From positions 17,050,001 through 17,114,000 of the forward strand of contig OX597817.1 in assembly GCA_951406725.2 (NCBI GenBank): 64,000 nucleotides of DNA, read 5' to 3'. Below the pieces are notes generated by a model. The model was not told where the DNA came from and did no database searches. It saw only the letters and a program-made list of their open reading frames with translations. Shown piece by piece: positions 1 through 64,000 of the stretch; the first letter of the stretch is position 1, and the number at the start of each line of letters is the position of its first letter. Origin of the DNA: Octopus vulgaris. Taxonomy: Eukaryota. The position numbers were made by a program, and so were the translations under genes.

Positions 1-949
1 AAGCCTTGTAAAAGAACTCAGAAAGTTGGACTTCCAGCCAGGCCTTTCACGATAGCCTTAAAGCCAGGAACTTTTCAGCCCCTCCTCGTACATGCGTATG
101 TGTGTGTTTGTGTATCATTGTCTTAATAGTTAGAAATTAACATCATTGTCATCATACAAGCAGTGTTATACATTTCCAATCTTCTATGAAAACATAGAAA
201 ACAACCACTGGGAAACAAGGGAAGGTTGGTAATAGGAAGAATCTGCCTTAATTCTGACTCAGGCAAACATGGAAAATTGGACATTGAAATGATGAAATGG
301 ATATGGTGGTTTCAAGTTCTTATAAACAATATAAGTATGTTTACAGGTCCTGAGTTATCAAGACCTGATCAGCTTGGAAAGTTGTAAATATCATCTTTGT
401 ACTGTGTTGTCAGAGGGATTAAATATTGGGACATATGTTGTTAGTGTTGAAGACAGTGTGTGTTTTGTTTGCTGAAAGATTGAGCTTCTGTATTTACAGA
501 TCCAGAGATTTGCATTTGAATTTGCCCTGTGTGTGTTTTGTCAATGACGATGGCAGATTCAATGGGTAGAGATTTGTTTGAAGATATGATTTAGAAATAA
601 AAAAATAACATGTTGAAGAATCAATCTCAAATACAGTTGAGAGATTATTTTGTAAACTTGCTTGATCCTACCAACATAAGAAGTAGCTAAGAAAATTTAA
701 CGGCCCTTTTCAATGTAGAGAGGGTACCCATTTATCAGTCATTTATTTTCATACATGCCATAGATATTGTGAAAGGTACTTGAAGTAAGACATGACAAAC
801 CAGATTTTAACCAATAACCTATTGGCCTATTGTATACATTTTGTCTTCACACTAAGTAATCTCTTAAAGCTAAGCCATTTCAAGTTTCTATAGTATTAAG
901 CCAGTGACAGCCCTTCTGGCTAAAACATTATCTCATTACAACTATACTA

Positions 950-1510
950 GGCGTAGGAGTGGCTGTGTCGTAAGTAGCTTGCTTACGAACCACATGGTTC
1001 TGGGTTCAGTTCCACTGCGTGGTACCTTGGGCAAGTGTCTTCTACTATAGCCTCGGGCCAACCAAAGCGTTGTGAGTGGATTTGGTAGACAGAAACTGAA
1101 AGAAGCCCATCATATATATATATATATATATATGCGCAGGAGTGGCTGTGTAGTAAGTAGCTTGCTTACCAACCACGGAAACTGTGTGTGTGTGTCTTCT
1201 ACTATAGCCTCGGGCTGACCAAAGCCTTGTGAGTGGATTTGGTAGACGGAAAATGAAAGAAGCCTGTTGTATATATGTATATATATGTGTGTGTATATGT
1301 TTGTGTGTCTGTGTTTGTCCCCTCTCCCAACATCGCTTGACAACCAATGCTGGTGTGTTTACGTCCCCGTAACTTAGCGGTTCGGCAAAAGAGACCGATA
1401 GAATGAGTACTAGGCTTACAAAGAATAATTCCTGGGGTCGATTTGCTCGACTAAAGGCGGTGCTCCAGCATGGCCACAGTCAAATGACTGAAACAAGTAA
1501 AAGAGAGTAT
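950..1510 (+). mobile_element. tRNA-derived SINE family A (two heads in tandem, second internally deleted)
   Basis: Head GGCGTAGGAGTGGCTGTGT..GGTTCAGT (A/B-box-like), CCTTGGGCAAGT motif, internal (TA)n, 3' end CCAGCATGGCCACAGTCAAATGACTGAAACAAGTAAAAGAG; >12 copies in window. Confidence 0.85.
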
Positions 1511-2213
1511 ATTAGCCAGTAGTGTATGTAGTTCTGGTATATTGAGTTGAAAACTGCAAGCCACCCAACCTAGTGTGTAAAACAATTAACCTTGTCTTTT
1601 GTAGTAAATTTTATACATATTTTATCAGTTCTGAAAAGTGTAGGTGTAAATCTACATAGGCAAGATTCCAACAACTGGATTTTATGTTTTGAACTTGTTA
1701 ACAAGTACTCTTTCATCTATGTCTACTTAATCACTATTCCTCATTTAACTCAGCCTAAGTTAGCTCACCTGAATATATTCTCGCTCCATTGTTGAATGGT
1801 TGGCATTAAGTAAATATATCATACTTCCAACATGTCTGATGCGTTTAAAATCATGTAATTCAATCTAGGATTGCCTGAGAGTGCTAATGTAAAAACAACA
1901 ACAACAATAATAATAATAATAATGATAATAATAATAATTTTTGATTGAATCAGAGAAGTGATTACTTATTAGTGCATTTCTACCACAACCTACTTCCTCG
2001 GCAACTTATTCCAGCCCACATCACTTTTTTCTTTTTTTTTATATTATTCAGCTCAGTAGTTATCAACCCTGTTAATTCTTTAACGTTGATTCTTCGTTGG
2101 CAGTTTGCCTTCATATTTCACATTTCACTCTCTTACATCACACATAGTCCTATATATTCGTTATACAACACAAAAAATATTCTTTTAGTTAACAATTCTT
2201 TTATATTCTTTTA

Positions 2214-2562
2214 GGCACAGGAGTGGCTGTGTGGTAAGTAGCTTGTTTACCAACCACATGGTTCTGGGTTCAGTCCCACTGCGTGGCACCTTGGGCAAGT
2301 GTCTTCTACTATAGCCTCGGGCCGACCAAAGCTTTGTGAGTGGATTTGGTAGACGGAAACTGAAAGAAGCCCGTTGTATATATGTATATATATATATATA
2401 GGCACAGGAGTGGCTGTGTGGTAAGTAGCTTGCTAACCAACCACATGGTTCCGGGTTCAGTCCCACTGTGTGGCACCTTGGGCAAGTGTCTTCTACCATA
2501 GCCTCGGGCCGACCAAAGCCTTGTGAGTGGATTTGGTAGACGGAAACTGAAAGAAGCCTGTC

Positions 2563-2613
<51 letters not shown>

Positions 2614-3029
2614 CTATCATCATTTAACGTCCGCTTTCCATGCTAGCATGGGTTGGACGGTTCAACTGGGTCTGGCAAGCTCGAAGGCTACACCAGGCCA
2701 GTAGTCTGGCAGTGTTTCTATATATATATATATAGGTGCCAGACGAGGTGGCAGACGGCCACGCTCGGATGGTGTTTTTATGTGCCACCGACACATATAT
2801 ATATATATATGTGCGTGTGTGTGTCTGTGTTTGTCCCCCTAGCATTGCTTGACAACCGATGCTGGTGTGTTTATGTCCCCGTTACTTAGTGGTTCGGCAA
2901 AAGATACCGATAGAATGAGTACTGGGCTTACAAAAAGAATAAGTCCCGGGGTCGAGTTGCTCGACTAAAGGCGGTGCTCCAGCATGGCCACAGTCAAATG
3001 ACTGAAACAAGTAAAAGAGTAAAAGAGTA
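2214..3029 (+). mobile_element. SINE family A (duplicated head) with an RTE-tail copy (2617-2795, minus) in its (TA)n
   Basis: Two heads at 2214 and 2401; body resumes after the insertion at ~2810. Confidence 0.85.
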
Positions 3030-3399
3030 ATGAAAACATCTTAAATAGCTCATCTTTTGTACCAAATTTCTCTTACTAATGCAACATTTTTACACCTTCA
3101 TCTTCCTCGTCACCATCATTTTACATCTACCTTTCATGTTGGTATTAATCTACCTAAAAATATTCTATATTATCATCATTATTGTTTCAATGTCCACTTT
3201 TCCATGTGTGCATGAGTCTGATGGAATTCATTCAGATAGATTTTTTTTTTATGGCAAGATGCCCTTTGTGTTACCAACTCCCACCTATTTCCAATCAAGG
3301 TAATATTTTTCCATGGCTAGACATGTTGTTATGGAAGCAATATCTCATGTATGATGATAATGCATGTTTACTGCCATCATGAGATATTAAGACGGGGAT

Positions 3400-3458
3400 G
3401 GACACACTCGCACACATACTCACTCTAGCACACTCGCACACACACACACACTCACTCT

Positions 3459-3492
<34 letters not shown>

Positions 3493-3720
3493 AGCACACT
3501 CACACACACTCACTCTAGCACACTCACACACACTCACTCCAGTACACTCGCACACACACTCACTCCAGCACACTCGCGCACACACACTCACTCTAGCACA
3601 ATCACATACACAAGCTCTTGACACTCACACATGCACACTTGCACACTCATGCACTCTCATGCACACTCGCGCATCGCGCATGCGCATGCTCACATTCTCA
3701 CACGTGTGTGCTTGCACACA
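3400..3720. repeat. CA-rich low-complexity repeat
   Basis: (CA)n with CACTCTAG/CACTCG variants. Confidence 0.9.
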
Positions 3721-3924
3721 CAACTGGCTCCTTTCCATTTCCATCTACCAAATAGATTCCCAAGGCTTTGGTCAGCCTGGGGCTATAATATTAGACACTT
3801 GTCAAAAGTGAAATGCGTTGAGACTGAACCTGAAACCACAAGGTTGAGAAGCAAACTCTTTAACCACACATCTACATCTCTTGTATTTTTTTTTTTTTTG
3901 CCTACTTTTCACATGCTTTCTGTA

Positions 3925-4068
3925 GCTCGCGTGGCACGTAGGAAGGGCATCCAGCTGTAGAAACACTGCCAGATCAGACTGGGCCTGATGCAGCCTTCTG
4001 GCTTCACAGACCCCAGTTGAACCGTCCAACCCATGCTAGCATGGAAAGCAGACGCTAAATGATGATGA
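3925..4068 (+). mobile_element. RTE-LINE 3' tail (family B), short copy
   Basis: GGAAGGGCATCCAGCTGTAGAAAC...CCATGCTAGCATGG...(GAT)n. Confidence 0.8.
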
Positions 4069-4889
4069 AATATACTAAAAAGAATAACATATCCAATTTA
4101 TATAAAATACCACCTGTAGTCAAATCCTTTGAAATTATCTATGACCATTCGTTAACTCTTTAATTATAATAATTTTCATCTTCGATTTCAAGTTTCTTTT
4201 ATTGCCCTGAGGTGAAAATTAAATTTCCTTCATACAAAAACTTACAAAACCATTTAAATTTTTTTTAAAAATTACCCACCCCCAATATTATCTTTATCTG
4301 TTAAACCAGGTTTATAGGTCTGTGTTAAAGAAAAAAAAAACTTCTCTTCACTGACAAATGTTTTATTGTTCATATTCCAGTTTGTTCCGTTTACTGAATG
4401 CATGTGTTTATACATCAAGGTTTTTTTTCCTCCCCGATGTAATTTATTTTGCATAATTGCATGTAGAATTAATCATGCCAGCGGTCACTCAAGAAGTTGT
4501 TGAGTGACCTTTGATATGAAATGAGTTTCTTTGGTGTTTTTCATACAAGACTGTTATTGTAAAGGATCCTACATTCAGATTTAGATATCTTGTAGAAGTG
4601 TCACTAAGTGCTTAAGATGTTCGTTGTTGGTCTATGAAAACAATCTTCAATGCAGAGATAAAGAATAAGTATTTTTGGCATTAGACGTAGAAATGTTAAG
4701 CTAAACTTGTTTTTATGTAGGTTCGGTTCAACAGTTATACCTTGTTAAATGCCACATCAGCTATTTTGGTTAATAAGTCTCTGCAAAGATCCAAAATGAT
4801 CTTTGTTCAGGCACAATTTTATTGGTACTCTTGATACAGTTTTCTCTTATTTTATATATTCTTTCTCTTTTTAACAATCAAGCAATCAA

Positions 4890-5764
4890 TCACACACACG
4901 CACGCTCTCACACACACGCATGCTCTCACACACGCGCACTCTCACACACACACACATGCTCTCATGCTCTCAGACGCACGCTCTCACATACATGCACGCG
5001 TGCGCTCTCACACACACTCTCTCTCACAGGCACCCATGATCTCTTATGCGTGCATGCATGCTCTCTCATGCACTCTCACACACTCGCACTCACACACGCA
5101 TGCACTCACGCACTCTCACATTCACACACACATGCACTCATGCATGCACGCACTCACACACACTCTCACACCCACTCATTCACACGCTCACTCATACACA
5201 CGCTCACACTCATACACATGCTCACACACTCATACACACTCATACACACTCACACACACTCACTCATACACAGTCACATACTCACACACTCACATACTCA
5301 TACACACTCATACACACTCACACACACTCATACACACTCACACACACTCATACACACTCACACACACTCATACACACTCATACACAGTCACACATTCATA
5401 CACACTCACACACACTCATACACAGTCACATACTCACACACTCACACACTCATACAGACTCACACACTCAAACACACTCACTCATACACAGTCACATACT
5501 CGCACACTGACGCACTCGCACATTCACGCACTCATACACTCGCGCACACTCATACACACTCACACACTCATACACACTCACACACACTCACACACTCATA
5601 CACACTCACACATTCACATACTCGCACAGTCACGCACTCGCACACTCACATACTTGCACTCTCACATACTCGCACTCTCACATACTCGCACTCTCACACA
5701 CTCATACCCACTCATACACACTACCACATGCTCACACACTATCAAACTCACACACTCACACACT

Positions 5765-5816
<52 letters not shown>
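4890..5816. repeat. Compound (CA)n/CACACTCATA micro/minisatellite
   Basis: ~930 bp of ACACTC/ACACTCAT units; source of the spurious His/Thr ORFs. Confidence 0.95.
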
Positions 5817-5821
<5 letters not shown>

Positions 5822-6073
5822 AACTTTTTTGAATTTACTCACACAGCTGTCTCAGCAGCAAAGTCCTGATAGCCATATTCTAAAATTTATGACTCCCTTG
5901 CTCCTAGTAAATAAAACAAGTTTTTATAGACAGAGATAGACAAGTATAAATTAATCTACTGAATTGATTTTCTGTCACCATTTTTAGGTGGGAAGTAAGT
6001 TAACATGTTACATGGCTACATGGTTGCTCAACATGTTAAGAACAGCAGCCAAATTACCCTAAATTTATACACT

Positions 6074-7049
<976 letters not shown>

Positions 7050-7099
7050 ACATCTTGAATATGTTAGATTATATATTGGATGAAGTAGCTATACACCTC

Positions 7100-7522
7100 C
7101 TGAGTTTGGCGTTGTCATCACAAGGGAGCTTGCATGTTCTATAGATCTGAGAGAGTATTACTGTCAAGAGGTTTGCTTCTAGTAGAGACACCCTAGGTGG
7201 GCTGGTCTCCCAGAGAGGTTCCAGACTAGTGGTGACCTGCGATATGTTGGTTTATCATCTTGATGGCAACCCCATCGTCCAACTATTCTGCAGAGGATCA
7301 GCAACCTCCTCAGAAGAACCTTAACTTGCTATGACACTGACCAGAAGAAACTGGACTGCTCAACATCAGAACAGATTGCTGCATGCCCCTGGACCGGTGA
7401 GGATGAAGAGGAGCTGGCATGGGACAGCCAGTGATGGGGAGTACTGGTGGAGATGGCCAGCTCTACACAATGGTGCCTCTGGGGCCACTAACTTGGGATG
7501 GCCCCATCAAACAAAAGCTTAA
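7100..7522 (+). mobile_element. Degenerate, internally deleted RTE-like element
   Basis: GC-richer block; 3' part reads SWHGTASDGEYWWRWPALHNG, loosely like an RTE C-terminus. Confidence 0.35.
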
Positions 7523-7620
7523 GTACATATCTCTAACAAGAGTAGATGATTTCATACATTTGATCATGATGTCTGTTCAATTAGCATTGATCTAGAATTA
7601 AACAAGTATACATTAGATAA

Positions 7621-7961
7621 GACTTTTACGGATTCCATGGACAGCGAGGCTCACCAATGGAGAAGTTCTTAAGCAGATCAGGCCGAAAATGTTGCTAGAA
7701 GCTAGAATCACCAAGCATAGATTGACATATTTCGGTCATGTTCTGTGGAGAAAATCCCTGGAGAAGGGCATCATGCTCGGAATGGTCAGTGGCAAGAGAG
7801 GAAGAGGCCGACCAAGAACCCGCTGGCTTGACACCATCAAGAGGGATACCAGAAAGGACATAGCCAATCTGAAAGAAGCGGCCCAGGATAGAACTGACTG
7901 GAGGACACTGATCCAACGAGTAACTGAGAGTCGACTTCGACTGAGCAGATAGAGAGAGAGG
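7621..7961 (+). mobile_element. 5'-truncated RTE (BovB-like) LINE, C-terminal ORF end
   Basis: RIPWTARLTN..LTYFGHVLWR..GKRGRGRPRTRWLD..DRTDWR; (GA)n tail; TSD ACATTAGATAA at 7610-7620 and 7962-7972. Confidence 0.9.
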
Positions 7962-8659
7962 ACATTAGATAAAATACTCTTAGTTATACTGTCTAAAAAA
8001 AAAAAAAAAAAAACTGGGATGGTCATGGCTGGAATGTCTTTTATTATATGTCTGCCTTTTGATTGTAAGTTTTCAATATGAGCTGAACTAAAGCTAACAA
8101 CAACAAATTCTTGACATTTTTCTCTTCAAGTGTTGTTTCTAATTATATATGGTTATGAAAATACAGTTCATTAAGATATGTCTCATTAATACTGTGAACA
8201 TTTTAAATGGAGAATTAGTGGACTGTGACTAGAATAAATCCTAATTCCCTTCATTCTCACCAGTAAAGCTACTTCTTGGAATGTTAATCCTTTTAGGACA
8301 GTTACTTAGAGATTTTGACATCTATCATTATTTGGTTAAAACATACAAAAATGCATAAAACAACTAATTATAAGTCTTTAAGACCTTTGTTATTTTCATT
8401 GTTATACTCAGTGTGTGTGCTTATTTGCTCAGGGCCACTGAGCAGACATTTGGCTGGAGCAAAGTCCCAACCAAGCCAAATGAAACATGGTGGTGGAATA
8501 ATTCAGTTGATAGAACAGTAAAGAAGCAGGCATGATAAACCTGGATGGTATTGGATAGATGGTAACATTATCAAGTGGCTAGAAGAGTAAGTAGGTGACA
8601 GTTATACTTGGCTGAGGGTGAGGCAGAGAGGAAGAGATTTGCACGTCTTGCAGCATGAG

Positions 8660-8684
8660 GACCAGAAGTGTGAAGTGTTCAGGA

Positions 8685-8721
<37 letters not shown>

Positions 8722-10150
8722 TGTGAGAGAGAGAGAGATCTGAGATTTCATTGGTAAGAGTATTCAGAATGAAAAATATATTTGCCACTGATATGGAAGC
8801 TAAGAAAATGACAAGGAAGCACTTTGAGAGGATATTGAATGTAGGGAATGCATGCGGTGAAGAGGGGCTACCTTTTGTACTGACCCTACTGAGAGTCCAG
8901 CTACTATGCTGGACTATAGCACTATGCTACTAATCTGGGATGGTTGCAGAGATGCTCAAAATATCTGGTGAGTTAGGATACAGGAGTACCAACTGGATAG
9001 TAAATCGAGTTATACAAGGAGCCATACCTAATGACTGGTGGAGCAGTGTTATTGTAAATCGCTACAGAGGCAAAGGTGACATCTTAGAGAGAAGCACTTA
9101 TAGAGGAATTAAATCATTGGATCAGGTTATGAAAGTTACAAAGAATTATTGCACATTTGATTTGTGAGAGGATAGATCTAGATGAGATACAATTTGGTTT
9201 TGTGCCTGGAAGAAGTATTAGATACCTATTTCTTTATTACACACAAGGGGCTATACATAGAGGGGACAAACAAGGACAGACAAAGGTATTAAGTCGATTA
9301 CATCACCCCAGTACGTAACCGGTACTTAATTTATCGACCCCGAAAGGATGAAAGGCAAAGTCGACCGTGGCGGAATTTGAACTCAGAACGTAACGGCAGA
9401 TGAAATACCTATTTCTTTATTACCCACAAGGGGCTAAACATAGAGGGGACAAACAAGGACAGACAAAAGTATTAAGTCGATTACATCACCCCAGTACGTA
9501 ACCGGTACTTAATTTATCGACCCCGAAAGGATGAAAGACAAAGTCGACCGTGGTGGAATTTGAACTCTGAACGTAACGGCAGACAAAATACCGCTAAGCA
9601 TTTCGCCCGACGTGCTAACATTTCTGCCAGCTCGCCACCTTTTTGTAGTATTAGATACCATTTTCCTAGTATGGCAATGATGTGCAATGTAAGTGTGCAT
9701 GAACAACATAGTATGTACTGAAAGTAAGACTGGGCATGAGAGGAATCAAACATATTGTGCAAGAATGAAGACTGTGATGGCATGGATACATGATGTGTAT
9801 GGATAAGGATAGCTGTATAAAGGAGTGCTGGTTATGTCTTGACTGGCTTCTGTGCTGGTGGCACGTAAAAAGCACCAATCCGATCGTAGCCATTGCCAGC
9901 CTCGCCTGGCACCTGTGCCAGTGGCACGTAAAAAGCACCCACTACACTCACGGAGTGGTTGGCGTTAGGAAGGGCATCCAGCTGTAGAAACACTGCCAGA
10001 TCAGACTGGAGCCTGGTGCAGCCTCCATGGCTTCCCAGATCCCGGTCGAACCGTCCAACCCATGCTAGCATGGAGAACGGACGTTAAACAATGATGATGA
10101 GGAGGAGGAGGAAAATCCAGGAAGATATGAGAGGAAGTGGTGAATGCTGG
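8660..10150 (+). pseudogene. Decayed RTE LINE RT fragments, interrupted by a SINE (9227-9646) and an RTE tail (9840-10100)
   Basis: EMLKISG..IPNDWWSSVIV..YRGKGD..YRGIKSL; QFGFVPGRS; MDKDSCIKEC. Confidence 0.8.
9227..9646 (-). mobile_element. tRNA-derived SINE family C (Deu/Nin-like domain) with ~184-bp internal tandem duplication
   Basis: Minus-strand head GGCGAGCTGGCAGAA..GAGTTCAAATTCC, TTTCATCCTTTCGGGGTCGATAAA domain; TSD AGTATTAGATACC at 9214-9226 and 9647-9659. Confidence 0.85.
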
Positions 10151-11496
10151 CCTCTGTCATTTCCTCCATGAAGCTCAGGGTCCAAAGGACTTGGATATCT
10201 GGTAATGCAAGGTCTTCATGAAAACCCACCCATCATGTTGAAACTGACTTTTGGAGGTGTGTGTGTGTGTACACATATATACATATATGCACACACACAC
10301 ACACGTGTGTGTGAGCATATCAGTACCCTCTTCATGTTGCTTCTGCCCTCACCTCTCAAACACACACATACACACCTCGCTTCCCCACTACAGCTCTTTC
10401 GCCCTTCCCTACCACTTTTCTCTCTTACTATTCAGAACCAGCTCACTTGTTCACCATTATTCATCCATTAATATTTTCCTCCATTCACCTGTTAGAGTGG
10501 CTGTCCCATCCCCACCATCCCTGAACCACAAAATTATCTCTCATGCACAATGCCTGTTTATCTCTTTTTTTCTGCTCTTGTAGCCTATCCAAACATGTTA
10601 TCTCTCTTCTCCTCCTGTCAATAGTATCATTACTACCCTGTTGCTAACAGTCCTCTTACCTCCCCAACTTGTGTACCCCTTCCCTTTAACCTTTCCAATC
10701 TTTACAGATATTGCCTACCTCTCTCTCATTTCCCCTATTATCCCCCTTCACATTCTTGCAAACCCACCACACACTATTAATCTTCTCACCTGAGATACCA
10801 TCAATTCATTCTCACTTTCCCTCCTAACCGTGAGTAGCCATATAGTGCCCCTACAAGAACCTGCTTTCCCTCAATCTCTTCCTTAACCCCTTAAAGGCGC
10901 AGCATCCTTCCTGTTTGAGTTTGTCAACCTGCAAGCTACATTGTGATCTCAAGAGTGCTGATGGCACAAAAAAAAAGCACTGTAAAGTAGTTTGTGTCAG
11001 GTAGGGGATCCAACTGCAGAAACCATACCAAAGCAGACACTTCAGTATGATGCAGTCCTTAGACGCATAGGACCTTTCTCAAACCATCCAACTGATGCCA
11101 ACATGGAACATAGACATTAACTGATGATCATGATGATATATAACTTCCACTTTCCCAAATATATCATGAGCCAGATGGATTTGAATTTGTCGAAGCAGCT
11201 GTTCTATGACCAGATGCCTCTCTTGTCACAAACCCTCACTCCTTCCCAAAAAAGGTAATATCCCCACACATGTTGTCGTGAAAGATTGCAAGTTAGACGC
11301 AATGCTAATTCGCAACCATAATGCCAATGTCAAGAAAATTAGAAAAGCATGTACATACACATACAAATTTATGTGAAAGTTGGGCTTCTTTCAGTTTCCA
11401 TCTACCATATCCACTTACCCAAAGTGCCATTCAGTGGGACTGAACTCAAAACCATGTGTTTGAGAAGCAAACCTCTTAACCATTGTTATACATTAA

Positions 11497-11785
11497 TCAT
11501 CCGACCGTGGCCGTTGCCAACTTTGTCTGGTCCCCGTGCCGGTGGCACGTAAAAAGCACCATCTGATTGTGGCCATCTGCCAGCCTCGCCTGGCACCTGT
11601 GCAGGTGGCACGTAAAAAGCACCCACTACACTCACGGAGTGGTTGGCGTTAGGAAGGGCATCCAACTGTAGAAACACTGCCAGATCAGACTGGGCCTGGT
11701 GCAGCCTTCTGGCTTCCCAGACCCCAGTTGAACCGTCCAACCCATGCCAGCATGGAAAGCGGACGTTAAACGATGATGATGATGA
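11497..11785 (+). mobile_element. RTE-LINE 3' tail (family B)
   Basis: Two GGTGGCACGTAAAAAGCACC units, conserved 3' block, (GAT)n. Confidence 0.85.
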
Positions 11786-12132
11786 TACTATTTTAATGCT
11801 TGTTTATGAATAACAATAGAAAAATTTTCTGAGGATGTTCATTCAATACTGAGAGAAAACTTCAAGTGTTTTTCGGACTGGATGATCAGGAAAAAATTTC
11901 CTAAGAAAAAGGTCCATGAGCAGATCACAAGTTCTAACTTTTGTGTATATGTATAATTTGATATACATTAACAAAGATAAGTTTAACACATTAAATTAAC
12001 GTGTGACATCTTCATTAACACCACCACTGAATTTAGGATGTTTATATTACTTATGAAATATTCTATATTTTTCAGCAACAGTGTAGTTGGGTCTCAAGGG
12101 GGTGGTACAACCCTAGCAATATGTGTTTCATA

Positions 12133-12538
12133 GGCGCAGGAGTGGCTGTGTGGTAAGTAGCTTGGTTACCAACCACATGGTTCCGGGTTCAGTCCCACTG
12201 CATGGCACCTTGGGCAAGTGTCTTCTGCTATAGCCTCGGGCCGACCAAAGCCTTGTGAGTGGATTTGGTAGACAGAAACTGAAAGAAGCTCGTCATATAT
12301 ATGTATATATATATATATATATGTGTGTGTTTGTGTGTGTGTTTGTCCCCCTAGCATTGCTTGACAACCGATGCTGGTGTGTTTATGTCCCCGTAACTTA
12401 GAGGTTCGGCAAAAGAGACCAATAGAATAAGTACTGGGCTTACAAAGAATAAGTCCCGGGGTCGATTTGCTTGACTAAAGGTGGTGCTCCAGCATGGCCG
12501 CAGTCAAATGACTGAAACAAGTAAAAGAGTAAAGAGTA
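12133..12538 (+). mobile_element. SINE family A, full length
   Basis: Complete head, (TA)n and tail. Confidence 0.9.
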
Positions 12539-12914
12539 TAGTGCAAACAAAATTTCCATTCAAATGGCAATTATTGGATGATTTCTTCTTGACTCTGACC
12601 ATTTTAAGTCGTAGTGGAACTGCGACCTAAGTTGCAAAATAGGCATACGAATATTGTATAAATTTTATGATTGAAAAATTTACTATATTTTGCACATATG
12701 AGTATACCAGCCTGCAGGCACAATAAAATGGGTTCACAAACGCAATTGCGCCTGTGGGCAGAAGTTTCCCCACCCCTGATTTATACAATGGTGGCATTCA
12801 TTTACAACCAGTATGCAATTCCAAGACAAGGAAACCTGTAAACACACACACACACACATGCACAAATACACATGCTCATACATGTGCACACTCATTAAAA
12901 CACACTTACATATA

Positions 12915-13293
12915 CTCTTTTACTCTTTTACTTATTTCAGACTGCGGCCATGCTGGAGCACCGCCTTTAGTCGAGCAAATCGACCTCGGGACTTATTCTT
13001 TGTAAGCCTAGTACTTATTCTATTGGTCTCTTTTGCCGAACTGCTAGGTGACGTGGACATAAACATACCAGCATCGGTTGTCAAGCAATGCTAGGGAGAC
13101 AAACACAGACACACAATCACATACACACACATACATATATATATATATACATATATACGGCAGGCTTCCTTCAGTTTCTGTCTACCAAATCCACTCACAA
13201 GGCATTGGTCGGCCCGAGGCTATAGCAGAAGACACTTGCCCAAGATGCCACGCAGTGGGACTGAACCCGGAACCATGTGAGCCACTCCTGCGC
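12915..13293 (-). mobile_element. SINE family A
   Basis: Reverse complement of family A; inverted relative to the 12133 copy. Confidence 0.9.
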
Positions 13294-14446
13294 CCATATG
13301 ATGGGTTTCTTTCAATTTCCATCTATCAAATCCACTTACAAAGATTTTGTCGGCATGGAGCTAAAGTAGAATGACACTGGCCAAGACCTCACACTGTAAC
13401 CGAACCCGAAACCATGTATCCCGGAAATGAACTTCTTTACCACAGTCATGTCTGCACCTATCACCTTAAAATACCAGTTAATGAAAAACTTTTTATCTAT
13501 TAGATACTTTCAAATTCTTAATTATTTTCAAAGTTAATTGAAAGTCATAAGTAATTAGAAATATGGTATCTAAAGAGTTAATGATTAATGTCCTATCTAA
13601 ACAATGTTCTTAATCAATACAAATACTGAAGATATTGAACAATCAATCATATTGTTTAGTTGGAGTCTCTTGTATTATAAATCTCAAATTTATTTAGTTA
13701 TTGAGCCTACATGATCTCCTACTCTGCTAAAAATAGCTGTTCCCCCTCAAATTATACTCTGTCGCTTTAAAAATAATACAGTAGATAATGGGAACTTAGA
13801 TGGACTCTCCAAAAACAAAAAGATAGGATGGTCTTGTCTGGAGTGCCTCTTTATCATAGGTCTATTTGATCAGGGCTGATCTAGAACTAGACAAAATTTG
13901 GGTTTTTTAATTTTTTTTTACTTTATTTTTATTTATTTCCTAATTACGCTAAGCAAACTCTTACTCTTCTCTGAGGCTTTTGAGAACAAGTGAGGTTTTA
14001 GATGACATCACATATGTTGTATAGTTTGGAGTAGAACACTCCATTCACACACCATGTTTACTCATCTGTTAAGAGAGTGACTCTCCTGATGTGAACTACC
14101 AGATGACTGCTACTTCAGAAAAATTACTTTTTGTTTTCATGGGAAACTTACAGTAATCAAGTTTCGAAGTAAAATCTACAAATTCAAACCCTATCAGATA
14201 CAGTGAAGTGACTGTGTCTAGAGACGACTGCAACTATCTCCAGATACATATCACTTCACTGGTGAGCCGTGAGTAGTAGATTTAATCCATTGCTCAGTTT
14301 AACACCAGCACCTAAATTTTCAATGCCTTTAGTATGCTCTGTTGTAAGTATTGAGATCAGGAATACTATATGAGGATAACTGACATCTTCCCACCATCAT
14401 GAGACCCCTGGCAAAAAGTTGTGAATGCAACCCTTCTTTTTATGAT

Positions 14447-14787
14447 TGTTGTGTTGTTGTTGTTGTTGTTGTTGTGACCCCCTTCGGTCATGAATGACCA
14501 TGGGCTTGCACCTAGAAAGTTACCCTCCAAGGCACAAGTCTGGGCAAGGTTCTTTATGGAAGACCAGCAGTCGCCCATGCATACCGGCCTCCCCTCTCTA
14601 TGCCACCAGTGTTATCCAAGGGAAAGGCAAAGGGACCGATACAGCTTGGCACCTGTGACGTCGCAACTCATTTCTACAGCTGAGTAAACTGGAGCTACGT
14701 GAAATAAAGTGTCTTGCTCAAGAACACAACATGCAGCACGGTCCGGGATTCGAACTCACAACCTCATGATTGTAAGCTCGACGCTCT
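14447..14787 (-). mobile_element. tRNA-derived SINE family D (V-domain-like) with (AAC)n tail
   Basis: Minus strand GAGTTCGAATCCC B-box, GTTGTGTTCTTGAGCAAGACACTT motif, (CAA)n tail. Confidence 0.75.
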
Positions 14788-15580
14788 ATGATTATACTGT
14801 AACTAAAAAGAAGGAAACTACTGTGCTGTAGAAGTTTATCATAATAACTGCTAAATCACAGATTTCTGTTATGACATCTTGCCAAAAGTTTAATATAATA
14901 CCAGAAATTATTCAGAATTTTGTTTTCGGCGAAGTTGATCTCATGACATCTACCTGAAAGTTATCAAACAGATAATGAGTTCAGCTTATGTTTTCGTGTA
15001 ACAAAGATATTGCATTGAAGGTGTGGGGAACGAGGACGGAGAAAATAACGAGGCTGGTCTGTTTGATAGCAATTCAAAACAGACTTTACCAATGTATAAA
15101 AATCAAAAGCTCAGTATCTATAATAGCAGCAGCAGCAGTAGTAGTGTTTGTTGTTGAATTTCTAGATAATGATTTCCATTATTATTCTTTCATTAAACTG
15201 CAATCAAAATAGTTTGTTTATTGGAAACGAATGCTACAGACAGAATGGGATATGATTGTGAAAGTAGTTTCTTTGCAATAAAACAGATCATAGAAAACAT
15301 TGGATAAAGTATAACTTCAGAAGACTGTTTGTTAACTTAATACCAATCTAATTAGTGTTCCAAACACATACTGCATAGTTTGTAGCATTGCTGCACAAAT
15401 AATGGCTAAATATTGCTTTGAGTAACAACACATCAGAAAAAGGGATTTTTTATTTTCTATATTTTTATTTATTTCGCAGCTTTAGGTAGGCCAGTAATTG
15501 CTAACCTTTTCTATCTCAGAACCTGCTTTCATATAGTCTCTCAACAAGGATACTCTTTATATATATATATATATATATAT

Positions 15581-15820
15581 ATTGGTAAAAACAGTAAGAT
15601 AACAAAAGAAAGAAAGAGACCTCAATATTATGTAATTAGAGGAAATTTATCTATAAAATAATATGTTACAATTACTCAATAGTCAAGATAAAACTCTGAG
15701 TTTCAGATGCCGAAGTGGAAATCCACAACACCATCTCTTCGGTTATCTGGCCATCTGAAAAAACGCTATGAAAAAATACCGTTATATAAAAGGAAATTAC
15801 TGAGTTATAATTATATAAAA
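15581..15820 (-). mobile_element. Penelope-like pseudo-LTR remnant with degenerate hammerhead motif
   Basis: Abuts (TA)n; minus strand GATAA-CCGAAGA-GATG..CATCT-GAAAC-TCAGA-GTT-TTATC. Confidence 0.5.
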
Positions 15821-16202
15821 CTAGCAGTATCGCCCGGCGTTGCTCAGGTTTGTAAGGGAAATAACTATAAAGCATTTTTAGAGAGTTATAGTAAAAAAAT
15901 AGCAAAAAAATGGAAAAAAAATGATGGTAAATTTTTTTGAGAGTTAAAAAAGGTGGAGTTGCGTCCCCTAGACGGTCTGTGGTTTGGGTTTCTGATTCTC
16001 GACCCCATGTCGAATTTATCGATTTTTTCAGAACTGGGGGAACTTTTCAAAATTTTTGCTGCGTTAGTTTTGAATTATGACATTGGGCTATGTGTGTGTC
16101 AAGTTTCATCAGAATCGGTTGAAAGCCGTGGTCAGGGTGAGGGTACGAGAAAACAGACACACAGAAAACGCACAGACAAACTGCCGTTTATATAGAGAGA
16201 GA
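15821..16202 (-). mobile_element. Non-autonomous Helitron
   Basis: Minus strand starts TCTCTCTCTATATAAACGGC, ends with CCTGAGCAACGCCGGG hairpin and CTAG; A|T insertion site, no TSD. Confidence 0.8.
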
Positions 16203-16473
16203 TAAGATTAAAATTTCATAGTAAACATGTAAAACATGGCTAGTCATACGCTTACATGGACACTTTTGCAGTATCCAACAGGCACGAGAACTATATCATG
16301 TTCCACTTCTACATTTGCATGGATGCACTTCCCTTCTGCTTCACAATATATATATATATATATTGTGTGTGTGTGTGTGTACACATTTTGTATTTGGTTT
16401 GCAAGATTCTTGATATGAAATGTCTGAAACAAATCTTGATCCTCCTAAGACACTCTCTCTCTCTCTACATATA

Positions 16474-16536
<63 letters not shown>

Positions 16537-16900
16537 TGTGTCTCTGTTTCCCAACCTCACCATTTCACAGCTGGTGTTGGTTTGGTTATGTCCCCATAAC
16601 TAAGCAGTTTGGTAGGAAATATTGATAGAATAAATACTAGACTTTAAGAAAAGTAGGTACAAGGGGCAATTGATTCAACTAAATCCTTCAAAGTAGTGCT
16701 CCAGCATGGCCACAGTCCAATGACATGAACAAGCAAACATTAATAGATGAACTAGTGCTCACCAGGTCATTTTTCTTTTTTTCTTAAATTACAAAATAAG
16801 GCAAGAATTTATATAGTGGCACATATTCAATTATGTTTTCTACTCATATCACAATAGTGTACACATTCTAATTTCAAAAATAATTTTTTTTGAAAATATA

Positions 16901-17110
16901 CTCTTTACTCTCTTTTACTTGTTTCAGTCATTTGACTGCAGCCATGCTGGAGCACTGCCTTTAGTCGAGCAAATCGACCCCGGGACTTATCCTTTGTAAG
17001 CCCAGTACTTATTCTATCGGTCTCTTTTGCCAAACCGCTAAGTGACGGGAACGTAAACACACCAGCATCGGTTGTCAAGCAATGCTAGGGGGACAAACAC
17101 AGACACACAA

Positions 17111-17173
<63 letters not shown>

Positions 17174-17338
17174 TACAACAGGCTTCTTTCAGTTTCCGTC
17201 TACCAAATCCACTCACAAGGCATTGGTCGGCCCGGGGCTATAGCAGAAGACACTTTCCCAAGATGCCACACAGTGGGACTGAACCCGGAACCATGTGGTT
17301 GGTAAGCAAGCTACTTACCACACAGCCACTCCAGCGCC
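16901..17338 (-). mobile_element. SINE family A
   Basis: Full-length reverse-complement copy. Confidence 0.9.
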
Positions 17339-17377
17339 TTATATTTATATGTTTAAAATATAAATGTAACTTGTTTG

Positions 17378-17790
17378 ACCCTTTAGCATTTGGATTATTC
17401 TGTCAAATGTAATACTTATTTATTCATATTGCTTTGAATTAATCCTGCATTATCTCATAACATCAAGATGTCAATGATGTCATCATCATCGTTTAACGTC
17501 CGTTTTCCGTGCTAGCACGGGCTGGACGGTTTGACCGGGGTCTGGGAAGCCAGGGGCTGCTCCAGGCTCCAGTCTGATCTGGCAGAGTTTCTACGGCTGG
17601 ATGCCCTTCCTAACGCCAACCACTCCACAAGTGTAGTGGGTGCTTTTTACGTGCCACCTGCACAGGTGCCAGGGGGGGTCCGGCATCGGATTGTGTATTT
17701 CTAGAATGACATTACAGGGTAGATGTGAGAGGCTGGATCTACCCAGTTTGAACCTAAAACAGGTAGAAGATTTGGGTCTGACATGGCCGG
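17378..17790. mobile_element. piggyBac-type MITE family P2, interrupted by an RTE tail (17480-17690, minus)
   Basis: Collinear with 37812-38019 on both sides of the insertion. Confidence 0.65.
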
Positions 17791-18593
17791 AAGAAAAATC
17801 CTTACCCCCTGTAAACACCCCTCTCTTGACATTTGTTGCCCCCTTATGAGCAGGCTGCTACTTGAGGGCAGGGTGCTACAGCCTAAGTTAAGACCCTCTA
17901 AGCTAGATCACAAATGGTTTATTCATACCATGAAATTAAAATCTAGACTAAAAACAAAAAATTTTAATTGGAAAATGTTCATTCAATAATATTTTCAAAG
18001 GGTTATTTTCTTTTCTTATGCTATGGCTGTTCTCACTCATTAGTCCTTCTATCTCATATTTTACCATTTATCTGCTAAATCTTTTATTTTCATTCTATGT
18101 GAGCTTTAAACTTCACTTAAAAAGCAACCAAAAAAATACATCAAAGTTTTTTTTTTATCTATTTATTGCTTACTTTCATTCTAACTTTGTTTGTTGTAAC
18201 TGTGCACTTTCAACTGCAGCTGTTGTCATGCTGTGATTGATTTCACATCACTGTCACACACAATTGATCATCTGCCTCTGCTTCCCTTACTTGTTCAGTT
18301 ATAAGGGGGGAAAAAAAAATCAATTCAGTCCATTCTCTTGAACTCATTCCTGTTATATATTTTTATTATAAATAACCTCAAATAATAACTAGTTGAACTT
18401 AAATATATATTTTCTTCTTTATTGATTGGATTTTCTGCTTAAATTTGTTTTTAGTTAAAACTCCCAACATATGTATATAAATATTAAATTTAAAGCTTAG
18501 CCTCATGGTGAGTTGGCATACATGAGAGTGTTAGATAGACTGCAATTTGGTATTTGGTCTAACATCTGGCACTCTGGGTTCAAATCCTGTTAT

Positions 18594-18997
18594 ACTCTTT
18601 TACTTGTTTCAGTCATTTGACTGCGGCCATGCTGGAGCACTGCCTTTAGTCAAGCAAATCAACCCCAGGACTTATTCTTTGTAAGCCCAGTACTTATTCT
18701 ATCGGTCTCTTTTGCCGAACCACTAAGTTACGGGGACATAAACACACCAGCATCGGTTGTCAAGCGATGTTGGCAGGGACAAACACAGACACACAAACAC
18801 TCACACATATATATATATGCATATACATATATACAACAGGCTTCTTTCAGTTTCCGTCTACCAAATCCACTCACACGGCTTTGGTTCGGCCCGAGGCTAT
18901 AGTAGAAGACACTTACCCAAGGTGCCTCATAGTGGGACTGAACCCAGAACCATGTGGTTGGTAAGCAAGCTACTTACCACACAGCCACTCCTGCACC
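18594..18997 (-). mobile_element. SINE family A
   Basis: Full-length reverse-complement copy. Confidence 0.9.
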
Positions 18998-19585
18998 TCT
19001 CTTTCATCTTGTCTGAGTTGGTAAAAGAACTACCAATCCAGAGCAATAGACTGGCAGAACTACAAGAATGTCTAACTGGATGCCTTGCAGTATTTGTTCC
19101 AGCTCTTTACATTCTGTGTTCAAATGCTTCTATGGCCTATCATCATCATCATCATCATCATGGATGGTAAACAAGATTCATTGCATAGTTGTACCACCAC
19201 CACCACCACCACTTTGTACCTAGGGTACCTTTAGCTGAGTCCACTCTGTTGCAAGCATTTAGGCCAGGTCCCCATCTTGATAATGCCTTCCTTCCTCTCT
19301 CTCCACCTCTCCTACCAGTCTCAAAAGCCCTGTAAAGGCTCATGGGTACTGACTTCCCTCCTGATTAAAAGATAAAAAGTGAGGAAAATGTACCCCTTAG
19401 TATTGATTGTTTATCTCTGCAAAGTCTTCTGATAGCATGTTTCTGGAACTAGTATTTTGCTTCTTTTATTTTGTTCTTTTATTTATGTGGTCAGTGTATA
19501 GTTTCTAGAAATAAAATGACTAAGTGGATGACAGTCTAGTCTCTATCCCCTTTTCAAGATGATAGGGTGTATTTTTAAGAAAAGG

Positions 19586-19853
19586 GCTGTTGCCAGCCTC
19601 GCCTGGCCCCTGTGCCGGTGGCACATAAAAAGCACCATCCAATTGTGGCCGTTTGCCAGACTCGTCTGGCACGTAAAAAGCACCCACTACACTCATGGAG
19701 TGGTTGGCGTTAGGAAGGCATCCAGCCGTAGAAACATTGCCAGATCAAACTGGGCCTGGTGCAGCCTTCTGGCTTCCCAGACCCCAGTTGAACCGTCCAA
19801 CCCATGCTAGCATGGAAAGCGGACGCTAAACGATGATGATGATGATGATGATG
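19586..19853 (+). mobile_element. RTE-LINE 3' tail (family B)
   Basis: Repeat units, conserved 3' block, (GAT)n. Confidence 0.85.
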
Positions 19854-19915
19854 ACTCATTGGATAATGTAGTCACAAATATTACGAAAAGATTAATGAAC
19901 TGATTGTGCCCTTGA

Positions 19916-20422
19916 TCATTCATCATCATCATCATCTTCGTTTAGCGTCCGCTTTCCATGCTAGCATGGGTTGGATGGTTAAACTGGGGTCTGGGAAGCC
20001 AGAAGGCTGCACCAGGCTCCAGTCTGATCTGGCAATGTTTTCACACGGCTAGATGCCCTTCCTTACGCCAACCACTCCGTGAGTGTAGTGGGTGCTTTTT
20101 TTGTGCCACCGACACAGGTGCCAGACGAGGTTGGAAAACGGCCACGATCGGATGGCGCTTTTTACGTGCCACCGGCACGGAAGCCAGGCGAGGCTGGCAA
20201 CGGCCACGGTCGGATGGTGCTTTTTACATGCCACCAGCACGGAGGCCAGTCGGGGCGGCGCTGGCAAGGTCCACATTTGGATGGTTCTCTTACGTGCCCC
20301 CAGCACTGGTATCACAGCTACAATTTCCATTGATGTTGATCGATTTTGATTCTGATTCTCACTTGCCCGATTTTGATTCTGATTCTCACTTGCCCGATTT
20401 TGATTCTGATTCTCACTTGCCT
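19916..20422 (-). mobile_element. RTE-LINE 3' tail (family B), long copy with four units and a 27-bp x3 repeat
   Basis: (CAT)n at left; CGATTTTGATTCTGATTCTCACTTGCC x3 at 20341-20421. Confidence 0.85.
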
Positions 20423-21991
20423 GCTCATTTAGTTAACCTGTTACTGTCAACTTACCTAAATACTAAATTTTGATTAAAATGTTTGACTTTCCTTCTTTGC
20501 ATTGCAAATCAATTTATTCCAGTTTTAAACGGTTTATCTTAATACAAAAACTGGTTGTATGTATGTTCCAAGTTATAGGCCGCAGTTACTAACTGAAGTT
20601 TTGCATAAGGGAACATCATTTTGAGCAGTTCACATGCTATGTGCCTTTTATTTATACTTTCTGTATTTTTAAGAAAAACTAGAAAAATATATTGCATGTC
20701 CCCAAGCACAAATTACTGACTAGAAACAAATTCATTATGTAAATTAATACAGAATTTTAAAGCCAAAAATAAGAAGGAAAAAAACTTATCTAGTTTTTCC
20801 TGAAAATATAAAAAAAATATACATCTCCCTCTATCATCATGCCCCTCTCTCTCCCCCTTCCCATTCCCTCCTCCCTTTGTTAACTGTATCATCATTATTA
20901 TTTTGCTACTCTTCATCTCTGTGCATCATCACCTCCTCACACGTTATCCACCATACATTACATTCACCCCTCGACCCTATCTGATCTCTTCTACAGTTGT
21001 CACCTACTCTTCCTTACTTTTCCTACTTAGCATCCCTCAAAACTTGTTCTTCATTTTTTTATATTTACACCCTCAACTATTCCCTATCTCTTGTCCATGC
21101 TCTCTTGCAACCTCCGACCCCCCACACTTGAGGGCCCATACAAACACCTCATCCCTACTATTTTTATCTCTTTCCTGCTCCGCTGCAATCATCTCACACC
21201 TTCTCTTCCAAAATGTGAGTAAGCATGTAGCCACCCTACACCAAGAAACTTATTCTGTTCTGGCCATTTCTACCACACCTTAATCCCACCTCATCTTTTA
21301 GCATGAAGCCACTGCTCTCTTGTACTCTTGCAAGCTGCATAGCAATCTCACCAATGCTGGTGCGTTGGAAAAAAGTACCCAGTACATTCTGTTAAGCAGA
21401 AGGAAGGGCATCCATGCAAATGTAGAAGTGGAACATGATACAGTTCTCGTGCCTGTTGGATACTGCAAAAGTGTCCATGTCCAGTCCATGCCAGCATGGG
21501 ACAATGGACGTTAACTGGTGATGATGATGATGATGATGAGTGTAAAAGCAAAATTATATTTAGATTCTATTTTAGTTCATTTTGTTATTTAGTTTTGCGC
21601 AATTTTATGAATTCAACTTGAACCAGTTCTTTTTAATTACCACATCACCATTTGAATGTCCACGTTTGCATGTTTGCATAGGTCAGATGGAGTTAATTGA
21701 GGCACATTTTCTTCAGCTAGACATCCTTCTTTTTTCCAACTCTCACCTGTTTCTAAGCAAGGTAATTCCTCATGCAAAATATTGGATATGAATGACACTG
21801 CTTTTATGACTGTGACAACTATTTACAACTATTACATGATGTCAAGACAAAAGAGGCAGAAAGACACACATGCAATAGGTTCCTTTCAGGTTTCAGCCAC
21901 CAATGGTTTTTGTTGGCCTGGAGCTTATAGTAGAAAACATTTGCTCAGGGTGCTATGCAGTGAGACTGAACCTGTAAATGTAATCTAGATA

Positions 21992-22391
21992 GGCGCAGGA
22001 GTGGCTGTGTGGTAAGTAGCTTGCTAACCAACCACATGGTTCCGGGTTCAGTCCCACTGCGTGGCACCTTGGGCAAGGGTCTTCTGCTATAGTCCCGGGC
22101 CGACCAATGCCTTGTGAGTGGATTTGGTAGACGGAAACTGAAAGAAGCCTGTCGTATATATGTATATATATATGTGTGTGTGTGTTTGTGTGTCTGTGTT
22201 TGTCTCCCTAGCATTGCCTTGACAACCGATGCTGGTGTGTTTACGTCCCCGTTACTTAGCGGTTCGGCAAAAGAGACCGATAGAATAAGTACTGGGCTTA
22301 CAAAAAGAATAAGTCCCAGGGTTGATTTGTTCAACTAAAGGCGGTGCTCCAGCATGGCCGTAGTCAAATGACTGAAACAAGTAAAAGAGTA
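21992..22391 (+). mobile_element. SINE family A, full length
   Basis: Complete copy. Confidence 0.9.
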
Positions 22392-22775
22392 ACCATGCAG
22401 CCACACCTGCATGGATAAAACAAGTTGGAATGAATCATCATTCTTGAAGATGAAAATTGCCAGTATTTTTGATTTTTTTTTTGGTTTTATTTCGTTTTTT
22501 TTTTCCATGTAATTTATGCAAAATATAGGGAATTCATGTGATTGTTAAAGTAGTTATTTTATTTTTAGGATTTATTTTAGACATTAATAAACCCAGGCAA
22601 ACCAAGTGCTGCTGCTCGTTCTCTCTAATTATTGACGCATATCAATAGTTTCCTCAGATGCCACTGTTTACATTATGTTACCGTGAGGTTGATTGATGCA
22701 ATTACAGAGCTTGATTTGTCTTGGCAATTATTTAATCCCATGAGTAATAGTAATAAATATCCTGCTCCTCTTTCT

Positions 22776-23210
22776 CACCACCACCACCACTGTTACCATC
22801 ATCACCACCACCACCACCGCTACCATCATCACCACCACCACCACCGCTACCATCATCACCACCACCACCACCGCTACCATCATCACCACCACCACCACCA
22901 CCACCGTTACCATCATCATCACGACCACCACCGCTACTATCATCACCACCACTGCAACCATCATCATCACCACCACCACCGCTACCACCACCACCACCAC
23001 CGCTACCATCATCACCACCACCACCACCGCTACCATCATCACCACCACCACCACCGCTACCATCATCACCACCACCACCACCGCTACCATCATCACCACC
23101 ACCACCACCACCACCGCTACCATCATCACCACCGCTACCATCATCACCACCACCACCACCGCTACCATCATCACCACCACCGCTACCATCACCACCACCA
23201 CCGCTACCAT
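22776..23210. repeat. (CAC)n/CGCTACCATCAT compound trinucleotide minisatellite
   Basis: Pure repeat; gives spurious poly-His, poly-Gly and poly-Val ORFs. Confidence 0.95.
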
Positions 23211-23279
23211 TATTTTCATCATCAGCTTCGTTTTCATTTTGTCTCCATATTCGTACTACCATGGTTTAAATTGATCTGG

Positions 23280-23329
<50 letters not shown>

Positions 23330-24000
23330 CTCTTAACACTGAATCAACATTTTGTCATCTCCTCATCTAATTAGTTTTCCCCAAGTCATACTTGGTGTAC
23401 AGGTACAGGCGTAGCTAAATGGTTAAGAAGTTTACTTCTCAACCATGGAGTCTCCGGTTCATTCCCACTGTGTGACACCTTGGCCAACTGAAGGAAGCTT
23501 ATGCATGTCTCCATTTGAGCTCTGTGGAATTTATTTGCTGAGAGTGGTGTTTCACCCATATGCTTTGCGCCTTCAAAAACATGTAAAAATAAGAGCTCCC
23601 TTAGAGGAAGGGTATCTGGATGTAAAATAATGTCTCGGTATAATCGTCTAATCCACACTGATATGGAAAAAGGGATGTGAAAACAAATGAACAAACCTTC
23701 AAACACCTTCGTGACTCTTTCTCACACCCTACCATCTTCTAAAAGTATATTCAATTTATCATTGGAGTTGTCAATCAAATCAAAAACTAAAGCAACCTAT
23801 ATGTAATTTCAGTATTGTTTTGATGCTTCATAAACTCCGTCAATGCAGCACAGCTTTAAAAAAACAAATGGAGTCTTTTTTTTTTATATATGTTTTATCA
23901 CAACATGCTTTCCAAGTTCAACAGATATGGATTGTTGTTTGTTGACAAGATGATATATGTATATATATGTATATGTATTTGTGTGTAATATATATATATA

Positions 24001-24720
24001 TCATCATCATCATCATTTAACATCCGCTTTCCATGCTAGCATGGGTCGGACGATTTGACTGAGGACTGCCGAACCAGATGGCTGTACTAGGCTCCAATCT
24101 TGATCTGGCAGAGTTTCTACAGCTGGATGCCCTTCCTAACGCCAACCAATCCAAGAGTGTAGTGGGTGCTTTTACGTGCCATCAGCACGAAGGCCAGTCA
24201 GGCGGTACTGGCAACGGCCATGAAAAAATCATGTTTTTTTACGTGTCACCTGCACCAGTAAGGCGACACTGGTAACGATCACGCTCGAATGGTGCTTTCT
24301 ACGTGCCACCGGCACAAATGCCAGTTAGTCGCTCTGTCAACGATCATGCTCGGATGGTGCTCTTGGTGCTCCACTAGCAAGGATGCCAGTCATTGAATTT
24401 AATTTCGATTTCACTTGCCTCAACAGGTCTTCACAAGCAGTGTCCAATGAAAGGAAGGTACGCATAAGTGGGCTGGTTACACACCTGGCATAGGCCACAA
24501 GGTTATGGTCTCACTTGGCTTGTCAGATCTTCTCAAGCACAACATATTTCCAAAAGTCACGGTCACTGGTCATTGACTCAGTGAGGCCTAATGTTCAAAG
24601 GTCATGCTTCACAACTTCATCCCAGGTCTTCCTGGGTCTACCTCTTCCACAGGTTCCCTCAACCGCTAGGTTGTGGCACTTTTTCACACAGCTATCCTCA
24701 TCCATTCTCGCCACATGACC
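24001..24720 (-). mobile_element. RTE LINE 3' end: C-terminal ORF remnant plus 3' UTR matching family B
   Basis: GHVARMDEDSCVKKC..VEGTCGRGRPRKTWDEVV, followed by family B units and (GAT)n tail. Confidence 0.85.
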
Positions 24721-25160
24721 ATTGGGCAGATTGAAGTCTCCCATAAGAAGTACACTTATGTGTTGTTCTAATGTGACTAGAACTTCTATTTTAGTAAGGC
24801 AGTCTTCAAACTTGCCTACATGATTTGGAGCACCTGCAGGGCAATATGTAGCACATATAACTACATCAAGTTGTCTTGTATGTACAATTAGTGTGTCACA
24901 TACTGAATTTGAGTGTGACAAAAGGACCTGGGGTGTGAAGTCTTCACGGATGTACATAGCAACTCCACCATGACTCCTTTCTTTCCTGTTGGTCCGTAAT
25001 ACAACATACTGTGGTATGTGTATTTCTGCATTTGCTATATCTGGTTTCAGGTGTGTTTCCATAAGTGCTTGATTGCATGCAACAAGGCCTCTCAAGAAAG
25101 AGACTTTTGTCCTATTACTAAGTGTTAACATTTCTCTGATGTTCAGTAAGAGCACCGATG
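24721..25160 (-). pseudogene. LINE ORF2 apurinic-like endonuclease (APE) domain remnant
   Basis: LLNIR..METHL..RTNRKERSHGGVAMYIRE..YCP..MGDFNLP. Confidence 0.85.
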
Positions 25161-25334
25161 TAATGTGTGTGTTGTTGCCAGTGGTGCCCACCTTGGGTCT
25201 ATCTGTTGTGGTGGTCTTGTGTATTGGGGATAGTCCCATCTGTGAGATTGATGTAGCCAGATCAGCTGCTGTACAATCTTTTGTGCCATGCACAAAAAAG
25301 ATTGTTGTTCAGCAGTTACCCTTTCAACATGTTG

Positions 25335-26027
25335 TTAGGTCTGGTTTGTAGCATGCACTACATCTGTGTACCTCCATTTTGGGGCAGGTGGTGCATAGTC
25401 CTTTCCTTTTGGCAGGTGGTTTCTGCCCTGTTTCATGTTTATGTTGCAGGGTCTTTGGTGTGCAAAGCGGCAGCTTACACCTTCCTCTCGATGCCAACAG
25501 ACATCTTTCAAGTAGAATTTGCACATTTGTGTGTGCTGTCTCTTTTTGTTATATGGGTAGTCAGGTTTGCTTCTTTCTTTGGCTGTTTCTACTTTCGTTT
25601 TTGTTTTTCCTTCTTTTAGCTCTTCCTTCTTGGCTCTTTCACCTCCATGGTTTTTCGTTTTGATGGTGGTAGGGGCACTTGTACTTTGGTTTACTTTCCG
25701 GGCAGATTTCTTGCTTGAATCTTCTTCTTTGTTTTCTTGAGTGTCTACCAAATGGGGGTGACATCTTTCATCTGCATTGGTGCATCCGTCCTTGTCGTCT
25801 TTGCTGTATTCATTATCAAAGATGGCATCAAGAGTGCTAATATGGGATTGTATGAGAGCGTAGGAGCATGTAAACTCCTGCTTCTTTCGTACTATCTGTG
25901 CTAACGTTTTGGTGTAACCGTTGCTCTTCAGCACAGCTGTGATTATGTTGTTTGGGTTATCTCCTTCAGCACAGTACCAGACTCTCAAAAACAATGCCAA
26001 TTCCATGCTCCTCCAGTTTCTGGACAT
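25335..26027 (-). pseudogene. LINE ORF1 remnant with CCCH-type zinc finger
   Basis: Lys/Glu-rich linker then CKFYLKDVCWHREEGVSCRFAH; directly upstream of the APE remnant on the same strand. Confidence 0.65.
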
Positions 26028-26638
26028 TTTTATGGATATTTTATTTATATATTTATTTTAAAAAATTTGATGGTGTGATGGAGGGTAGAGAAGAAATAGA
26101 GAAAAAAGTGTGTTTATATATTTAGAGAGATTGAGAGGCTGAGAAGAGAGAGAGAGAGATAGAGAGAATGTTTGGTTCTATATATTTAGGAAGATTGAGA
26201 GATGGTGTGACAGAGAGAAGTGAAGAGACAGAAGTGTGATGGAGAGAAGTGAAGAGAGAGAGAGGGAGTATGTATTAATAATAGAGGTTGAGGGTCTGAG
26301 AGAAGAAAGACTGTGTTAGAGAGAAGTGGAAACTATAGAGGAGAGAAAGAGTGTGTCTATACACACACACAGACACGCACACATATATATAGATACTATA
26401 TTTACGGAGTTTCAGGGGCTGAGAGATGGATGGTGCAATGGAGAAAAGTAAAGAGAAAGAGTGTGTGTGTCTATGTATTTATAGAGAGGAAGTAGAGGAG
26501 AGATTAAGGGTCTGAGAGAAGAATTATGGGATGATGAAGTGAAATAAAGAGATAGAGAGAGAAAGAGTAGAGGGAGAGGGTGTCTACATATTTAGAGAGA
26601 AGCAATAGAGAAGGGAGAAATGACAGTGATGGAGAAGA

Positions 26639-26639
<1 letters not shown>

Positions 26640-26684
<45 letters not shown>

Positions 26685-26966
26685 ATATGGTGTATATATG
26701 TATTTATGTGTGTATATATGTATGTGTATATGGTTGTGTATATATGTATGTGTATATGGTTGTGTATATATGTATGTGTATATGGTTGTGTATATATGTA
26801 TGTGTATATGGTTGTGTATATATGTATGTGTATATGGTTGTGTATATATGTATGTGTATATGGTTGTATATATATGTATGTGTATATGGTTATGTATAGA
26901 TGTATGTATGTATATGCATATATATACATGTGTATATATATATTCCATCTGCTGTCTTTCTTTTGC

Positions 26967-27016
<50 letters not shown>
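26640..27016. repeat. (TA)n plus 26-bp TATGGTTGTGTATATATGTATGTGTA minisatellite
   Basis: Direct observation. Confidence 0.9.
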
Positions 27017-27018
<2 letters not shown>

Positions 27019-27595
27019 TGAACCTGTCTTTTATCAAATATGTTGTGGCATAATATAATATTTTGCTTCTTTTTCTTTTATATGAATACTTGCTTTTGTT
27101 TCATAATTTGAGTGGTTTATTTAAACATGGACAATGGCTTTCATTATGCATAGTAGCATTTTTTTTGTCTCATCCTTATTACTAGCTTGTCTATAGATAG
27201 CTTTTATGCAATATAAGGTTTGAGACTTGCAATACACTAGGCTAAGTGTTCTTTATTAACTTTCAAGCTTTCTCATTTATTGAATACACTGCAGAGACTT
27301 AAGTGAATGGTTTCTAGCTTTGATGCTGAATTCAACTTGAATTCTGTTACTATCTATTATTATAATTCCTTACTCTGATTTTTGTTTCCATTTCCATATA
27401 GTTCTAACAAACTTTCCATGGCTACTTGTCAAAGTTATAAATTCCCTCATTGTCTCTTCTTTTTTAATAGTTAGCTAGGTCCTGACATAACTGTGTGCTT
27501 GAAAAGTTCACTGTCCATTCACTTGGTTTGGAGGTTCAGTCCAACTGTACAGCATCGTGGATAAGTGTCTTCCACTATAGCCCAAGACAACAAAA

Positions 27596-27890
27596 GTGGA
27601 GACACGTAGCCTAGTGGTTAGAGCAGCGGGCTAGTGATCGCGGGTTCAAATCTCAGACCGGGCGATATGTGTGTTTATGAGTGAAACACCTAAGCTCCAC
27701 GTGACTCCAGCAGAAGGTAATGGCAAACTTCTGCTGACTCTTTTGCCACAACTTTCTCTCGCTCTTTCCTCCTGCATCTTGCAGCTCACCTGCGACGGAC
27801 CGGCGTCCCATCCAGGTGGGGAACCTATACACCAAGGAAACCGGGAAACCGGCCCTTAATGAGCCAGGCATGGCTCGAGTAGGAACAAAG
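27596..27890 (+). mobile_element. tRNA-derived SINE family E, inserted into an older family A copy
   Basis: TAGCCTAGTGG A-box, GGTTCAAATCT B-box; TSD AAGACAACAAAA at 27584-27595 and 27891-27902. Confidence 0.8.
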
Positions 27891-28325
27891 AAGACAACAA
27901 AAACCTTGTGGGTGGTTTTGGTCAATAGATGCTGAAAGATCATTGTTGTATGTGTATATATGTTTGTATGAATGTATGTGTTTATATATCTTTGTTTTGA
28001 CATTATGTGATAGCTATAAATGAACATCACCATCAAACAAGCAATGTTGTTCACAACCAGTCTTCCATGAAAACACATGCAACCATGGAGGAAATATTAC
28101 CTTACTTGGAAACGAGTCAGAGTTGGTAATAGCAAAGGCGTCAAGCTGTAGAAATGAATTCTGTCTAACTATGCAAGAATGGAAAAGTGGATATTAAGAC
28201 AACAATGATAATGATGTGCTATTTGAATATAAGAAAAATTGTATATAACTGGCATGTGACCGAATGATATAATATTGATTATGAATAAAATAACCAATGC
28301 TGGTTATTTATAAATACTGCTTATG

Positions 28326-29538
28326 AATTCCTGTAGATGGCACATTTCATTGCATATCTATGTATGGCCCTTACTTTTATGTGCCCCATTTTATCTTAAA
28401 AAAACCCATATCTTACAGGAATATTTCCTGCAATAAATTGGCATCTTCTATCTGGTTAACATTATGAAATTGGAAACTATGCAGTCTTGGTCAACAGAAA
28501 TTATAACCTCCTCATTTGCAAATATGAGGCCTCATTCCAGTGTAAGGAACCATTATTACACAATTAGTTCTACTTCTACAGGTTCTAAGATTGCCCTCCC
28601 ACTACACCTATGGAGCTAGAGTTTCATCTCTTTAATTCCTGTAGATTTCATTGCATATCTATGTATGGCCCTTACTTTCATATGTCCCATTTTATCTAAA
28701 GAACCCATATCTTACAGGAATATTTCCTGCAATAAATTGGCATCTTCTATCTGGTTAACATTATGAAATTGGAAACTATGCAGTCTTGGTCAACAGAAAT
28801 TATAACCTCCTCATTTGCAAATATGAGGCCTCATTCCAGTGTAAGGAACCATTATTACACAATTAGTTCTACTTCTACAGGTTCTAAAATTGCCCTCCCA
28901 CTACACCTATGGAGCTAGAGTTTCATCTCTTTAATTCCTGTAGATTTCTATTGCATATCTATGTATGGCCCTTACTTTCATATGTCCCATTTTATCTTAA
29001 AAAAACCCATATCTTACAGGAATATTTCCTGCAATAAATTGGCATCTTCTATCTGGTTAACATTATGAAATTGGAAACTATGCAGTCTTGGTCAACAGAA
29101 ATTATAACCTCCTCATTTGCAAATATGAGGCCTCATTCCAGTGTAAGGAACCATTATTACACAATTAGTTCTACTTCTACAGGTTCTAAAATTGCCCTCC
29201 CACTACACCTATGGAGCTAGAGTTTCATCTCTTTAATTCCTGTAGATTTCATTGCATATCTATGTATGGCCCTTACTTTCATATGTCCCATTTTATCTAA
29301 AAAAAAACATATCTTTCAGGAATATTTCCTGCAATAGATTGGCATCTTCTATCTGGTTAACATTATGAAATTGGAAACTATGCAGTCTTGGTCAACAGAA
29401 ATTATAACCTCCTCATTTGCAAATATGAGGCCTCATTCCAGTGTAAGGAACCATTATTACACAATTAGTTCTACTTCTACAGGTTCTAAGATTGCCCTCC
29501 CACTACACCTATGGAGCTAGAATTTCATCTCTTTAATT
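28326..29538. repeat. ~300-bp unit tandem repeat, four near-identical copies
   Basis: Units start AATTCCTGTAGAT at ~28326, 28634, 28933 and 29235. Confidence 0.95.
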
Positions 29539-30527
29539 GCTCTGTGCAGTAATTCTGCTCTGATTTGTATACTTAGAGCCTTATTTTCTGCTAATAGCAG
29601 GCTCCTTTTCCTCATTTATAGCTTTCATTTAGCAACTGTTTATACCATCATATTTCTTTTACATTTGTCAATGAGCACAGCATGCACAATTTATTACATA
29701 ACATACTTTTCTCCCACAGACATTCTAGCTAGAAGCAGCTAAATGTTCCACTATTCTAAATACTTTATCTTCCCTTTTTAGCATTGCTAGACATCATACG
29801 TAGCCTCAGTGTAAAATGTTGTAGCATTAAAGTTATTTGTCATTTTATGGAACTACTCACTTAGCATTATTTGTATAGTCTTATGGTAACCACACAAAGC
29901 AGCTACTTGAGCAGAGCACTTAGAGTAATTTACATACTCAACATAGCAAAAAGATTATAAAAGCTTATTTTATCAACCTCACTGAGTAAGGAGTGAATTG
30001 CTAACCATATTTGAATGCTTACTACAACCAAATTGTTTCTGTAGGCAAGACCTATTACTCTCTCATTACTCATTTACACATTTACTTGTTTCAGTCATTT
30101 GACTGCGGCCATGCTGGAGCACCGCCTTTAATCGAGCAACTCAACCCCGGGACTTATTCTTTTTGTAAGCCCAGTACTTATTCTATCGGTCTCTTTTGCT
30201 GAAACTCTGTTTGCTTCAGTTTACCTAGTTAGCTTCAGATTATGCTTGTCCACAGCTGGGCAGTTGGTAGGAAGGGCATCCAGCTATAAAAAAAAAATAT
30301 TCCATTAGATTGGATTTGTTCAAATTGCAAAATTAGTTCTGTCCATGTTTATATAAAAAAAAGTATAAAATTAAATTAGACTGTTGCCTGAATTAAAATT
30401 CAAAATTAAGTTATTAAAACAATTGTAAAGCATATAAATGGCGGTGCCCCAGCATGGCCACAGCTTGTGAGCTGAAACTAGATAAAAATTCAAAAAATAA
30501 AAGGTGTAGCCATTTGCTGCTAAGTTA

Positions 30528-30595
30528 ACTCGTCATTTGACATCCATTTGACTCGTCATTTGACATCCATTTGACTCGTCGTTTGACATCCATTT
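30528..30595. repeat. 23-bp x3 tandem repeat
   Basis: ACTCGTCATTTGACATCCATTTG. Confidence 0.85.
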
Positions 30596-30637
30596 CAATG
30601 TATTCATTGAACAGACGTTGTGGAACAAAACTTGTGA

Positions 30638-31267
30638 AGAGTTGCTGTGATATCTACATGTGAGATGTCCAGGATATAATACTGCTCAGGAGTTGGTAGA
30701 CACTTAATGACCTGTAAAGATTATAAATGTTGCTAAGTAATGGTAAAACCAATCACGACAGATTCATTTTGTACTGAAATTTTTAACTCAAAATTGTATT
30801 GAGTTAATATTCCTTGTTTGAAGAAAGAACACTATCATCATCATCATCATCATCATTCAACATCCGCTTTCCATGCTAGCATGGGTTGGACAATTTTGAC
30901 TGAGGGCTGGCGAACCAGATGACTGTACCAGGGTCCAATCTTGATCTGGCAGAGTTGCTGTGATATCTACATGTGAGATGTCCAGGATATAATACTGCTC
31001 AGGAGTTGCTAGACACTTAATGACCTGTAAAGATTATAAATATTTGCTAAGTAATGGTAAAACCAATCACGACAGATTCATTTTGTACTGAAATTTTTAA
31101 CTCAAAATTGTATTGAGTTAATATTCCTTGTTTGAAGAAAGAACACTATCATCATCATCATCATCATTCAACATCCGCTTTCCATGCTAGCATGGGTTGG
31201 ACAATTTTGACTGAGGGCTGGCGAACCAGATGACTGTACCAGGGTCCAATCTTGATCTGGCAGAGTT
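30638..31267. repeat. ~313-bp tandem duplication including part of an RTE tail
   Basis: Units begin AGAGTTGCTGTGATATC at 30638 and 30951; AGAGTT microhomology. Confidence 0.9.
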
Positions 31268-32094
31268 TCTACAGCTGGATGCCCTTCCTAATGCCAACCA
31301 CTCCAAGAGTGTAGTGGGTGCTTTTTACGTGCCATATGTAGTAATAGATTTAAATATTTCAAGTAGTCCAACTACAGATTAAGTTCTGTAAAGATTGGTT
31401 GTAAAATACTTTTTATCATTATCATACTGATATGTTGTTAATCTTGGTAGTAACAGAACATTTTATGAAGCCTATCACAGTGCCTAAAGTTAATGAAATT
31501 CTTGCTAGCTTGATGGTCTCTGGTGCAGACCATCCATTTGTGTACGCAACTAGTAATTAACTGTGTGAGTTAGAGACTCCTATTATCACTGTCATAGTAT
31601 GTAGTGTTTCAGTTATTTTGTTGGTGTGTGATAAATTAAACAATTAAACAAGTAGTGATAGGAATGATGATTAACCAGCATTAATTGATGGGTTTACAGT
31701 TCAGTTCTTGGAGAGAGAAACTGTTTCCATAACATGTTTATCATTGGGTCAAAGGTTGAGCAACAATGGAGAATGTAGACACTGCCTTGGCTGATATATG
31801 GCTGCTGCAGCTATTGTGGAGCATTGAGCAGATCTTTCATTCACAGGTCAAATCACAAAGTGCTATTTTAGCAAATCCAGTTCTTCAAAAATATCCTGCT
31901 TCCCTGTTGATGATCACACTGAACTCTTACTGGGTGATAAAATGGGATTTGATTTAAGGAAGATTTGATTACTATTTCTAAAACGCCCATGTGGAAGCCT
32001 CCCTCATTGGTTCAGATGCTCTGTGGTATACTGTTTAGGTGCAGTTTGACTTTTATCTTCTGTAATATCCAGTCTGAGCATATTTTATTGCACA

Positions 32095-32499
32095 GGCGCA
32101 GGAGTGGCTGTGTGGTAAGTAGCTTGTCTACCAACCACATGCTTCCAGGTTCAGTCCCACTGCATGGCATCTTGGGCAAGTGTCTTCTGCTATAGCCCTG
32201 GGCCGACCAATGCCTTGTGAGTGGATTTGGTAGACGGAAACTGAAAGAAGCCTGTCGTATATATGTATATATATATGCGTGTATGTGTTTGTGTGTCTGT
32301 GTTTGTCCCCCTAGCATTGCTTGACAACCGATGCTGGTGTGTTTATGTCCCCGTTACTTAGCGGTTTGGCAAAAGAGACCGCTAGAATAAGTACTGGGCT
32401 TACAAAAGAATAAGTCCCGGGGTCGAATTGCTCGATTAAAGGCGGTGCTCCAGCATGGCCACCGTCAAATGACTGAAACAAGTAAAAGAGTAAAGAGTA
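32095..32499 (+). mobile_element. SINE family A, full length
   Basis: Complete copy. Confidence 0.9.
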
Positions 32500-32676
32500 A
32501 TGAGTATTCATTCTGTTCCAGTACAACTGTAGATTCTTACACTGGTCAAACCAGAGGTGGGTATAGTATATCCAGTTCCGATGCAACAGTTTCTTTTCTT
32601 CTGCATCTATCTCTAATTGTATGAATTCAAAGCTTAAGAGTGATGTGTAGATTCTCTCTCTCTCTCTCTCTCTCTC

Positions 32677-33138
32677 TCCGCATTGTTTCCCCAAAATTTA
32701 AAGGTCAAAATCCCTAGTGCGTACTATATACGAGGTTAAAAATGAAAATTATTTTCTAAGCAATGTCTGAGTCTCTATTTGCTGTCCAGCAATGTTTCTT
32801 CAGACGCATTACGTGATGTCGGGCGCGAAAATACCTTAAATCATCCATAGCTTGCAGTTAGCAACATTTATTAAACATTATTACTGTTATTTCTTTATTT
32901 TCTGCAAACAAAATGCACAAAAAAGCTACATGTTTGCATTATGTTATATATACAATAATAATAAAGGGCGTTACCGTATACATTTTTACAAACCAAGGAT
33001 GTTATATAGACCTCCTTGACTCAAGTTAGAGAAGGGGTGCGTATTATACACAAGGTTTAGGTTTTTCAGAAGTACAGCCCCCTAAAAATCCCCTGCGTAT
33101 TATACTCAAGGGCGGACTATACTCGAGGATTTACGGTA
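32677..33138. mobile_element. pogo/Tigger-like MITE, left end lost in (CT)n
   Basis: Right end GCGGACTATACTCGAGGATTTACGG|TA; subterminal TGCGTATTATAC repeats. Confidence 0.6.
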
Positions 33139-33618
33139 TTAGGTTTCTTGCCATCTCTACTATTCCATTGTACCTTTCTTTGAATTTCTGATATCAAATC
33201 AATTTCTGATCAATACACAGCATGCTAAGGAACAGGTGCAAGAAATTCAGAGGTAACATCAAGAATACATTTTGTGGGGAATAAGGAGTTGAAAGGAGTT
33301 GATAAGTGTTAATTCATCTCCTGGATTCTACTATACTTATCTCTTGTATCCTGAATGATTAAGGTGAAAACCCTAAGGAATTTTTACATCTGGTTCCTAT
33401 TACAAAATCAATTTGGGAAATGTTAAGGGTTAATTTAAAACCTTCAAAGGAAAACTTAGAATCTTAAAATTCAATGTTAACTTGACTGACGTGGACATAA
33501 TGTGTTTTCTTCTGCAATAACAACCAAAGGAAGGTTTTTGTTTGGTAATGTAAAATAACAGAAACTGACCAGCAACACTATGTTAATCTGTGTATCTATG
33601 GTAGGTGTGGCAACATTT

Positions 33619-33839
33619 CAGACACATCAAATCTGATTACCCAAGTTGTGTATAACAGCCAACCCAGGATGAATTTAATCATCCATTAGATATACTTGAT
33701 AAATTCCTATCTTTTAATAATCAGTGATAAATGTTGATAATTATATTGTTTGTGGTTGGCAGACAAATATGGTTATGCTGATAACAAGTGGATTATTTCT
33801 CTATAAAAGGTGAAAAAAAAACAAAAAACAAAATGTGTG
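33619..33839 (+). repeat. ~220-bp direct repeat, copy 1
   Basis: High identity to 36321-36539. Confidence 0.85.
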
Positions 33840-34035
33840 TTAAGTGCATGCTTCATTACAGATGGCACATTAAAGTTGTGAACTGGCAGAGTTGTTAGCA
33901 AGTGAGACAAGTACCAGTGAAATACTGGGGGTTGATGTAATTGACTAACCTCCTCCCAAAATTGTTGCTCTTGTGTCAAAATTTGAAATACTGAAGAATT
34001 GTGTTCATGAGAATTAAAGGCTAAATTATCAGTGT

Positions 34036-34409
34036 TCTCTTTTACTTGTTTCAGTCATTTGACTGTGGCCATGCTGGAGCACCGCCTTTAGTCTAGCAAA
34101 TCGACCCCCAGAACTTATTCTTTGTAAGCCTAGTACTTATTCTATCAGTCACGTTTGCCGAACTGCTAAGTTATGGGGGACGTAAACACACCAGCATCAG
34201 TTGTCAAGCAATGTTGGGGGGACAAACACAGACACATACATATATATACGACGGGCTTCTTTCAGTTTCCGTCTACCAAATCCACTCACAAGGCTTTGGT
34301 CGGCTCGAGGCTATAGTAGAAGACATTTGCCCAAGGTGCCATGCAGTGGGATTGAACCCAGAACCATGTGGTTCGTAAGCAAGCTACTTACCACACAGCC
34401 TCTCCTGCT
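34036..34409 (-). mobile_element. SINE family A
   Basis: Reverse-complement copy. Confidence 0.9.
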
Positions 34410-34645
34410 AATGCAGCAAATGTTTTGTCATTTTTAACCATAATTTCATAATTGGAGTAGGCTGTTCAAAGAGATTTCTGATTTTTAGTGTTCAGCCAAA
34501 ATAGTACTGAAAATGTTGTTCCTATTATTTAGCCCTAGTTCAGCCCTAACTGAGCAAGCCAATGATCAAATGCATTCCAGCCTTGACTGTTCCATCGTTT
34601 TCTAAGGAATATCTGCAAGTACATTAGCTATATATCCTCCTTTTT

Positions 34646-35066
34646 GGCGATCTTTCGTCTCTAGTAGACCTTTCCGTTGATTTCTGTAAAGAATTTTTTT
34701 TTTTACATATGGGCTTGCGGGAACTTTTGAAGTAATATACATACATATACACACACACCGAGTAAAAAATTTCAGTTATCTCTTTCTTTCACACATTACT
34801 CTGTCTCTTCACACACACTAACAGAAGCACTTCACTTACACAACATACTGTCTGTCTCCCACACCCCATCAAACACACACACACACATGTACATCAATGC
34901 TTCCCATGCACGGTAACTTCAAAAGAACTTCCCTCGTCATACAATCGCTTTCTCTTAGTCTCTTTCGCTCTCATTACTTCAAAAGTTCCCGCAAGCCCAT
35001 ATGTAAAAAAAAAAAATTTTTTTTAAGGAAATCGACGGAAAGGTCTACTAGAGACAAAAGATTGCC
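34646..35066. mobile_element. MITE with ~90-bp TIRs and 8-bp TSD (Merlin-like)
   Basis: TIR GGCGATCTTTCGTCTCTAGTAGACCTTTCCG.. / ..CGGAAAGGTCTACTAGAGACAAAAGATTGCC; TSD TCCTTTTT at 34638-34645 and 35067-35074. Confidence 0.85.
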
Positions 35067-35478
35067 TCCTTTTTTTAGAATGTTATGATGTAATCTGAGG
35101 AGAATTTGGCTGCTAATTTTGGCAGACCGAGTGATTATGTAAAGGCTTGAATAAATGTTATTTAAACGTGGGAATTTCACGAATCTGTTTTCAAAAGAAA
35201 CAAAAAAACCTTAAAGGGATGTGAGGAATATTAATGATTGAATACACTTTCTTAACTTATCTGGAAATAACCTTAGAAATAATCAATATTGCTGCTAACT
35301 AAATTGATTTATTTCTCCTCCAGCATTTGACATTTTTGTCACTAGTTCATATTGACATTACACTTGAATATTTCCCCCCAAACCTTATGGTAATAGCACT
35401 GGCCATGTGTATTCTTTTGATCTTTCCCTTATGATTTTTCACATTGCTATTGTGCAAATACTGAAAAAGAATAAACAT

Positions 35479-35650
35479 AGGTGCAGGAGTGGCTGTGTGG
35501 TAAGTAGCTTGCTTACCAACCACATGGTTCCGGGTTCAGTCCCACTGCGTGGCATCTTGGGCAAGTGTCTTCTGCTATAGCCTCGGGCCGACCAAAGCCT
35601 TGTGAGTGGATTTGGTAGACGGAAACTGAAAGAAGCCCATCGTATATATG

Positions 35651-35691
<41 letters not shown>

Positions 35692-35913
35692 GTGCGTGTG
35701 TGTTTATGTGTCTGTGTTTGTCCCCCTAGCATTGCTTGACAACCGATGCTGGTGTGTTTATGTCCCCACCACTTAGCGGTTCAGCAAAAGAGACCGATAG
35801 AATAAGTACTGGGCTTCCAAAGAATAAGTCCTGGGGTCGAGTTGCTCGATTAAAGGTGGTGCTCCAGCATGGCCGCAGTCAAATGACTGAAACAGGTAAA
35901 AGAGTAAAAGAGT
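35479..35913 (+). mobile_element. SINE family A, full length
   Basis: Complete copy. Confidence 0.9.
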
Positions 35914-36320
35914 ATATTTTCTCTAACATATACCATAAATGTATTTTGAACACAAATACTAAATGTGTGTGAATTAACATTTAAAGGCATTGTTTTGCAT
36001 ATATTTGACACAAATTTCAACATGGCCAGTTAATTGTGTCACTATAACAGTTGTATTACATTTATTTATATACTGTGCTTATTTAGATATAACTCAAATT
36101 ATAAATAGCAAGATATCTGGTTGACTGGATACTATACCGACTATTAATATCCCTACTTTCAAATACATATGCTTACTGCGCATTTGATTCATTATTGATT
36201 GATTGAAAGGTTTGATTATTCAGAATCTCTTTACGTAAACAATACAAATTTATTTCCATGTACTAACTGCTATGAAAACTTTTCCTCTGACTATAAATAA
36301 CTCACATTGATTACTCAAAT

Positions 36321-36539
36321 CAGATACATCAAATCTGAGTACCCAGGTTGTGTATAACAGCCAACCCAGGATGAATTTAATCATCCATTAGATATACTTG
36401 ATAGATTCCAACCTTTTAATAATCAGTGATAAATGTTGATGATTAGGTTGTTTGTGGTTGGTAGACAAATATAGTTATGCTGATAACAAGTGGATTATTT
36501 CTCTATAAAAGGTGAAAAAGAAACAAAACAAAATGTGTG
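36321..36539 (+). repeat. ~220-bp direct repeat, copy 2
   Basis: High identity to 33619-33839. Confidence 0.85.
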
Positions 36540-36866
36540 CTGTGCTGGTGGCACATAAAAAGCACCATCCGAACGTGGCTGATGCCAGCGCCGCCTTGGC
36601 TGGCTTCCATGCCGGTGGCACGTTAAAAGCACCAACCGATCATGGCCGATGCCAGACCCTCCTGGCACCTGTGCAGGTGGCACGTAAAAAGCACTCACTA
36701 CACTCATGGAGTGGTTGGCATTAGGAAGGGCATCCAGCTGTAGAAACACTGCCAGATCAGACTGGAGCCTGGTGCAGCCCCTGGTTTCCCAGACCCTGGT
36801 CGAACCGTTCAACCCGTGCTGGCACGGAAAACGGACGTTAAACGATGATGATGATGATGATGATGA
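36540..36866 (+). mobile_element. RTE-LINE 3' tail (family B)
   Basis: Three repeat units and (GAT)n. Confidence 0.85.
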
Positions 36867-36947
36867 TTAGCACTAGGGATGAGTAACAGTTGATTGCATA
36901 AGTCCAGACATGTGACTGTTGCATATTTTATCAAATGTAGAGGAATA

Positions 36948-37325
36948 TTTTCTACTCTAGGCACAAAGCCCGAAATTTGGGTGGGAGGGGGGGCTAGTCG
37001 ATTAGATTGACCCCAGTATGTAATTGATACTTAATTTATCGACCCCAAAAGAATGAAAGGCAAAGTCCACCTCAGCAGAATTTGAATTCAGAGCATAAAG
37101 ACAGATGAAATACTTATTTCTTTATTGCCCACAAGGGGCGAAACATAGAGGGGACAAACAAGGACAGACAAAGGGATTAAGTCGATTACATCGACCCCAG
37201 TGCATAACTGGTACTTAATTTATCGACCCCGAAAGGATGAAAGGCAAAGTTGACCTCGGTGGAATTTGAACTCAGAATGTAACGGCAGATGAAATACTGC
37301 TAAGCATTTTGCCTGGTGTGCTAAC
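36948..37325 (-). mobile_element. SINE family C, two adjacent or nested copies
   Basis: ATTTATCGACCCC..GATGAAAGGCAAAGT domain occurs twice. Confidence 0.8.
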
Positions 37326-37811
37326 AGATTGTAAAGGAACAAAATATTAAAAGGTGTTTAGTCCACTTTAATATTATCCTTGTTTCTCTAACATATCTTT
37401 TTACTTGTTTGGCATTTGACAGCAGCCATGCTGGAGCACCAAATTGACCTCAAGACCTATTATTTACTATCAGTCTCTTTTGCCAAACATTCTGGGGATG
37501 TAAACACACCAACACCAGTTGTCAAGTGGTGGTGGGGGACACACAAACACACTATGTATGTATGTACAATGGGCTTCTTTCAGTTTCTGTCTGCCAAATC
37601 CATTCGCAAAGCTTTGGTCAGTCCGAGGTTATAGTAGATGACACTTGCCCAAAGTGTCACACAGTGGAACTGAACCCAGAATCATGCCATTGGGAAGCAA
37701 GCTTCTTACCACACAGCCATACCTACAAATTTGACTTATTGAAATTAAATTAGATAATTTTATATCCTATATTTCTCTTTGTTCAATTATATATTTTCTG
37801 TAATGCATTAA

Positions 37812-38019
37812 CCCTTTAGTGTTCCGATTATTCTATCAAACGTAATGCTTATTGATTCCCATTGATTTGAATTAATCATGCAATATCTCATATCTTCAAG
37901 ATCTTGATGGTGTAATTACTTTCATTGTAGGGTAGGTGTGAGAGTCTGGATCTGGTCAGTTTGAACATAAAACAGATTAAATATTTTGGCCAGATATGGC
38001 TGGTTTAAATACTAAAGGG
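37812..38019. mobile_element. piggyBac-type MITE family P2
   Basis: TTAA|CCCTTTAGT ... ACTAAAGGG|TTAA. Confidence 0.8.
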
Positions 38020-38526
38020 TTAAACACTTTCTTAAGGCAGAATATTCAGTGGAAGGGAAGATATGTGGAGAAGAATCTAAGTTGTGTGAATATGGAAGAG
38101 CAGTTAAACTGAATTTCAGTAAGTTCTCCCACTGTAAAAAAAAAAACATTTAATGAGTGAATTATAACCAGAGTTATCCCAGTTTACATCATAAAGAATT
38201 TAAAGATATTTTCCCTTCTCAGAGAAAATGCCCAGTCTATTGCTTGTCCTCCATTCCATATACTTCAATGGAAAAATTGAACACAATGGAATTTTTAAAA
38301 TACTTTCATGAAAGTTGCTTATTTATGGCTAGGTTGTGAGCTATGTAAAACTAGGGACTGAACTCCTCCTCATAGTATATATTCAAACTATGAAATGGTG
38401 CTTATTTTGAGCTAGGTTCATTAATCCCAGACATATGACTCTGACCAACATGTTTATGGTCTGACACTCCCTGTCATGAAAATATCTATCTTTTACTCCG
38501 GGTATTTAGGATAAAGCTTGCTGATA

Positions 38527-38895
38527 TCATCATCATCATCATGATCATCATTTAGCGTCCGCTTTCCCTGCTAGCATGGGTTGGACGGTTCAACTGGGGT
38601 CTGGGAAGCCAGAAGGCTGCACCAGGCCCAGTCTGATCTGGCAGTGTTTCTACAGCTGGATGCCCTTCCTAACGCCAACCACTCCGTGAGTGTAGTGGGT
38701 GCTTTTTACGTGCCACCCGCACAGGTGCCAGATGGAGCTGGCAAATGGCTACGGACGGATGGTGCTTTTTACGTGCCACCAGCACGGGGGCCAGGCGAGG
38801 CTGGCAATGGCCACAATCGGATGGTGCTTTTTACGTGCCACCAGCACGGAGGCCAGTCGGGGCGGCACTGGCAACGGCCACGATCGGATGGTTTG
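38527..38895 (-). mobile_element. RTE-LINE 3' tail (family B)
   Basis: (CAT)n and three repeat units. Confidence 0.85.
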
Positions 38896-39156
38896 CTTAC
38901 ATCCTTCATATTTTTCTAAATCATTAAAATGTGAATTTTGAGGAGATTCAGATGTTATTTCTAACAGCAAATACTAAAAGGTTCTTTTTGCAGCTTGTGA
39001 AAATAGTTCTTTCTTTGGTGTAATATGCTATGTCTTTAAAGAATTTAATTAGCTTATATTTATGCAAACAATTTTAGAGAAAAATTTCCCAAGTTCTCTG
39101 ACAGGAATTGAACTCGGTATCACTTATGTGCTAAGTTCTTTCTTTTTCTCTGTTAA

Positions 39157-39376
39157 CCTTTTCGTTACTGTATTTATTTTGAGATGCTCTGTGTTTCTTT
39201 CAATTGCTTTAAATATAACTAAGAATTTAGTAAAATAACTTAGTTATCATTAAGCTAGTGTTAGGAACATAAGTTTTGACTAAGGTTTGGTAGAATATTT
39301 TAATTCAAAACTTATCGAAGTAAGACATTTGTACTCAGAGCCAGAGCCGGATTCAGCCAGGTTGGTAACGAAAGGG
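39157..39376. mobile_element. piggyBac-type MITE family P1
   Basis: TTAA|CCTTTTCGTTAC ... GTAACGAAAGGG|TTAA; inverted second copy at 47982-48202. Confidence 0.85.
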
Positions 39377-40483
39377 TTAAATAATACTACAAATATTTAT
39401 CCACCGTACTAAGCCCTTGTTTTACCTACTACTGTCTAACAGCTCATCTTGATTTGAAGTGTAGATGAGAACTAAATCTAGAGAGACTATAAGTAAATTT
39501 TTTTTTTTTAATATAAACGATATTAAACATCCATATATAAACAAATCAAGAGGAATTGACTTGTGGACAGGAATTGAACTACATATCTCTGGCTTACCAA
39601 ATAAACATGTTGAGCATTAATTAGACTTAAATAGGAAAAAAAAATTTTTCTTCTTTTTTTTTTCTGTTAATGTTCTTTTCCATTTCTGAAAGAAAATATC
39701 TTTGTAATGTGATATTCGTGAATGAAATTTCACTGATGGTTGAGAGATTGTTTGTGCCTTAAGAAGTTATAGTTGCCATATGTTAACTTGATCTGCTTTA
39801 GTATATCTTACCCTAGCATCACTACTATGAAGAGACTGAAACCAGTTAAAAAAAAATTTTGAGAAAGAATACCCAAGCTATCAATTCTTTAAGGATGGTA
39901 TTATATTTCTTTAACTGTATGTTATTTATTCAATTGTTTGGGAACTATAATTGCTTATTATAATTATCATCCTCTTTGGTTTAAAGTAAACAACCTATAT
40001 GTCATGCTTGTTGATGAGTCAAACATTAATTTTGATTATCCTTTGTGTAAAACATCAACAGGATTCTCTATAACAAGATATACTTACTGCTGTGGCTTTG
40101 TGATAACTTCTGTGTAGACAATGAAGACTGAGAATGTTCTCAGAAGATTTGGTGCCTGTTCCTGATAATGTACTAAACCAAAACATTTAGTGTTAAGAGC
40201 CCTACCCAGGCATTCAACAAAATTACTGCAGTAGTTTCTCATATTGCTCACTAATTATCTGGGAGGAAAAGCAAAAAAAGTAAAATTAGAGACCAGTGTA
40301 GTTTCAGATTTTTATGTTTTGTTCTATATGACACAGTTTCACATTTAAAACAACATTCTCCAAAACTAGTAGATAACTTTGGTAAGTTGGTCTTAGCATA
40401 TTTAAAGCATGGCTTATAAAAACTAACCAGAAATGAACATTCGGCAAGGGAAAAAGAACAATACTAGTCAAAATTAGTCAAAA

Positions 40484-40642
40484 GATGCAGATATGGCTGT
40501 GTGGTGAGGAGTTAGCTTCTCAACCACATGGTTCCAGTTTCAGTTCCACTGCATAGCACCTTGGGCAAGTGTCTTCTGCCTTAGGTCAACCAAAGCCTTG
40601 TGAGTAGATTTGGTAAACAGAAACTGAAAGAAGCCTGTCGTA

Positions 40643-40645
<3 letters not shown>
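40484..40645 (+). mobile_element. SINE family A 5' half (3' half at 45640-45870)
   Basis: Head ends GAAAGAAGCCTGTCG(TA)n; body resumes 5 kb downstream. Confidence 0.75.
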
Positions 40646-40702
<57 letters not shown>

Positions 40703-40751
40703 TGTGTACAGTGCTCAGGTGCACTACAACTCATCTAAAGTGTATATATAA

Positions 40752-43127
40752 TCAGGTGTAGTTTCGGCGGATTTCGGAAAGCATGAGGGCCTTAAAAGAT
40801 GCAGTGTCATGGCAGTCAACAACTGACGCAGGCAGTTTATTCCATGCTTCAGCAATTCTGAGCGTGAAAAAATGTTTCCGAAAGTCATGGGAGCTGTATT
40901 GTTTTCTGACTTTGTAGGCATGTCCACGTGTGTTAGACACATGGAGATCAAAAAGGTGTTCAGTGTTGTTGTTGGTGAGGTGGTTGATAACTTTGTGGGT
41001 GTTTACCAAGTCCGTCGCCAAACGCCGGAGCTTCAGTGAATCCATGCCCAGGGAAACAAGGCGCTCAGAATATGGTAGGTGTCTGATGGAGGGTATGCGT
41101 TTGGTTGCACGTCTCTGGACAGATTCCAGGAGGTCAATGTTCTGTGCAAGATAGGGGTTCCAAACTGATGATGCGAATTCCAAGTGTGGTCGTACCATAG
41201 CTGTATACAGTTTTAAATAGATGGCTGGAGAGCGGCTAACAAAAGACCTGCTGAGTGATGCCAAGACACCCTCGGCCTTCCTGACAATCTTAGAGATATG
41301 CTTTGACCAACGCAAATCACTGCTGACAGTGATGCCTAGGTCACGCTCACAAGAGGATTTCTTGATATCAGTGTTGTGGAGGGAGTATGTGAACGCAGGG
41401 TTTTTTCTCCCAAAATGCATGGTGGTACACTTGTCCACAGCCAGTTTCAGTTGCCAGTCTGTGATCCATTGCTGCATTGTGTCTAGGTCTGATTGCAGGA
41501 AAGAGTTGTAGACATCAGGATCTGTCCTCTTGATTTCAAGGTACAGCTTGATGTCGTCTGCATATTTCAATACTGTGGCATTCTTTAAATTGGCATCTAT
41601 GTCGTTAATGTATGCCACAAACAAGAGGGGACCAAGGACAGATCCCTGTGGTACACCCGATGACATCTCATATGGTGTAGAGTGCTGTCCTAGAACTGTG
41701 ACTACCTCCTTTCGGCTGAGGATGAAGGATTTCAACCAGTTAAAAAGGTCATCCCCCACACCCATTGCAGAGAGTTTCACCATAAGCCTTTTGTGTGGCA
41801 CAGAGTTGAAAGCCTTAGCAAAGTCAAGGTAGACAACATCCACCCATGAGCCACTGTCAGTAATCTGAGTAATGTCCTCAAGGAACTCGACAAGCTGGTC
41901 ACTGCAGCTGGAGTTAGGGACAAATCCATATTGTGAGGGTCGGATGAGACTGTGAGAGCTCCAGAAGTTCCAGAGTGTTTCTCTGACACACGATTCCATC
42001 AGTTTTGCAATACAGCTAGTGAGACTGACTGGGCGATAGTTGACAGGTGATGTGCGGTCGCCCTTTTTGAACAGAGGAATGACACTGGCAGTTTTCCACT
42101 GCTCCGGAGTAGCACCATTGTTGAGACAGTACTGGAAGAAAATAGAAAGCTGGTGTAAAAGGAAGTGCCTGCCACGTTTGAGAAGCAGGTATGTAACTCC
42201 ATCGAGACCAGGGGAGGCATAGTTGTGCTTATTTTGAAGGTGACGTCGCAGCATTGCAGGTGTAAATTCCATAGTTGTTATGGAGTTTGCTGTTAGTGAT
42301 GGTGAAGATGGTACATTTTGACTTTCAACAGTGAATATGTTTGCATAGCACTCGGCAATGAGTTCTGCGCATTCCTTGGGGTCGTCAGTGATCTGGTTTG
42401 TGTGAGGGTTGCGAAGAGGGCCCACTGGAGAGTGAGGTCTCTGCTTTGAGTGCACATATTTCCAGAAAACCTTGCTGTCAGGATTGGCTGCTATGCACTG
42501 TTCAAATTCAAGCACTGCTTTTTTTGTCACTTGCTTGAGATGGTTGGAGGATTTATTCCGCTTCTTCCTGTTGGTGTCTGATTTATGCAACCTGTATTCC
42601 CGTTCAGCAGTCCGACGTTCCCTCCTGGCAAGTCGGACCGCTGAAGTTTCCCAAATTGCCCTTTTGGGGCGGTTCTTCTTTTTTTGTTTACGTGGCACTG
42701 ATGCTGCACATGCTGCCCATATTGAGTCCAGGATACTCTGGAGTATAGTATTCACATCTCCAGAGTTGTAGAATTCACGCCAGTTTGGGTGCTGTAGTTC
42801 AGTGTGGTACAGGTTCCAATCTGCTCTCTTCCAATCGAAGGAAGCAGATTGGAGATGGTTCAGGTTTTTGTTGCCCGCAAGAGCCAGATTGGCGATGATC
42901 ATAGCATGATCAGAGTCACCTAGAGGTTCCTCCGTAGTGCAATTGATAACTGCTTCAGGAGTTGTGGTGAAGAGCAGGTCCAAGGTGTTGTCGCCTCTTG
43001 TTGGAGAGGTGACTACTTGTGACCAGTTTGAGTCCAGCACAAGCTCAACAAAATCGTTTGCACTCTGTGGCCAATGGAAGGTCTCCCAATCGATCTCAGG
43101 ATGATTGAAATCGCCTGCAATAAACAC
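40752..43127 (-). CDS. LINE ORF2: end of APE domain, reverse transcriptase and C-terminal region
   Basis: GDFNHP, LDL, SDH (APE); NYRPVSLTS, QYGF, YLDFAKAF, GVPQGSVLGPLLF, YADD (RT); CR1-type RDLGI, VRPHLEF, LESVQRRATK, TRGH; 791 codons open. Confidence 0.93.
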   Translation of the reverse strand: MFIAGDFNHPEIDWETFHWPQSANDFVELVLDSNWSQVVTSPTRGDNTLDLLFTTTPEAVINCTTEEPLGDSDHAMIIANLALAGNKNLNHLQSASFDWKRADWNLYHTELQHPNWREFYNSGDVNTILQSILDSIWAACAASVPRKQKKKNRPKRAIWETSAVRLARRERRTAEREYRLHKSDTNRKKRNKSSNHLKQVTKKAVLEFEQCIAANPDSKVFWKYVHSKQRPHSPVGPLRNPHTNQITDDPKECAELIAECYANIFTVESQNVPSSPSLTANSITTMEFTPAMLRRHLQNKHNYASPGLDGVTYLLLKRGRHFLLHQLSIFFQYCLNNGATPEQWKTASVIPLFKKGDRTSPVNYRPVSLTSCIAKLMESCVRETLWNFWSSHSLIRPSQYGFVPNSSCSDQLVEFLEDITQITDSGSWVDVVYLDFAKAFNSVPHKRLMVKLSAMGVGDDLFNWLKSFILSRKEVVTVLGQHSTPYEMSSGVPQGSVLGPLLFVAYINDIDANLKNATVLKYADDIKLYLEIKRTDPDVYNSFLQSDLDTMQQWITDWQLKLAVDKCTTMHFGRKNPAFTYSLHNTDIKKSSCERDLGITVSSDLRWSKHISKIVRKAEGVLASLSRSFVSRSPAIYLKLYTAMVRPHLEFASSVWNPYLAQNIDLLESVQRRATKRIPSIRHLPYSERLVSLGMDSLKLRRLATDLVNTHKVINHLTNNNTEHLFDLHVSNTRGHAYKVRKQYSSHDFRKHFFTLRIAEAWNKLPASVVDCHDTASFKALMLSEIRRNYT

Positions 43128-43189
43128 ATAAGTGGCTGTTTTCCTGGCAGCAGCTCGGAGGACATTGCAAAGCTGTGTGTCCCGATGGT

Positions 43190-43516
43190 AACTTGGGGAC
43201 GATAAACAACGCCAAGCAGGAGTGTTGACATGGTCATACGCACGTCACAGAAAAAAACTTCTTCTTGTGATTCGTTCAAATCGGCACAAGGAATTACCAA
43301 AAAATTTGAACGAACGTAGACCATCACACCACCACCACGGCGGTTAGTGCGGTCCTTACGGAAGAGGTTGTACCCCGTAATGTTGAAAACCCCATCACAG
43401 AGTAAGGAATGCGCCCATGTTTCCGTGACAGTGATGAAGTCAGGGTCAACACTTCTGACGTAGGCGTTGAACAAATGTATTTTGTTGCATAAACTGCGAG
43501 CATTTAAGGACAACAA
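43190..43516 (-). CDS. LINE ORF2 N-terminal APE domain (1-nt frameshift at ~43195 relative to the RT frame)
   Basis: LNARSLCNK, VTETW, GYNLFRKDR..RGGGVMVYV, VVYRP. Confidence 0.88.
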
Positions 43517-43604
43517 TTTGTACCCTGCTCGCAGTTTATGATGGTGTGTAGAGGATGGCAGGTTGTTCTGGCTTAGTTTCCCTGAGTTGCTGTAGTCTTT
43601 TTAG

Positions 43605-44702
43605 TTATTGTGGGTAGAGAGCACTCAGACCAGCTGGTATCTCTCTTCCACGTTTCAGCAGTCTTGACAAATCTCCAGATTTGTCCATCTTCCGAAGACT
43701 GAAGCTTTCCTGTAGAGCTGAGTTCCTATTCAGGGAAGCCACTACACGTAGCTTCGGACGTACATCGGACGGTAAGCCTGGGCGTGTTCGGAAGGTGGTC
43801 CGATTTTCCCGCCCAGCTTTAACTGAGGCCAGATGGTAAGAGGTTGCCTCAGTGGGGTCCGTAAAAGACAACTTGATGAGCCTAGGTTTTGGGCCAGGTC
43901 GTCCAAGGCAGATAGCACCCGTTGGGGGAACGCAGCCTAGGTCTTTGGCTGAGTTGGCAGCAAAAGCCTGAAGATCAGCCATGTCTTCTGGCACCCCAAT
44001 GGCAATGACTTCATGGGTGGCAGAATCCGCGGTCTTAAATGCGACAAGAGGTACAGGTACAGGGAGGTTCTTTAGCAGAGCATTCCGATAAGACCCCTCA
44101 TTGTGGAGTCCAACCTGAATGGTTGCTTTTATTCCTGCTACTTCCCCTTTTAAAGCACAGATCGATTGTTGCAGTTCTGCAAGAACCGCACTGGTCAATT
44201 GGTGTTGTTGTTGTTGCTGCTGTTGCTCTGGTTGTGGTTGATTTTGTTGTTGCTGTTGTTGTTGTTGATGTTGTTGTTGCTGCTGCTCTGGTTGTGGTTG
44301 ATTTTGTTGTTGCTGCTGCTCTGGTTGTGGTTGATTTTGTTGTTGCTGCTGCTGCTGCTCTAGTTGTTGCTGCTGCTCTGGTTGTGGTTGATTTTGTTGT
44401 TGCTGCTGTTGCTGTTCCGCCTCCTCCACGGGAGTGGCAGGGGGAGACACAATCGTCGGTTGTGGAGGCACGCAGGCCTGACACTGAAAAGTCCAAGATT
44501 TAAGCTGAACCATCTTCCAGAGTCTATCCATCATAGCATTATGATGGCTCTTTTTTTGGCCTGGGATCTTCTGAAAGTCCGTGGCACAATGGAGGCAGAC
44601 AGAGATGAGACATGTCCCACATTCGACCCAGCGATTACGGAACGTATTTTCGGGTTCCGTATTTTCTGGGCAGTGTTCTATAGAGCAGCGACCATATGGA
44701 TT
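43605..44702 (-). CDS. LINE ORF1 with PHD-like Cys finger, polyQ tract, coiled coil and RRM-like region
   Basis: Frame open from 44702: CSIEHC..WVECGTC..CLHC..FQCQAC, Q-rich repeats, IAIGVPE, LGRPGPKPRLIKLSF. Confidence 0.75.
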   Translation of the reverse strand, partial: NPYGRCSIEHCPENTEPENTFRNRWVECGTCLISVCLHCATDFQKIPGQKKSHHNAMMDRLWKMVQLKSWTFQCQACVPPQPTIVSPPATPVEEAEQQQQQQQNQPQPEQQQQLEQQQQQQQNQPQPEQQQQQNQPQPEQQQQQHQQQQQQQQNQPQPEQQQQQQQHQLTSAVLAELQQSICALKGEVAGIKATIQVGLHNEGSYRNALLKNLPVPVPLVAFKTADSATHEVIAIGVPEDMADLQAFAANSAKDLGCVPPTGAICLGRPGPKPRLIKLSFTDPTEATSYHLASVKAGRENRTTFRTRPGLPSDVRPKLRVVASLNRNSALQESFSLRKMDKSGDLSRLLKRGREIPAGLSALYPQ

Positions 44703-44757
44703 TCACCATGGCGATTCTGTTGGTTCTGGTCATCCGTAGAGACAGAAAATGTAAACA

Positions 44758-44787
44758 ACAATACGATAAAAGTAAAATATAAAATAT

Positions 44788-44836
<49 letters not shown>

Positions 44837-44923
44837 CTGAAGGATTAAAATTTATCAAAGGACATACTAAGTATGTCTACCTGCTGAAATAACAGTCAAA
44901 ACAATACGATAAAAGTAAAATAT

Positions 44924-44978
<55 letters not shown>

Positions 44979-45043
44979 CTGAAGGATTAAAATTTATCAA
45001 AGGACATACTAAGTATGTCTACCTGCTGGAAATAACAGTCAAA
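44758..45043. repeat. 143-bp tandem duplication at the LINE 5' junction
   Basis: ACAATACGATAAAAG..(TA)n..AACAGTCAAA starts at 44758 and 44901. Confidence 0.85.
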
Positions 45044-45480
45044 ACTCATTTAAATCACCAAAATACACTAATGATAACTACAGAAATCAACTGAAAGCAG
45101 ATCAGGTTAATAAAATCTAACATACATTTAAGTATTTGGACTCACACAGACCGGTTTCTGCTCTGGCAAAAATTGCAGCACACATTACCCCATGATGGAG
45201 ACCCCTACCCTATTGTTTCAAAACAATAGATTAGGGGTCTCCATCATGAGGTAACACATGCTGAAGAAGCGAAGGCAATTTTTGCCAGTGCAGAAACCGG
45301 TCCATGTGAATCCAAATACTTAAATGTACGTTAGTAGATTTTATTAACCTGATCTGCCTTCGGTTGATTTCTGTAGTTATCATCAGTGTATTTTGATGAT
45401 TTAAATAAGAGTTTTGACTGTTATTTCCAGCAGGTAGACATACTTAGTATGTCCTTTGATTAATTTTAATCCTTCAGCTA
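44976..45480. mobile_element. ~505-bp fold-back palindrome; inverted Penelope-like pseudo-LTR pair
   Basis: Arms of ~245-260 bp complementary around 45219-45220; right arm carries a hammerhead motif. Confidence 0.75.
45255..45308 (+). ncRNA. Minimal type I hammerhead ribozyme motif
   Basis: CACATG-CTGAAGA-AGCGAAGGCAATTTTTGCCAGTGCA-GAAAC-CG-GTC^CATGTG; perfect 6-bp stem I, palindromic ACCGGT stem III. Confidence 0.7.
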
Positions 45481-45639
45481 ATTAATGCTTTTTGTGGGGC
45501 CTGCAATCACCTGTATTATTGATTCTGTTATTATCATTTTTAAAATAGTCAGACTAGATAATAACACAATTAATAATATCTTAGCAAATTAATTTTTCAG
45601 GGATTATGTTTCTCATGAATTGTTTACCCTTGTGTACAT

Positions 45640-45870
45640 ATATACATGTGTGAGTGTGTGTCTTAGTGTCTGTGTTTGCCTTCCCCCTGCCTGACAACAG
45701 GTGTTGTGTTTACATTGCCATAACTTAGCGGTTCAAGAAAAGAGTCTGATAGAATAAGTTCCAGGCTTGCAAGAAAAATAAGTACTTGGGTTGATTCATG
45801 TGACTAAAATTCTTCACGGCAGTGCTCCAGCATGGCCGCAATCTAATGACTGAAACAAGTGAAAGATAAA
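45640..45870 (+). mobile_element. SINE family A 3' half
   Basis: TGTGTTTGCC..AACTTAGCGGTTC..CCAGCATGGCCGCA..GACTGAAACAAG. Confidence 0.75.
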
Positions 45871-46574
45871 TATATTATTTTCCTTTTTAATTCTGTCTCA
45901 TACAAGAGACAACCTCAGATATTTTCAGTTTCATCGTGACCACCACAGTGAAGCTTGGCTTACACTATACTTTCCATTACATTAATGAAAAAACTCATTA
46001 ATTATAGTTTAGCTTAAAACTCTCTCTCTCCAGTGTGTGAAATTTTTTACTATTTTCATAAATATTTGTTGAACATATTTAATATGTAACAAATATAAAA
46101 GATGAAATTATATACCGTATACATAAATTTCACATCGTTTTACATTTTCCCTGTTTTTAAATTTAATGAATGAAATTAAATTTGTTCATATAGCACTGAA
46201 ATTGAGTAACAGAGAATTTATATATAAAATAAACAAAAATTATACAAGCCTGATATTTAATTTAATTTATGACAATCGTTACTTTAATTGTTTCAAATTC
46301 AGGTGACAGACTGATGTTAATTTAAAATGTAGCTGTTACTAGATAGTTGTGATTTTAATAATTTTTTTGTCTTGGTATGTTTACATTGCATATTAAATGT
46401 ACTCAATATATATGTTATTTATTACTTACACACCTACCTACCTACCTATGAGGGGAGTATAGTTATGCATGATTAATGATGCATGTTTCCCTAATGTATC
46501 ATTATTCAATGTGTCTCTGTTTTTGACAAACCATCTCTTGGTATAATATCAGAAATACCACTATCTTATAATAA

Positions 46575-46790
46575 TGGCTTCAAATTTTGGCACAAAGCCA
46601 GCAATTTGGGGAGAGGAACTAAGACAATTAGATCAACCCCTGTGCTCAACTGGTACTTATTTTGTCAACCCTGAAAGGATGAAAGGCAAAATTAACCTCG
46701 GCAGAATTTGAACTCAGAACGTAATGTTGGATGAAATGTCACTAGCATTGTACTAACAATGTACTAACAATTCTGCCAGCTTACTGCCTT
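46575..46790 (-). mobile_element. SINE family C, diverged
   Basis: GAAAGGATGAAAGGCAAA..GAATTTGAACTCAGAAC. Confidence 0.7.
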
Positions 46791-47981
46791 ATTTATAATA
46801 GTAATTCACAAAATTTATCTCTCCAGAACTAGTGTATTAACTTAACCAATATCATCAATCTTTCTCAATATAAAAAAATAGAATTTCGTTTTCTTTAGAA
46901 TTGATTTTGTTATTGTGAAAAATCTGCCCTGATTGAGTGCATTTATGATCAGACATTCCACCTACGACCAACCCTTTCTTTATCTCTCCGCTCCCCTCGC
47001 ATACTCTGGCACATTTATCCCATGTTCCTGTCTTTTTCTTTTCTCTTTACTATAAATCCTTAAAATCCTTAAAAATGTTTTAGCCCGAAGGCCGCGGCCA
47101 TGCTGGGGCACCACTGCTGAGGAAAATTTAGTTTTGTTTCTAGTGAGTAAAGCAGTCACTTAGGGGCTCTCTCATTGACTCATATTAACTATAGTTTTCC
47201 AACCAGATGTATACAATTTACTTTTACTTTTCTCAGTCACTTTACACTCTACTTTTTGCAGTACTTAACTATCTGCATTGTCTTTTTCTGCTTTAGAATA
47301 AAGCAATGACCTATTTTAGTTATCTCTGTGATGTAAGTAGTGTCGGGGAATATGGCTTAGTCTCTCTCAATAAAGTCTAAACACCACTTCACTTTAAAAT
47401 ATAGGTGGTGATGGTGGCAGGATGGTTGTATTTTATCAGCTGCACACTTATGTAATAATTAGTTAATTGCCTAACTGACTGTGTTCCGTGTTCAACAGTA
47501 GTCATCTATTGGTAATTCACTTTATCAACTTCAGGAGATGAAGAATGGGAATTGAGATGTTCATGCCTTACCTAAAAGTATCAACTGACTAAGTAAAGTG
47601 GCTGCTACTGGAACTGGAACTTTGGTTTAGCCCTCTCGCAGTCAGATTACTTTATCAAATGTAATGCTTATTTTATTTTATTTATTTTTTTTTTTTAATC
47701 TAGTTTCAGCTCACGAGCTGTGGCCATGCTGGGGCACCGCCATTTAGAATTGAACTCACGATCGAGTTGAAACTTACAATCGTGTGGCAAATATCCTAAG
47801 CACTAAGCCACGCACATTCACATTGTTTTGAAATAATTCTGCATTATCTCATAGTTTCAAGATTTCAATGATGTGATTGTTTAATTTTAGAATGACATTG
47901 TAATGTAGGTGTAAGAGGTCAGATCTGGATGGTTTAAACACAAAACATGAAGAATATTTGGATCAGATATGGTCAGTTTAA

Positions 47982-48202
47982 CCCTTTTGATACCAACCCG
48001 GCCAAAACCGTCTCTGGCTCTGTGGTGCAAATGTCTTACTTTCATAAGTATTGAATTAAAATCTTCCACCAAACCTTAGTCACAATTTATGTTCCCAACA
48101 CTAGCTGAATGATAACTAAGTTATTTTACTAAATTCTTTGTTATATTTAAAGTAATTGAAAGAAACACAAAGCATCTCAAAATAAATACGGTAACGAAAG
48201 GG
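47982..48202. mobile_element. piggyBac-type MITE P1 nested in a P2 MITE (47630-48210)
   Basis: TTAA|CCCTTTTGATACC ... GGTAACGAAAGGG|TTAA. Confidence 0.85.
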
Positions 48203-48338
48203 TTAAATGCTCTCTGGCTATGCTTGTCAAAGCATGATGAATACGTGTGAATTAAATAATTGCATTAAGAAGTTGTTATTGCATGTTTTTATTGTGGTTT
48301 TGATTTTAATTTTCATTTTTCTATTTCTTTCTCTTTAG

Positions 48339-48419
48339 TTTTGTCTATCGTCTGATATCATATTTTAAACTGTCCAAGAATTGAAATTCATACAGCTACA
48401 CTCCAGTAAATGAACTAAA
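48339..48419 (+). other. TNFAIP8: Candidate 81-nt 5' UTR exon of the TNFAIP8-like gene, supplying the A of the split ATG
   Basis: Strong polypyrimidine tract and TTTAG acceptor; donor AAA|GTAAGT; exon ends in A and the coding exon starts TG. Confidence 0.6.
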
Positions 48420-48904
48420 GTAAGTGATCTTTTTTTTCATTATGTAATGCTTAGTATTCATTTTTAAAAATATATCATTTAGCAGAATTTATTATGAATG
48501 TTTTGGTGGGTTTTTTACCTATGTCTTTCAATTAGTTTTGAAATTAATCAAGAAAGGATTATTTTAACTTTATCATTATTAAGCTTATGTCAGGCAGTGA
48601 GCTGGCAGAACTGCTAGCATGCTGGGCAAAATGCTTTGTAGCATTTTGTTCATCTTTATGTTCTGAGTTCAAATGCCACTGAGATCAACTTTGTCTTTCC
48701 TCTTTTCAGGGTCAATAAAATAAGTATCAGTCAACTTATCCCCTGAAATTGCTGTCCTTGGCCCAAATTTTGAAACCATTATTAAGTTTATGTCTATACA
48801 TTAAAAAAAAATTGACCTTACATAAAATTGTGATGGAAGATTTTAATTCAAATATTAATATTTTAATTAAGAAATAATTATTAGTGACAGAAATAGTGTT
48901 GATA

Positions 48905-49138
48905 TAAGGTGGCAAGTTGGCAGAAACGTTAGCACGCCGGGCGAAATGCTTAGCAGTTTTTTGTTTGTCTTTACGTTCTGAGTTCAAATTCCGCCAAGGT
49001 CAACTTTGCCTTTCATCCTTTCGGGGTCGATAAATTAAGTACCAGTTACGCACTGGGGACGATGTAATCGACTTAATTCCCTTGTCTGTCCTTGTTTGTC
49101 CCCTCTATGTTTAGCCCCTTGTGGGTAATAAAGAAATA
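48905..49138 (+). mobile_element. SINE family C, full length
   Basis: TSD AGAAATAGTGTTGATA at 48889-48904 and 49139-49154. Confidence 0.88.
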
Positions 49139-49156
49139 AGAAATAGTGTTGATAAC

Positions 49157-49417
49157 AAAGGGTAATATTTATCCACGCTTAAAAGTGGATGTTGTGTTAG
49201 AGAATATCTACCATTGACAAGGCCAGGGAAGACTGAAATCACATGATCTGGTAGTTTTGGCGGTGGTGATGGCAGGCAAGTTATCTCCCACTAGTGATGT
49301 AACGAGAGTGCTTATATGTACTGAAAGCCAATATGAGAGGTTTTCCGTGATAACTTTCTCAGTATTCTGTGTTCTAACACAACATCCACTTTTAAGTGGG
49401 GATAAACATTACCTTTT
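49157..49417. mobile_element. MITE-like element with ~45-bp TIRs
   Basis: GGTAATATTTATCCACGCTTAAAAGTGGATGTTGTGTTAGA / TCTAACACAACATCCACTTTTAAGTGGGGATAAACATTACC. Confidence 0.7.
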
Positions 49418-49735
49418 AGCATTTTAATGTTTTAGAACCTAAGCAATCAGTATCAAAAAGATCCAGATAAGTTGAGCCAGTTTTCTTGTCTTCCTGTAGA
49501 AGAATTGAGTTAAGGAATATTTAGCATAATAAGATTTGATTGCTCAAGTTTAAAAGATGTTAATATTTTTAGAGGATTTCAAAATATAAAATATATTTCA
49601 AAATTAATGATAGTGAATGGTTTTATTTTGATAGATGGGAGTGGTTCATCTAAGAAATACATTTCATTCCAGAAATAATTAACATAATTAACACAATTCA
49701 TCAAAAAATGTAAGTGTGGATTGGCAATCATTAAT

Positions 49736-49987
49736 CATCATCATCATCATCATCATTTAACATCCGCTTTCCATGCTAGCATGGGTTGGACGGTTCAACT
49801 GGGGTCTGGGGAGCCCGAAAGCTGCACCAGTCCAGTCAGATCTGGCAGTGTTTCTACAGCTGGATGCCCTTCCTAACGCCAACCACTCCGAGAGTGTAGT
49901 GGGTGATTTTATGTGCCACCGACACAGGTGCCAGACGAGGCTGGCAGACGGCCACGCTCGGATGGTGTTTTTATGTGCCACCGACAC
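49736..49987 (-). mobile_element. RTE-LINE 3' tail (family B)
   Basis: (CAT)n, conserved block, two units. Confidence 0.85.
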
Positions 49988-51271
49988 AAAAAATGCTCTG
50001 CCATATGTTTTTTTGGCTCTTTACATTCTGAGTTCAAGTTTTGTTGAGGTCAACTTTGCCTTTCATCCTTTCAGGGTTTATAGAACAAAGTACCAGCAAA
50101 GAATTGGGATTGGTGGTATTGACTGATCCTCTCTCCTCAAAATTGCTGGCCTTATGCCGAGATTATTATTTCAGAGTTGGTAAAATAAGTTCCAGTTGAG
50201 CACTGTAGTCACTACAGTTGTCATCTCTTCACTCTAAAATTGTTAGCCTTGATGCCAAAATCCGAAATTGTTATTATTATTGTGAGGACACATGGCCTTG
50301 GGATTAGGGTGTTGCACTCAAGATTGCAAGATCAATTCCTAGACCAGGTGGTGCATTGTCTTCCTAAGAAAAATATGTCATCTCCTGTTGCTCTCAGTGA
50401 TCATTTCAACACCTGATGTGTAAGTACACTGTGCACCTGTTCAGGCAATGTCAATTTGATGCAGTAAGTGAGCTAATGTGCAGCAGATGCATTTAATCAC
50501 TATTGACAAATCATTTGCACTGGTTGTTTAGCAAAAAATGGACCCTCATGTGTCCTCTTTGACAGGAGAGTCCATCGTTATTGAGAGCATTATAAAAATA
50601 CTTTGTATTTGTTTTGCCTCTTTACATTTTTTGGTTGAAATCCCACTGAAGCTAGCTTTTCCTTTCATCCTTACAGGGGTCAATAAAATATAGTACCATT
50701 AAGCTATTGGGGTTCATTTAATCAACTAACCCCTCCCTCAAATTTCAGACCTTGTGTCTGTCATTTTACACATGTCTTTCATGCTGGTATGGATTAGAGA
50801 AATATATCAGAAACAATTATTATTATTATTGGTAGCAAGGTGGCAGAATCATTAGAGCATTTGGACAGAATGCTTAGTGGCATTTCATTCTGAGTTCAAA
50901 TTCTGCCAGGGTTAATTTGACCTAACATCCTTTAGGTATTGATATAAATGGTTTCTCCTTCTTCAAAATTGCTGGCCTTACGCCTTAATTAGATAGTTAT
51001 TATCATCATTTGTTAATTGGCTCAAGTGACTACAGTAGATGTTTGGAATTCAGGTTAATTAATTAAACACATCTAGTCCCACCCATGGAAGGCAGATGTT
51101 AAATGATGATGATATCACATTACTTCTGTATATAACTAGATTTTATTTCCTTTTCCCAAAAAATGTAAGTTTAAGTCAACTGCAGTAGGATTAAAATCTA
51201 GAGCTTTTCATTGGTTACCCATATGATTCCTGCTCTTGAGTTTGGTAGACTTAGATATCAATTGAAATATT

Positions 51272-51486
51272 CTTTTCTACTCTAGGCACAAGGCTCAAAA
51301 TTTTGGGGGAGGAGGCCAGTCGATTAGATCAACCCCAGTACATAACTGGTACTTAATTTATCACCTCCGAAAAGATGAAAGGCAAAGTTAACCTCAGCAG
51401 AATTTGAACTCGGAACGAAACAGCAGACAAATACCACTAAGCATTTTGCTCGGTGTGCTAACGTTTCTGCCAGCTCGCCATCTTAC
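51272..51486 (-). mobile_element. SINE family C
   Basis: Flanked by near-identical ATCA(A/G)TTGAAATATT TSD. Confidence 0.8.
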
Positions 51487-52820
51487 ATCAGTTGAAATAT
51501 TTGCAAAATTCTAACACACCAGTTATCATTTGTTTCCTGAATCTGGTATTTTTGTCTACTGGGTCATTGTCTTTTTTTATCTAACAATTGTAGTGTTGGA
51601 GATGAGAAAAATCTAGCCAGCTCTGCACAGAAGTAAATGATCATATTTAGGGTGGCTCACTGAGCCAGCAGGTTCTAATCTGGTTCAAAAATACTCTAAT
51701 TCCTTTAAACGATCTGTTCTCAATTAAGGAATAGATTTCCATATTCAGTCCCCAGTGAAGAAACAGCTTAATTTCCATTAACGAAAAAATACCTTGTAGT
51801 TAACCCGAGTTATATTTGTTTAAGCAAAGTTGGACTTAAACATTTGTCCCTTATGAGATTGATAAAATCGAGAGGGGTTAGTTGATTAAATGAACCCCAA
51901 TAGTTTTATTGACCCCTGTAAGGATGAGAGGAAAAGCTAACTTCAGTGGGATTTCAACTAAAAATGTTAAGAGGCAGAACAAATACAAAGTATTTTTATA
52001 ATGCTCTCAATAATGAATCAAATCGGAAACCGAGTAACGGCGGAGGCAGCAGCGGAACAGCGCGCGACTGCTGAAGCCGGCTGTGACAGGTTTGATATAA
52101 GCAACTAAAACCATTGAAAGTGGTGCCCCAGCATGGTCATGACAAAAGAATAAAAGAATGATTATTAAAGAACATATAGTACATTCCAGATTCTGTGTCT
52201 ATCAGAAGGTAGCTCTACATCTGCCAAATTACAATTTAGATAATAGTTTTTGTCAAGAGATTGTAACAGAGATATTGGAAATTTGCATATTTAAGAATCT
52301 ATCTTAAATATTTAAAATCACAAATTAACAACTATGAACATCTTTACTTTCAGATGTTATTGGTTGGTTTAATGTTACGCCCAAACTGTCGCTTCACAGT
52401 GCTGCACATCTCCATATGTGCAACTTAGTTTTGCTGCTCATTGCAGTTACTTAAATTTTTCATTTCACTATTAGATCTTGTTACAGCCAAAATCACCATC
52501 ATCATCATCATCATCATCATACATCTGTTTTCCATTCTGGCATGGGTCCGATGTTTTGACAGGAGCTGGTCTGCTGAGAGCAACTTGGGCTCCTTGTCTG
52601 TTTTGGCAAGGTTTCTACAGCCAGATACCCTTCCTAATGCCAACCACTTTACAGAATGTACTGAGTGCCTTTACATAGCACTGACATAGATGCTTGTTAT
52701 GTGGCACTGGCACTCATGAGCCCATAAGTTCAGCTGAAGAGGGATGCAGGGGACATGCTTGTGTGCAAGGACAACCACTGAATAAATTTTGCTTTTTCTT
52801 TTCAATAATACACCACTTAA

Positions 52821-53242
52821 TCTCTATATTTATAAACAGCAAAATGTCTGTGTGTCCTTTACACAAATCCAGTTTTTCACATAAAAGGCTCACATTTTCT
52901 ATGGGCTTTCAAAACTGTCTGAGGGTGGTTGTGAAGATCTTTTCATTTCCCCAGTCACCCCAGAAAGCCATTAAAAAAATTGATAAATTGACCCCTTAAG
53001 CCCAACAGTTGAATACGCGTGTGCATTTGCAGACAGTCTCTATGACTCGACGCATTTTTGTGTTTTGCAAAGACTCGTTATCATGTGTTTTGGCTTTTAA
53101 ACATGCACGCTTTTTTGAGTTGAGAAATGCAGGGAATAATCAACGAGTTAGAGCAAGTGAATGACAAGAGAGCAGGATTTTCATGAAAGACCAAATATGC
53201 TTGACTAGCACTAAACCCGGCAACGCCGGGTCATAGTGCTAG
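52821..53242 (+). mobile_element. Non-autonomous Helitron
   Basis: A|TCTCTATATTTATAAAC start; CCCGGCAACGCCGGG hairpin then GTGCTAG|T end; termini resemble 15821-16202. Confidence 0.8.
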
Positions 53243-54516
53243 TTATTATTTAAAACGGTTTGATTTGGTTTCTATGCTGCTTCAGACAGTTTTGAAAGCC
53301 CATAGAAAATGCGAGCCTTTTACGTGAAAAACTGTGGATTTGTATAAAGGAGACACAGACATTTTGATGTTTATAGATATAGAGATTAAGTGGTGTATTA
53401 TTGAAAAGAGAAAGCAAAATTTATTCAGTGGTTGTCCTTGCACACAAGCATGTCCCCTGCATCCCTCTTCAGCTGAATGAGACTGGCTGTGAAACTTGAA
53501 GCTTCTGGAATATATATATATAGAATGTGTGTGTGTGTGTGTGTGTATGTGTGTTAAATTTTTATCTGAAATAATTATGAGGTTATAATCTAAGGGTCAG
53601 AAGAACAACAAAACTTTTTACAACCTAGCTAGATTGCTTTCGGCCTCAATGCTTTACAATCCTTCCTTTATTGAACACTTGTTTTCTCTAAGGGTTATTA
53701 ATATCAAAATAATATTTCAGAACAAGGCTAACTTTAACCTTATTATTACAAATTTAATTCTAAATAAGAATTTAATGTCAAAATTTTATTTAAAGTTTTG
53801 TGAAGCAATTTTTGGCTGGAGATATTTATTTCTCCATCAAATTTAAAACAAAACTTTAACATGTCAGTTCCTCCTATGAGGACTACAGTTTGAATGATTC
53901 ATTCACTAATAATTGATGACACCAGTCTACAATGTAGATCTCATAGTTAATGTTATTTGTAACACACAAACTTGTCAGTGTTAATCTTGTGCTTTGTTAG
54001 TAAAACTATCAAGATTAATTATTTGTTCTTAATTTGTTAACATCAGAAGAGGTGTTTCTATCTTTTCTGTATCTTTTTTTTAAATATCTCCTGCCAAGAA
54101 TCTTTTCACAAAATTTTTTTCTTTTTTTTTTTTTGAGTCCATTTAGAAAAGGCTGTTAGTGATAAATGAATGAAATTAGTATTGGTGTTGTTGTTGTTGT
54201 CACCAGTCAACCCCGACTAAGCCAATCTAAGGAGACAATCCAGTTGTGATCACCCTGTCCTTTTCCTACATAAAATGCACTCAAAATCATGTCATCCTGT
54301 GTTTCCTTCTTTCTTAAGATAGCAGAATGTAATTTAAGAGAGATTTGGTTGCTACTTTTAGCAGGATAAATAATCCTGTAGCTGCCATTGGCTCTCTTCA
54401 GCTCATTAAGTTAACGTTTCATTTGATTTATGTCAGTCTCATGGTTCCAGAGAAGATGTAAATATGTGGATGTTGTGAGTGGAACATATTTAGGAAAGAT
54501 ATTTTTTTATACATAT

Positions 54517-54754
54517 CCGGTGGCACGTAAAAAGCACCATCCGAGCGTGGCCGTTTGCCAGCTTCGTCTGGCACGTAAAAAGCACCCACTACGCTCATAG
54601 AGTGGTTGGCGTTAGGAAGGGCATCCAGCCGTAGAAACATTGCCAGATCAGACTGGGCCAGGTGCAGCCTTCTGGCTTCCCAAACCCCAGTTGAACCGTC
54701 CAACCCATGCCAGCATGGAAAGCAGATGCTAAACGATGATGATGATGATGATGA
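54517..54754 (+). mobile_element. RTE-LINE 3' tail (family B)
   Basis: Repeat units and (GAT)n. Confidence 0.85.
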
Positions 54755-55071
54755 TCCAGGATATAAATTACATAAAATAGTTAGTGGTAGGGACATCAGG
54801 TGGGTTTAGGTAGTATTTTAAAGTCAACTAGTTCAGCTGCAGAAAGGATAAACAAAGGATATAGCCCTAATAGTGCATCAGTGTTTGGAAGTGGCCAGTA
54901 AGAGAAAGCTTGCTTCTAAAGGAGATGATTTTTTTCCTTGGATACTATTTATAATAGAGGAGGAAACACCTCTCCTACTCACAGAATTTTACCCTCATTC
55001 AAATTTGAAACCATCTTCCGTTGAAATCCATAAAAACACATTAAGTTTTTCAAATTCAGAGCTTAGTAACT

Positions 55072-55380
55072 TCATCATCATCGTTTAACGTCCGTTCTCC
55101 ATGCTAGCATGGGTTGGACGGTTTGACCGGGGATCTGGCAAGCCAGAAGGCTGCACCAGGCTCCAGTCTTATCTGGCAGTGTTTCTACAGCTGGATGCCC
55201 TTCCTAACGCCAACCACTCTGTGAGTGTAGTGGGTGCTTTTTACGTGCCACCCACACAGGTGCCAGGCGAGGCTGGCAATGGCCACAGTCAGATTGGTGC
55301 ATTTTACATGCCACCGGCACGGAAGCCAGCCGAGGCGGCACTGGCTTCGGCCACGATTCGGATGGTGCTTTTTACGTGCC
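55072..55380 (-). mobile_element. RTE-LINE 3' tail (family B)
   Basis: Reverse-complement copy. Confidence 0.85.
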
Positions 55381-55807
55381 AAACTTATACAAAAAAATTT
55401 TTTAACTTGCAAATTTTATCAATGACCTTCATGGGTTCATTTGCACTTGGAATTTCTTTTCATACTGAGGAGATTCTCCCATTCCCGATCTAGAGAGAGA
55501 GAAAGAGAGTGAGTGTGTGTGTGTGTGTGTGTGCAGTAGAAGACATGCACTAACCAGTATTCAAGAGTGGAGTTCATATACACTTGCAAAAGATTGAAGA
55601 ATTTTCTGTTTCTGCACATGGAACCCAGCCATTGTTATTCATTATTTTTAAATCATAGTTTATTTTTTATTAAGTGTTTCACAGGTGGGGAGAAACTATT
55701 TAATATCATAATCTCCATGTTCTTAGTTACAGTTGTGTAGTAGTAAATTTAATGAAAAATTCCACACAAAATTTAATTCTCTCCTTTTTCTTTTATTTTA
55801 TTTTCAG

Positions 55808-56382
55808 TGGCGACCGATGCAGGAGCAGGTTTTGATTCCAGGGGTCTTGGACTTCGAGTCCAGAAAAAGCTATTGGGGAAGATGTCAAATAAGAAAATTG
55901 CCAAAATATTTGTTGATGAAACACTGGCTGAAGTGCTTGACAACATGTGTCGAATCCTGAAAGACTATTCTTCAAATAAGAAAGAAGTAGAAAAAATCCT
56001 TAAGTACATTATCAAGACAATAGTAAAGATTGGGATTCTATTCCGAAACGATCAATTTAACCAAGCAGAACTGACCAAAATTGAAGTCTTCAAGCAAAAG
56101 TTTAATACCCTTGCAATGACTATCATCAGCTTTTGTGAAGTGGATTTCACCTATGACAGAATTTTCTTGCAAAAAAACTTAGAGGAATGTCGTAGCCTTA
56201 TCCAGGAGATTGTTCACAGACATCTGACAGACAAATCTAAGACTCGAATTGACACAGTGTTCAGATATTTCTCAGATACAGATCTTTTGGATGAACTATT
56301 CAGCAGTTCTAGCAAATACAAAGATCAATTAAACATCATAGTAGCAGATATGCACAAAATGATCGATGAGGGAAATTTATAG
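55808..56382 (+). CDS. TNFAIP8: TNFAIP8/TIPE-family protein (Drosophila sigmar-like), main and last coding exon
   Basis: ATD..FDSRGLGLRVQKKLLGKM..AKIFVDETLAEVLD..IIKTIVKIGILFRNDQFN..AMTIISFCEVDFTYDR..RHLTDKSKTRIDTVF..MIDEGNL matches the family; TTTTCAG acceptor at 55806-55807, phase 1. Confidence 0.95.
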
Positions 56383-56739
56383 CTGTTAAACTACAGTCTT
56401 CTTTTTTATATATATATATATATTGTTTATTTTTACATTTTGCCCCTTATTTTTTTTTTTTCTTTTGTTCAAATAAATTGTATTTTTACTTCTAACTCTC
56501 ATTTCTTCTGTCGACTTTGTCAAACATTGACAAACATGCCACACGTGCTGTTAATTACAGGATTTGCGTGGCATCGTTCTATTATGTCTTTCAGAGCTAA
56601 TAACTCCCAGGGTCGCAGCTTCTCACAAAAATATTGTGACTGTTGGCGAATACAACCCTCATCCGAAAAAAAGCAAGCAGCGCTACTAAAAAGATTCATT
56701 TGGTGATTCTCAGCCGTAGTAGTCTCATTGCTTGAAGAA

Positions 56740-56930
56740 GCCTGGAGGACATGGTGTCAGTCAATTAAAATCAACCATAATACTTAACTAGTGCTTTATT
56801 TTATCAAGGCTTGGAGGATGAAAGGCAAAATTGACCTCAATGGAATTTGAACTTGGAACATAAAGGTCTATAACTAAATACCACAAGGCATTTTGTCTGA
56901 TGCTCTAACAGTTCTGCCAATCTGCCCCTT
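56740..56930 (-). mobile_element. Old SINE family C fragment in the presumptive 3' UTR
   Basis: GAGGATGAAAGGCAAAATTGACCTC..GGAATTTGAACT. Confidence 0.6.
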
Positions 56931-59578
56931 CATTTGAAAAACCCACATCTTCTTTTGCAAATAATTAAACCAACAGTTTTACTATTTTTATATGTATATA
57001 TGAAATGTGTAAGTATAACTTCTTACTGATGTAGATACAACTACTTTTACATAAAATGTCTTTTTTTTAAGTCTTCTTTAAATTTTTTTTTCTTTTTACC
57101 AACTTTAATTCTAGGCATTTATAACACCATGTATGTTTCATGTTTTCGTGTTACTTATATTTTCTTAGTAAATTGAAAAATTATTGAAAAACTGTACACA
57201 TTGTGAAGTAATTGTTAACCATGTACTATACATTACATACATACTATTTTCTATATTTTACAGTATCTACTTATTATACAGCAAATGTTCATCTAGCATT
57301 GAAATTACTTTTTACTTGTCTGTAGTTTATTATATTTATCCTGACCTCTATGTTTTAGTGATTCATAACAATTACACCATCAAGAATTCATCCATTCATG
57401 TTTTTCAAAGAAACCTGTACAGGTTGTTTTGGGGTTTTTTTTTTTTTTGTTTTTTTTTTGTGGTGATGGTGGGAGACAAAGGTGAGAGTTGAAAAATAAA
57501 AAAAGATAAAGCATTAGGGTAGGTGTTGAGGGGTGGTGAAACGTTTGACCTCTGTAGCAATGCGTAATAGGTCAAAGTCGGAGAGGAATGCATTCTTGAG
57601 CAATTTATTCTTTGTACATTATGGTAAAACAAAGAAATCTGGATTCAAAAATCTTTGAACATGTTAACATATGGTTTACCATCAAGGTAGTGATGGAGAA
57701 GATACTTTGAATTGATATGACGTTCTTTATGTAGAAATTTTGCTTCAAATTTGTACATCATTTTTGGATATCTATTGAAGATAGTATACATCAACTGTAG
57801 AATTGAAGATATGAGACCAGTATATATTAACTGTAGATTAATATTCAATTCAATAATTAGTTGGAAGATACTCATATTTGATTCAATGCATTCCCTAATG
57901 TTTTAGGGGTGATTTGAGCAATAGGTAGTGAGGTTTATTGGTTTGCATGTGTATCTGTTTTTCTGTGCTGGAAAGGATTGGATAGTTCTGTAATATAGCA
58001 TTCTTCTATGCAAATTAATCCTGTTTAAACACACTATTCAGGAAATTGCTGAGTTTTATGATTAGATGCCTTTCTTAGTGTCAGTTCTTATGACAGACTG
58101 GGCTTGGTGTTTTTTTTATCATGGTACCAGCACTAGATAAACTGGCTTCCCAATCACTTTCTTCACCACACATTGAGTTGAATAACCAAGAAAAAAAATA
58201 TATATATATACAAGGAAGCACTTACATGGTTGCTGGAACTGCTAGAACTAACAGCTACACCTCCCTTCATATAACTCCCATCTCAAATAAGGAAAAGATA
58301 TATAATGTCATAGTGTTGTTTTTTTTTATATGCCCCTAAACGACAACATAGTCTCAGCTGGAATGCTTTTATTAACAGCTCTGTGCAATCTAGGATGACT
58401 TTGGGTTAAACAGCAACAGCATGAATATATGCTGTAGGCTAGGGAATTGGGAGTCCTAGAGTATCTGTTTTTTTTTTTGATATTTCAGTTTAAAGGTTGA
58501 TATAGGTAATTTACCATTCTGTAAAATAGTAAAAAGTGGGAAATGAAGTTGAACTAATATCTATTTAAAATTTTATTCCTTGTTCTTCAGTTTAAAACTT
58601 AACATGCTTTTATGCCTATGCATACATTCCTCTAGAAACTTTTGAACAAGAGATACTGGGCTAAAAAAAAACAAGGTAGATTTTTTTTTAATGTTGTATG
58701 ATTTTAATTTCCCAAGATACAAAACATTTGCCATTTCATTCAAGAACTGTTTTCAAACCTAAATGTCAGCTATTTCAAGTTTGTACCTACATTTGTCAAA
58801 ATATTGCAATAGTAACAAAATGTTTATATGTGAAAATATGATTTTTCTTTTTTTTTTTATATAAACAGTCAAATGTTTTCATAAGAAGGTATTTCAGACA
58901 GATATGAGGGGAGATTGACAAATAATAAATAACCTAATTGTTGGTTTTTGCCATATTTGGAACAAAAACAAGACAATTTTTAATTGATAAAGAAAATGTA
59001 CTAGAATATTTTCTCATCAGATTTTATATCTTTGGAATTCTATTACAATTTCTTTTCTTTTTCTCTTTTTTTTTTTTGTGATATTCAGCTAAAATTGGGA
59101 GTGATAAAACAGTAGTGCGTGATCACTCATGGTCTAGACAACAACCCTGCTTGAATTTGAAGTGTTTTTTAAAGCTTTACTGAAGTCAATTTAAAATGGG
59201 TTGTTGGAACCTTATTTGAACAGAAATATCTTGTAATGCTAATGTTCACAAATGCATGCAATAAAAAAGAAAATGTTTTATAGTAACAATCCACATTTTC
59301 ATCACAAAGTCCCCACCTTGTTTATTCACCTCCATAGCAAACAATTTTAACTCATCACAAATTAAAGCTTTTTGAGCTTTTAACCATTTCTTCTTCCATT
59401 TCTTCTTTCACTCCTTCAGCCAGTCATTAATATTTTAGAATGGATTTTTTAACTTCCAACAATGTATCATTGAGACAGTAGAATGGAGTTTTGGGGTGAC
59501 CAGATTGTAAATGTAAGATGAGACTTTGAAACTCTGTATCTTGTATTATCAGGAAATATAACAAACATATATATATAT

Positions 59579-60104
59579 ATAGGAAAAAAGCAACAAGAAT
59601 GGATCAATATTTCGGTACAATTGTTTCGTACGAAGACATCTTTAATAAGGCTATAAAAATTGCAATAAATATAGGTGACTCGTACTCATCAGCCGAAAAA
59701 TCATCTGAGATTCCCAAACATCAAAGGGAGTGATGTTACACTCGTGAAACATCATGGAAAGTTCTATAAAAATGAAATTTAGATAACAAATTGGTTTCTA
59801 AAAGTTCTATTAGTATTACACAGTCATATATCAGGTTTTTAAAAATATTTTTCAAAACCTTTTAGTTTTCCAGAAAGTGAAGATGAAAGTGAGGGTGTGA
59901 GTTTATCCATATTGAAGAAAGTTTGATTCCTAGAGATCTGATGAAACAATTGTACCGATATATTGATCCATTCTTGTTGCTTTTTTCCTATTTATAATCA
60001 CCCCACTTTGTCGTATGGTTAACACCATATAGATTTCTGGTGCATCCAAGTTAAGTACCATATTCATGTGAATTCAACAGAACTCACTTGAATCTTAATT
60101 GCTT
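59579..60104. mobile_element. Penelope-like remnant with partially inverted pseudo-LTRs between (TA)n tracts
   Basis: ~50-bp inverted repeat at 59579-59629 / 59941-59991 that includes the hammerhead 3' half. Confidence 0.7.
59610..59698 (-). ncRNA. Type I hammerhead ribozyme motif, canonical core
   Basis: Minus strand TTTCGG-CTGATGA-GTACGA-(46 nt)-TCGTAC-GAAAC-AATT-GTA^CCGAAA; perfect 6-bp stems I and II. Confidence 0.85.
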
Positions 60105-61211
60105 ATATATATATATATATATATATATTGTGTTCTAAATGGTCAGAATGACTCAATTGTCTATGAATTGTTTTTCAGCAAACAATGGTTTTTCAAATGT
60201 TTTAGATTTACATAATTCTCAGTAACAAACATTGTTTTATATTTCTTCTCAATAATTGTCCTGTTTGTTTTGACAATTCTGATTAGTTGTCGTTCTGTAT
60301 GAAGTATTGAAAAAAATATATATATAGGATCTGTCACCTTCAAAATTAAATTTGGCTTTCAAATAATTATACATTTGTGAAATGGTTCTTAAAATATAAA
60401 TGAATTTAACTACGCTATTTCTAAAGAATACATTGATATATCCCACAGCTTGTTATTTTTTACAAGCTGGGTTTTCTTTTTAATCTTACAACTGGCCACC
60501 ACCTCTAAAGACCTTCCTTCCATGTGTTAATCTTTGTCATATTTAAAGCAAAAACTAAAAGATGTCTTATCTACTTCATTTACATTCCTATAAGGTCTAT
60601 TAACTAACTCATAACTTCTTTTACAATGCAATCTGAAAAATTTATGTGCAAAGAGATGTATTCTTTGTCTCCATTTTATCTGTTTTATCAAGTATTTGAA
60701 ATTCTTTTCTTTATGTCCACCTTACACACACACACACACACACTCTCTCTCTCTCTCTCTCTCAACTTTGCCTAATTACCAACAAAAGACAGAACCTACT
60801 CTGGCTTCATGGATGAGTGAGAACAATGTGACTAAGATCAACAACTTCCAAAAAAATAAATCTTGTCCATGGCAAAGAGGACAAAATGGATATGAAGAAG
60901 TAAAAAAAAAGAAGAAAAAAAAAATGGTGAAAAAAAATTGCATTTCATATTGGAAATGCAGTAAAATGTTGTCCACCATAGGAATTCTATAAAACTTCTA
61001 CTAGGCAGCATTAATGAAGCATTGATATTGTTTTACTGTTCACTTTTCCATGCTCGACTGGCACAGACAGAATTTGAGGTAGATTATCTGTGGCTGGATG
61101 CTCTTCCTGTTGCCAACCCTTACTTCTTTTCAAGCAAAGTAATATTTTACCCCAAAGCCGTACATGTATTCAGGGAAGCTAGAAGCAAGCAACACAGTAT
61201 GTGTATGTATG

Positions 61212-61249
<38 letters not shown>

Positions 61250-61254
<5 letters not shown>

Positions 61255-61660
61255 CAATGGAAATCGATCAATGGAAATCGATCAATGGAAATTGCAGATG
61301 TGTTACCAGTGCCGGTGGCATGTAAGAGAACCTTCCGTTTCGCGACCGTTGCCAGCACCGCCCCGTTTCGTGTTCGTTGCCAGCCTCGCCTGGCCCTCGT
61401 GCCGGTGGCACATAAAAAACACCATCCGTTCGTGGCCGTTTGCCAGCTCTGGCTGGCACCAGTGCGGGTGGCACGTAAAAAGCACCCACTACACTCACGG
61501 AGTGGTTGGCGTTAGGAAGGGCATCCAGCCGTAGAAACATTGCCAGATTTGACTGGGCCTGATGAAGCCTTCTGGCTTCACAGACCCCAGCAGAACCGTC
61601 CAACCCATGCTAGCATGGAAAACGGACGCTAAATGATGATGATGATGATGATGATGATGA
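61250..61660 (+). mobile_element. RTE-LINE 3' tail (family B), inside the (TA)n of an older minus-strand SINE A
   Basis: Three units, ATCGATCAATGGAA x3 at the 5' junction, (GAT)n. Confidence 0.85.
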
Positions 61661-62354
61661 TATATACACATACACACACAAACGCATATGACAGACTTTT
61701 AGTTTCTGCCTACCAAATCTACTTGCAAACTTTGGCCAGCATGGAGCTATAGTTGAAGACACTTGCCCAGGGTGCCACAGGGTTGAGCACTCACCCTCTT
61801 AATCACACAGACATATATTATTTTTACAGTTGTCTTTCCTTCTTTACAAATTTACTCCAATCTTGTGCATTAATTGTACTTCCTATGCACTAATTCTATC
61901 CCCCTTCATTCCTACAAAATTAGTTTACTCCTCTCCCCCAATAACCTTGGCGAAATGGTAGAGCTAATTAGCTTCTAGATTGACTAAGAAATGGAAGCCG
62001 GTCTTTTATATCTTATCTTAATCATATGAAACCATTTAAAGGTGATTGAAATGAAGGAAAGAGAGCTGAGAATATAGCTTGAATATTAAAATCTACACTA
62101 AGCTTACAGCTAATCTTCTAATCTCAAAATGTTTTTTTTTTTAAACTTATAAAGTGGGCTAATAGATTTCACACATAGCTTTTTGAGTATCCATGCAATA
62201 CACACATGTACATGTGTGTGTATAAAATGTAATCATGGTGAGAGACTCGCTTAACTTAGTTACTACTTCAACATATATTTAGTAAAAGCCATCTTAACTA
62301 GATTTTGTTCACAAGAAATACAGAATAAGAATTGATATTGAGTTTCTCAGCTGA

Positions 62355-62388
<34 letters not shown>

Positions 62389-62514
62389 TTAAGTAGGTGA
62401 ATGAATTATTCTATGTTTATCGTCAGCATGGAAAATTCGTTTAACCGAAACTTGTCTTCGAAACATATGTCGAGAGTAAAGGAATTTTGTTAACATCTTC
62501 GTTCGACTCCATTC

Positions 62515-62585
<71 letters not shown>

Positions 62586-62588
<3 letters not shown>

Positions 62589-62736
62589 TCATCATCATCG
62601 TTTAACATCCGTTCTCCATGCTAGCATGGGTTGGACAGTTCGACTGAGGATCTGGGAAGCCAGAAGGCTGCACCAGACTCCAGTCTGATCTGGCAGTGTT
62701 TCTACAGCTGGATGCCCTTCCTAACGCCAACCACTC

Positions 62737-62740
<4 letters not shown>
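62586..62740 (-). mobile_element. RTE-LINE 3' tail (family B), inserted in (TA)n
   Basis: (TA)n on both sides. Confidence 0.85.
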
Positions 62741-62773
<33 letters not shown>

Positions 62774-64000
62774 CATCCATCCACTCCCCTAATTTACTGA
62801 GTATTTTTTTCTTTCTACTAGCCAATACAAAACTAATATAATATTCACATGCACATTTATGTCACATATATATATATATGTGTGTGTGTGCATGTATGTA
62901 ATCATTTTGACATGTTTACATAGGTCATACAAGATTCGCTGAGGCAATTTTTTTCCAGCCAGGTGCTCTTTCTGTTGCCAACCTTCACCTGTTTCCAAGC
63001 AAGGTCATATTTTCCCCTTGTTTGGACATTTTTTTTTTCACAGAATATTTCTAACAAATGATACTGTTAGTATGGCAATGCCATTTGTTTACAATTAGTA
63101 TACAATATCAAAACAAAGGGACACACACACACATATATACATACATAAATATGTACACACACACATACATGCATGCACAACGGGCTTCCTTTCAGTTTCC
63201 ATTAACCAAATTCACTGGGTTATTATTATACTATATGATTTTGATGTGTGTCCAATTGTTCGAACAAGTGGACAACCTACTCATTGAATAGGCATGGAGA
63301 ATGCCTGAGTATCTCACAGACTTACATACCTTTGTAATTCTCAATAAAATTAGCATAACAGTGTAACAAGGCTGAACTTTTGAGTTACCATCCAATGGAC
63401 TTGTACACAGTTTCTGTTTACCCGAATACCCTACAAAACTTGGGTTAACACAAGGGAATGGTAAAGGTACTGCTGAAGTGCCACACTTTGGAATTGAACC
63501 CAGGACTTCATGGTTGCACTCATCATATGATTGTGTGTGTGTGTGTGAATTTTTAGATTCATGCTAGTACAATACAATTTACCATTTAGAATTCTAGTTA
63601 TGATATACAAAATTGTAAATGATTGATATTATTAAATTTTACAAATGTATATAAAGTTGTTGATTTTGGTTTTACGGGGAGTTTTTGCTTCAATCTTAGT
63701 AATAAAACATATGGTAGTTGACCTGATTCCTGTACATCACCAAAAAAATAAAAATTAATATCACACTACATGCTGCTATAATAAATATTTTCAGCTTCAA
63801 AAACATCAAGGTACAGCTATTTTGTCAAATTATTTGATACTGGCAAGATTTGAAATCTAAAAGAAAAATGTGGCATTGAATAAAAATAGCTTTCTAAAGC
63901 CTGGAAATCTGGCTCTTTTACTCTACTCTTGTACCATTTCTTACCATGATTGTAAAATGTAACTGAAACGTTCTTTTTAAGACTGATCTTTGTTGTTGTT

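What the first reader, a model, noticed from the sequence alone, without database searches (positions are those of the whole stretch)
59610..59698. Canonical hammerhead ribozyme antisense to the TNFAIP8 3' region
Seen (minus strand): all core nucleotides (CUGAUGA, GAAA, GUA site), perfect 6-bp stems I and II, a large 46-nt loop II and a palindromic AC-AAUU-GU stem III. An inverted partner at 59938-59991 keeps CTGAT/GAAACAATTGTACCGA but lacks stem II. Known: this architecture matches Penelope pLTR and retrozyme hammerheads. It lies ~350 bp past an AATAAA at 59260. With 45255, 15682 and 62460, up to four unrelated hammerhead-bearing families occur in 64 kb, suggesting a large uncatalogued ribozyme-retroelement repertoire in this genome.
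Basis: partly seen in the sequence, partly recalled or inferred. Interest (0 to 1): 0.75.

Follow-up and report, generated by a model that had tools for sequence, protein, structure and literature searches.

The report
Long-armed hammerhead of octopus Hydra retrotransposon
This hammerhead ribozyme motif sits in the broken-off end of a Penelope-like jumping gene, a known pairing; it likely cuts the element's own RNA, likely leaves the neighbouring gene's message uncut, and is unusual mainly for a second arm over twice as long as in relatives, which carries a likely poly(A) signal.

Summary
The motif is real: full core, 6-bp stems I and II, the only strict hit in the window, 0 of 200 shuffles. 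It lies in the pseudo-LTR (pLTR) of a 5'-truncated, 5'-inverted copy (59582-60104) of a Hydra-clade Penelope-like element (PLE) inserted in (TA)n. Seven full-length relatives in this genome have intact RT plus GIY-YIG ORFs, with hammerheads 4.2-4.7 kb apart. Stems and the palindrome covary across five subfamilies.

Corrections: the '46-nt loop' is a predicted extended helix with an inner hairpin. The partner's 'CTGAT' is a junction artefact. Guessed-RNA contigs run past the AATAAA at 59260, so the copy probably lies inside the TNFAIP8 3' UTR, antisense.

Distinctive: helix II spans 57-60 nt versus 10-25 nt in 52 of 53 relatives. It holds AATAAA/ATTAAA about 25 nt before the cut (36 of 36 aligned rows); relatives often carry it just after the cut (22 of 50). 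No insertion ends at the cut (0 of 30).

PLE hammerheads are published, and this scan has already noted long-armed ones elsewhere in this genome. Cleavage is untested.

The parts
59610..59698 (-). Type I hammerhead motif in the pLTR of a Hydra-clade Penelope-like element; predicted cut between 59616 and 59615
59628..59685 (-). Helix II with long arm (58 nt): 6-bp base stem, predicted extension to about 10 bp, inner hairpin at 59651-59665
59641..59646 (-). ATTAAA (AATAAA in subfamilies C-E), candidate poly(A) signal inside the arm, 25 nt before the cut
   Evidence: 36 of 36 aligned rows; use as a signal is inferred
59617..59624 (-). Palindromic stem III ACAATTGT (2 bp as monomer, 8 bp as dimer)
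59582..59602 (-). Conserved U/GU-rich pLTR end; short 3' end of insertions, 34 nt after the cut
59582..59944 (-). Sense arm of the insertion: last 363 nt of the element (5'-truncated 3' UTR/pLTR)
   Evidence: 91-97% identical to the other 39 scored copies
59943..60104 (+). Inverted arm: 3' half of the hammerhead, pLTR end and about 120-nt tail (equal to the element's 5' UTR); 2-nt GA microhomology at 59943-59944
59567..59581 (.). (TA)n target, left flank
60105..60128 (.). (TA)n target, right flank
55808..56382 (+). Last coding exon of a TNFAIP8-family gene (host context); its 3' UTR probably runs through the insertion to beyond 61000
   Evidence: Pfam PF05527 E 3.4e-66; acceptor AG before 55808; contig cover

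Best explanation
This is the hammerhead motif in the pseudo-LTR of a 5'-truncated, 5'-inverted copy of a Hydra-clade Penelope-like retrotransposon inserted in a (TA)n run; in full-length elements it likely cuts the element's own RNA weakly, as a dimer paired through the 8-nt palindrome and likely with help from the element's protein, and here it likely does not cut TNFAIP8 mRNA, which carries it antisense. Shown: element identity, architecture, pairing conservation and insertion ends. Inferred cycle: a tandem copy is transcribed from the upstream pLTR. The RT-endonuclease protein nicks (TA)n and starts reverse transcription inside uncut RNA at one of two sites, about 34 or 150-155 nt past the ribozyme site, which gives the short and long ends. 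Early termination plus a template switch at a 2-nt microhomology gave the inverted arm. The ribozyme acts at some other step: releasing unit-length RNA from read-through transcripts, or limiting element RNA. In this lineage helix II has grown to 57-60 nt and holds the likely poly(A) signal, so polyadenylation and self-cleavage would compete for the same spot.
For: 1520 candidates, 40 scored, main matches 91-97% identical. Seven fetched copies have stop-free ORFs of 949-1072 aa from the start codon; an eighth has one stop. Hammerheads flank full-length copies 4.2-4.7 kb apart, and paired pLTR segments align at 90-99.8%, mostly above 96%. The motif is sense to the ORF, about 200 nt upstream of the ATG in tandem copies. 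All Hydra diagnostics are present. 92% of 900 cells are paired, 7 of 25 pairs show two-sided changes, 0 of 500 shuffles reach the score, and slid controls give 30-50%. The palindrome is kept through a double change to ACGATCGT in subfamily B. The core is intact in 27 of 30 copies picked by upstream sequence alone. Of these 30, 22 end 35-42 nt and 8 end 150 nt or more after the cut, 0 end at it, and 29 run into (TA)n. Two internal RT start sites and a protein-assisted hammerhead that insertion does not need are shown for an anole PLE (PMC11167929).
Against: No cleavage data. The MFE fold is no better than shuffles (z -0.32), and the RNAalifold consensus did not recover the hammerhead fold. The covarying cells stem from a few subfamily-level events, and the 36 rows were hand-picked from 57 distinct copies. 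No insertion end marks the cut. No poly(A) loose end was among the 24 of 58 rows shown. Pfam gives no domain for the ORF, so the clade call rests on motifs and homologue alignment, not on a tree. This copy has a broken pair in the inner hairpin. The RNA runs are guessed RNA, contigs only, without strand.
Confidence: 0.85

Rival explanations
1. The motif is kept mainly as a protein-binding or 3'-processing structure and seldom or never cuts in vivo.
For: 0 of 30 insertions end at the cut. Core mutants do not affect insertion in the anole PLE, and no RNA-seq ends were found at its site. Minimal PLE hammerheads cut poorly in vitro.
Against: Core letters and the GUA triplet are invariant or nearly so across five subfamilies about 75-95% identical. 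57 of 77 distant relatives carry a strict sense-strand motif, against 1 antisense hit.
Confidence: 0.2
2. The insertion regulates TNFAIP8: as an antisense ribozyme, as a substrate half-site cut in trans by family RNAs, or as a double-stranded, editable hairpin in the 3' UTR.
For: Contig cover is continuous across the insertion at host-like depth. The plus strand carries the substrate half (GAAAC-palindrome-GUA-stem I 3'). The two arms fold into a long duplex, -134.6 kcal/mol.
Against: The full motif is antisense to the gene. The half-site is predicted to be buried in the duplex. The copy is an ordinary recent family member with its own decay. No A>G cluster was listed in the arms.
Confidence: 0.07
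3. It is a non-autonomous retrozyme spreading through small circular RNA.
For: Type I motif with palindromic stem III. One locus (L037) holds a two-unit tandem of about 436 bp from a related subfamily.
Against: Copies extend 5' by variable lengths into a 3' UTR and an RT-endonuclease ORF. There is no tandem unit at this locus.
Confidence: 0.03

Closest known systems
Hydra-clade Penelope-like elements, incl. Hydra-1_Obim of Octopus bimaculoides (Craig et al. 2021, PMC8557442; passages, section 11, supplement passages and part 2 of 59 seen)
   Same: C-terminal GIY-YIG, RWK/RWR, DKT, CxCX5C linker, CxxC and CxH around E and N, no CCHH, (TA)n target, sense hammerhead near the 3' end, 5'-inverted copies.
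   Different: Unit 4.2-4.7 kb (published: mostly under 3 kb). ORF 949-1072 aa with two Asn-rich inserts (Hydra-1_Obim: 2507 bp, 709 aa). Helix II region 57-60 nt (listed loop 2: 3-10 nt in 25 families). By eye, the protein and hammerhead differ from Hydra-1_Obim, so this is another family.
PLE minimal/dimeric hammerheads (Cervera and de la Pena 2014, PMC4209133; parts 1-2 of 4 read)
   Same: Type I motif in both pLTRs, short palindromic helix III, predicted dimer, most genomic copies solo and truncated, pairs in opposite orientation 100-700 bp apart.
   Different: Their 'large' helix II is 6-8 bp. Here it continues into a 46-nt arm with an inner hairpin and a poly(A)-type hexamer.
Poseidon_Ac (PAc) of Anolis (Frangieh et al. 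2024, PMC11167929; parts 1-2 of 4 read)
   Same: Two discrete insertion ends downstream of the hammerhead that define a tail; AT-rich target; insertions made from uncut RNA.
   Different: Different clade. The tail here is about 120 nt (30-40 there), both ends fall in the 5' UTR, and each end meets an AT-alternating patch that could pair with the (TA)n primer (inferred).
Metazoan non-LTR retrozymes (PMC7229834 passages; bioRxiv 10.64898/2026.07.22.740005 part 1 of 5)
   Same: Type I hammerhead with weak palindromic helix III; PLE-related.
   Different: Those are non-coding tandem units of 170-400 nt. This is the end of a coding element.

Membership tests
Type I hammerhead ribozyme | Core CUGANGA, GAAA, UH with three helices, open at helix I | tested here: met
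   0 of 200 shuffles
Type I hammerhead ribozyme | Covariation of helices among homologues | tested here: met
   7 of 25 pairs with two-sided change; few independent events
Type I hammerhead ribozyme | Self-cleavage after the UH triplet | not testable with these tools
   contigs only
Type I hammerhead ribozyme | Loop 1 - loop 2 tertiary contact of canonical fast hammerheads | not tested
   no model built; PLE motifs usually lack it
EN+ Penelope-like element | Single ORF with RT and GIY-YIG endonuclease, sense to the motif | tested here: met
   (GLYRDD; IYK...YIG/YVG); Pfam gave no hit
EN+ Penelope-like element | Partial-tandem pLTRs, optional tail, 5' truncation and inversion | tested here: met
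Hydra clade | RWK-type and DKT motifs | tested here: met
   RIRWR/RIRWK and PADKTG
Hydra clade | CxCX5C linker; CxxC and CxH beside E and N; no CCHH | tested here: met
   CNCRIKSKC, CQLC, CIH/CVH; no two-Cys motif between GIY and YIG
Hydra clade | (TA)n insertion preference | tested here: met
   29 of 30
Hydra clade | Generally short (under 3 kb); typical rather than defining | tested here: not met
   4.2-4.7 kb unit from Asn-rich inserts and a long 3' UTR
Hydra clade | Phylogenetic placement with named Hydra families | not tested
   published reference sequences were compared by eye only
Non-LTR retrozyme | Non-coding short tandem unit with one hammerhead per unit | tested here: not met
   continuous with coding elements
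MITE / DNA transposon | Fixed terminal inverted repeats shared by copies | tested here: not met
   5' ends and inversions differ copy by copy

The most novel reading that the evidence does not exclude
In this octopus Hydra lineage the long helix II is a 3'-end switch. It places the element's poly(A) signal about 25 nt before the ribozyme cut, instead of just after it as in many short-armed relatives. Polyadenylation (giving mRNA) and self-cleavage (giving unit-length or circular RNA) would then be mutually exclusive at one site, and the arm's fold could hide the signal in the upstream pLTR. Long-armed hammerheads would be a large, genome-wide class that short-helix descriptors and Rfam miss.
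Probability: 0.25. Interest if true: 0.65.

Novelty: new variant of a known kind. Interest (0 to 1): 0.35.

Why it matters
The role of hammerheads in Penelope-like elements is an open question. This family has young copies with intact ORFs (up to 99.8% identical to each other), five subfamilies with natural compensatory changes, and an unusually long helix II holding a poly(A)-type signal. That makes it a good system to test how self-cleavage relates to polyadenylation and to reverse-transcription priming. It also shows that standard searches undercount such motifs (no Rfam hit). The single copy beside TNFAIP8 is itself an ordinary insertion.

Tried and rejected
MITE with 55-bp terminal inverted repeats: rejected, because other copies continue past the junction and invert at other points. 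Second hammerhead at the partner: rejected (junction artefact). An upstream 8-nt anti-core sequence as attenuator: seen in subfamily A, not kept in C/D (by eye). A poly(A) hexamer before the cut as a general Hydra trait: not supported (3 of 52 within 40 nt before, 22 of 50 after). Hexamer in every long arm: by eye only 2 of 7 other long-armed motifs.

Rfam: no hammerhead. Pfam: nothing for the PLE ORF. No RNA holder was listed on record and there were no raw reads, so molecule ends, strand and circles could not be read. No ORF recognisable by eye as a convergent host gene was found in 30 kb downstream, which is a weak test.

Discarded outputs: the alignment (mixed orientation), (structure mis-indexed; redone) and the 35-difference arm comparison (offset; the true figure is 1 mismatch in 49 nt). 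The absence of ends at the cut was forced by its anchor and was redone without that bias. A genome-wide count of intact motifs was not obtained.

Literature searches found no paper on long-helix-II PLE hammerheads or on ribozymes in octopus repeats; PMC13282606 has no mention of ribozyme or hammerhead. Lunse et al. 2017 was not held (title only) and could bear on arm lengths. PMC3088659 was not seen. bioRxiv supplements were closed.

Full report
1. Observation. On the minus strand, 59698-59610 holds a 6-bp stem I, CTGATGA, a 6-bp stem II around 46 nt, GAAA, the palindrome ACAATTGT and GUA, with the predicted cut between 59616 and 59615. A descriptor scan found it as the only strict hit in the window; 0 of 200 shuffles gave one. 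Rfam lists no hammerhead in the window, and the folding energy alone is ordinary (z -0.32).

2. The element. The 426-base region has 1520 first-look candidates in the 2.8-Gb genome; 40 were scored, and the main matches are 91-97% identical. The host is probably an octopus. Copies share a 3' end but have variable 5' ends, often with an inverted piece. Upstream they run into a 3' UTR and an ORF on the same strand as the motif. Among 20 longer stretches fetched, seven hold stop-free ORFs of 949-1072 aa from the start codon, and full-length copies have a hammerhead on each side, 4.2-4.7 kb apart. The sequence after the pLTR end is the 5' UTR leading to the ATG. This is the partial-tandem layout of Penelope-like elements. 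The window copy spans 59582-60104 between two (TA)n runs: a 363-nt sense arm and a 162-nt inverted arm joined at a GA microhomology. The partner's 'CTGAT' is antisense pLTR sequence.

3. Clade. The protein has RWR/RWK, DKT, GLYRDD, a CxCX5C linker, CxxC and CxH beside the catalytic E and N, and no CCHH. These are the features given for the Hydra clade in PMC8557442 section 11. That paper lists one octopus family, Hydra-1_Obim (2507 bp, 709 aa, loop 2 of 8 nt); by eye its protein and hammerhead differ from ours. Ours has two Asn-rich inserts. Pfam recognised none of these ORFs or two homologues. I built no tree.

4. Structure. The loci held 57 distinct motif copies in five subfamilies, 50 with an intact core pattern. 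I aligned 36, chosen by hand to span the subfamilies and leaving out near-duplicates and most damaged rows. With the hammerhead plus a 4-bp extension of helix II and a 6-bp inner hairpin, 92% of 900 cells pair and 7 of 25 pairs change on both sides; 0 of 500 shuffles reach the score, and slid controls pair 30-50%. Stem I swaps CG/UA and GC/AU. The palindrome becomes ACGATCGT in subfamily B and stays self-pairing, with predicted duplexes of -5.8 to -10.0 kcal/mol. These are few independent events, and RNAalifold on its own found only the inner hairpin and an alternative helix. Helix II spans 57-60 nt. In 77 metagenome contigs encoding relatives, 57 had a sense-strand motif, against 1 antisense hit. 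Of 53 distinct motifs, 52 had 10-25 nt, and one weak hit had 64. In 556 kb of DNA fetched from this genome, 4 of 7 other strict families also had long arms of 43-74 nt; shuffles gave none.

5. Poly(A) hexamer. An earlier scan note (e1-10340540) suggested this lead, and I tested it here. AATAAA or ATTAAA lies in the arm in 36 of 36 rows, 24-26 nt before the cut in the five representatives measured, and a conserved U/GU-rich tract follows the cut. In short-armed relatives the hexamer is enriched within 40 nt after the cut: 22 of 50, against 1-4 per 44-52 in seven other bins; the rows are partly related. Against this reading: the element is AT-rich and has 24-25 such hexamers, the hexamer's predicted pairing varies between subfamilies, only 2 of 7 other long arms have it by eye, and no poly(A) end was among the rows shown.

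6. Mechanism. With copies picked by upstream sequence only, 22 of 30 end 35-42 nt after the cut (the true end is about +34; the alignment runs on into TA), 8 end at +150 or more, and none ends at the cut. 29 run into (TA)n and 27 have an intact core. So the template was not RNA ending at the cut; it was uncut or circular RNA primed internally. This matches the anole PLE, where RT starts at two internal sites that define the tail, the hammerhead needs the protein, and core mutants still insert (PMC11167929). Weak, dimer-dependent cutting is reported for PLE motifs (PMC4209133). I therefore infer a weak, dimeric, probably protein-assisted ribozyme that processes element RNA at a step other than priming. 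Cleavage is not shown.

7. TNFAIP8. The last coding exon is 55808-56382. In four runs guessed to be RNA, contigs begin at the acceptor, and the unique intron bins are empty. In run X10, depth stays near 98-127 through 59260, across the copy-specific junction and on to 61000; the other three runs are patchier but also cover beyond 59260. The insertion is therefore probably inside a long 3' UTR, with the motif antisense. Strand is not known from contigs. In that RNA the two arms are predicted to form a long duplex that buries the half-site. I found no evidence of regulation.

8. Other sites. 45255 (740 candidates) and 15682 (2065 candidates, 97-99% identical) are complete motifs of other families. 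One 15682 locus has a Hydra-type endonuclease ORF upstream. 62460 (1514 candidates) is a short (TA)n-flanked piece with only the 3' half.

9. Novelty. Hammerheads in Hydra pLTRs are published. I found no paper on arms this long or on a poly(A) signal inside one; one key paper was not held. The scan's own notes already report long-armed Hydra hammerheads at other places in this genome. None matched this sequence or lay near it, and they are not independent support. Verdict: a new variant of a known kind, an ordinary insertion at this locus, interest 0.35.

Noticed in passing
window 45150-45400: Complete type I hammerhead on the plus strand (stem I CACATG/CATGTG, core CTGAAGA, palindrome ACCGGT) in another repeat family, with an inverted partner.
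   Followed up: partly
window 15620-15800 (minus): Hammerhead with a CCGAAGA core variant in a very young family (97-99% identity, 2065 candidates); a Hydra-type endonuclease ORF lies upstream in L109.
   Followed up: partly
window 62395-62522; L080-L090: Short (TA)n-flanked pieces with fixed outer ends and a variable internal junction; some copies carry two different hammerhead 3' halves in a row.
   Followed up: partly
L069:1140-1900: Contigs laid on the family pLTR show an excess of A>G and T>C differences (run X15: 34 and 15, against G>A 2 and C>T 4), as A-to-I editing of inverted copies would give; not separated from paralogue or species differences.
   Followed up: no
L118-L194: In marine Hydra-like PLEs a poly(A)-type hexamer often sits directly after the hammerhead cut (22 of 50), so cutting would remove the signal from the coding RNA.
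   Followed up: partly
L009:385, L030:3228, L035:2937, L074:295, L067:1169, L070:6418, L038:6881: Further unrelated type I hammerheads with helix II regions of 43-74 nt, found by chance in flanks.
   Followed up: partly
L037:5190-5752: Two-unit tandem (period about 436 bp) of subfamily D pLTR sequence, retrozyme-like in layout.
   Followed up: no
L061:2172-5384, L069:1677-4547: Two fast-changing Asn-rich inserts in the ORF (16-17% Asn overall), after the RT thumb and before the CxCX5C linker, absent or short in non-octopus homologues.
   Followed up: partly
window 40752-44702 (minus): LINE-like element: an 830-codon endonuclease/RT frame, a 195-codon upstream piece and a Gln-rich ORF1 with a Cys-rich start.
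   Followed up: no
window 28349-29549: Four tandem copies of a 300-nt unit (84-99% identical).
   Followed up: no
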